NCBI RefSeq assembly: GCF_000025925.1
Contig: NC_014033.1
Span: 720,001-752,000 of the forward strand
Direction of reading: 5' to 3'
From: Xylanibacter ruminicola 23
Lineage (GTDB): Bacteria; Bacteroidota; Bacteroidia; Bacteroidales; Bacteroidaceae
DNA: 32,000 nt
Shown here: positions 1-32,000 of the stretch, piece by piece
How the letters are laid out: the number at the start of each line of letters is the position of its first letter
Numbering within the stretch: the first letter of the stretch is position 1
Translations under genes and position numbers: made by a program
Notes under the pieces: generated by a model
Databases searched by the model: none
What the model was told of the DNA's origin: nothing
What the model saw: only the letters and a program-made list of their open reading frames with translations

Positions 1-708
1 AACCGCGTGGTGGGTAATCGCATCTATCCTTTTAAGATGCCTGCTGGTTTGCGCCCGGGCATGTCGCTCTATCGTAACAACGATCAGGAGTTCGAGCGTA
101 TTCTCTCTAAGCCCAGCGCTACCCGTAAGATTCCTGTAAGCATAGCCCTGCGTGCTGTGGCTGATGGCTTTGAGTTAAGTGCCGAAGGTGTAACGGTACA
201 CTTTGCGGCCGAACATCAGATAGCCCAGAAGTCGCCTCGTGAGAATCTGGTTCGTCAGCTCTCAAAGCTGGGCGATACCATCTATGAGTGCCAGGAGGTT
301 AACGTACCCGACGATTTTAATTATTTCATCCCCAATAGTCAGCTCACCGACATGCGCCGCCAACTGGTCGAGGCCCTTGTACAGCCCCAGCGCCAGGTAA
401 AGCAGGCCAAGGTGGGTGCTAATCCAGGTGTAGACAAGCTCAGTTATCAGAATAACATCTCCAACCGCCAGTCGGCTGCCTTCTATGGTACCGATAAACT
501 CTCGGCCTATGAGCTGAAAGGTGGCGACGGACCTATCATGCAGTGCCGTCATTGCATCCGTTATTCGTTGGGCTACTGCGTAAAGCGCGGCGGCAAACGC
601 CCCACGTGGCACGAACCGCTTTCTCTCGTATTAGGCGATGGACGCCGATTCCGTCTTGAGTTTGATTGTCAACATTGTCAGATGAACGTCTATGCGTCGA
701 CTCGTTAG
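1..708 (+). CDS. U32 family peptidase (YdcP/RlhA-like), C-terminal part; the 5' end lies upstream of the window
   Basis: The frame is open to nt 1 (the track start at 7 is only a GTG). The Cys-rich tail CRHCIRYSLGYC...FDCQHCQMNVY resembles the C-terminal domain of long Bacteroidetes U32 peptidases. This is recognised from memory, with no search. Confidence 0.55.
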   Translation, partial: NRVVGNRIYPFKMPAGLRPGMSLYRNNDQEFERILSKPSATRKIPVSIALRAVADGFELSAEGVTVHFAAEHQIAQKSPRENLVRQLSKLGDTIYECQEVNVPDDFNYFIPNSQLTDMRRQLVEALVQPQRQVKQAKVGANPGVDKLSYQNNISNRQSAAFYGTDKLSAYELKGGDGPIMQCRHCIRYSLGYCVKRGGKRPTWHEPLSLVLGDGRRFRLEFDCQHCQMNVYASTR

Positions 709-1624
709 TCTCCTGTTCGTCTCCATCCTGTTATGTGGCTGCTATAACCGTGGCCCCATCACGCCCGATGCCTGGGATCTGACCGAGAAACAGCTCGACT
801 CCATCTCGTTCTACACCACCCATCATTACACCCAGAACTACAATTTTGTGGTAACGGGCGATTCGCTGGTGGTGGTTAAGCAGCAGCCCGAGGATATGTC
901 GGTGCCCGATGTGGTAACGTTCGAGCTGCAGTCGATGGGCGAGGAGATGAAGAAGGATTCTATCACTCTGCGCCGCAACGAGCATGTGGTGGTGGCCGAT
1001 ATCAAGACGGTACCCACCGATACCATCGATTCTGTGTGGGTAAAGGTGGCGCGCGATCAGCTTACTTTTGGATGGGTACACGAAAACGAGCTTCTCTCAA
1101 AGGTGTCGCCCGATGACCCAATCAGTCAGTTCATCGATTACTTCTCCGATAAGCACCTGCTGGTGTTTATGGCCTTCTGCGTGCTTACGGGTGCCGCTTA
1201 TGGTTTGCGCCGCCTGATGCGTAAGGGTTGTAAGATTGTGCATTTCAATGATATCGCCTCGTTCTATCCCACAGCGCTCTGTCTGCTCATAGCCTCGTCG
1301 GCTGTGCTGTATAGTAGCATCCAGCTGTTTGCCCCCGAAACCTGGCGACATTTCTATTATCATCCCTCGCTCAATCCGTTTGCGCTGCCGTTCTGGCTGG
1401 GCGTATTCATCTCGTCGGTATGGGCGCTCATCATCTGGTCGTTGGCAACCGTCGATGATGTGTACCACCGTTTGCCCCTGGGCGAGGCCATCATGTATCT
1501 GGTAGGATTGGCAGCCGTGTGTGCTGTTATCTATGTGGTGTTCAGCATCACTACCTTGTATTATGTAGGCTATCCGTTGCTGATAGCATACTTCTATTTC
1601 GCCATCAAACGTCTGAAGCTTTAA
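692..1624 (+). CDS. Multi-pass membrane protein with a lipoprotein-type signal, function unknown
   Basis: 310-aa ORF with N-terminal signal SILLCGC, a soluble domain of about 130 aa, then 4-5 hydrophobic helices. The ATG overlaps the upstream gene's end by 17 nt. Confidence 0.6.
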   Translation: MRRLVSLLFVSILLCGCYNRGPITPDAWDLTEKQLDSISFYTTHHYTQNYNFVVTGDSLVVVKQQPEDMSVPDVVTFELQSMGEEMKKDSITLRRNEHVVVADIKTVPTDTIDSVWVKVARDQLTFGWVHENELLSKVSPDDPISQFIDYFSDKHLLVFMAFCVLTGAAYGLRRLMRKGCKIVHFNDIASFYPTALCLLIASSAVLYSSIQLFAPETWRHFYYHPSLNPFALPFWLGVFISSVWALIIWSLATVDDVYHRLPLGEAIMYLVGLAAVCAVIYVVFSITTLYYVGYPLLIAYFYFAIKRLKL

Positions 1625-2748
1625 ACCAGCATCAGGTCGCTCATAATCATATCGCTTACAAAGAGTCCTTCTTTTGTGAGCGATATTTTTTGGTCGTTGA
1701 GTTTCAGCAATCCCGCCTCCAGATGGCGCTGGGCGTTTTTCAGACAGTAGGCACGCTGCTGGTCGGTCAGCGTGCTCAGGTCTAATCCCTCGCAGGTGCG
1801 CAGGGCCACGGTCACGGCATCGTTATAGCGTGTGTCCTCGTCCAGCGTCTCTGCCTCAAAGCATCGCTCGCCTTGCTCCATGGCGGTGATGTACTGCTGG
1901 ATATCGGCCACGTTCCAGCTGCGTGTCTGGATGTCGAACGAGTGGGCAGCGGCGCCGATACCGATATACGGTATGCCCTTCCAGTAGCTGCTGTTATGGC
2001 GCGAACGATAGCCCGGACGGGCAAAGTTTGATATCTCGTAATGCTCGTAACCGGCTGATTCCAAGCTGTTTATTAATGTAAAGTACATCTTTCGCTCTAA
2101 CTCCTCGTCAATCTCGGCCACCTTGCCTTGCTCTAACAATCGGTAGAGTGGGGTGCCCTCTTCGTACATCAGGCAGTAGGTAGAGATATGCTCCACGTTC
2201 AGCTGTAGCGCCTCGTCGATATCCGCCTGCCATTCTTCAAGTGTCTGGTTGGGAAAGCCGTACATCAGGTCGATGCTGATATTCTGGAATCCTGCTTGGC
2301 GCAAGGTTGCTACAGCCTGATGCACCTGTGCTGACGAGTGACGGCGACGCAGAAAATGCAGACGTTCATCGTTAAAAGTCTGTGCGCCCATGCTCACACG
2401 GTTGATGGGCAGCTGCTGCAGGGCAGCAGCCAATTCGGGTGTTACGTCATCCGGATTCACCTCGATGGTCACTTCGGCATCGTTTTCCACCTTATTATAT
2501 ATATAGATGGCATCAAAAATCCGGCGCAACTGTGGAATGGTAAGCTGACTGGGTGTGCCGCCGCCAAGATAAATAGTGCCTAAACTCCCCTCCTTTTGGG
2601 GAGGGTTTGTGGGTAGACTTCTCATTTTTATCTCCTGGCAAAGGGCATCAACATAGCGCTCGCGAAGCGCCAGCCCCGTGGTAGAATAGAAGCCGCAGTA
2701 CACACATCGGCTGCTACAAAACGGAATATGTACGTATAAACCTGCCAT
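1621..2748 (-). CDS. hemW: Radical SAM heme chaperone HemW (oxygen-independent coproporphyrinogen oxidase-like)
   Basis: N-terminus MAGLYVHIPFCSSRCVYCGFYS carries the CxxxCxxC radical-SAM motif. GGGTPS motif, 375 aa, and typical HemN/HemW layout. Confidence 0.85.
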   Translation of the reverse strand: MAGLYVHIPFCSSRCVYCGFYSTTGLALRERYVDALCQEIKMRSLPTNPPQKEGSLGTIYLGGGTPSQLTIPQLRRIFDAIYIYNKVENDAEVTIEVNPDDVTPELAAALQQLPINRVSMGAQTFNDERLHFLRRRHSSAQVHQAVATLRQAGFQNISIDLMYGFPNQTLEEWQADIDEALQLNVEHISTYCLMYEEGTPLYRLLEQGKVAEIDEELERKMYFTLINSLESAGYEHYEISNFARPGYRSRHNSSYWKGIPYIGIGAAAHSFDIQTRSWNVADIQQYITAMEQGERCFEAETLDEDTRYNDAVTVALRTCEGLDLSTLTDQQRAYCLKNAQRHLEAGLLKLNDQKISLTKEGLFVSDMIMSDLMLV

Positions 2749-2756
2749 TATTTTCG

Positions 2757-2774
2757 AATTTTGCCGGCAAAATT
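2757..2774. promoter_or_regulatory. Perfect 18-bp palindrome AATTTTGCCGGCAAAATT in the hemW / EF-G divergent region; it contains the hemW -7 box (TAATTTTG on the minus strand, 2768-2775)
   Basis: Direct reading. The minus-strand TAatTTTG ends about 20 nt before the hemW ATG. The plus-strand half reads GAATTTTG, a near -7 box. Confidence 0.5.
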
Positions 2775-2875
2775 ACAAATTTAGTTTAAAATTTGGAAGA
2801 AAGTTTTGGTGTTTTCTCAAAAAATAACTAATTTAGTCCCCGATAAAATAAGTATTCACCTAAAACTGAAACGAT

Positions 2876-5035
2876 ATGAAAGTATATCAAACTAACGAAA
2901 TCAAAAACATTGCACTCATTGGCAGTGCGGGTAGCGGCAAGACAACTCTTGCCGAAAGTATGGTCTACGAAGCTGGCATCATCAAGCGCCGCGGTTCTGT
3001 AGAGAGTAAGAACACCATGAGCGATTACTTCCCCGTTGAGCAGGAATATGGCTACTCGGTGTTCTCAACTGTATTTCATGTAGAATGGAACAACAAGAAG
3101 CTTAACATCATCGACTGCCCAGGTTCTGATGACTTCGTAGGTGGTTCTATTACTGCAATGAACGTAACCGATCAGGCTGTTATTCTTATCAACGGTCAGT
3201 ATGGCCCCGAGGTAGGAACGATGAATGCCTTCCGCAATACCGAGAAACTCAAGAAACCCGTTATCTTCCTGGTAAACCAGCTGGATCGCGAGAACTGCGA
3301 CTTCGATCAGATTCTCAACCAGCTCAAGGAGATCTACGGTCCTAACTGTGTGCCCGTTCAGTATCCTATCGCCACAGGTCCTGGCTTCAATGCTGTTATC
3401 GACGTGCTCCTGATGAAGAAGTACTCTTGGAAACCCGAGGGTGGTGCTCCTATCATCGAGGATATCCCAGCCGATCAGTTGGAGAAGGCTAAGGAGATGA
3501 AGGCTAAGCTGGTTGAGGCTGCTGCCGCTGGCGACGATACACTGATGGAGAAGTTCTTTGAGAGCGAGGACCTGAGCGAGGACGAGATGCGTGAGGGTAT
3601 CCGTAAGGGTATGGTAACACGCAGCATCTTCCCTGTATTCTGCGTTTGTGCAGGTAAGGACATGGGTGTTCGCCGCTTGATGGAGTTCTTGGGTAACGTG
3701 GTTCCTTTTGTAAGCGATATGCCTGTTATCCAGAATGCTGCCGGTCAGGATGTTCCTGCCGATGCCAGCGCACCTGCATCACTCTATTTCTTCAAGACAG
3801 GTGTCGAGCCCCATATCGGCGAGGTATCTTACTTCAAGGTAATGAGCGGTAGCGTTAAGAGCGGCGACGACTTTACCAATGCCGATCGTGGTTCAAAGGA
3901 GCGCATAGGTACTATCTACGCTTGTGCTGGTGCCAACCGTATTCAGGTTGATCAGCTGGTAGCTGGCGATATCGGTTGTACCGTTAAGCTCAAGGATGTA
4001 AAGACTGGTAACACCCTGAATGGTAAGGATGTCGAGAATAAGTTCAACTTCATTAAGTATCCTAACTCTAAGTTCTCTCGTGCCATCAAGGCCGTTAACG
4101 AGAGCGAGACCGAGAAGATGATGACCGCTCTGCAGAAGATGCGTCAGGAGGATCCTACATGGGTAGTTGAGCAGTCAAAGGAGTTGCGCCAGATTATCGT
4201 TCATGGTCAGGGTGAGTTCCACCTGCGTACCTTGAAGTGGCGTATGGAGAACAACGAGAAGATCCAGATCGAGTATATCGAGCCAAAGATTCCTTATCGT
4301 GAGACTATCACTAAGATGGCTCGTGCCGACTATCGTCATAAGAAACAGTCGGGTGGTGCCGGACAGTTTGGTGAGGTACACCTGATTGTAGAGCCTTACA
4401 CCGAGGGCATGCCCGATCCTACATCGTTCAAGATCAACGGTCAGGAGTTCAAGATGAACATCAAGGGTAAGGAAGAGGTTTCCCTCGACTGGGGCGGCAA
4501 GCTGGTATTCATCAACTCGGTTGTTGGTGGTGCTATCGATATGCGATTCATGCCTGCTATCCTTAAGGGTATCATGGAGCGCATGGAGCAGGGCCCACTC
4601 ACCGGTTCTTATGCTCGCGACGTTCGCGTGATTGTTTACGATGGTAAGATGCACCCAGTTGACTCTAACGAGCTTTCGTTCATGCTGGCTGCCCGTAACG
4701 CCTTCTCGGCTGCCTTCAAGGAGGCCGGTCCAAAGGTACTCGAGCCTATCTACGATCTCGAGGTGCTCGTACCAGGCGACTACATGGGTGATGTAATGAG
4801 CGACCTGCAGGGCCGTCGTGCCATCATCATGGGTATGGATTCTGAGGCTGGCTATCAGAAGCTGAGTGCTAAGATTCCTCTCAAGGAGCTCTCAAGCTAC
4901 TCTATCGCCCTCAGTTCTATCACCGGTGGTCGTGCATCGTTCTCTACCAGCTTCTCAAGCTACGAGCTCGTGCCAAACGATATCCAGCAGGCACTGATCA
5001 AGCAGCACGAGGAGGAGATGAAGGACGAGGATTAA
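2876..5035 (+). CDS. fusA2: Elongation factor G paralog (EF-G2 type) with divergent GTPase motifs
   Basis: 719 aa with five-domain EF-G-like length. G1 is GSAGSGKTT, G3 is DCPGS (canonical DTPGH) and G4 is NQLD (canonical NKxD). The gene stands alone and is not in an rpsL-rpsG-fusA context. Confidence 0.85.
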   Translation: MKVYQTNEIKNIALIGSAGSGKTTLAESMVYEAGIIKRRGSVESKNTMSDYFPVEQEYGYSVFSTVFHVEWNNKKLNIIDCPGSDDFVGGSITAMNVTDQAVILINGQYGPEVGTMNAFRNTEKLKKPVIFLVNQLDRENCDFDQILNQLKEIYGPNCVPVQYPIATGPGFNAVIDVLLMKKYSWKPEGGAPIIEDIPADQLEKAKEMKAKLVEAAAAGDDTLMEKFFESEDLSEDEMREGIRKGMVTRSIFPVFCVCAGKDMGVRRLMEFLGNVVPFVSDMPVIQNAAGQDVPADASAPASLYFFKTGVEPHIGEVSYFKVMSGSVKSGDDFTNADRGSKERIGTIYACAGANRIQVDQLVAGDIGCTVKLKDVKTGNTLNGKDVENKFNFIKYPNSKFSRAIKAVNESETEKMMTALQKMRQEDPTWVVEQSKELRQIIVHGQGEFHLRTLKWRMENNEKIQIEYIEPKIPYRETITKMARADYRHKKQSGGAGQFGEVHLIVEPYTEGMPDPTSFKINGQEFKMNIKGKEEVSLDWGGKLVFINSVVGGAIDMRFMPAILKGIMERMEQGPLTGSYARDVRVIVYDGKMHPVDSNELSFMLAARNAFSAAFKEAGPKVLEPIYDLEVLVPGDYMGDVMSDLQGRRAIIMGMDSEAGYQKLSAKIPLKELSSYSIALSSITGGRASFSTSFSSYELVPNDIQQALIKQHEEEMKDED

Positions 5036-5068
5036 TACGCCCCTATTATTTGTACATTGAATATGGTA

Positions 5069-5105
5069 GAATCCCTGCTATTTGGTTAGCAGGGATTCTT
5101 TTTTT
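5069..5105 (+). terminator. Rho-independent terminator after the EF-G paralog
   Basis: Perfect 12-bp stem GAATCCCTGCTA / TAGCAGGGATTC with a 6-nt loop, followed by T7. Confidence 0.85.
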
Positions 5106-5203
5106 AATTGCATATTTGCAACTAAAATGTCATAATCTTGTTAAATTTGCGAAATTAGCTCGAAATAATTAACAAATTCGGTACGTCGTTTTAAGAAATA
5201 GCT

Positions 5204-5211
5204 TATCTTTG
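5204..5211 (+). promoter_or_regulatory. Bacteroidetes sigma-A -7 box TATCTTTG upstream of the histidine kinase gene (alternative box TAAATTTG at 5142-5149)
   Basis: Matches the TAnnTTTG consensus. Only 8 nt separate the box from the ATG at 5220, which implies a very short leader if this box is used. Confidence 0.5.
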
Positions 5212-5219
5212 CAATCGAT

Positions 5220-6782
5220 ATGAAGAAAAGTACGATTTGGATCATAGCAATAGTCATGGGCCTCTCATTTGTAGGGCTTCTGTACCTTCAGATCTCGTAC
5301 ATCGAGGAGATGGCGAAGATGAAGAAGGAACAGCTCGACGAGTCGGTTAAGCGTAGCCTCTATCAGGCATCGCGTAACCTGGAGATGAACGAGACCCTGC
5401 GTTATCTCGAGAAGGATGTGAAGGAAACCGAGCGCAAGGCCTATAAGCAGGACTCTGTGATGGTGGATGGTCTCGACGGCACCATTAAGCACTCACACCA
5501 GTTTGCTGTAGCTGCCGACGATGGTACCGTTTACTCAAGCTTCGAGCTCAAAACGTTTGCCATCCGTCCCGCCAACGTGCCCAAGGCCATGATTCTGCGT
5601 ACCGATAAGAACAGCATCTCCGAGGCCTCTAAGTCGCTGCAGGAGATTGTGCGCAACCGTTATGTATATCAGAAGGCGTTGCTCGACGAGGTAGTTTACA
5701 ACATCCTCTATACTGCCAGCGATAAACCTCTGAAGGAGCGCATCAACTTCAAGCTGCTCGAGCAGGATATCCGTACCGAACTGCTCAACAACGGTATCAA
5801 CATCCCATACCACTTCCGCGTAGAAACCGCCGATGGTCGCGAGGTGTACCGTTGTCCCGAATACTCATCCGAGGGCGAGGAGAGCGTTTACTCACAAACG
5901 CTGTTCAGTCACGACCCCTCATCAAAGATGGGTGTGGTAAAAATCCACTTCCCCGACATGAGTTCGTACATCTTCTCAAGTGTGCGTTTCATGATCCCGG
6001 CAGTTATCTTTACCTTCGTGCTGCTGCTCACGTTCCTATTCACCATCGTGGTCATCTTCCGTCAGAAGCGACTCACCGAGATTAAGAACGACTTCATCAA
6101 CAACATGACCCACGAGCTCAAGACACCTATCGCCTCAATCTCGCTGGCAGCCCAGATGATGAACGACCCCAGCGTAGCCAAGTCGGAGCAGATGGCCAAG
6201 CACCTGGGAGGTGTGATTTCCGACGAGTCGAAGCGTCTGCGTTTCCTGGTTGAGAAGGTGCTCCAGATGTCGATGTTCGATAAGAAGAGCATTGTATTCA
6301 AGAAGAAGGAGCTCGACCTGAACGAGATGGTTGAGAATATCGCCCAGTCGTTCACGCTCCGTGTAGAGCATACCGGCGGTAAGATCTATACCGATATCGA
6401 GGCTGTTGATTCAGCTATCTTTGTCGACGAGGTTCACTTCCAGAACGCTATCACCAACCTGATGGACAACGCTGTGAAGTACCGCAAGCCCGATGAGCCT
6501 ATCGATATCTATATCAAGACCTGGAACGAGAAGGATCGTCTGTGCTTCTCAATCCGCGATACCGGTCTGGGCATCAAGAAGGAGAACGTGAAGAAGATCT
6601 TCGAGAAGTTCTACCGCGTTCATACAGGAAACGTGCACGATGTGAAAGGCTTCGGTCTTGGCTTGGCCTACGTGAAGAAGATTATCAACCTGCACGAGGG
6701 CGAGATCAAGTGCGAGAGCGAGCTGGGCAAGGGTACCACCTTTACTATCTCGCTGCCCATCCTGAAGGAGGACGAACAATAA
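5220..6782 (+). CDS. rprX: Sensor histidine kinase (RprX-like)
   Basis: Two TM segments flank a domain of about 240 aa. H-box NMTHELKTPIASI, N-box MDNAVKY, G-boxes RDTGLGI and GFGLGLAYV. 520 aa, directly upstream of an OmpR-type regulator, as in Bacteroides rprXY. The symbol is tentative. Confidence 0.8.
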   Translation: MKKSTIWIIAIVMGLSFVGLLYLQISYIEEMAKMKKEQLDESVKRSLYQASRNLEMNETLRYLEKDVKETERKAYKQDSVMVDGLDGTIKHSHQFAVAADDGTVYSSFELKTFAIRPANVPKAMILRTDKNSISEASKSLQEIVRNRYVYQKALLDEVVYNILYTASDKPLKERINFKLLEQDIRTELLNNGINIPYHFRVETADGREVYRCPEYSSEGEESVYSQTLFSHDPSSKMGVVKIHFPDMSSYIFSSVRFMIPAVIFTFVLLLTFLFTIVVIFRQKRLTEIKNDFINNMTHELKTPIASISLAAQMMNDPSVAKSEQMAKHLGGVISDESKRLRFLVEKVLQMSMFDKKSIVFKKKELDLNEMVENIAQSFTLRVEHTGGKIYTDIEAVDSAIFVDEVHFQNAITNLMDNAVKYRKPDEPIDIYIKTWNEKDRLCFSIRDTGLGIKKENVKKIFEKFYRVHTGNVHDVKGFGLGLAYVKKIINLHEGEIKCESELGKGTTFTISLPILKEDEQ

Positions 6783-6831
6783 ACGTGATAATACAAATAT
6801 AATTTAATTAATAACACTTTAAAATTTAACG

Positions 6832-7539
6832 ATGATGGACGACAAAATTAAGATTTTGCTTTGCGAGGACGACGAGAACCTCGGAATGCTGCTCCGTGAG
6901 TATTTGCAGGCCAAAGGCTTTGTTGCAGAACTCTGTGCTGATGGTGAGGCAGGCTTCAAGGCTTTCCTCAAGACAAAATTCGACATCTGTGTGCTCGATG
7001 TGATGATGCCTAAGAAGGATGGCTTCACACTCGCTCAGGAGATTCGTTCTGCCAACACAGACGTGCCCATTATCTTCCTCACAGCTAAGACCCTGAAGGA
7101 GGATATCCTCGAAGGTTTCAAGCTGGGTGCCGACGATTACATCACCAAGCCTTTCTCAATGGAGGAGCTCGTGTTCCGTATTGAGGCCATTCTGCGCCGC
7201 ACTAAGGGTAAGAAGAGCCGCGAATCTACTGTTTACCGCCTGGGTCAGTTCACTTTCGATACCCAGAAGCAGTTGCTGCAGATTGGCGAGAAGCAGACCA
7301 AGCTTACCACCAAGGAGAACGAGCTGCTGGCTCTGCTCTGCAGTCACTCAAACGAGATTCTGCAGCGCGACTTCGCTCTGAAAACTATCTGGATTGATGA
7401 TAACTACTTCAATGCCCGCTCTATGGATGTTTACATCACTAAGCTGCGCAAGCACCTGAAGGACGATCCACAGATCGAGATTATCAATATTCATGGTAAG
7501 GGCTACAAGCTCATTACTCCTGAGGTAGACGATGAGTAA
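6832..7539 (+). CDS. rprY: OmpR/PhoB-family response regulator (RprY-like)
   Basis: Receiver domain (LLCEDDENLGMLL, DVMMPKKDG, LTAK) plus a C-terminal winged helix (RSMDVYITKLRKHL...HGKGYKL). 235 aa. The symbol is tentative. Confidence 0.85.
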   Translation: MMDDKIKILLCEDDENLGMLLREYLQAKGFVAELCADGEAGFKAFLKTKFDICVLDVMMPKKDGFTLAQEIRSANTDVPIIFLTAKTLKEDILEGFKLGADDYITKPFSMEELVFRIEAILRRTKGKKSRESTVYRLGQFTFDTQKQLLQIGEKQTKLTTKENELLALLCSHSNEILQRDFALKTIWIDDNYFNARSMDVYITKLRKHLKDDPQIEIINIHGKGYKLITPEVDDE

Positions 7540-7735
7540 ACCGGGCATGGTGAAAAGAGGAATCATAAAAGCATATTTGGGAGTAGCACTGGTTTTGGCC
7601 GGTGCTCTCCTTTTATTGGTTAGTTATCTTACCGGCTTCACCCGTTATAACCTGGTGTTACTTACCGGTCTGATTTTCATTGTTTTAGGCGCAGTTTTGC
7701 ACGTTCGGCAACAGAAAAGAGACGGAAAGTATTAA
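7532..7735 (+). CDS. Small (67 aa) two-TM membrane protein, translationally coupled to the response regulator gene
   Basis: The ATG lies inside GATGAGTAA, which overlaps the rprY stop. Two hydrophobic helices and a basic C-terminal tail QQKRDGKY. There is no homology knowledge, so whether it is coding is uncertain. Confidence 0.45.
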   Translation: MSKPGMVKRGIIKAYLGVALVLAGALLLLVSYLTGFTRYNLVLLTGLIFIVLGAVLHVRQQKRDGKY

Positions 7736-7753
7736 ATATTCTTAAATCATAGG

Positions 7754-7784
7754 GATGTTCAATGGTCAATGGTCAATGTTCAAT
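7754..7784. repeat. Tandem heptamer array A: GATGTTC AATGGTC AATGGTC AATGTTC AAT
   Basis: Direct reading: four 7-nt units. The array ends 8 nt before the shared promoter core of the rpsF operon. Confidence 0.9.
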
Positions 7785-7791
7785 AAAAATT

Positions 7792-7809
7792 TTGTACCTT
7801 TGCACCCGC
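7792..7809 (+). promoter_or_regulatory. rpsF operon promoter core TTGTACCTTTGCACCCGC (-7 box TACCTTTG at 7795-7802)
   Basis: TAnnTTTG match 46 nt upstream of the rpsF ATG. The 18-mer is identical to the one upstream of the 16S rRNA gene (30405-30422). Confidence 0.7.
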
Positions 7810-7848
7810 TTTAAGCAATAACATTATTAATTTATTTTATTAAGTAGT

Positions 7849-8193
7849 ATGAATCAATACGAAACCGTTTTCATTTTAACTCCCGTTTTGTCTGATGAAC
7901 AGATGAAGGAAACGGCCGCAAAATTCAAGAAGGTTCTCACCGATAAGGGTGCAGAGATCATCAACGAAGAGGCCTGGGGATTGAAGAAGATGGCTTATGC
8001 TATTCAGAAGAAGTCTACAGGTTTCTACTGCCTGGTAGAGTTCAAGGCTGAGCCAGAAGTGATTAAGACATTGGAGACTGCTTTCCGTCGTGACGAGAAG
8101 GTAATTCGTTTCCAGACTGTTAAACTTGACAAGTATGCAGTTGAGTACGCCGAGAAGCGTCGTGCAAAGCTTGGTAAAAAAGAGGAGGCTTAA
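7849..8193 (+). CDS. rpsF: 30S ribosomal protein S6 (bS6)
   Basis: [12 protein letters not shown]... is a typical S6 N-terminus. 114 aa and first gene of the conserved rpsF-rpsR-rplI arrangement. Confidence 0.95.
8179..8188 (+). promoter_or_regulatory. Shine-Dalgarno-like decamer AAAGAGGAGG, 8 nt upstream of the rpsR ATG
   Basis: Direct reading. It lies within the last rpsF codons (KKEEA). The AGGAGG core is perfectly complementary to the canonical anti-SD CCUCCU. Confidence 0.6.
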
Positions 8194-8196
8194 ACT

Positions 8197-8463
8197 ATGG
8201 CAGAACAGAGTGAAATCCGTTATTTGACAGCTCCTTCTATCGACACAAAGAAGAAGAAGTATTGCCGTTTCAAGAAGAGCGGTATCAAGTACATCGACTA
8301 CAAGGATCCCGAGTTCCTGAAGAAGTTCCTCAACGAGCAGGGTAAGATTCTTCCCCGCCGTATCACTGGAACATCTCTGAAGTATCAGCGTCGTGTGGCT
8401 CAGGCCGTTAAGCGTGCCCGCCAGATCGCACTGCTGCCTTACGTAACCGATTTGATGAAATAA
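8197..8463 (+). CDS. rpsR: 30S ribosomal protein S18 (bS18)
   Basis: The sequence [20 protein letters not shown]...[10 protein letters not shown]...[12 protein letters not shown] is typical of S18. 88 aa. Confidence 0.95.
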
Positions 8464-8465
8464 TT

Positions 8466-8475
8466 AAAGAGGAGG
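8466..8475 (+). promoter_or_regulatory. Shine-Dalgarno-like decamer AAAGAGGAGG, 10 nt upstream of the rplI ATG
   Basis: Direct reading. Identical to the decamer at 8179-8188. Confidence 0.6.
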
Positions 8476-8485
8476 ACGCAAGATT

Positions 8486-9076
8486 ATGGAAATTATACTG
8501 AAAGAAGATATTATCGGTCTGGGATTCAAGAACGATATCGTGAATGTAAAGTCTGGCTATGGCCGTAACTACCTCATCCCTCAGGGAAAGGGTGTTATTG
8601 CTAGCCCTTCAGCTAAGAAGATTCTCGCAGAGAACCTGAAGCAGCAGGCTCACAAGCTGGCTGCCCTCAAGGCTGCTGCCGAGGAGAAGGCTGCTCAGCT
8701 CAATGGTGTAGTTGTAGAGGTTGCCGCTAAGGTAAGCGTAACTGGCCAGCTCTATGGTTCAGTTGGTGCTGCTCAGGTTGCCGACGAGCTCGCTAAGCTG
8801 GGTAAGGAGGTTGATCGCAAGATCATCACCATGAAGGATGCCAAGAAGGTTGGCGACTATGTAGCTCTGGTACACTTCCACAAGGAGGTTATCGTTGAGC
8901 TCCCTGTAAAGGTAGTTGCTGAGAATGCTGCTGAGCTGCAGGCTGCTGCTGATGCTGAGGCTGCCATCAAGGCTGCTGCTGATGCAAAGAAGGCTGCTGC
9001 TAACGAGGCAGAGGCTGCTGAGGCTGCCGACGAGGCTGAGGCTCTCGAGGCAATCGATGCTCCTGCTGAGGCATAA
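8486..9076 (+). CDS. rplI: 50S ribosomal protein L9 (bL9) with a C-terminal Ala/Glu-rich extension of about 50 aa
   Basis: The N-terminus MEIILKEDIIGLGFKNDIVNVKSGYGRNYLIPQGK is typical of L9. The canonical body ends near aa 146, and residues 147-196 are low-complexity A/E/D/K. Confidence 0.93.
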   Translation: MEIILKEDIIGLGFKNDIVNVKSGYGRNYLIPQGKGVIASPSAKKILAENLKQQAHKLAALKAAAEEKAAQLNGVVVEVAAKVSVTGQLYGSVGAAQVADELAKLGKEVDRKIITMKDAKKVGDYVALVHFHKEVIVELPVKVVAENAAELQAAADAEAAIKAAADAKKAAANEAEAAEAADEAEALEAIDAPAEA

Positions 9077-9144
9077 CTTAAAAAGATTAAATCATAACAA
9101 TTAATAACATGCTGTAAGGCATCATTATTTATTATGACACAGCG

Positions 9145-9172
9145 TCCCGAGGGTTCTCCCTCGGGATTTTTT
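9145..9172 (+). terminator. Rho-independent terminator of the rpsF-rpsR-rplI operon
   Basis: 9-bp stem TCCCGAGGG / CCCTCGGGA with loop TTCT, followed by T6. Confidence 0.85.
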
Positions 9173-9216
9173 GTGCCAAATAATGTAAAAGCCTTGCTTA
9201 ACTGCCCGAAAGTGCT

Positions 9217-9224
9217 TATCTTTG
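9217..9224 (+). promoter_or_regulatory. -7 box TATCTTTG for the membrane winged-helix regulator gene
   Basis: TAnnTTTG match 22 nt upstream of the ATG at 9246. Confidence 0.55.
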
Positions 9225-9245
9225 CAACCAGAATAATAAACCTTG

Positions 9246-9920
9246 ATGAAGATGAAACAGAAATACGCCGTATTGGTGTTCCTGATGCTGATTGCCGCAT
9301 CGGCAGTTACAAGTTTCAGTAGCTATCGCGCTACCGAGAGTCTGGTCCAGAAGGATATGAGTCAGGCTTTGGCTTTTGCCCTCGACGAGCAGCAGAGCGA
9401 TGTGATTACTGCCGATACCATTAAAGTGTTTAACCGTCATCTGCAGTTAGATGCTCTGCGCGGTCAGGCCCTGCTGGCTGTCGATACCCGTCAGCATGCG
9501 TTCCGTTGCGAGGCCCAGTGTTCAGCTGCTACCATTTTCTCGATGTCGGAGCAGCGCCCGGCTTTGGCTTTGTGCACCTTGGCCATGCTGTGGGGTATGT
9601 TCTGCCTGTATCAGCACCGCCGACAGATGATTGAGGGTCTTTATGGCGGGTTGGCTTTACTGGATGGCCGCATTGTTGATGCCAAAGGCAACGTGGTAAA
9701 ACTCACGCCCATGCAACAACAGCTGATGGAGATGTTTTTCCGTTCACCCAATCACAGCCTGTCGAAAACCGAAATCTGCGACACGTTATGGCCTAAAAAG
9801 GATGATGCCAGCGAAACGCTTTACACGCTTATCCGTCGTTTAAAGCCCATCATCGAGGCCCATTCAGATTTAAAGATCGAGGCCGACCGCGGAAAAGCTT
9901 ACGAATTGAAAATCAAGTAG
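9246..9920 (+). CDS. Membrane-anchored transcriptional regulator with a C-terminal OmpR/PhoB-type winged-helix DNA-binding domain and no receiver domain
   Basis: Two hydrophobic segments (about aa 9-25 and 106-122) bracket a loop of about 80 aa. The C-terminal region LTPMQQQLMEMFF...LSKTEICDTLWP...TLYTLIRRLKPII...IEADRGKAYELK resembles Trans_reg_C. The track start at 9243 is TTG; the ATG at 9246 is preferred. Confidence 0.65.
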   Translation: MKMKQKYAVLVFLMLIAASAVTSFSSYRATESLVQKDMSQALAFALDEQQSDVITADTIKVFNRHLQLDALRGQALLAVDTRQHAFRCEAQCSAATIFSMSEQRPALALCTLAMLWGMFCLYQHRRQMIEGLYGGLALLDGRIVDAKGNVVKLTPMQQQLMEMFFRSPNHSLSKTEICDTLWPKKDDASETLYTLIRRLKPIIEAHSDLKIEADRGKAYELKIK

Positions 9921-9939
9921 TTATCACATAAATACCTTA

Positions 9940-9971
9940 TCTCTTCATACCATGTATGGGGAGACTTTTTT
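9940..9971 (+). terminator. Rho-independent terminator after the regulator gene
   Basis: 11-bp stem TCTCTTCATAC / GTATGGGGAGA (two G-U pairs) with a 3-nt loop, followed by CTTTTTT. Confidence 0.65.
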
Positions 9972-10040
9972 GTTAAATACAGTTAATGCTTGTTTGGTTT
10001 CGGACCGTTTATGTGTCTGATTAGTGTAAAGCAAAAGTAA

Positions 10041-10535
10041 ATGGAAAAAAATGCATTCGAACAGATAGCCCGCACGTGGCGCGAAAAAGCCATCAGTGTA
10101 AGTCTCCACTATGGTGCGGGTAGGGAAGAGGCCGAGGACATCGCACAGGATGTGATGCTTCGTCTGTGGCAGATGCACCATGAACTGGAGCGATACCAAT
10201 CGGTAGAGGCCATCGTGTCGCTGATGTCGAAACATCTGCTGCGAAACCACCAAAGGCGAAAACCTACCGAGGCGCTCAACGAGGCCACCGTGGTGGGGCT
10301 AACAACCAGTCCGCACGAAGAGCTGGAGAGCAAGGAGAACGAGCAATGGCTACATAACCGACTGGCCCAGCTGCCCACAACACAGCGCACCTTACTTTAC
10401 ATGCGACAAGTAGAGCGGCGCAGTCACGAAGAGATAGCCCAACTGTTAGGCATCGAGCCCACATCGGTAAGTACCCTGCTGGCCAGAGCCCGACGAACAT
10501 TATTACAAGAAATCAAACAGCGAAACGAGTTATGA
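10041..10535 (+). CDS. ECF-type RNA polymerase sigma factor (sigma-70 family, regions 2 and 4)
   Basis: 164 aa. Region 2-like EAEDIAQDVMLRLW and region 4 HTH LLYMRQVERRSHEEIAQLLGIEPTSVSTLLARARRTL. Confidence 0.85.
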   Translation: MEKNAFEQIARTWREKAISVSLHYGAGREEAEDIAQDVMLRLWQMHHELERYQSVEAIVSLMSKHLLRNHQRRKPTEALNEATVVGLTTSPHEELESKENEQWLHNRLAQLPTTQRTLLYMRQVERRSHEEIAQLLGIEPTSVSTLLARARRTLLQEIKQRNEL

Positions 10536-11191
10536 TACAGTACACCAAGGAATACATTCAGGAGTTGCTTACCAAATATATGGACGGCACTTCTACGCTC
10601 GACGAGGAGGATATCCTGAGCAGCTACTTCAAGGGCGATAACATCCCCGAGGAGTGGACCTGCTACCAGCAGCTGTTCCAGGAGATCGAGGCCATGCAGC
10701 CCGTTGCAGAGCCTGCTGATATTCAGTCTGCCGCAGAGCAGAAACCCAAAAGCCGTCGCCGTTGGATGGTTTGGAGCCTGGCTGCTGCAGCCGTTGTTGC
10801 CGGTGTGGTGTATCTGGCCGTTCCCTCTCATCAGTCGGCGTTTGTGCCCGCAGCACCGCTCACCGCTCAGACCGATACCACAACGGTACAGTCGGCAACC
10901 GAGATGGTGATGCCTCAAAACGAGACGGTTCGTGCCGATACGCTGTTGGCACCCAAGGCGGCTGCCCAGCCTGCCCCCGCCAAGAAGCGTAGCAAGCGCA
11001 AGATAGTGCCCACTATCCACGATATCGATAAGGCATACGCCCTGATGGCGCAGGTTAAAGCCCAGGCACAGGCCGAAGACGAGATGATAGAGGCGAAGAT
11101 GGCCGCTTACGGCTACATTCCCGTGATGCAAGAAGATGGTACCATAGTATATATTAACGAACAAACAAATTTTATTGCATATGAAGAGTAA
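10532..11191 (+). CDS. Putative single-pass anti-sigma factor
   Basis: ATGA start/stop overlap with the sigma gene. The N-terminal motif LLTKYMDGTSTLDEEDILSSYF is of the kind seen in Bacteroidetes anti-sigma partners. One TM (WMVWSLAAAAVVAGVVYLAV), then an A/P/Q-rich linker and a short C-terminal domain. Confidence 0.6.
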   Translation: MIQYTKEYIQELLTKYMDGTSTLDEEDILSSYFKGDNIPEEWTCYQQLFQEIEAMQPVAEPADIQSAAEQKPKSRRRWMVWSLAAAAVVAGVVYLAVPSHQSAFVPAAPLTAQTDTTTVQSATEMVMPQNETVRADTLLAPKAAAQPAPAKKRSKRKIVPTIHDIDKAYALMAQVKAQAQAEDEMIEAKMAAYGYIPVMQEDGTIVYINEQTNFIAYEE

Positions 11192-12146
11192 AAACTTAAT
11201 TCTGTCGGCCATGCTGATGGCGCTGCCCTCAACTTTGATGGCGCAGCAGAACATTCAGAAGGCATTTGATGCCCTGCTGAAGGATAAGATAGTAGAAACC
11301 AAGACCGAGCATATCTTGGAGCATGATCCCGAAACGGGACTGAAGAGTGCTCAGGCCGATGTCTATGATTTTGTGATCACTAACGCCTCTGCGCTTAAGC
11401 ATATCAAGAATATCCAGCAAGCTTTCGAGCAAGATAAGAGTGCTGCTTATTCTCTGCGCACAGTGAATCGTACTAACAACGAATCGCAGCGCGGCTTCTT
11501 TGAGCAGATGGGATCCAAGATGGGTTTGAATCAAGTGGCGCTGAGAGTGGGCGACGGCATATCGCAGTCGGTAGCTATTGGCAGTATGCCCAATTCAAAG
11601 TATATCTATGCTTGTTTCCTTGATAAGGAGCGTACCGATAAGGACTATCGTTATGCCTATGCGATGGAGTGGGCCGAGAACGACGGCAAGACCGAGTTCC
11701 GTCTTGCTATTACCTATGGTACAAAGAACGAGCAACGCAAGTCTAAAATCAAGCATATTTCGGTAAACAGTAAGGACTTTGATCTGAACAGTCTGGATTC
11801 GATTTTTAGCAATGTGGGTAATTTGGCCGAAATGATTAAGGATAACATAGGGTATAACTTCGATGCCAGTTTGGATTACGATTCTATCATGCCGGCTGGT
11901 GCCAAAGCGTCTCACATCTGGCTCAGCGAGTTTAACTCTTACAAGAAGTTCTTCCTAAAGAATCCCGATGGCAATACTGCTACCCACCACGCCACCTCGA
12001 TCTACAATCTCTGCAAGAACGCAGATGGACTTGAGCCTGACGAAAAGAAGTTGGCTGCCAAGGAAATAGCGAAGCTTAAGAAAGCCACCAAGGACGATTT
12101 TATCCAGAATCTGTTCGATATGTGCATCGAACGACTCGGCAAATAA
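11181..12146 (+). CDS. Secreted protein of unknown function; third gene of the ECF operon
   Basis: Signal peptide MKSKNLILSAMLMALPSTLMAQQ. The ATG overlaps the anti-sigma stop by 11 nt (the track start at 11175 is TTG). I recognise no family. Confidence 0.6.
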   Translation: MKSKNLILSAMLMALPSTLMAQQNIQKAFDALLKDKIVETKTEHILEHDPETGLKSAQADVYDFVITNASALKHIKNIQQAFEQDKSAAYSLRTVNRTNNESQRGFFEQMGSKMGLNQVALRVGDGISQSVAIGSMPNSKYIYACFLDKERTDKDYRYAYAMEWAENDGKTEFRLAITYGTKNEQRKSKIKHISVNSKDFDLNSLDSIFSNVGNLAEMIKDNIGYNFDASLDYDSIMPAGAKASHIWLSEFNSYKKFFLKNPDGNTATHHATSIYNLCKNADGLEPDEKKLAAKEIAKLKKATKDDFIQNLFDMCIERLGK

Positions 12147-12173
12147 CCTGCTGAAAATTAGATGGTTCGCTCG

Positions 12174-12202
12174 TTGTCAGTGAATTGTCAGACAAATGTC
12201 AG
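12174..12202 (+). promoter_or_regulatory. Three direct repeats of TGTCAG at exact 11-bp phasing (starts 12175, 12186, 12197); candidate regulator-binding site
   Basis: Direct reading: TTGTCAGtgaaTTGTCAGacaaATGTCAG, located 33-60 bp upstream of the -7 box at 12235. Confidence 0.5.
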
Positions 12203-12234
12203 CCAAATAATTCTCTCTCTTTATATTCTCTTCA

Positions 12235-12242
12235 TACCTTTG
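12235..12242 (+). promoter_or_regulatory. -7 box TACCTTTG for the lipoprotein gene starting at 12261
   Basis: TAnnTTTG match 18 nt upstream of the ATG at 12261. It lies inside the N-terminal extension of the tracked ORF, which argues for the internal start. Confidence 0.6.
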
Positions 12243-12260
12243 CAGTCAAAAACTACAGGT

Positions 12261-12803
12261 ATGAGGAGATTCTTATTTTTAGCGTTTGGTGCGTTTGTGA
12301 TTTTTATGGTATATATGTCGAACTGTGGTGGATGTAATGACCGTCCGTTGGCCGAGAAGCTGGAGCGGGCGATGACGCAGACACGGCTGGTGACTTATCA
12401 CGATGATGATTACGATTACACCATTAAATACCCGATGTTTTTTGAACCTTCCGACGATTCGCTGATGGAGAAAGGTAGCTGTAGGTTCAGCTTCTGGCAG
12501 GACAGCATCGAGATTGTGCTGGCGGCCTTTGTGCAACGTAATGCCGACTCGCTCAGCGTCGATCAGGCTGCCAACAAATACGCAGCTGAGCTGCATGCCA
12601 CGCACCAGCGCACGGGTAATAACTTCTTTATTCTTTCAGGCTCGCTGCATAGCGACACAGGTCAGATTACCGGGCGCCGCTTTTATGCAAAGTTTGTGCG
12701 TCATCGCAAACTCTGGTTTGTACAAACCCTCACGTATCCCGAAGAATGCGAGCGCGCCATGAGTCGACTGCTTAAAGAGATAGCTGCCTGGCAGGTTTGG
12801 TAA
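12261..12803 (+). CDS. Lipoprotein of unknown function (180 aa)
   Basis: The internal start gives MRRFLFLAFGAFVIFMVYMSNCGGC (signal plus lipobox Cys). The upstream 33 codons of the track ORF contain the promoter box. Confidence 0.6.
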   Translation: MRRFLFLAFGAFVIFMVYMSNCGGCNDRPLAEKLERAMTQTRLVTYHDDDYDYTIKYPMFFEPSDDSLMEKGSCRFSFWQDSIEIVLAAFVQRNADSLSVDQAANKYAAELHATHQRTGNNFFILSGSLHSDTGQITGRRFYAKFVRHRKLWFVQTLTYPEECERAMSRLLKEIAAWQVW

Positions 12804-12858
12804 TCACAAAAAATATTAAATACGTGCAAGTAAGAAGAGTTTTCTCGGAAAGAATGCT

Positions 12859-12866
12859 TACATTTG
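12859..12866 (+). promoter_or_regulatory. -7 box TACATTTG for the outer-membrane barrel gene
   Basis: TAnnTTTG match 29 nt upstream of the ATG at 12896. Confidence 0.55.
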
Positions 12867-12895
12867 CACCGCTAAATTACATAAACATTATATTA

Positions 12896-15163
12896 ATGAA
12901 GAAACTGACATTTCTAACTCTCATGGCATTAGCTTCGGCACATGGAGCTATGGCTCAGACTCAGGCCGACTCGCTCAGAGCCGACAGCATTTTTAAATCG
13001 CTCGAACTACAGGGCGTTGAGGTCGTTAAACAGAAGGCATTGGTCAAGTCGGATATCGACAAGATTACTTATAATATCGAAGATGACCCTGACTCCAAGT
13101 CGAATTCCACTCTCGATATGCTGCGTAAAGTACCGATGGTGACCGTCGACGGCGAAGATAACATCCAGGTAAATGGTTCAAGTTCGTTCAAGGTGTATGT
13201 AAACAGTAAACCTAACCAAATGATGTCGAACAACCCTAAGGAGGTACTTAAAAGTATGCCCGCCAGCAGCATCAAGCGCATCGAGGTAATCACCAATCCC
13301 GGTCCCAAGTACGATGCCGAAGGTGTAGGTGGTATTCTCAATATCATCACTCATGGCAAAAATATCGAGGGATATACCGCTACCTTTAGAGCAAATGTGC
13401 ATAATCAGGGCTTGGGTGCAGGCGCCTATACCACAGTCAAGAGCGGCAAACTCACTATGAGCGCCAACGTTAACTACAACTACAACGATCGTCCACGTGG
13501 CTATTCGGGCAGTACCCGTAAGACCGTCGGTAACATCAGCAATTCATCGTCCGACATCGAGAGTTCAAGCTGGTCGGATTCTCACGGCAACTCTAAGTAT
13601 GGTTCGCTCGAAGCCAGTTACGAGATTGATACCCTTCGCCTGCTTACTGCCTCGTTCGATCTCTATGGTGGAGGCAGCAATGGCGAAGGTGAAAGTTCGC
13701 TTTTGGCCACATCGCCGCTCACGGGCAATCATCTGTACAGCTACAACACGTTTCAGCGTTCAAAGAGCAGCTATGCCTATATCGATGGAGGTATCGACTA
13801 TCAACGCACTTTTTCCGTCGAGGATCGCTTGTTTACGCTGTCGTATAAGATAAGCGCAGAACCTGATGACAACGACTCGTACGTAGATTATGCCGACCTG
13901 CAGGCCGCTGATGGTTGGGAGACATTCCTGCAGCGAATGAAGAACCAGCACAACGATGGCAGCCACAACACCATGGAGCACACGTTCCAGGTGGATTATA
14001 CCACGCCATTCGCCAAGTATCATAATATCGAGATGGGATTAAAGTATATCCTGCGCAACAATACCTCGGAGGATGACCGCTACGAGAGTGATGTCTTCGA
14101 CCGCGATTATTCGTCGCACTATAAGCATCGCAATGATATCATGGCTGCCTATTTGGGGTATGGACTGAAGATCAAGAAGTTTTCTGGTCGCTTAGGACTG
14201 CGCTACGAACATACCCTACAGGATGTGGAGTATAAACTCGGTCGTGGCGATGATTTCACCAAACATTTCAATGATTTCGTGCCATCGGCCAGCATAGGCT
14301 ATAAACTCGGTCAGGCCACCAATCTGCGCCTGGGCTACGATATGCGTATCTACCGTCCGGGCATCTGGTATCTTAATCCATATCTCGACGATTCTACACC
14401 CACCAACATCAATCAGGGAAATCCTAATCTCGACAGCGAGAAAAATCATTCGTTCAACCTCAGTTTCAGCAATTTTACGCCCAAGTTCAATATTAATCTC
14501 GCCTTGCGCTATGGCTTTACTCGTAATAGTATTGAGAATGTGGTAAAGATGATGCCCGACACCAAGATTGCTGGACTTAAGAACCCCACCGGCAAGGATG
14601 TGCTCTACACAAGCTACGAAAACATTGGTCATCGCGAGGGCGTTAACCTGAATGCGTATGTAAACTGGAATGCCAGCAAGAATACCCGTATCTATATGAA
14701 CAGCAGCCTGTCGTATACCGATATGAACGATGGTGGCACGCTGTCGAACTCAGGATGGGAACTCTTTGCCTATGGTGGCGCCCAGCAGACTTTGCCTAAA
14801 GACTGGCGCATCTCGTGCAATATCTATGCTATCACACCTAACGTACGTTTGCAGGGACGTGGCAGCAGCTACAGTAACTATTCGCTTAGCATCCAGAAGT
14901 CGTGGCTCAAAAATCGCCTCAATCTTACGCTGAGTGCCTCAAACTTCCTGAAGAAGTATAAGTATTTCAACTATCATACTACCGATAGTTTCTTCGAGGC
15001 TGCTAACTGGTCGAAGAACCTAAGTCAGACATTCTCGCTCAGCATCAGCTATCGCATAGGTGAGCTGAAGGCCAGCGTTAAAAAGGCCGAACGCTCTATC
15101 ACTAACGATGACGTGAAGGGCGGCGGCGGTTCTAATGGCGGTAGTAATTCTGATTCAAATTAA
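12896..15163 (+). CDS. Outer-membrane beta-barrel family protein with a TonB-dependent-receptor-type plug domain
   Basis: The internal start gives signal peptide MKKLTFLTLMALASAHGAMAQ. Plug-like region DMLRKVPMVTVDGEDNIQVNGSS...IKRIEVITNPGPKYDAEGVGGILNIIT, then a long Y/N/S/G-rich segment with alternating beta-strand character. Gly/Ser/Asn-rich tail. No STN or carboxypeptidase-regulatory N-terminal domain was seen. Confidence 0.7.
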   Translation: MKKLTFLTLMALASAHGAMAQTQADSLRADSIFKSLELQGVEVVKQKALVKSDIDKITYNIEDDPDSKSNSTLDMLRKVPMVTVDGEDNIQVNGSSSFKVYVNSKPNQMMSNNPKEVLKSMPASSIKRIEVITNPGPKYDAEGVGGILNIITHGKNIEGYTATFRANVHNQGLGAGAYTTVKSGKLTMSANVNYNYNDRPRGYSGSTRKTVGNISNSSSDIESSSWSDSHGNSKYGSLEASYEIDTLRLLTASFDLYGGGSNGEGESSLLATSPLTGNHLYSYNTFQRSKSSYAYIDGGIDYQRTFSVEDRLFTLSYKISAEPDDNDSYVDYADLQAADGWETFLQRMKNQHNDGSHNTMEHTFQVDYTTPFAKYHNIEMGLKYILRNNTSEDDRYESDVFDRDYSSHYKHRNDIMAAYLGYGLKIKKFSGRLGLRYEHTLQDVEYKLGRGDDFTKHFNDFVPSASIGYKLGQATNLRLGYDMRIYRPGIWYLNPYLDDSTPTNINQGNPNLDSEKNHSFNLSFSNFTPKFNINLALRYGFTRNSIENVVKMMPDTKIAGLKNPTGKDVLYTSYENIGHREGVNLNAYVNWNASKNTRIYMNSSLSYTDMNDGGTLSNSGWELFAYGGAQQTLPKDWRISCNIYAITPNVRLQGRGSSYSNYSLSIQKSWLKNRLNLTLSASNFLKKYKYFNYHTTDSFFEAANWSKNLSQTFSLSISYRIGELKASVKKAERSITNDDVKGGGGSNGGSNSDSN

Positions 15164-15172
15164 TCATAAAAT

Positions 15173-15196
15173 AAGCCGCACTATTCTGTGCGGCTT
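15173..15196. terminator. Bidirectional terminator hairpin between the barrel gene and the convergent membrane-protein gene
   Basis: 9-bp stem AAGCCGCAC / GTGCGGCTT with a 6-nt loop. It has an A-rich 5' flank and a T-rich 3' flank. The right arm and loop overlap the last codons of the minus-strand ORF. Confidence 0.65.
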
Positions 15197-15681
15197 GTTA
15201 TTTTCTGGAGATGTAATCTCTCGTTTAGTTGCTTCAGTAGCTCTTGGGGCTTGATGTCCAGGTAGCGCGTGGGGATTTCGTAGGGAGCACCGGGACTGAG
15301 TTTATAGCCCATGCGTGTTTCGCGGGTTTCGTCCAGATACTCATCGGTACGATAATTCTCGTGTTCCTGCTTGTAGTGTATGCCTATCAGATACTGCCCC
15401 TTGTAGGTAAGCGGATAGAAATCCTCTACGTCGCGGAAGCAGACCGTCCACTTATACCTGCTTTTTATCTCTACGCATTCGTCGTTGACAATGATGCGAC
15501 GCCAACCTCTGATCAGTTCGATCGCTAAATTAACGAACATGACAGCAGCGAATGCACTAACGAATCTGAAGGCGTCTTCGTTGCACATAGAAAAGTATGC
15601 CACAACGCCAACCAATGGAACAAGAATCAGCAGTCCTATGGCGGGCAACTTTTTCGAGTAGTTAACTTTAAGTACTTTCAT
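15181..15681 (-). CDS. Membrane protein: two N-terminal TM helices plus a soluble domain of about 100 aa, function unknown
   Basis: 166 aa. Its start overlaps the TraB/GumN stop by 1 nt (TAATG). Hydrophobic segments are LPAIGLLILVPLVGVVAYF and FVSAFAAVMFVNLAIELI. Confidence 0.6.
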   Translation of the reverse strand: MKVLKVNYSKKLPAIGLLILVPLVGVVAYFSMCNEDAFRFVSAFAAVMFVNLAIELIRGWRRIIVNDECVEIKSRYKWTVCFRDVEDFYPLTYKGQYLIGIHYKQEHENYRTDEYLDETRETRMGYKLSPGAPYEIPTRYLDIKPQELLKQLNERLHLQKITSRTE

Positions 15682-16616
15682 TATTTTCTCTTTATTAGTT
15701 CTACTTTATAGCCTTCTTTGCGCAGCAGTTGGATAATGCCCGACTGACCAATCAGATGTCCTGCGCCGAATACAAATAGGGTTGGTGTTTGGCTGATGGC
15801 GGTTTTGATTTTGGGCAACCATCGTTCGTTGCGGGCCTTAAACAGTTCGGGCTGCTTGTTAACCTGCGAAATCCAGTAGTCAGATTGTGCAAAACTATCG
15901 TAATCGCCCTCTTTCCAATAGGTTCCGGTCTTGGCTACCGTGTTCAGCTCGTCGGCTATCATCTGTTTGCGATGCTCCATGTCGCTCAGAAAAGCCACCA
16001 GCGAGTCAACCTGCACGTCGATCTTGGCATTCAGCGAGTCGCGCATCTTTTTCAGCTTATCCTCGGGCTGTACCTCGTCGAGCTGTCCGAAGCTTAATCC
16101 GCGCTCCTTGGCACGATTGATGCAGAACATGTCTATCGGTGTGCCGGTCATGCCTAACTCGGGATGTTTCTGCATCTCCTGACTTGTAAATATCAAGCTG
16201 AATGTGGTAATCAGCACGTTGGGCTGATAGTTCCATACGCTTTTCATCACCGAGTCGGTAAAGTTCACTTGGAAAGTCTCTTTAAAGCGCGTGTTCAGCA
16301 GGTCTATCTGGTCCTGATTCAGTACGTCAAAGATGTTTTTCCCTTCGGGCAGACTGATAGCCTGCTGTCCTGCAGCCTGTGCCTGGGCCATGGATTGCTG
16401 ACTGCTGATATCGTACTCGGCATAAAGCTGACGGCATTTCGATTCGGCCTCGACAAATTCGGGGATACTGTCGAGCAGAGAGCCGGGCAATGTATGTACT
16501 GATCCGAGGATATAAGATGGCTCTTTGATTTTCTTGCCGCTGATGCGGAACAGGAACTGAGCGTTGGCACTAACAGCTGTAAAGGCTATGGCCAGGATAA
16601 GGAAGGTTTTCTTCAT
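15681..16616 (-). CDS. TraB/GumN family protein (secreted)
   Basis: Signal peptide MKKTFLILAIAFTAVSANAQ. N-terminal LGSVHTLPGS and C-terminal FVFGAGHLIG motifs are characteristic of TraB/GumN. Confidence 0.75.
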   Translation of the reverse strand: MKKTFLILAIAFTAVSANAQFLFRISGKKIKEPSYILGSVHTLPGSLLDSIPEFVEAESKCRQLYAEYDISSQQSMAQAQAAGQQAISLPEGKNIFDVLNQDQIDLLNTRFKETFQVNFTDSVMKSVWNYQPNVLITTFSLIFTSQEMQKHPELGMTGTPIDMFCINRAKERGLSFGQLDEVQPEDKLKKMRDSLNAKIDVQVDSLVAFLSDMEHRKQMIADELNTVAKTGTYWKEGDYDSFAQSDYWISQVNKQPELFKARNERWLPKIKTAISQTPTLFVFGAGHLIGQSGIIQLLRKEGYKVELIKRK

Positions 16617-16645
16617 AACTTTTTTGGTTTATAAGTTTCACGTTG

Positions 16646-16653
16646 CAAATATA
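16646..16653 (-). promoter_or_regulatory. -7 box TATATTTG (minus strand) for the TraB/GumN operon
   Basis: The minus strand reads GCTTATATTTGCAACG, 29 nt upstream of the ATG. The same 13-mer TATATTTGCAACG occurs at the promoter at 20991. Confidence 0.55.
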
Positions 16654-16721
16654 AGCAACAAATCTTGATTGTGCAAGAAATGCGCGCGCCTTAACCTAAT
16701 AATAACATTGGGTTGGGGGAC

Positions 16722-16761
16722 AGAACAAAAATAAAGCCCGCAGAACTGAGTTCTACGGGCT
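16722..16761 (-). terminator. Rho-independent terminator of the small lipoprotein gene
   Basis: On the minus strand, a 12-bp stem AGCCCGUAGAAC / GUUCUGCGGGCU (one G-U pair) with a 3-nt loop is followed by UUUAUUUUUG. Confidence 0.8.
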
Positions 16762-16784
16762 CTTTCTCTCAATCGTTCGTTCAA

Positions 16785-16955
16785 TTACTGAGCAACTGAA
16801 TCAGCAGCAACTGTGTCAACAGCGAGGCTGTCAGCTACAGTGTCAACTACCTCGGCGATAGAGTCAGTGTCCTGTACAGGAGCCTGAGCCTTGTTACCAC
16901 ATGATGCGAAAGAGATAGCAGCAACTGCTACGAACATGAATACCAATTTCTTCAT
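16785..16955 (-). CDS. Small lipoprotein (56 aa), absent from the supplied ORF track
   Basis: My own translation gives MKKLVFMFVAVAAISFASCGNKAQAPVQDTDSIAEVVDTVADSLAVDTVAADSVAQ*. Signal peptide plus lipobox (FASC). It has its own -7 box upstream and a strong terminator downstream. Confidence 0.75.
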   Translation of the reverse strand: MKKLVFMFVAVAAISFASCGNKAQAPVQDTDSIAEVVDTVADSLAVDTVAADSVAQ

Positions 16956-17008
16956 TTTTTCTAAGCTTTTAAAATCTGTAAAACAATCATTTGTTTATTA
17001 AAACGATG

Positions 17009-17016
17009 CAAAGGTA
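17009..17016 (-). promoter_or_regulatory. -7 box TACCTTTG (minus strand) for the small lipoprotein gene
   Basis: The minus strand reads GCTTACCTTTGCATCG, 53 nt upstream of the ATG at 16955. Confidence 0.6.
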
Positions 17017-17041
17017 AGCATTATTTTAATACAACGTATCA

Positions 17042-17081
17042 TTTTTTTCGATTTTTTTTTAGGGGTTTTTGTAACTTTTTT
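17042..17081. promoter_or_regulatory. Four phased T/A tracts (T7, T9, T5, T6) spaced 10-12 bp apart; probable curved-DNA or UP-like element in a divergent promoter region
   Basis: Direct reading: ATTTTTTTCGATTTTTTTTTAGGGGTTTTTGTAACTTTTTTG. Tract centres are near 17045, 17056, 17068 and 17078. Confidence 0.5.
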
Positions 17082-17185
17082 GCAAACCGCTGTAAATCAG
17101 CCACTTACGAAATGTTAAATTTAGTGTATTTTTCGCACATAACTTAAAAATGGCTCAAAATGCGTGTTTTTTGCAAAAAATGTCG

Positions 17186-17193
17186 TACCTTTG
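17186..17193 (+). promoter_or_regulatory. -7 box TACCTTTG for mtaB
   Basis: GTACCTTTGTGCCCGC closely resembles the rpsF/rRNA promoter core. It lies inside the N-terminal extension of the tracked ORF, which favours the ATG at 17223. Confidence 0.55.
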
Positions 17194-17222
17194 TGCCCGC
17201 AAACAATACACCTATTTTATAT

Positions 17223-18548
17223 ATGATAGATACCTCAGCATTTCAAGGCAAAAAGGCTGCCTATTTTACACTCGGATGTAAGTTGAACTTCTCAGAAACA
17301 TCTACTTTTGGTAAGATGCTTCAGGACCTGGGCGTAAGTACTGCCCAGAAAGGCGAGCAGGCCGACATCTGTTTGATAAACACCTGTTCGGTAACCGAGG
17401 TGGCTGATAAGAAATGTCGTCAGGCCATTCACCGCTTGGTGCGCGAGAATCCCGGCGCCTTTGTGGTGGTAACGGGATGCTATGCCCAGCTCGAGGCCGA
17501 CGAGGTGGCAAAGATCGAGGGTGTAAGTCTGGTGTTAGGCTCTAACGAGAAGGCCAACCTGGTTCAGTTCTTGTCGGATGCCTGGACAGGCGCCCCCACA
17601 GCTAAGTATTATCGTGAGAAAACCAAGGATATCAAATCCTTTGCGCCCAGCTGCTCAAAGGGTAACCGCACGCGCTATTTCCTGAAGGTGCAGGATGGTT
17701 GCGATTACTTCTGCACCTACTGTACCATTCCCTACGCCCGTGGTTTTTCGCGTAACCCAACGATTGCCTCGCTGGTAGCGCAGGCCCAGGAGGCCGCTGC
17801 CGAGGGTGGTAAGGAGATTGTGCTCACCGGTGTGAACATCGGCGACTTTGGTAAGACTACCGGCGAGAAGTTTATCGACCTGGTTAAGGCGCTCGATGGG
17901 GTAGAGGGCATTCAGCGTTACCGCATCAGCTCGCTCGAACCCGATCTGATTTCGGACGAGCTCATCGAGTACTGCGCCAAGAGCCGTGCCTTCATGCCGC
18001 ACTTCCACATCCCCCTGCAGAGTGGTAGCAACACGGTGCTCAAGCTCATGCATCGTCATTACGATCGCGAGCTGTTTGCCGAGAAGATCCACCGTATCAA
18101 GGAGTTGATGCCCGATGCCTTTATCGGCGTGGATGTGATGGTGGGCTGCCGTGGCGAAACACCCGAGTGCTTCGAGGAGACCTACACGTTCCTGGATAGC
18201 CTGGATGTTACTCAGCTGCACGTGTTCCCATACTCCGAGCGCCCAGGCACATCGGCCCTCAGCATCCCATACGTGGTTCCCGAGAAGGAGAAGAAGCAGC
18301 GTGTAAAGCGCCTGCTGGAACTCTCTGATCAGAAAACCCATGCTTTCTACGAGCGTTATATCGGCCAGCAGGCCGAGGTGCTGTTCGAGAAGGCTACCCG
18401 CGGTCGTGCCATGCACGGTTTTACTAAGAACTATATCCGTGTAGAGCTGCCCGCCAAGGATGCTAACCCCGATTTCGACAATCAGCTTATCAGTGTGAAG
18501 CTGGGCGAGATGACCCGCGATAAGGAGTCGTTAATGTGTATTATATAA
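17223..18548 (+). CDS. mtaB: tRNA (t6A37) methylthiotransferase MtaB (radical SAM)
   Basis: The N-terminal UPF0004 domain AAYFTLGCKLNFSE...INTCSVT resembles MtaB/YqeV. Radical SAM motif CDYFCTYCTIP and a C-terminal TRAM-like region. Confidence 0.8.
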   Translation: MIDTSAFQGKKAAYFTLGCKLNFSETSTFGKMLQDLGVSTAQKGEQADICLINTCSVTEVADKKCRQAIHRLVRENPGAFVVVTGCYAQLEADEVAKIEGVSLVLGSNEKANLVQFLSDAWTGAPTAKYYREKTKDIKSFAPSCSKGNRTRYFLKVQDGCDYFCTYCTIPYARGFSRNPTIASLVAQAQEAAAEGGKEIVLTGVNIGDFGKTTGEKFIDLVKALDGVEGIQRYRISSLEPDLISDELIEYCAKSRAFMPHFHIPLQSGSNTVLKLMHRHYDRELFAEKIHRIKELMPDAFIGVDVMVGCRGETPECFEETYTFLDSLDVTQLHVFPYSERPGTSALSIPYVVPEKEKKQRVKRLLELSDQKTHAFYERYIGQQAEVLFEKATRGRAMHGFTKNYIRVELPAKDANPDFDNQLISVKLGEMTRDKESLMCII

Positions 18549-19588
18549 TGTACGCGCGCGAAAAAATGGAAAAAGTAGCAATAGTGATACTTAATTGGAA
18601 CGGTCGCCAGATGCTCGAGCAGTATCTGCCCTCCGTGCTTAATTACTCAAAGGACGAGGCCACGGTTTATGTAGCCGATAACGCATCAACCGACGATTCG
18701 TTGGCGTTCCTGCAGCAGCATTACCCCGAGGTAAAGCTGGTTGTGCTGGATCAGAACTGGGGCTTTGCCGAGGGTTACAACCGGGCTTTGGCACAGATCC
18801 AGGCCGAGTACTACCTGCTGCTCAACTCCGATATCGAGGTTACCCACCATTGGCTCACCCCGATGATCGAGTACCTGGATGCCCATGCCGATGTGGCTGC
18901 CTGTCAGCCCAAGCTGCTCTCCATCTTTGATAAGGACCGCTTTGAGTATGCCGGTGCCAGCGGTGGCTATCTCGACCGCTTTGGCTATCCTTTCTGTCGT
19001 GGTCGTATCTTCGATACCGTCGAGGCCGATAACGGACAGTACGACGATGTGGCCGATATCCTGTGGGCCACAGGCGCCGCGCTCCTCATCCGCAGCACCG
19101 ATTACTGGGCTGTAAACGGACTCGATGCCCGGTTCTTTGCCCATAACGAAGAGATTGATATGTGCTGGCGATTGCGCATACGTGGTCGCCGTATCGTCTG
19201 CATTCCAGATAGTTACGTGTACCACGTTGGTGGTGGCACGCTGCCTAAGGGTAACCCGATGAAGACCTTCCTGAACTTCCGCAACAACCTGACGATGCTG
19301 TATAAATGCCTGCCCGATGGCGAGCTGCAGCACGTGATGCGTTGGCGCTGGTTCCTGGATTACCTGGCCGCCTGGGAAACCCTGATTCTGGGTCGTAACT
19401 GGGGCGACTTCAAGGCCATCTACCGTGCCCGTCGCGCTTTTAAACGTTGGAAGAAAGATTTTGAAGCCGACCGCCAAGCCATTCAGGCTTCGCGTCAGAC
19501 CATAAAAATACCAGAGCAAAAATCGTTCTCTTTGCTCTGGCAGTATTACGCTAAAGGTCGCAAGCTGTTTAGTGCCTTGCCCCTTTAG
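18548..19588 (+). CDS. Family 2 glycosyltransferase
   Basis: VAIVILNWNG...VADNASTDDS...GFAEGYN plus DxD-like NSD and an EEIDMCWR motif, all typical of GT2 (rhamnosyltransferase-like). The start may be the ATG at 18548 (TAATG overlap with the mtaB stop) or the ATG at 18566. Confidence 0.8.
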   Translation: MYAREKMEKVAIVILNWNGRQMLEQYLPSVLNYSKDEATVYVADNASTDDSLAFLQQHYPEVKLVVLDQNWGFAEGYNRALAQIQAEYYLLLNSDIEVTHHWLTPMIEYLDAHADVAACQPKLLSIFDKDRFEYAGASGGYLDRFGYPFCRGRIFDTVEADNGQYDDVADILWATGAALLIRSTDYWAVNGLDARFFAHNEEIDMCWRLRIRGRRIVCIPDSYVYHVGGGTLPKGNPMKTFLNFRNNLTMLYKCLPDGELQHVMRWRWFLDYLAAWETLILGRNWGDFKAIYRARRAFKRWKKDFEADRQAIQASRQTIKIPEQKSFSLLWQYYAKGRKLFSALPL

Positions 19589-20842
19589 TTATGGCTGGGT
19601 AATCACCACCTTTACGGGCTGTTCAACCTCCTTGCGCCACAGCTTCAGGAAATTGAACCAATCCTTAGCGGTATGATAGCCAAATGTCTCGTTATCAGAG
19701 GTATACGCTATCTTGTACTTCAGTATATTCTGGTTGGCTTTTACCACAAAAGCATAGTTATCTTTGTTGGCTGGCTCCTCGCTGGCCATGTACTGCTGGG
19801 GTATCAATATACCCAAGCCCACCGTTTCGCGCTTAAAGTTGATGGTGTCGCCTGTGGGGAAGTCGCTGCCCCAACAGCCGCGCAAACCCTTATGGTCGGT
19901 AAACTCCTCCGAACCCTTTACGTTAATCACACCGGTAGAGAATCGGTAGTTGCTCACGTCGGTATGCTTCTTGGTGAAATATACTTCTACATCGGTGTCG
20001 CGATGACCGGCGTACTGGATGTAGCGTATCGTTAGGTTGATGGGTGATGGGTGGTAGGTGTTGGTGGATGGTGCCTGCCAACCTTTATCTACTAACTCTA
20101 CGATGGTGCGCAGCGGACCGTACGAGATGATGCGCTGTGTGCGCGAGGCTACGGGCTCAATCATCGTGGGTTGCTTGCCGTCCCAACCGCGGAACGCACC
20201 CAGTCCAAAGGTGTTGCCTACCCACAGCACATCGTCGCCGTAACCTTGTGCCTTCTGCTCAGGCTGGGTGTAGAACTGGGTTTCCTCCAGCTCCAGGCGC
20301 TTCTGGAACTTACCGTACAGGTCCAGTGTCTGACGTTTGTCGAAGTAGATGCGGATACCGTTCAGCTCGCTCTCAAAATCCACGCCGTGATGGTGCTGCA
20401 GGTTGTACGAGTTAGCGCAGTCGCCGCGCGCGGTGATGGCCTCGATAAAGTTGTTGTGCTTGTTTTTCTCCTTCACCTTGTCGTTGCGAATCAGCATTTC
20501 GGCAAACACGCGGGCAGGGTATTTGGCAGGCTCGTCGCACAGGTCGGTAAACAGCTGTACCTGGTACTTCAACTGCTGTTTGCCCTTCAGATCGGCCAAA
20601 AAGCAGAGCTCGTCGAACACCTCGTCCTGGTCCAGATCATCTAGCTGACAGGGTATCTCCTTGCCCTCGCAGGTAACCAGCGCGCGGCGCACTTCGCCGT
20701 AGCTGTTAAGGGGGATTATCACCGCCTGATCGGTGCGTGCGGCAGCCGATGGGTTAGTAACGCTCACGGTCAGCTGCTGCTGAGCCTGGGCGGTCATCAC
20801 ACTGATGGCAGCAAGTGCCAACGTTATCATTTTCTTCTTCAT
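19589..20842 (-). CDS. Secreted DUF4861-like protein
   Basis: Preferred start MKKKMITLALAAISVMTAQAQ (signal peptide). LTVSVTNPSAAARTDQAVIIPL resembles the N-terminus of Bacteroides DUF4861 proteins. The family call is from memory only. Confidence 0.5.
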   Translation of the reverse strand: MKKKMITLALAAISVMTAQAQQQLTVSVTNPSAAARTDQAVIIPLNSYGEVRRALVTCEGKEIPCQLDDLDQDEVFDELCFLADLKGKQQLKYQVQLFTDLCDEPAKYPARVFAEMLIRNDKVKEKNKHNNFIEAITARGDCANSYNLQHHHGVDFESELNGIRIYFDKRQTLDLYGKFQKRLELEETQFYTQPEQKAQGYGDDVLWVGNTFGLGAFRGWDGKQPTMIEPVASRTQRIISYGPLRTIVELVDKGWQAPSTNTYHPSPINLTIRYIQYAGHRDTDVEVYFTKKHTDVSNYRFSTGVINVKGSEEFTDHKGLRGCWGSDFPTGDTINFKRETVGLGILIPQQYMASEEPANKDNYAFVVKANQNILKYKIAYTSDNETFGYHTAKDWFNFLKLWRKEVEQPVKVVITQP

Positions 20843-20867
20843 CTTTTTTATTTGTCTTAGCAGAGAG

Positions 20868-20875
20868 CAAAAGTA
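20868..20875 (-). promoter_or_regulatory. -7 box TACTTTTG (minus strand) for the DUF4861-like gene
   Basis: TAnnTTTG match 25 nt upstream of the ATG at 20842; it lies within the N-terminal extension of the track ORF. Confidence 0.55.
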
Positions 20876-20990
20876 CACAAAAACCATCAAACGGCCCCCG
20901 ATTTTTACACAAATAAACAAAAATGTGCAGGTTTTTATACTTTTATTTAAATATTTTAGGTTAAAATTTGGTTTTTAAAATATTTTTTAG

Positions 20991-20998
20991 TATATTTG
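20991..20998 (+). promoter_or_regulatory. -7 box TATATTTG for the GldB-like lipoprotein gene
   Basis: TAGTATATTTGCAACG, 48 nt upstream of the GTG start at 21047. Confidence 0.5.
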
Positions 20999-21046
20999 CA
21001 ACGATTTTTTTAACATAAGTATATCATTACCCCACAAAAATAGCCC

Positions 21047-21850
21047 GTGCGCAAGGTATATTATTTCCTGTTGATAGTGCTCTTTGGATGCATTAGCTGT
21101 GAATGGCAATTTACAGCAGGCGACGACCTTATAGTTAAGGTTGATCGCTACGACCGTATCCAGAGTCTGTACCTTACCACCGGCGATTTTTCGGCTTTGC
21201 AGCAGATGAACACCGCTTATCCCATGCAAACCCGCACGCTTATCGAGGATGTGCTGCGTATCGGTAAGGTGGATGATCAGCAGATTAACACCAAGTTCCT
21301 GCGATTCTATCAGGATTCTACCTTGCAGGCGCTCATTTCCGAGGCCGAGCAGCAGTATGCCAGCATGGATGATATCAATGCCGATTTTACCAAGGTGTTC
21401 AAGTATCTGCGCGAGCATATCCCTGGCATCGAGGTACCCGAGGTGTATGCCCAGATTGGTTCGCTCGATCAGAGTGTGATTGTGGGCAACGGCTCTATCG
21501 GTATCTGCTTGGATAAGTACCTGGGCAGCGATTATCCCCTTTACAAGAATCCGCTCTACGGCTATTCCAAGAGTCAGCTGGCCACGATGACCCGCAGCTA
21601 CATTGTGCCCGATTGCGCCGGGTTCTACCTGCTCAGTCTGTACCCCATGCCGCACGACCGCGCCCTCAGTCAGCAGGAGCGCGACATGCATATCGGCAAA
21701 ATCCAATGGGTCATCAATCAGGCTTACGGCAAGCACGTGTTCAACACCGTTTATACCCGTATGGTTGATCGCTACATGAAGAGCCACAACCTTACCATCG
21801 ACCAGATGCTGCGAAACAACAACTATTCTGAGTTCCGCAAAACCAACTGA
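21047..21850 (+). CDS. Lipoprotein, possibly GldB-like/DUF2268-like
   Basis: Signal plus lipobox MRKVYYFLLIVLFGCISC. KVDRYDR... after the signal and IGICLDKYLG resemble GldB-family lipoproteins (weak, from memory). The equally long antisense ORF 20987-21787 is rejected. Confidence 0.45.
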   Translation: MRKVYYFLLIVLFGCISCEWQFTAGDDLIVKVDRYDRIQSLYLTTGDFSALQQMNTAYPMQTRTLIEDVLRIGKVDDQQINTKFLRFYQDSTLQALISEAEQQYASMDDINADFTKVFKYLREHIPGIEVPEVYAQIGSLDQSVIVGNGSIGICLDKYLGSDYPLYKNPLYGYSKSQLATMTRSYIVPDCAGFYLLSLYPMPHDRALSQQERDMHIGKIQWVINQAYGKHVFNTVYTRMVDRYMKSHNLTIDQMLRNNNYSEFRKTN

Positions 21851-22764
21851 CCTTGGTGTATATCATTCTGCTTCAGGTAGTTTACCAGTTTGTTGGTAAA
21901 CTCGTAGTTCTTTAGTCCCCAATGCGGCGCTATCAGCAGTTCCTTAGGCGATTGCGACACAAAACGCTCCAGCACCATATCCGGTCGCAGGCGTTGTATG
22001 TACTGGGCAATCAGTTCGATGTACTCATCCACGCTGTAGATGTGGAACGGCTCGCGTTCGTACTCGTCGGCCAGTCGGGTGCCGCGGATAATCTGCATCT
22101 GATGAATCTTCAGAATGTCGATGGGCAGCTGCGATAGGATAGGGGCCTGGCGCAGACTCTCGGCCGCATCCTCGCCCGGCAGTCCCAGGATGATGTGCGC
22201 GCCGGTGAGCAATCCGCGTTGGTGGGTGCGCTCCAAGGCCGATACCGACTGCTCGAACGTATGTCCGCGATTGATATGTTGCAGCGTTGCGGCGTTGCAG
22301 CTTTCCAGTCCGTACTCCACCAGCACAAACGTACGCTGGTTCAGCTCGGCCAGGTAATCCAGCAGCTCGTCCGATACGCAATCCGGGCGTGTGCCAATCA
22401 CAATGCCCACGATATCCTCAACCGCCAGCGCCTCTTCGTACAGCGCTTTCAACTGTTCGATAGGGGCGTATGTATTCGTAAACGCCTGGAAATAAGCCAG
22501 GTACTTCATGTCGGGATACTTATGCGCAAAAAACTGCTTGCCCTCGGCCAGCTGCGCGCTCACCGACAGGCGTCGCTGACAGTACGAGGGGTTAAACGTG
22601 CGGTTGTCGCAGTAGATGCAGCCGCCCGTTGATATCCGTCCGTCGCGGTTCGGACAGGTAAAGCCGGCATCTATCGATATCTTCTGCACACGGTACGGAA
22701 ACTGGCGCCGTATCCACGTGCCGTAGTCGTTATAATAGGGTGTATTCACTTTATTTAAATCCAT
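21823..22764 (-). CDS. TIGR01212-family radical SAM protein (YhcC-like)
   Basis: YRVQKISIDAGFTCPNRDG...GGCIYCDN is the characteristic N-terminal motif of this family. 313 aa. Confidence 0.85.
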   Translation of the reverse strand: MDLNKVNTPYYNDYGTWIRRQFPYRVQKISIDAGFTCPNRDGRISTGGCIYCDNRTFNPSYCQRRLSVSAQLAEGKQFFAHKYPDMKYLAYFQAFTNTYAPIEQLKALYEEALAVEDIVGIVIGTRPDCVSDELLDYLAELNQRTFVLVEYGLESCNAATLQHINRGHTFEQSVSALERTHQRGLLTGAHIILGLPGEDAAESLRQAPILSQLPIDILKIHQMQIIRGTRLADEYEREPFHIYSVDEYIELIAQYIQRLRPDMVLERFVSQSPKELLIAPHWGLKNYEFTNKLVNYLKQNDIHQGQLVLRNSE

Positions 22765-22771
22765 CAGTGTG

Positions 22772-22779
22772 CAAAGTTA
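22772..22779 (-). promoter_or_regulatory. -7 box TAACTTTG (minus strand) only 7 nt from the TIGR01212 gene ATG
   Basis: The minus strand reads GTTAACTTTGCACACTGATG. This geometry implies a near-leaderless mRNA. Confidence 0.5.
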
Positions 22780-22792
22780 ACGAAAAAAACGC

Positions 22793-22800
22793 TATCTTTG
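22793..22800 (+). promoter_or_regulatory. -7 box TATCTTTG for the DPP-IV gene
   Basis: TAnnTTTG match 29 nt upstream of the ATG at 22830. Confidence 0.55.
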
Positions 22801-22829
22801 CAGTCTGAAACAGTAAAAACTCGAAAAAT

Positions 22830-25040
22830 ATGAAGAAATTAAGATTATTCTCGCTTGGCGTGTCGCTGGCGCTGGCTGTGAGTGCTTCGGCTGGCAAGCA
22901 GATTACGCTCACCGACATTACCAAGGGCGAGTTCCGCAGTAAGTCCATCAGCGCCGTTTACCCCTTGGCCGATGGCGAGACCTACGCGCAGATTAGCAGC
23001 GATGGTAAGCAGATTGTTACTTACTCGTTTAAAACCGGCAAACAGGTAGGCGTGCTGTTCGATGCAGCCACCGCCCGTGGCGCTGAGATCAGTGAGGTGG
23101 ATGGTTACATCATGAGTCCTGATGGCACCCGATTGCTCATCCAGACCAACACCAAGGCCATCTATCGTCGCTCGTTCACTGCCACCTATTATATATATAG
23201 CATCCGCAACAACAAGTTGGAGCCCCTGTCGGATGGCGGTCCTCAGCAAACGCCCGTGTTCTCGCCCGATGGTAACCAGATTGCCTTCGTACGCGACAAC
23301 AACATCTTCCTGGTAAAGCTGCTCTACGATAATGCCGAGAGTCAGGTTACCAAGGACGGCAAGCGCAACGAGGTGATCAACGGTATCCCCGACTGGGTGT
23401 ACGAGGAGGAGTTCTCAACCAACTCGTCGATGGTGTTCACCGCCGACTCTAAGCAGATTCTGTGGATCCGTTACGACGAGAGCGCCGTTAAGCAGTACTC
23501 TATGCAGCTGTTCAAGGGCCTGAAGCCCACCCGCACCGAGTTTGCCGAGTACCCTGGCGACTACACCTATAAGTACCCCGTGCCCGGTCAGGTTAACTCC
23601 AAGGTTAGCGTGTGGAGCTACGATATCAAGAGTCATCAGACCCGCAAGATCGACGTGCCCCTGGGTGCCGAGGATTATATCCCCCGTATCAAAGCTACCA
23701 GCGATCCTGCCAAGGTGGCCATCATGACCATGAACCGCCACCAGGACGTGCTGCGTATCTATATGGCCAACCCGCTCTCAACCGTTTGCAAGCTGGCTAT
23801 CGAGGATAAGGTTGATAAGTACATCAAGGAAGAGGTGCTCGACGACATCCAGCTCACCGATCAGCACATCCTGCTGCCCAGCGAGCGCGATGGCTACAAC
23901 CATCTGTATCTGTACAACCTGAACGGACAGCTGCTGCGCCAGATTATCCACGAGAATTTTGTGGTAAAAGCCGTTTACGGTTACGACGAGAAGACCGGCG
24001 ACACCTATTTTGCCGCTAACCCCACTGGTGCTACCGAGCAGCAGGTGATGGTGGCCCACCAGAATGGCAAGGTAGAGGCGCTCACTCCTAAGTCGGGTGT
24101 CAGCAACGCCATTTTCAGCAAGAACTTCAAGTACTTTATCAATATCTGGAGCGATATCAACAATCCCGCCCAGTACACCATCTGCCAGAACAACGGCAAA
24201 AAGCTCACCACACTTATCGACAACCACGAGCTCAAGGCAAAGTTGGCCGATTACGAGCTGGGGCAGAAGCAGATGTTTACTTTTACCACCAGCGAGGGCG
24301 TGCAGCTGAACGGTTATATGGTTAAGCCCGCCAACTTCGATGCCAACAAGCAGTATCCCGTCATCATGTATCAGTACGGCGGTCCTGGCTCGCAGCAGGT
24401 GCTCAACCAGTGGGGCCTGGGCATGGCTGGCAATGGTGCCATCCTCGAGCAGTATCTGTGTCAGCAGGGTTATATCTGCGTGTGCGTTGATAACCGTGGT
24501 ACCGGCGGTCGTGGTGCCGAATTCGAGAAGTGTACCTACCTGCGCCTGGGCGAGCTCGAGGCTCGCGACCAGGTAGAGACAGCCCTTTGGCTGGGTAATC
24601 AGAGTTATGTAGATAAGGATCGTATCGGCATCTGGGGTTGGAGTTATGGTGGCTGGAACACCCTCATGTCGATGTCCGAGGGTCGCCCTGTGTTCCGTGC
24701 CGGTGTGGCCATCGCGCCTCCTACCTGCTGGCGTTATTACGACTCTATCTATACCGAGCGTTACATGCGTACACCTAAGGAGAATGCCAGCGGCTACGAC
24801 GAGGTTAACCCCATCGCCCGTGCCAACAACCTGCATGGTGCGCTGCTCATCTGCCATGGTTTGGCCGACGACAACGTTCACTATCAGAACACCGCCGAAT
24901 ACGTAGAGGCATTGGTACAGGCCGATAAGGATTTCCGTCAGTTAGTATATACCAACCGCAATCACGGCATCTCGGGTGGTAACACCCGCAACCACCTGTA
25001 TCGCCAGGCCATCAATCATTTCAATGATAATTTGAAATAA
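22830..25040 (+). CDS. Dipeptidyl-peptidase IV (S9B family serine peptidase)
   Basis: 736 aa with a signal peptide and an N-terminal beta-propeller-type region. Catalytic GWSYGG, downstream D (GLADDNV) and H (NRNHGI), typical of DPP-IV. Confidence 0.88.
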   Translation: MKKLRLFSLGVSLALAVSASAGKQITLTDITKGEFRSKSISAVYPLADGETYAQISSDGKQIVTYSFKTGKQVGVLFDAATARGAEISEVDGYIMSPDGTRLLIQTNTKAIYRRSFTATYYIYSIRNNKLEPLSDGGPQQTPVFSPDGNQIAFVRDNNIFLVKLLYDNAESQVTKDGKRNEVINGIPDWVYEEEFSTNSSMVFTADSKQILWIRYDESAVKQYSMQLFKGLKPTRTEFAEYPGDYTYKYPVPGQVNSKVSVWSYDIKSHQTRKIDVPLGAEDYIPRIKATSDPAKVAIMTMNRHQDVLRIYMANPLSTVCKLAIEDKVDKYIKEEVLDDIQLTDQHILLPSERDGYNHLYLYNLNGQLLRQIIHENFVVKAVYGYDEKTGDTYFAANPTGATEQQVMVAHQNGKVEALTPKSGVSNAIFSKNFKYFINIWSDINNPAQYTICQNNGKKLTTLIDNHELKAKLADYELGQKQMFTFTTSEGVQLNGYMVKPANFDANKQYPVIMYQYGGPGSQQVLNQWGLGMAGNGAILEQYLCQQGYICVCVDNRGTGGRGAEFEKCTYLRLGELEARDQVETALWLGNQSYVDKDRIGIWGWSYGGWNTLMSMSEGRPVFRAGVAIAPPTCWRYYDSIYTERYMRTPKENASGYDEVNPIARANNLHGALLICHGLADDNVHYQNTAEYVEALVQADKDFRQLVYTNRNHGISGGNTRNHLYRQAINHFNDNLK

Positions 25041-25052
25041 AACAAATAAAAA

Positions 25053-25077
25053 CCCCAGCCAATCGGCTGGGGCTTTT
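25053..25077. terminator. Bidirectional terminator between the DPP-IV gene and glyA
   Basis: AAAAACCCCAGCC aatc GGCTGGGGCTTTT: an 8-bp GC-rich stem flanked by an A-run and a T-run. Confidence 0.85.
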
Positions 25078-25082
25078 ATTTA

Positions 25083-26363
25083 TTAATAAGCGAACAAAGG
25101 ATAATCCTTCATTTTCTCGTTAACGCGGGCGCGAACGCTTGCGATAACCTCTGGGTTCTCAGGATCGTTCAGTACCTCCTCAATCCAGGCAGCAATCTGA
25201 ACCATCAGGTCCTCCTTAGCACCACGTGTGGTGATGGCAGGTGTACCCAGACGGATACCAGAAGTCTGGAAAGCGCTGCGGCTGTCGAATGGAACCATGT
25301 TCTTGTTAACGGTAATGTCGGCAGCAACCAGAGCGTTCTCAGCTACCTTACCAGTCAGCTCAGGATACTTAGAGCGCAGGTCAACCAGCATTGAGTGGTT
25401 GTCGGTACCACCGCTAACGATGCCGAAGCCACGCTTAACCAGCTCGTCGGCCAGTACCTTAGCGTTCTTCTGTACCTGCTTAGCCCACTCCTTGAACTCA
25501 GGCTGCAGAGCCTCGCCGAAAGCCACAGCCTTGGCAGCGATAACGTGCTCCAGAGGACCACCCTGCTGTCCGGGGAATACGGCTGAGTTCAGCAACTGAC
25601 TCATCATCTTGGTTACACCCTTTGGTGTCTTCAGACCCCAAGGATTCTCAAAGTCCTTACCCATCAGGATGATACCACCACGAGGACCACGCAGAGTCTT
25701 GTGGGTTGTTGATGTTACGATGTGAGCGTACTTCACAGGGTTCTCCAGCAGTCCGGCTGCAATCAGTCCTGCAGGGTGAGCCATGTCGATCATCAGCAGT
25801 GCGCCAACCTTGTCGGCAATCTCACGCATGCGCTTGTAGTCCCACTCGCGGCTGTAGGCACTACCACCACCGATAATCAGCTTTGGCTTGTGCTCCAGTG
25901 CCAGCTGCTCCATCTCGTCGTAATCTACGCGACCGGTCTCCTTGTTCAGGTTGTAACCGATGGGGTTGTAGATCAAACCAGATGTGTTTACGCGTGATCC
26001 GTGCGACAGGTGACCACCGTGATCCAGGTTCAATCCCATGAATGTGTCGCCTGGCTTCAGTACGGCCAGCAGTACGGCAGCGTTAGCCTGAGCACCTGAG
26101 TGAGGCTGTACGTTAGCGTACTCAGCACCGAAAAGCTTGCAAACGCGGTCGATAGCCAACTGCTCAACCTCGTCAACCACCTGGCAACCACCATAGTAAC
26201 GGTGTCCAGGATAACCCTCGGCGTACTTGTTAGTCAGGTAAGATCCCATGGCTTCCATCACCTGGTCGCTTACGAAGTTTTCACTTGCAATCAGCTCAAT
26301 GCCTTTCAGCTGGCGCTGATGCTCTTTCTCAATCAACTCGAAGATTGTGTTGTCTCTGTTCAT
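25083..26363 (-). CDS. glyA: Serine hydroxymethyltransferase
   Basis: [22 protein letters not shown] and the [17 protein letters not shown]-lysine motif. 426 aa. Confidence 0.96.
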
Positions 26364-26387
26364 TGTTTTGTTTATTGGGGAAAATTT

Positions 26388-26415
26388 AATGTTTCATGTT
26401 TAATGTTTAATGTAT
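26388..26415. repeat. Tandem heptamer array C: AATGTTT CATGTTT AATGTTT AATGTAT
   Basis: Direct reading: four 7-nt units immediately 3' of the pyrI stop in mRNA sense, and 24 nt upstream of the glyA ATG. Confidence 0.85.
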
Positions 26416-26438
26416 CAACAAAGTTCCACTTTGTTGAT
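26414..26438 (-). other. Perfect 11-bp hairpin (ATCAACAAAGT gga ACTTTGTTGAT) containing the pyrI stop codon
   Basis: Direct reading. The last pyrI codons DINKVELC plus TGA form the inverted repeat. Confidence 0.7.
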
Positions 26439-26861
26439 ATCCTGCTCCTTCTCGCAGTAGTGGCAAGTCAGAATGCCGTTCTCAACGTGGAAGTGGGTCT
26501 TCATCGGCTCATTGTTGGTAATACACTTGGGGTTATTACACTTCACAATGCCCTTAATCTCCGATGGTGTAACCACACTGCGCTTCTCAACCACCTCGTA
26601 GTCGCGTATAATGCTCAGTATCACGTTAGGTGCAACTACCGAGAGGCGCGACACCTCGTCGTCGGTAAAGAACTTATCGCTCACCTTGATGATACCTTTC
26701 GAGCCCACCTTTTTCGAGGGATAGTTAAAACCGATGGTAACAGGTGTTTTCAGTGTAAACAGTCCCAGCAAGCTGGCCACCTGGTATGTCTTGTCGGTTG
26801 GAATATGATCAATCACAGTGCCGTTCTCAATCGCGGCAACCAATCGCTCTTTCTTATTCAT
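26415..26861 (-). CDS. pyrI: Aspartate carbamoyltransferase regulatory subunit
   Basis: [15 protein letters not shown] and the C-terminal zinc motif CNNPKCITN...LTCHYCE. The ATG at 26861 is preferred over the track's TTG at 26870. Confidence 0.93.
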
Positions 26862-26893
26862 AATGTTCAATGTTCAATGTTCAATGTTCAATG
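26862..26893. repeat. Tandem heptamer array B: (AATGTTC)x4 perfect copies plus AATG; it fills the whole pyrB-pyrI spacer
   Basis: Direct reading. Units are at 26862, 26869, 26876 and 26883. The pyrB stop (26888-26890) lies in the last unit, and the pyrI start codon ends at 26861. Confidence 0.95.
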
Positions 26894-27838
26894 AATAATA
26901 GTTTTATCTGTTTTAACTTCGTCGAGTGTAATTCCCAGCACATCGCAGAAGATGGCCTCGCGGGCAAACAGTCCGTTACCGGCCTGTTGTATGTAGTAAG
27001 CATGTGGGTTGTCGTCCACCTCGTAGGCAATCTCGTTTACGCGTGGCAGCGGGTGCAATATCTTCATGTTAGGTTTGGCGTTTTTCAGCAGGTCGTTGTT
27101 CAGCACATATACGTTCTTTACGCGTTCGTATTCCATCAGGTCGCTGAATCTTTCTTTTTGCACGCGCGTCATATATAATATGTCGGCATCGGCTATCACC
27201 TTCTCGTTAAACGCCGTGTGCTCCTGATACTTAATGCCGTGTTCGTCGCAATAAATCTTGTATTCCTTCGGCATGGCCAGTTCCTTCGGCGCCACAAAGT
27301 GGAAGGTGGGGTTGAAGTGCCTCATGGCCATAATCAGCGAGTGTACCGTTCGTCCGTATTTCAGGTCGCCCACCAGATAGATGTTCAGATTCTCCAGCGT
27401 GCCCTGCGTCTTGTAGATCGAGTAGAGGTCAAGCATACACTGCGAGGGGTGCTGATGTGCGCCGTCGCCGGCATTCACGATGGGCACTGGGGCTACCTCC
27501 GAAGCATATTGAGCGGCGCCTTCGATATAATGGCGCATCACAATCACGTCGGCGTAGTTCGATACCATCAGGATGGTGTCCTTCAGTGTCTCGCCCTTGG
27601 TGCCGCTGGTAATCTTCGGATCGGCAAATCCGATAACACGGGCACCCAGACGGTTAGCTGCTGTTTCAAAACTAAGTCGGGTTCGGGTTGAGGGTTCGAA
27701 GAAAAGGGTTGCCACAACTTTGCCCTTCAGCAACTCACGATTGGGGTGCTTCTCGAACTCTTGCGCCATCTCAATCATGTAGAGGATCTTCTCTCGAGTG
27801 AGATCGGCAATTGTTACAAAATTATGCTTTTTCATCAA
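26888..27838 (-). CDS. pyrB: Aspartate carbamoyltransferase catalytic subunit
   Basis: [17 protein letters not shown] and HPLPR motifs. 316 aa, upstream of pyrI. Confidence 0.96.
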
Positions 27839-27857
27839 TAATTTAATTTTCTCGGCG

Positions 27858-27865
27858 CAAAATTA
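27858..27865 (-). promoter_or_regulatory. -7 box TAATTTTG (minus strand) for pyrB-pyrI(-glyA)
   Basis: The minus strand reads GTGTAATTTTGCGCC, 19 nt upstream of the pyrB ATG. Confidence 0.55.
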
Positions 27866-27908
27866 CACAATATTTCTGATTTCCGTGCCGTATTTTGAAA
27901 GAAAATAG

Positions 27909-27916
27909 TAATTTTG
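27909..27916 (+). promoter_or_regulatory. -7 box TAATTTTG for the PBP1A gene
   Basis: AGTAATTTTGCACC, 26 nt upstream of the ATG at 27943. Confidence 0.55.
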
Positions 27917-27942
27917 CACCAAAAAGTAACTAAAAAGAGGAT

Positions 27943-30267
27943 ATGAGAAAGCTATTTGTCTATTTTCTATGGACATTATTGACATTAACCATCCTGGGCA
28001 CGGCCGGTGCTTTTTACGCCATCGATAAGGGTTGGATTGGTTATATGCCACCTATCGAAGACCTTCAGAACCCCATCAGTCGCTTCGCCACCCAGATTTA
28101 TTCTGCCGATGGCCAGCTGTTGGGCACCTGGAATTATAATCGTGAAAATCGTGTGATGGTAGATTACAATAAAATCGCTCCATCACTCATTCAGGCATTG
28201 GTGGCTACCGAGGATGTGCGCTTCTACGATCATTCGGGTGTGGATTTCATTGCCCTCGCGCGCGCGATAGTAAAAAGAGGTATCTTAGGTCAGAAGAGTG
28301 CCGGTGGTGGATCCACCATCACCCAGCAGCTGGCCAAGCAGTTGTATTCCGATCAGGCTCACTCTACCGTCGAGCGCCTGCTGCAGAAACCCATCGAGTG
28401 GGTGATAGCCGTCAAACTGGAGCGTACCTACACCAAGGACGAGATTATTACCATGTACTTGAATTATTTTGACTTTCTGCACAATGCGGTGGGCATCAAG
28501 ACAGCTGCCAACACCTACTTTAGCAAAGAGCCAAAAGACCTGAGCGTTACCGAGTCGGCCACACTCGTGGGCCTGTGTAAGAACCCTTCTTACTTCAATC
28601 CCGTACGCAATCCCGAGCGCAGTCGCGACCGTCGTAACGTGGTGCTCGGTCAGATGGTAAAGGCCGGCTACCTTACCCCCGAAGCCTACGATTCGCTCAG
28701 CACCCAGCCACTCACTCTCAAGTTCCATGTGGCCGACCATAAGGAAGGTCTGGCACAGTATTTCCGTGAGTACCTGCGCCAGTACATGACTGCCAAAAAG
28801 CCTGTCCGTGCCAACTATCCTTCGTGGAATATGGCCAAGTTCGTTACCGACTCAATTAACTGGGAGACAGACCCTTTGTTCGGTTGGTGTAACAAAAACA
28901 AGAAGCGCGATGGCGAGAATTATAACATCTATACCGATGGCCTCAAGGTTTACACCACCATCGATTCGCGCATGCAGGAGTATGCCGAAAAAGCAGCCTA
29001 CCAGCACGTGGTAAAGTTCCTGCAGCCCGCCTTCGATAAGGAGATGCAGTCAAAGAAGAATGCCCCTTATTCGGCCAACCTCACCGCTGCCCAGGTAGAG
29101 CAGATTCTGAATCGTTCTATCCGTCAGTGCGAGCGCTATCGTGTGCTCAAGGAGAGTGGGGCAACCGACGACGAGATCTACCGTTCGTTCCGTACCAAGA
29201 CCAAGATGTCGGTCTTCACTTACCACGGCGAGGTGGATACCATTATGACGCCACTCGATTCGATAAAATATTACAAATCATTCCTGCGTACCGGCTTCAT
29301 CAGCATGTGTCCACAGAATGGTTATGTAAAGGCCTACGTGGGTGGTCTTAACTACGAGCACTTTGCTTACGATATGGTGATGGAGGGTCGCCGCCAGGTT
29401 GGTTCTACCATCAAACCCTATCTGTACTCGCTCGCCATGGAGAACGGTTTCACCCCTTGCGACGAGGCGCCTAACGTACAGCAGACCTACATCGTGGCCG
29501 GTCAGTCGTGGACGCCACGCAACGGTAGTAAGGCCCGCTACGGCGAGATGGTAACCCTGAAGTGGGGCTTGCAGCAGTCAAACAACTGGATTTCGGCCTA
29601 CCTCATGAGTAAGCTCAATCCCCGTGCCTTCGTCGATCTGCTTCACGAGTACGGTATCCGCAACCCCGATATCCATCCTTCGATGGCCCTCTGTCTGGGT
29701 CCTTGCGACATCAGTGTAGGCGAGATGGCCAGTGCTTATACCGCATTTGTTAACCATGGTATCCGCGCTGCGTGCATGTTTGTTACTAAGATCGAGGACA
29801 GCGAGGGTAATGTGATTGCCCAGTTCCAGCCCCGCCTTAACGAGGTGATTAGCGAGGAGAGTGCACATAAGATGATATATATGCTGCGCAATGTAGTTGA
29901 TGGCGGTACCGCCAGTCGTCTGCGCTTTAAGTATAACCTTACCGGTCAGCTGGCAGGTAAAACAGGTACCACCAATAATAATAGCGATGCCTGGTTCGTA
30001 GGTCTTACCCCCACATTGGTTAATGCCTGCTGGGTAGGTGGCGACGATCGTGATATCCACTTCAACTCTATGGCCATGGGTCAGGGAGCCTCGGGTGCAC
30101 TGCCCATTTTCGCACTCTATATGCAGCAGGTTTATAAAAATGCCCGCTTAGGATATCACCAGGACGAGGTGTTTGATGTACCTGCCGGTTTCGATCCTTG
30201 TCCGATGGGTGGCGGCGAGACCGACGATTTGGGTGGCGAAAACGACATTGAGGAGATTTTTGAATAA
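27943..30267 (+). CDS. mrcA: Penicillin-binding protein 1A (bifunctional transglycosylase/transpeptidase)
   Basis: N-terminal TM anchor. GT51 motifs EDVRFYDHSGVD and GGSTITQQLAK. Transpeptidase motifs STIKP, SNN and KTGTT. 774 aa. Confidence 0.9.
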   Translation: MRKLFVYFLWTLLTLTILGTAGAFYAIDKGWIGYMPPIEDLQNPISRFATQIYSADGQLLGTWNYNRENRVMVDYNKIAPSLIQALVATEDVRFYDHSGVDFIALARAIVKRGILGQKSAGGGSTITQQLAKQLYSDQAHSTVERLLQKPIEWVIAVKLERTYTKDEIITMYLNYFDFLHNAVGIKTAANTYFSKEPKDLSVTESATLVGLCKNPSYFNPVRNPERSRDRRNVVLGQMVKAGYLTPEAYDSLSTQPLTLKFHVADHKEGLAQYFREYLRQYMTAKKPVRANYPSWNMAKFVTDSINWETDPLFGWCNKNKKRDGENYNIYTDGLKVYTTIDSRMQEYAEKAAYQHVVKFLQPAFDKEMQSKKNAPYSANLTAAQVEQILNRSIRQCERYRVLKESGATDDEIYRSFRTKTKMSVFTYHGEVDTIMTPLDSIKYYKSFLRTGFISMCPQNGYVKAYVGGLNYEHFAYDMVMEGRRQVGSTIKPYLYSLAMENGFTPCDEAPNVQQTYIVAGQSWTPRNGSKARYGEMVTLKWGLQQSNNWISAYLMSKLNPRAFVDLLHEYGIRNPDIHPSMALCLGPCDISVGEMASAYTAFVNHGIRAACMFVTKIEDSEGNVIAQFQPRLNEVISEESAHKMIYMLRNVVDGGTASRLRFKYNLTGQLAGKTGTTNNNSDAWFVGLTPTLVNACWVGGDDRDIHFNSMAMGQGASGALPIFALYMQQVYKNARLGYHQDEVFDVPAGFDPCPMGGGETDDLGGENDIEEIFE

Positions 30268-30338
30268 AAACCTCAAAAATATAGAATTTCGTATTTGCCT
30301 ATATATTATATATAAGGTGTAATACAGAGATTGTAAAC

Positions 30339-30376
30339 ATTCCCGAAAACTTTCACGTTTTTGGGAATTTTTTTTG
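30339..30376 (+). terminator. Rho-independent terminator after the PBP1A gene
   Basis: 12-bp stem ATTCCCGAAAAC / GTTTTTGGGAAT (one G-U pair) with loop TTTCAC, followed by T9. Confidence 0.8.
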
Positions 30377-30404
30377 GAAAATGTTTGGTTGGTATTGAAA
30401 TTTG

Positions 30405-30422
30405 TTGTACCTTTGCACCCGC
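30405..30422 (+). promoter_or_regulatory. rRNA operon promoter core TTGTACCTTTGCACCCGC (-7 box at 30408-30415; TTTG -33 candidate at 30384-30387)
   Basis: TAnnTTTG plus TTTG 20 nt upstream fits the Bacteroides sigma-A consensus. It lies about 200 nt upstream of the 16S 5' end. Confidence 0.7.
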
Positions 30423-30503
30423 AAATCAGGAACACCACCTGACAAGCTAACAGAAAATGAGTTCTTTGAAAGATTTACATAAACAGAAGTAGTACAAGAA
30501 GCG

Positions 30504-30521
30504 AGTACTTTTCGAAGTACT
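30504..30521 (+). other. Leader hairpin AGUACUU-UUCG-AAGUACU in the pre-16S leader
   Basis: Direct reading: a 7-bp perfect stem closed by a UUCG tetraloop. Confidence 0.55.
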
Positions 30522-30620
30522 TGGGTAAATGAACAAACCGTTTCAATTTCTTGAATTTGGATAGTTGTTCTGAGACAGATACATTTCTATTTTAAATAGA
30601 ATAAACAAACAATTTTTTAC

Positions 30621-32000
<1,380 letters not shown>

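Follow-up and report, generated by a model that had tools for sequence, protein, structure and literature searches.

Ordinary genes of the Bacteroidia are devoid of Shine-Dalgarno (SD) sequences, since the anti-SD of their 16S rRNA is normally sequestered within a platform pocket formed by the ribosomal proteins bS21, bS18 and bS6. The rpsF-rpsR-rplI locus of Xylanibacter ruminicola 23, a genome whose nearest relatives are Prevotella/Prevotellaceae, therefore poses the question of why two of its three genes should be preceded by what looks like a strong SD. A first-pass annotation of the 32,000 nucleotides of DNA analysed here (the window) had recorded two identical decamers, 8 nt before the ATG of rpsR and 10 nt before that of rplI, and both their coordinates and their spacing proved exact. 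It may thus be asked whether these decamers are genuine SDs, whether selection maintains them as RNA rather than as bS6 codons, and whether they could place the synthesis of bS18 under the control of the ribosome that lacks it.

Examination of the locus reveals a compact arrangement (Table 1), with a gap of only 3 nt between rpsF and rpsR and a 22-nt spacer between rpsR and rplI. TAnnTTTG is the -7 promoter motif of Bacteroidetes and is over-represented in the window, with 38 matches where 15.9 would be expected; the match upstream of rpsF, TACCTTTG, is likely to be the promoter of the rpsF-rpsR-rplI transcript, and no second copy occurs in 7803-9216, an interval that includes all three genes. 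The terminator-like hairpin downstream of rplI likely marks the end of the operon, although 1.4 such sites are obtained when the region is shuffled. Given a promoter match 5' of the genes, none inside them and a hairpin after rplI, the three genes most likely form a single transcript.

Table 1. Features of the rpsF-rpsR-rplI locus, the 16S rRNA gene and the strongest other candidate SD contexts, in window positions
Feature	Position	Strand	Description
Candidate -7 promoter	7795..7802	+	TACCTTTG, TAnnTTTG match, 47 nt 5' of the rpsF ATG
rpsF (bS6, 114 aa)	7849..8193	+	Pfam Ribosomal_S6, E 1.6e-31; stop 8191-8193
rpsR SD	8179..8188	+	AAAGAGGAGG, within the final codons of rpsF (aaa gag gag gct taa); 8 nt separate its end from the ATG
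rpsR (bS18, 88 aa)	8197..8463	+	Pfam Ribosomal_S18, E 9.3e-27; ATG 8197, stop 8461-8463
rplI SD	8466..8475	+	AAAGAGGAGG, in the rpsR-rplI spacer, ends 10 nt before the ATG
rplI (bL9, 196 aa)	8486..9076	+	Pfam L9_N, L9_C; ATG 8486; Ala/Glu-rich C-terminal tail
Terminator-like hairpin	9144..9177	+	GC-rich hairpin and T run, consensus match only, 68 nt past the rplI stop
16S rRNA gene	30619..32000	+	Rfam RF00177, 1303 bits; truncated by the window end, covering model positions 1-1376 of 1533
GTG start, glycosyltransferase	18536		AAGGAG upstream, -8.6 kcal/mol; start uncertain, perhaps ATG 18548
ATG start	20887		Non-canonical GGGGG run upstream, -8.6 kcal/mol
ATG start, small ORF	7532		GAGGT upstream, -7.0 kcal/mol

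The 3' tail of the 16S rRNA that carries the anti-SD lies about 155 nt past the end of the window, and its sequence was taken from the 16S 3' end of L001 (GCA_019973335.1), which an exact match to the PBP1A protein of the window showed to be the same genome. This 3' end, read as ...GGCTGGAACACCTCCTTTCT, ...GGCUGGAACACCUCCUUUCU and ...ACACCUCCUUUCU, presents a canonical anti-SD. In the computed duplexes the rpsR and rplI elements each form 8 contiguous pairs with it at -12.3 kcal/mol, the bases AGAGGAGG (8181-8188 at rpsR) pairing with CCUCCUUU of the 16S rRNA and one of the pairs being a G-U; the helix can extend no further, since A and C are mismatched at 8180, as are C/A and A on the 3' side of the core. 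The distances from the start codons, 8 nt at rpsR and 10 nt at rplI, fall in the range of about 5-10 nt that is characteristic of SDs. The energy also fits the range of -7 to -14 kcal/mol, with a mode at -11 kcal/mol, given for rpsR SD duplexes by McNutt et al. 2023 (PMC9976891). On these grounds both decamers are genuine SD elements matched to the cell's own anti-SD, and they are predicted to be functional.

The decamer AAAGAGGAGG occurs exactly twice in the window when both strands are considered, even if one mismatch is allowed. Since shuffled sequences yield 1.9 one-mismatch matches, the copy number alone is not unusual; the placement is. The GGAGG pentamer is somewhat depleted: the 64,000 strand positions contain 34 copies, where shuffles give 50.6 +/- 6.9. 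At its density in the window, the number of gene pairs among the 29 genes in which both members would have it at SD distance by chance is about 0.007. The complete identity of the two decamers invites a reading as a duplication or a longer shared motif, and this was rejected: L003, the closest relative (bS18 identity 100%), carries AAAGGAGG before rplI. Judging from this relative, the full identity is incidental.

To place these elements among the remaining genes, each in-frame candidate start within the initial part of 29 ORFs was scored, over the region from -22 to -3, for its duplex with the 16S tail. The region upstream of rpsF itself gives +0.1 kcal/mol in this scoring and -0.8 kcal/mol in the duplex computation, and has no SD. 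No start rivalling rpsR or rplI in SD strength was found among the approximately 29 genes of the window: the best other plausible starts reach -8.6 and -7.0 kcal/mol against -12.3, and most of the remainder are weaker than -5.5 kcal/mol, lying mostly between +2 and -5. The description of the gene set as otherwise SD-less is borne out by these values, and the nearest exceptions listed in the first-pass annotation, AGAGGA at the PBP1A ATG and GAGGT before the small ORF at 7532, are as described there. A third candidate, TAAGGAGGT at 13237-13245 before an in-frame ATG at 13256, falls in the stretch of a TonB-dependent-receptor-like gene that encodes the Plug domain, and was set aside as a chance internal match.

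A scan with bS18 of species-representative genomes recovered 80 Bacteroidales loci with bS18 identities of 78-100%, spanning Prevotella, Bacteroidaceae, Muribaculaceae, Rikenellaceae, Paludibacteraceae, Dysgonomonadaceae and Anaerophaga, in a sample rich in Muribaculaceae MAGs. Genes were placed by tblastn and their upstream regions scored, a strong SD being one of -9 kcal/mol or lower. Such an SD precedes rpsR in 72/81 loci (window included) and rplI in 38/80; it precedes rpsF in 0/76, and a mock window inside rpsF has it in 2/81. Among flanking ORFs with a length of 150 aa or more a strong SD was seen in 9/137, a background that is approximate because the first ATG was taken as the start, and GGAGG in 2/137; Fisher tests relative to these ORFs give p = 6e-37 (rpsR) and p = 3e-12 (rplI). 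Spacing in the relatives is 7-10 nt at rpsR and 6-10 nt at rplI. The rplI element shows a lineage pattern, with a strong SD in 26 of the 28 loci at 90% bS18 identity or above (Prevotella-like) versus 12 of the 52 more distant ones, and in the Prevotella-like loci it has been retained although the rpsR-rplI spacers diverge, ranging from 7 to 48 nt. Co-occurrence of the rpsR and rplI SDs across loci, beyond what lineage accounts for, was not significant (p = 0.27). Two observations had been named in advance as fatal to a regulatory reading, namely lack of conservation at these junctions and a general abundance of SD cores. Neither was made, given the persistence of both elements in relatives and the rarity of such cores at other window starts and in the flanking ORFs.

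The rpsR element overlaps the end of rpsF, and its conservation has to be separated from that of bS6. At 66 loci a GGAGG core is found at 7-10 nt from the rpsR ATG. The core falls within rpsF codons in 52 of these, throughout in the single frame xxG-GAG-Gxx, and bS6 then ends in [K/E]-E-[A/D], while the residues preceding this tripeptide vary freely. In the other 14, rpsF ends 13-22 nt earlier and the core lies in a non-coding spacer at an unchanged distance. An alignment of 48 sequences shows the same distribution at the nucleotide level: conservation is 90% or higher in the GGAGG columns and stays under 70% in the flanking rpsF columns, and the only columns at or above 90% are those of the SD and the start region. 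The constancy of the GGAGG distance in coding and non-coding settings indicates that selection acts on the RNA, and the C-terminal tripeptide of bS6 is, as these alignments present it, a by-product of that constraint. Conservation of the rpsR SD is thus above background and independent of the overlapping coding sequence, so that the alignment check proposed in the first-pass annotation favours a real SD. A conserved RNA structure at the rpsR start was also sought and rejected, RNAalifold returning 0 conserved pairs over 48 diverse loci. In a fold of the single sequence the rpsR SD pairs with GCUCCUUCU (rpsR codons 11-13), with z = 0.39 and hence no greater stability than in shuffles.

Furthermore, the product of rpsR is itself one of the proteins of the anti-SD pocket, whereas bL9, the product of rplI, is a 50S protein and is not. 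Mutations that break the pocket in Flavobacterium johnsoniae bS18 affect Y32, R34, K37, S38, I40, F50 and N56 (PMC13000457). The bS18 encoded in the window matches all seven positions with identical residues (Y22, R24, K27, S28, I30, F40 and N46), and these are conserved across the loci. In three loci that lack the rpsR SD, position 28 is L or M, a sample too small for a link between loss of the SD and the pocket.

The pattern itself is not new. Jha et al. (NAR 2021, PMC7797042) screened all ribosomal protein genes of 293 Bacteroidetes, and their Table 1 gives the fractions of Bacteroidia (n = 104) with strong SDs as 0.660 for rpsR, 0.825 for rplI, 0 for rpsF, 0 for rpsU and 0.017 for all genes. 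Many Bacteroidia were also found to have an SD at rplE, rplF, rplW, rpmA, rpmD and rpsK (PMC7797042). The claim that the motif precedes only rpsR and rplI consequently holds within the 32-kb window and fails for the class. The same authors proposed autoregulation of bS18, with the anti-SD being freed on bS18-depleted ribosomes, and cited bS18 as non-essential in Porphyromonas gingivalis (PMC7797042). The first-pass annotation, which was not aware of any such description for rpsR, had thus been anticipated in 2021 by both a tabulation and a mechanism. McNutt et al. 2023 (PMC9976891) restated the pattern with rplI among the SD-bearing genes and remarked that the shorter SDs imply a control unlike that of rpsU, and in March 2026 the rpsR feedback idea was described as 'still unproven' (PMC13000457). 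No direct test of rpsR feedback in Bacteroides, Prevotella or Porphyromonas was found in the literature.

The SD pattern at rpsR and rplI and the feedback idea have therefore been known since 2021, and the window provides one more instance of the pattern of Jha et al. 2021, with the same genes, bacterial order, element and proposed mechanism; the proportions obtained here (rpsR 72/81, rplI 38/80) differ from theirs with no difference in kind. Set against the available portions of PMC7797042, PMC9976891 and PMC13000457, what is added is the constancy of the SD position in coding and non-coding contexts and the fixing of the last three bS6 residues by the SD. The lineage pattern of the rplI SD is a further minor increment.

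In light of these observations, the best explanation, to which we would give about an even chance, is that the rpsR and rplI SDs tie translation of these genes to the pool of 30S subunits with a free anti-SD. Subunits lacking bS18/bS6, and hence probably bS21, or else late assembly intermediates, would expose the anti-SD, which would then pair with the rpsR SD and accelerate initiation on rpsR. Newly made bS18 would complete the pocket and switch this advantage off, resulting in negative feedback, and the co-transcribed rplI would come under the same dependence on 30S subunits with a free anti-SD. That pairing drives translation of rpsR, and that occupancy by bS18 controls it, is what we infer.

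A feedback through ribosomes short of bS18/bS6 is plausible on several counts: rpsR encodes a pocket protein, the pocket residues have been kept, and no conserved RNA structure is predicted to compete with the SD. In addition, the rpsU precedent has been shown genetically, biochemically and structurally (PMC9976891, PMC13000457). Other points count against it. The SD has 8 pairs compared with the 13-pair rpsU helix that sterically displaces bS21, and a pure bS18 loop is hard to reconcile with rpsF, which encodes the heterodimer partner bS6 and has no SD. Moreover, bL9 lies outside the pocket yet its gene has the same SD, and SDs are also present at rplE, rplF, rplW, rpmA and rpmD, so that autoregulation specific to bS18 is not the whole story. 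During assembly of the platform bS6 and bS18 join early, as a heterodimer, and active 30S subunits without bS18 may not exist in useful numbers. The rpsR and rplI SDs, too, do not occur together more than lineage accounts for.

Comparison with rpsU of F. johnsoniae (PMC9976891, PMC13000457, PMC13000453) clarifies how far the analogy may extend. In both cases an SD precedes the gene of a pocket protein in an SD-poor lineage, and the predicted logic of a protein-deficient ribosome is alike. However, the rpsU SD is extended, with 9-13 pairs at -14 to -21 kcal/mol that sterically exclude bS21, whereas the elements described here, at 8 pairs and -12.3 kcal/mol, fall short of an extended helix of this type (at least 9-10 pairs and below -13 kcal/mol). 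Likewise, rpsU is essentially the sole SD gene of its genome, while here rplI carries an SD too, and the rpsU loop is experimentally proven in F. johnsoniae, where the rpsR loop is a proposal.

A second point of reference is the S6S18CBM leader (Matelska 2013 PMC3854524, Fu 2014 PMC3895269, Babina 2015 PMC4647458), which serves the same end, bS6/bS18 feedback, in the same operon. Known from E. coli and B. subtilis, this element is a hairpin in the 5' UTR whose CCG bulge imitates the 16S site; by binding the free protein complex it blocks the rpsF SD. It thus acts at the rpsF leader, while the conserved element here is an SD at internal cistrons. A ribosomal protein leader in the rpsF 5' UTR was considered and rejected: the region is short and AT-rich, its fold of -6.6 kcal/mol (z = 0.22) is not above shuffles, and no Rfam match was found in 7736-7848 at E of 10 or lower. 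With neither a stable fold nor an Rfam match, an S6:S18-binding leader is not evident here; no CCG/CCR-bulge hairpin sequestering an rpsF SD was recognised, and rpsF is without an SD in any case. The S6S18CBM is absent in Chlorobi, and its absence correlates with the placement of rpsR directly after rpsF (Matelska 2013, PMC3854524), an arrangement that is also observed here.

Among the alternatives, the one that survives best dispenses with feedback altogether. The 16S tail might be held more loosely than in Flavobacterium, so that an SD boosts initiation or re-initiation on replete ribosomes through constitutive use or translational coupling, a possibility that we consider real though somewhat unlikely. 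At a similarly guarded level, the SDs might then set a high and matched output of promoter-distal ribosomal protein cistrons. Consistent with this, rpsR and rplI are internal cistrons with ribosomes terminating 3 and 22 nt upstream, and rpsF, as the first cistron, is without an SD throughout. SD genes are about 8-fold more frequent in Bacteroidia than in Flavobacteriia (1.7% vs 0.2%; PMC7797042), and many of those in Bacteroidia are internal to ribosomal protein operons (rplE, rplF, rplW, rpmD; PMC7797042). That bL9 is not a pocket protein points the same way, as does the 70S structure of P. gingivalis, in which the 16S 3' end was not fully modelled 'due to poor EM density', an outcome compatible with a more mobile tail. 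Nevertheless, at nine further tight or overlapping same-strand junctions in the window (starts at 692, 7532, 10532, 11175/11181, 12162, 12797, 15681(-), 18536/18548 and 26861(-)) no GGAGG was found, two being borderline, which argues that coupling as such needs no SD here. Most internal ribosomal protein genes, too, score 0 in Table 1 of PMC7797042; Bacteroidia ribosomes have been reported to be SD-blind in vivo and in vitro, and the pocket proteins of P. gingivalis resemble those of F. johnsoniae.

A broader reading, unlikely in our view, is that Bacteroidales are perhaps not truly SD-blind, that a loose tail lets SDs of 8 pairs work, and that rpsR, rplI and a few other ribosomal protein cistrons constitute an 'anti-SD availability' regulon. 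Such a regulon may differ from the Flavobacterium rpsU switch in its short SDs, in its internal cistrons and in sensing through bS18/bS6 rather than bS21. The distribution of the rplI SD (26/28 vs 12/52) may then mark its expansion. Jha et al. 2021 (PMC7797042) already hinted at this reading when discussing their results.

It is also conceivable, though improbable, that sensing lies with bS21, or with the immaturity of the 30S subunit in general, and not with bS18, with the SD-bearing ribosomal protein genes (rpsR, rplI, rplE, rplF and others) forming a small regulon read by late intermediates that lack bS21; with as little probability, this regulon would tune the supply of ribosomal proteins to assembly flux. 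In its favor, bS21 is the pocket protein that binds last, is exchangeable and has been shown in F. johnsoniae to gate the anti-SD (PMC9976891, PMC13000457), and the SDs occur on several ribosomal protein genes of both subunits (PMC7797042). However, rpsU has an SD in 0/104 Bacteroidia genomes (PMC7797042), which would leave bS21 outside the same loop, and the position of rpsR among the most consistent SD genes (72/81; 0.66 vs 0.825 for rplI, PMC7797042) suggests a link to bS18.

Finally, a complete lack of translational role, with the rpsR motif a codon by-product of a conserved bS6 C-terminus and the rplI motif either a spacer that is purine-rich by chance or the result of a local duplication, is suggested by the location of the former in rpsF codons in one frame when coding and by the identity of the two decamers, but is highly improbable and effectively refuted by the conservation and the coding/non-coding data: GGAGG persists in 14 non-coding loci with its distance of 7-10 nt to the rpsR ATG unchanged, the conserved bS6 C-terminal residues are just the three encoded by the SD, the rplI SD is kept in 26/28 Prevotella-like loci amid divergent spacers, and the closest relative does not share the identity of the decamers, so that duplication is not needed as an explanation.

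Returning to the dependence of rpsR and rplI on 30S subunits with a free anti-SD, the question of bS18 feedback is worth testing and has already been posed by the field; to it the window adds one example and no new lead. If real, this feedback would provide a second natural example of bacterial ribosomes that are specialised, varying in protein content and governing how they themselves are completed. Its setting would be the order predominant in the human and rumen gut, and it would have a bearing on the design of expression systems in Bacteroides and Prevotella.

Residue 28 of bS18, a pocket position equivalent to S38 of the F. johnsoniae protein, was compared across the related Bacteroidales loci: nearly all those with an SD before rpsR carry S, A or N there, the exceptions being L and F, in loci L063 and L066. 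Three loci in which rpsR has no SD (L078, L081 and L082) have L or M at this position. These residues give a weak hint that loss of the rpsR SD could be linked to change at position 28; the hint is only weak because other loci likewise devoid of this SD, namely L039, L043, L055, L057 and L068, still retain S.

Codons 11-13 of rpsR (8228-8236) contain an anti-SD-like stretch, GCUCCUUCU. When this sequence is folded singly, the MFE structure joins the stretch to the SD of rpsR, and CCUCCU is found at the equivalent position of rpsR in several distant lineages. No conserved pairing was detected, and the Ala/Pro-Pro codons alone may explain the likeness. The genuine anti-SD tail lies approximately 155 nt past the window, whose end truncates the 16S rRNA gene (30619-32000), and was read from the same genome (L001, about 8197-8212).

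Further downstream in the operon, rplI (8486-9076) encodes a bL9 of 196 aa, in which the L9_C domain (residues 63-145) is followed by a low-complexity tail rich in Ala and Glu. This tail has about 50 residues and is encoded at about 8925-9073 by imperfect repeats of 18 and 27 nt. Alignment with the bL9 proteins of relatives reaches only about residues 132-153, and the tail is thus lineage-variable.

The promoter-like motif TAnnTTTG precedes many genes of the window, with one copy at 7795-7802. Its 38 matches across the window represent a more than 2-fold enrichment over the 15.9 expected, a count reached in none of 100 shuffles, and this fits Bacteroidetes-type promoters across the window. Short heptamer tandem arrays were also observed in intergenic DNA (see table), of which the one close to rpsF and the one at the pyrB-pyrI junction have the core TGTTCAAT in common.

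SD-like sites and heptamer tandem arrays in the window
Sequence	Position	Context	Duplex energy (kcal/mol)
AAGGAG	18522-18527	8 nt 5' of GTG 18536, possible start of family-2 glycosyltransferase gene	-8.6
TAAGGAGGT	13237-13245 (ATG at 13256)	11 nt 5' of in-frame ATG, within TonB-dependent-receptor-like ORF 12797-15163	
ATGGTCA/ATGTTCA x4.3	7755-7784	intergenic, just 5' of promoter-like motif of rpsF	
AATGTTC x4.6, perfect	26862-26893	pyrB-pyrI junction, extends into pyrI ATG (26861, - strand)	
TTTAATG x4.1	26385-26413	intergenic, after pyrI	

Beyond the sites of rpsR and rplI, AAGGAG is a borderline candidate for a third SD; the glycosyltransferase gene could instead start at ATG 18548, which shares a base with the stop codon of the preceding gene (TAATG) but is without an SD. 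The TAAGGAGGT site was rejected as a real SD, because it maps into the Plug domain (residues 95-180) of its ORF and is therefore probably a chance internal SD-like site. On both strands of the whole window GGAGG occurs 34 times, fewer than the 50.6 +/- 6.9 copies in dinucleotide shuffles, all 100 of which contain at least 34. This deficit is a mild tendency to avoid pentamers resembling an SD, in an organism regarded as SD-blind.

Follow-up and report, generated by a model that had tools for sequence, protein, structure and literature searches.

Long microsatellites in bacteria are most often heptameric, and their role is very poorly understood. In the account of Mrazek 2007 that is given in PMC4679880 and PMC4692102, no other class of long SSR is as abundant as heptamers in most prokaryote genomes; polymerase slippage is proposed for them. 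TAACTGA repeats have been described from marine Beggiatoaceae, cyanobacteria, and five Bacteroidetes (MacGregor 2015, PMC4679880). Rumen Prevotella/Xylanibacter are not mentioned in what PMC4679880 and PMC4692102 report on such repeats, and a literature search on heptamers in P. ruminicola found no report. Bacteroidia ribosomes ignore Shine-Dalgarno (SD) sequences, and SD-less genes are normal there (PMC6847099). In Flavobacterium johnsoniae, initiation is favored by A at -3, -6, -12, and -13 together with low secondary structure, and extra AUGs are depleted near start codons in F. johnsoniae/Bacteroidetes (PMC6847099).

The window, which is the whole 32,000-nt stretch of DNA that was analyzed, carries a heptamer array at the junction of pyrB and pyrI. 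The array, the two genes that it joins, and an in-frame UUG are located as follows.

26862..26893, minus strand: heptamer array (Tandem Repeats Finder: period 7, 4.6 copies, 100% matches, score 64, unit AATGTTC)
26888..27835, minus strand: pyrB, aspartate carbamoyltransferase catalytic chain, 315 aa (ORF; PF02729 and PF00185 in identical-context genes)
26415..26861, minus strand: pyrI, regulatory chain, 148 aa (PF01948 and PF02748)
26868..26870, minus strand: UUG in the last repeat unit, in the pyrI frame (ORF 26415..26870 with a TTG start, MNIMNKK...; frame confirmed)

A preliminary description of this DNA had reported a perfect AATGTTC array at 26862-26893, and Tandem Repeats Finder and the raw sequence agree on it. 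In mRNA sense the array is (CAUUGAA)x4.6. It takes in the final sense codon of pyrB (CAU) with the stop after it and fills the entire pyrB-pyrI spacer, which is a gap of 26 nt between stop and start. The mRNA across the junction reads AUU CAU UGA ACAUUGAACAUUGAACAUUGAACAUU AUG, i.e., AUU-CAU-UGA-(ACAUUGA)n-ACAUU-AUG. The pyrB gene ends in ...ATT CAT TGA, and its UGA stop (26888-26890) lies in the first repeat unit. The spacer had been described as consisting wholly of the array, which is correct for the spacer itself, but the array begins inside the final sense codon of pyrB (CAT) and is thus not purely intergenic. The pyrI AUG (26859-26861) directly adjoins the array end, and this start is backed by the N-terminus MNK(K), which is kept in ~90 homologous loci. 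The in-frame UUG is a possible minor pyrI start that would add Met-Asn-Ile.

Translation of all three minus-strand frames found a stop codon within the array in each of them, in agreement with the earlier statement that UGA closes all three frames and that the array runs into the pyrI AUG. UGA is present in every frame because a 7-nt unit that holds the upstream stop repeats that stop each 7 nt. The all-frame UGA follows from where such repeats can grow without harming either protein and need not be a matter of design. Folding and a terminator scan found no SD, hairpin, or terminator in the pyrB-pyrI spacer, and no structure is predicted for the array by itself (MFE 0.0), which upholds the earlier reading of a spacer without SD or hairpin. 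No inverted copy of the pyrB-pyrI array is present in the 32,000-nt window. A search with the three-unit pattern and at most 3 mismatches gave 5 matches at two loci vs. an expected 0.00 (100 window shuffles). When tandem arrays with periods from 4 to 12 were listed for the window, only the three period-7 arrays reached at least 4 copies.

The array is surrounded by an 8-nt inverted repeat, UUAUUCAU at 26894-26901 (pyrB end) and AUGAAUAA at 26854-26861 (pyrI start). The MFE fold pairs UUAUUCAU with AUGAAUAA and brings the predicted accessibility of the AUG down to 0.60, vs. 0.78 in the array-less allele L006; this flanking repeat may be a coincidence of conserved codons. On the plus strand the AATGTTC orientation features an ATG in every frame and no stops, which gives long false antisense ORFs, located in the window at 26100-26894 (+) and 26870-27178 (+). 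Length-based gene calling picked a false 191-aa antisense ORF through the array over pyrI, and genes were called by codon-usage score in place of ORF length. In public contigs (L221/L222:81) a false TTG start is found inside an array.

Two related arrays had also been noted elsewhere in the window. Both are real, and Tandem Repeats Finder and the sequence place them at 26385-26413 and 7755-7784. These arrays and the features that define the transcript context are listed below.

26385..26413, minus strand: array 2, CAUUAAA/CAUGAAA, ~4 units, in the pyrI-glyA spacer (Tandem Repeats Finder; sequence)
26364..26384, minus strand: glyA leader UUUUCCCCAAUAAACAAAACA, 21 nt, between array 2 and the glyA AUG (strain and relative comparison)
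25083..26363, minus strand: glyA, serine hydroxymethyltransferase (ORF; PF00464)
27858..27865, minus strand: Bacteroidetes-type -7 box TAATTTTG, upstream of pyrB (pattern TANNTTTG)
25041..25084, both strands: terminator-like hairpin between glyA and a convergent dipeptidyl-peptidase gene (terminator-like scan)
7755..7784, plus strand: array 3, ATGTTCA/ATGGTCA, reverse complement of the ATTGA type (Tandem Repeats Finder; sequence)

The pyrI-glyA array begins 1 nt past the pyrI stop. The glyA leader that follows it hardly varies, with 1-2 base changes across all strains and array-less relatives. The three genes pyrB-pyrI-glyA are probably carried on one mRNA, with glyA as the third gene and both arrays inside. 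A pattern scan found no -7 box (TAnnTTTG) between pyrB, pyrI, and glyA, and an internal pyrI promoter is rejected on the absence of this box between pyrB and glyA. Between the end of array 3 and the downstream rpsF -7 box TACCTTTG (7795-7802) lie 10 nt. The sole match in an Rfam scan of the window is a 16S rRNA gene, and no tRNA genes were found in the window. The 16S rRNA gene (RF00177, 1303 bits) at 30619-32000 (+) runs past the window end and has a TACCTTTG box upstream at 30408-30415.

Strain variation was determined in a set of ten contigs (L001-L010) whose PyrI protein is identical to that of the window. Across the three genes pyrB, pyrI, and glyA, GCA_019973335.1 and GCA_900108375.1 match the window at 100% identity and CP071890, which is Xylanibacter (formerly Prevotella) ruminicola KHP1 (PMC11575231), at 99.5%. 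KHP1 has three units at pyrB-pyrI, and the strain of assembly GCA_000687715.1 has no array there. A comparison of unit number between strains at pyrB-pyrI, which had been proposed in the preliminary description, revealed that the array is polymorphic, with 4, 3, or 0 units. Four units are present in L001, L003, L004, and L005, and three units in L002, L007, L008, and L010. The array is absent from L006 and L009, in which the stop codon of pyrB shares bases with the start codon of pyrI (ATGA). The pyrB and pyrI ORFs are both intact at 0, 3, and 4 units. Strains that are at most 0.75% apart over 2.66 kb of flanking coding sequence (at least 99.25% identical) differ in pyrB-pyrI unit number, 3 vs. 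4, and a strain with 97.3% identical flanking genes is without the array. These alleles among strains of identical PyrI support the slippage-prone tract that had been suggested as one reading of the repeat.

The other two arrays vary as well. The pyrI-glyA spacer in the same ten contigs features CATTAAA x4, CATTGAA x5, (C/G)ATTAAA x7, AATTGAY x6, or a single unit, and both the unit number and the unit sequence differ between strains that are at least 99.25% identical in flanking genes. The units of the array upstream of rpsF are, by strain, GTTCAAT, GGTCAAT, TGTCAAT, TCTCAAT, and TGCCAAT, and this array is missing in one contig with an identical RpsF protein. Judged from these alleles, the arrays evolve far faster than the surrounding DNA. 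Length differences of other kinds were seen between strains at genes elsewhere in the window. The rplI gene (ribosomal protein L9) contains imperfect 18- and 27-nt repeats (GCTGAGGCTGCTGCTGA...) at 8917-9051 (+), and the length of L9 between strains is 192 to 197 aa. The called lengths of the radical-SAM (UPF0004) and DUF4861 genes (17160-18548 and 19589-20920) are 441-475 and 412-443 aa across L001-L010, and the DUF4861 ORF contains a TGATGGG x3.9 repeat at 20038-20064.

Orthologous junctions were compared in 80 loci of relatives, obtained from a PyrI scan of metagenome contigs at 73-94% protein identity. The commonest orthologous state is the ATGA overlap, which is found in 25 of the 80 junctions. 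Clean period-7 arrays are present in 10 and a period-8 array in 1, and many more junctions feature degenerate repeats of unrelated units. The 50 loci with at least 81% identity include 20 with the ATGA overlap, 2 with a very short spacer, 9 with a clean period-7 array, and 1 with a period-8 array; the rest are 17 longer spacers, many of them visibly degenerate repeats, and 1 locus without a pyrB-like ORF upstream. The 30 more distant loci show the overlap in 5 and an array in 1. The pyrB-pyrI units turn over across relatives and comprise CATTGAA/GATTGAA, AATTGAC, TTTGAAC, GATTTAC, GTTAAGA, GTTTAGA, ACGAATT, CGTAATAA, AGGAGTAA, and CTTATAGGA; the spacer downstream of pyrI is likewise varied. 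Clustering of pyrI DNA places overlap and array alleles interleaved over ~50 sequence clusters, in an average-linkage clustering of 441 nt that falls short of a robust tree and leaves room for between-species recombination. The simplest reading of these junctions is that the ATGA overlap is probably ancestral and that arrays arose or turned over many times. The designed termination-reinitiation spacer that the preliminary description had put forward is not supported as a conserved design by the relatives, in which the commonest state is a 4-nt ATGA overlap and other lineages have arrays of unrelated units at this junction. Spacers of 26 nt recur in separate lineages with different unit variants (L134, L136, L137, L143, L173, L199, and the window), and pyrB-pyrI spacers of 19 nt are found in L131, in L174, and in the 3-unit strains.

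The abundance of period 7 was determined in an unbiased sample of 505 kb of rumen-clade sequence, which was chosen by PyrI and not by repeats, with arrays of at least 3.5 copies counted. This sample contains 30 period-7 arrays vs. 5, 1, 14, 6, and 5 arrays for periods 4, 5, 6, 8, and 9, and shuffled controls gave 0 arrays at periods of at least 6. More distant relatives (391 kb) contain 2 period-7 arrays only. Bacteroidales loci (321 kb) contain 50 period-7 arrays vs. 15 of all other periods, with the array that triggered retrieval left out. The earlier argument that related arrays elsewhere speak against chance is right; period 7 is strongly over-represented in the clade. The 30 arrays of the 505 kb sample comprise 26 unit types. 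The largest unit class is the ATTGA core, which is common to all three window arrays and accounts for 5 of the 30 vs. 1.4-3% by chance (6- to 12-fold). A scan of the whole collection with ATTGANN x4 found at least 120 stretches in rumen Bacteroidales, cyanobacteria, Acidobacteria, Deltaproteobacteria, and others; this pattern forces the core and gives breadth across phyla, not core enrichment.

The unbiased sample also reveals where the arrays are placed. It includes 21 arrays that lie between co-directional genes. In 14 of them the array overlaps or touches the stop codon of the upstream gene, and in 11 its end is at most 10 nt from the downstream start. Stop codons are borne by the sense strand only in 11 of these arrays, by both strands in 5, by neither in 3, and by just the antisense strand in 2. 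The bias toward a stop-bearing sense strand is thus clear here (11 vs. 2) but weak in the sample that was selected by pattern (17 vs. 14).

The leader that the array makes for pyrI was compared with the leaders of other genes. The consensus of 430 genes of the rumen loci, a profile that rests on rough gene calls made in this analysis, features A at -3, -5, -6, and -12 to -14 and T at -1 and -2. This profile agrees with that of Flavobacterium johnsoniae (PMC6847099). The array-made pyrI leader matches it, with A at -3, -5, -6, -10, -12, and -13, U at -1 and -2, and no AUG. The observed register is the best-scoring of the 7 possible registers in 16 of 21 array-abutted start codons, which are not fully independent, as several are from the same locus or share an ATT|ATG end. 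This result is evidence that only compatible registers persist and is not proof of function; the register effect could come from how arrays are born rather than from selection.

Heptamer arrays were also found as inverted pairs. Inverted pairs of the same array, 60-180 nt apart with no gene between, are present in L014, L100, L034, L109, L117, L033, L086, and L123. Such gene-less pairs recur in Acidobacteria, cyanobacteria, Chlamydiota, and Bacteroidales and could, from their sequence, form long hairpins. In a deltaproteobacterial MAG (L072:2357-2990), inverted ATTGAAW arrays surround a segment of ~600 nt that holds a 95-aa ORF on the opposite strand, the family of which was not recognized.

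A rumen MAG features a 119-aa PF05635 gene between serC and serA (L055:5209-5640, E = 1.4e-27). PF05635 is the 23S rRNA intervening-sequence protein, an Avd-like four-helix bundle. The left arm, (CATTGAT/CATTGAA)n, extends from the serC stop into the ATG of the PF05635 gene over 26 nt (CAT TGA ... CATT ATG), and the right arm, (AATGTTC)n, starts at the stop codon of the PF05635 gene; the arms are inverted and of the ATTGA type. The same serC-serA layout is present in many rumen Prevotella, among them L223-L246 (e.g., L223:2470-2900), and 25 contigs that were fetched via four close homologues have it; a more distant PF05635 homologue has this layout at a second locus (L090:1716-2215). The two arms are predicted to pair in a duplex of -34 to -37 kcal/mol that encloses the ORF. 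Stems delimit 23S rRNA intervening sequences, and the paired heptamer arms are reminiscent of them. Many near-identical PF05635 proteins sit on contigs of just 500-1500 nt, which suggests that the heptamer arrays on either side interrupt metagenome assembly. A general rule by which inverted heptamer pairs would surround PF05635 genes was rejected, since other pairs lack such a gene and the close homologues are all at one locus. No PF05635 homologue was found among the window ORFs, and a link between this cassette and the pyrB-pyrI array is offered as a hypothesis.

The explanation that is considered probable is a hypermutable heptanucleotide microsatellite that has replaced the ATGA overlap and is filtered by the tolerance of the flanking genes. 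Strand slippage in replication or repair would create and resize the array, a mechanism that we infer from the allele patterns in assemblies. The array would have colonized the stop/start junction of the polycistronic pyrB-pyrI-glyA mRNA in Xylanibacter (Prevotella) ruminicola, and it would persist there through harmlessness and not through the need for a device. PyrB is unchanged at any copy number because the unit carries the pyrB stop, and the array would be tolerated also since the sense strand is without AUG and no structure is predicted for the RNA. The array adjoins the pyrI AUG in a register that would give an SD-less leader of the kind that Bacteroidia ribosomes favor. In this way the ancestral ATGA overlap, with its tight translational coupling, would have become a 19- or 26-nt spacer from which pyrI would start by reinitiation or by de novo initiation. 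The array appears to be nearly neutral; the over-representation of the ATTGA core and the recurrence of 19- and 26-nt spacers in separate lineages suggest more than neutral drift. Its features suggest a by-product of slippage that is tolerated at this site and not an element built for control.

Other explanations assign a role to the repeat. A selected tunable intercistronic leader would uncouple pyrI from pyrB translation, provide optimal SD-less initiation, and set the PyrI:PyrB ratio through unit number. Such a leader fits A at -3, -6, -12, and -13 and U at -1 and -2, with the best of 7 registers in 16/21 starts, and it fits a sense strand without AUG, which matches the AUG depletion near Bacteroidetes starts, as well as the predicted lack of RNA structure, the recurrence of 19- or 26-nt spacers, and the abutment of such arrays on the start codons of many unrelated genes. 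It nevertheless seems rather unlikely, given that the ATGA overlap serves the same two genes in the 97.3%-identical strain and in ~40% of related species and therefore no spacer is required, that unit sequences are unrelated between lineages, and that arrays also occur antisense and away from start codons. The alternative of a binding platform, akin to the protein- or RNA-binding array that the preliminary description had also named, proposes that a putative trans-acting factor (ribosomal protein S1, cold-shock-type, or Avd-like PF05635) reads ATTGA heptamers on RNA/DNA and co-regulates the array-bearing genes, an idea that MacGregor 2015 (PMC4679880) also raised for TAACTGA repeats. The 26 unit types in 30 arrays and the unrelated units at the same orthologous junction argue against a sequence-specific binder; additionally, the array is present or absent between near-identical strains, both array orientations occur, and the PF05635 gene is absent from the window and from beside most arrays. 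A platform of this type is very unlikely, even with an ATTGA core that the three window arrays share and that is over-represented 6- to 12-fold among units and a PF05635 gene that is itself bracketed by inverted ATTGA-type arrays at serC-serA and one other locus.

The serC-serA cassette gives rise to a further proposal, namely that the solo array is the remnant or landing site of a small intervening-sequence-like cassette, e.g., a PF05635 gene with inverted heptamer arms. The left arm of serC-IVP-serA, AAT CAT TGA CCATTGACCATTGAACATTGACCATT ATG, has nearly the same architecture and, like the pyrB-pyrI spacer, 26 nt, and inverted heptamer-array pairs are common in several phyla. This origin is highly improbable, however, as the window features neither an inverted partner nor a PF05635 gene, the close PF05635 homologues examined are all at one serC-serA site with no sign of mobility, and other inverted pairs enclose no PF05635 gene. 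A classical phase-variation switch (contingency locus) that turns pyrI on or off is extremely improbable and is rejected here. Repeat number is polymorphic between strains, but the repeat sits between two ORFs that are both intact at each unit number observed, no promoter box is present in or after the array, and pyrB and pyrI are housekeeping genes rather than surface or virulence genes; neither frame nor promoter is affected. A broader and speculative proposal, which is unlikely, treats the heptamer arrays of rumen Prevotella/Xylanibacter as a clade-wide evolvable RNA-level system, in which solo arrays would be SD-independent leaders that set coupling, inverted pairs would be stems that excise or insulate inserted genes, and the arrays might be targets of an Avd-like PF05635 protein or of RNase III.

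The pyrB-pyrI locus amounts to a clean natural experiment. Related, partly culturable rumen bacteria have, at one and the same junction of an essential operon, a 4-nt overlap, 3 or 4 units of one heptamer, or arrays of unrelated heptamers. The locus bears on how Shine-Dalgarno-less Bacteroidia initiate translation within operons and on whether microsatellite length tunes subunit stoichiometry. The arrays also have practical consequences, as gene callers are led astray by the false antisense ORFs and TTG starts that they create, and the arrays are suspected of breaking metagenome assemblies.

Among known systems, the ATGA stop/start overlap occupies the same junction in relatives and has the same task of passing ribosomes from pyrB to pyrI. 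In the window this overlap is lost, and stop and start are 26 nt apart; the overlap itself is found in L006, L009, and 25/80 relatives. The PF05635 cassette is absent from the window and present at serC-serA in other genomes. HutP- or TRAP-style RNA regulators recognize periodic triplets, in the case of HutP a UAG every 7 nt. The array has a likeness to such sites, and the unit diversity found here argues against this reading. Cyanobacterial STRR belong to another phylum and feature other canonical units; in many cases they are far longer, and they show no link to stop/start junctions. They share with the present arrays, as far as the Calothrix report is cited in PMC4692102, the intergenic tandem heptamers in many copies per genome, and cyanobacteria are among the matches listed in the ATTGANN x4 scan. 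The GGGAATC and GGGGA(T/C)T repeats of Xanthomonas/Nostoc (PMC4692102) are likewise heptamer arrays in the same-gene intergenic regions of related species with extensive length and sequence variation; however, these repeats are G-rich and quadruplex-forming, whereas the pyrB-pyrI array is A/U-rich and predicted to be unstructured.

The TAACTGA repeats (PMC4679880) are similar in that a stop-bearing forward heptamer, predicted to be unstructured, is located a few nt upstream of SD-less starts, with 7-nt-step differences between strains and an occurrence in ribosomal-protein and housekeeping operons. The placement of the pyrB-pyrI array is of this type, as it abuts the SD-less pyrI AUG and closes each frame with a stop. 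Its unit is GAACATT, and membership in the TAACTGA family is rejected on unit sequence; two units of TAACTGA with at most 2 mismatches had no match in the window. Additionally, a single unit dominates in Beggiatoaceae whereas many unrelated units coexist in the rumen clade, which weakens the case for one specific binder. The prokaryotic LSSR, as outlined in PMC4679880 and PMC4692102, are head-to-tail 7-nt units, mostly intergenic and far above chance and other periods, which vary in length and sequence between close relatives and for which polymerase slippage is proposed. The clades named in that outline are Burkholderia, Xanthomonas, actinobacteria, and cyanobacteria, and the tight stop-to-start placement does not form part of it. 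The pyrB-pyrI array has 4.6 perfect copies where 0 are expected in 100 shuffles, its copy number varies by whole units between close strains, and period 7 is over-represented. The array therefore joins a known but poorly understood heptamer class that includes heptameric SSRs, STRR, and TAACTGA repeats.
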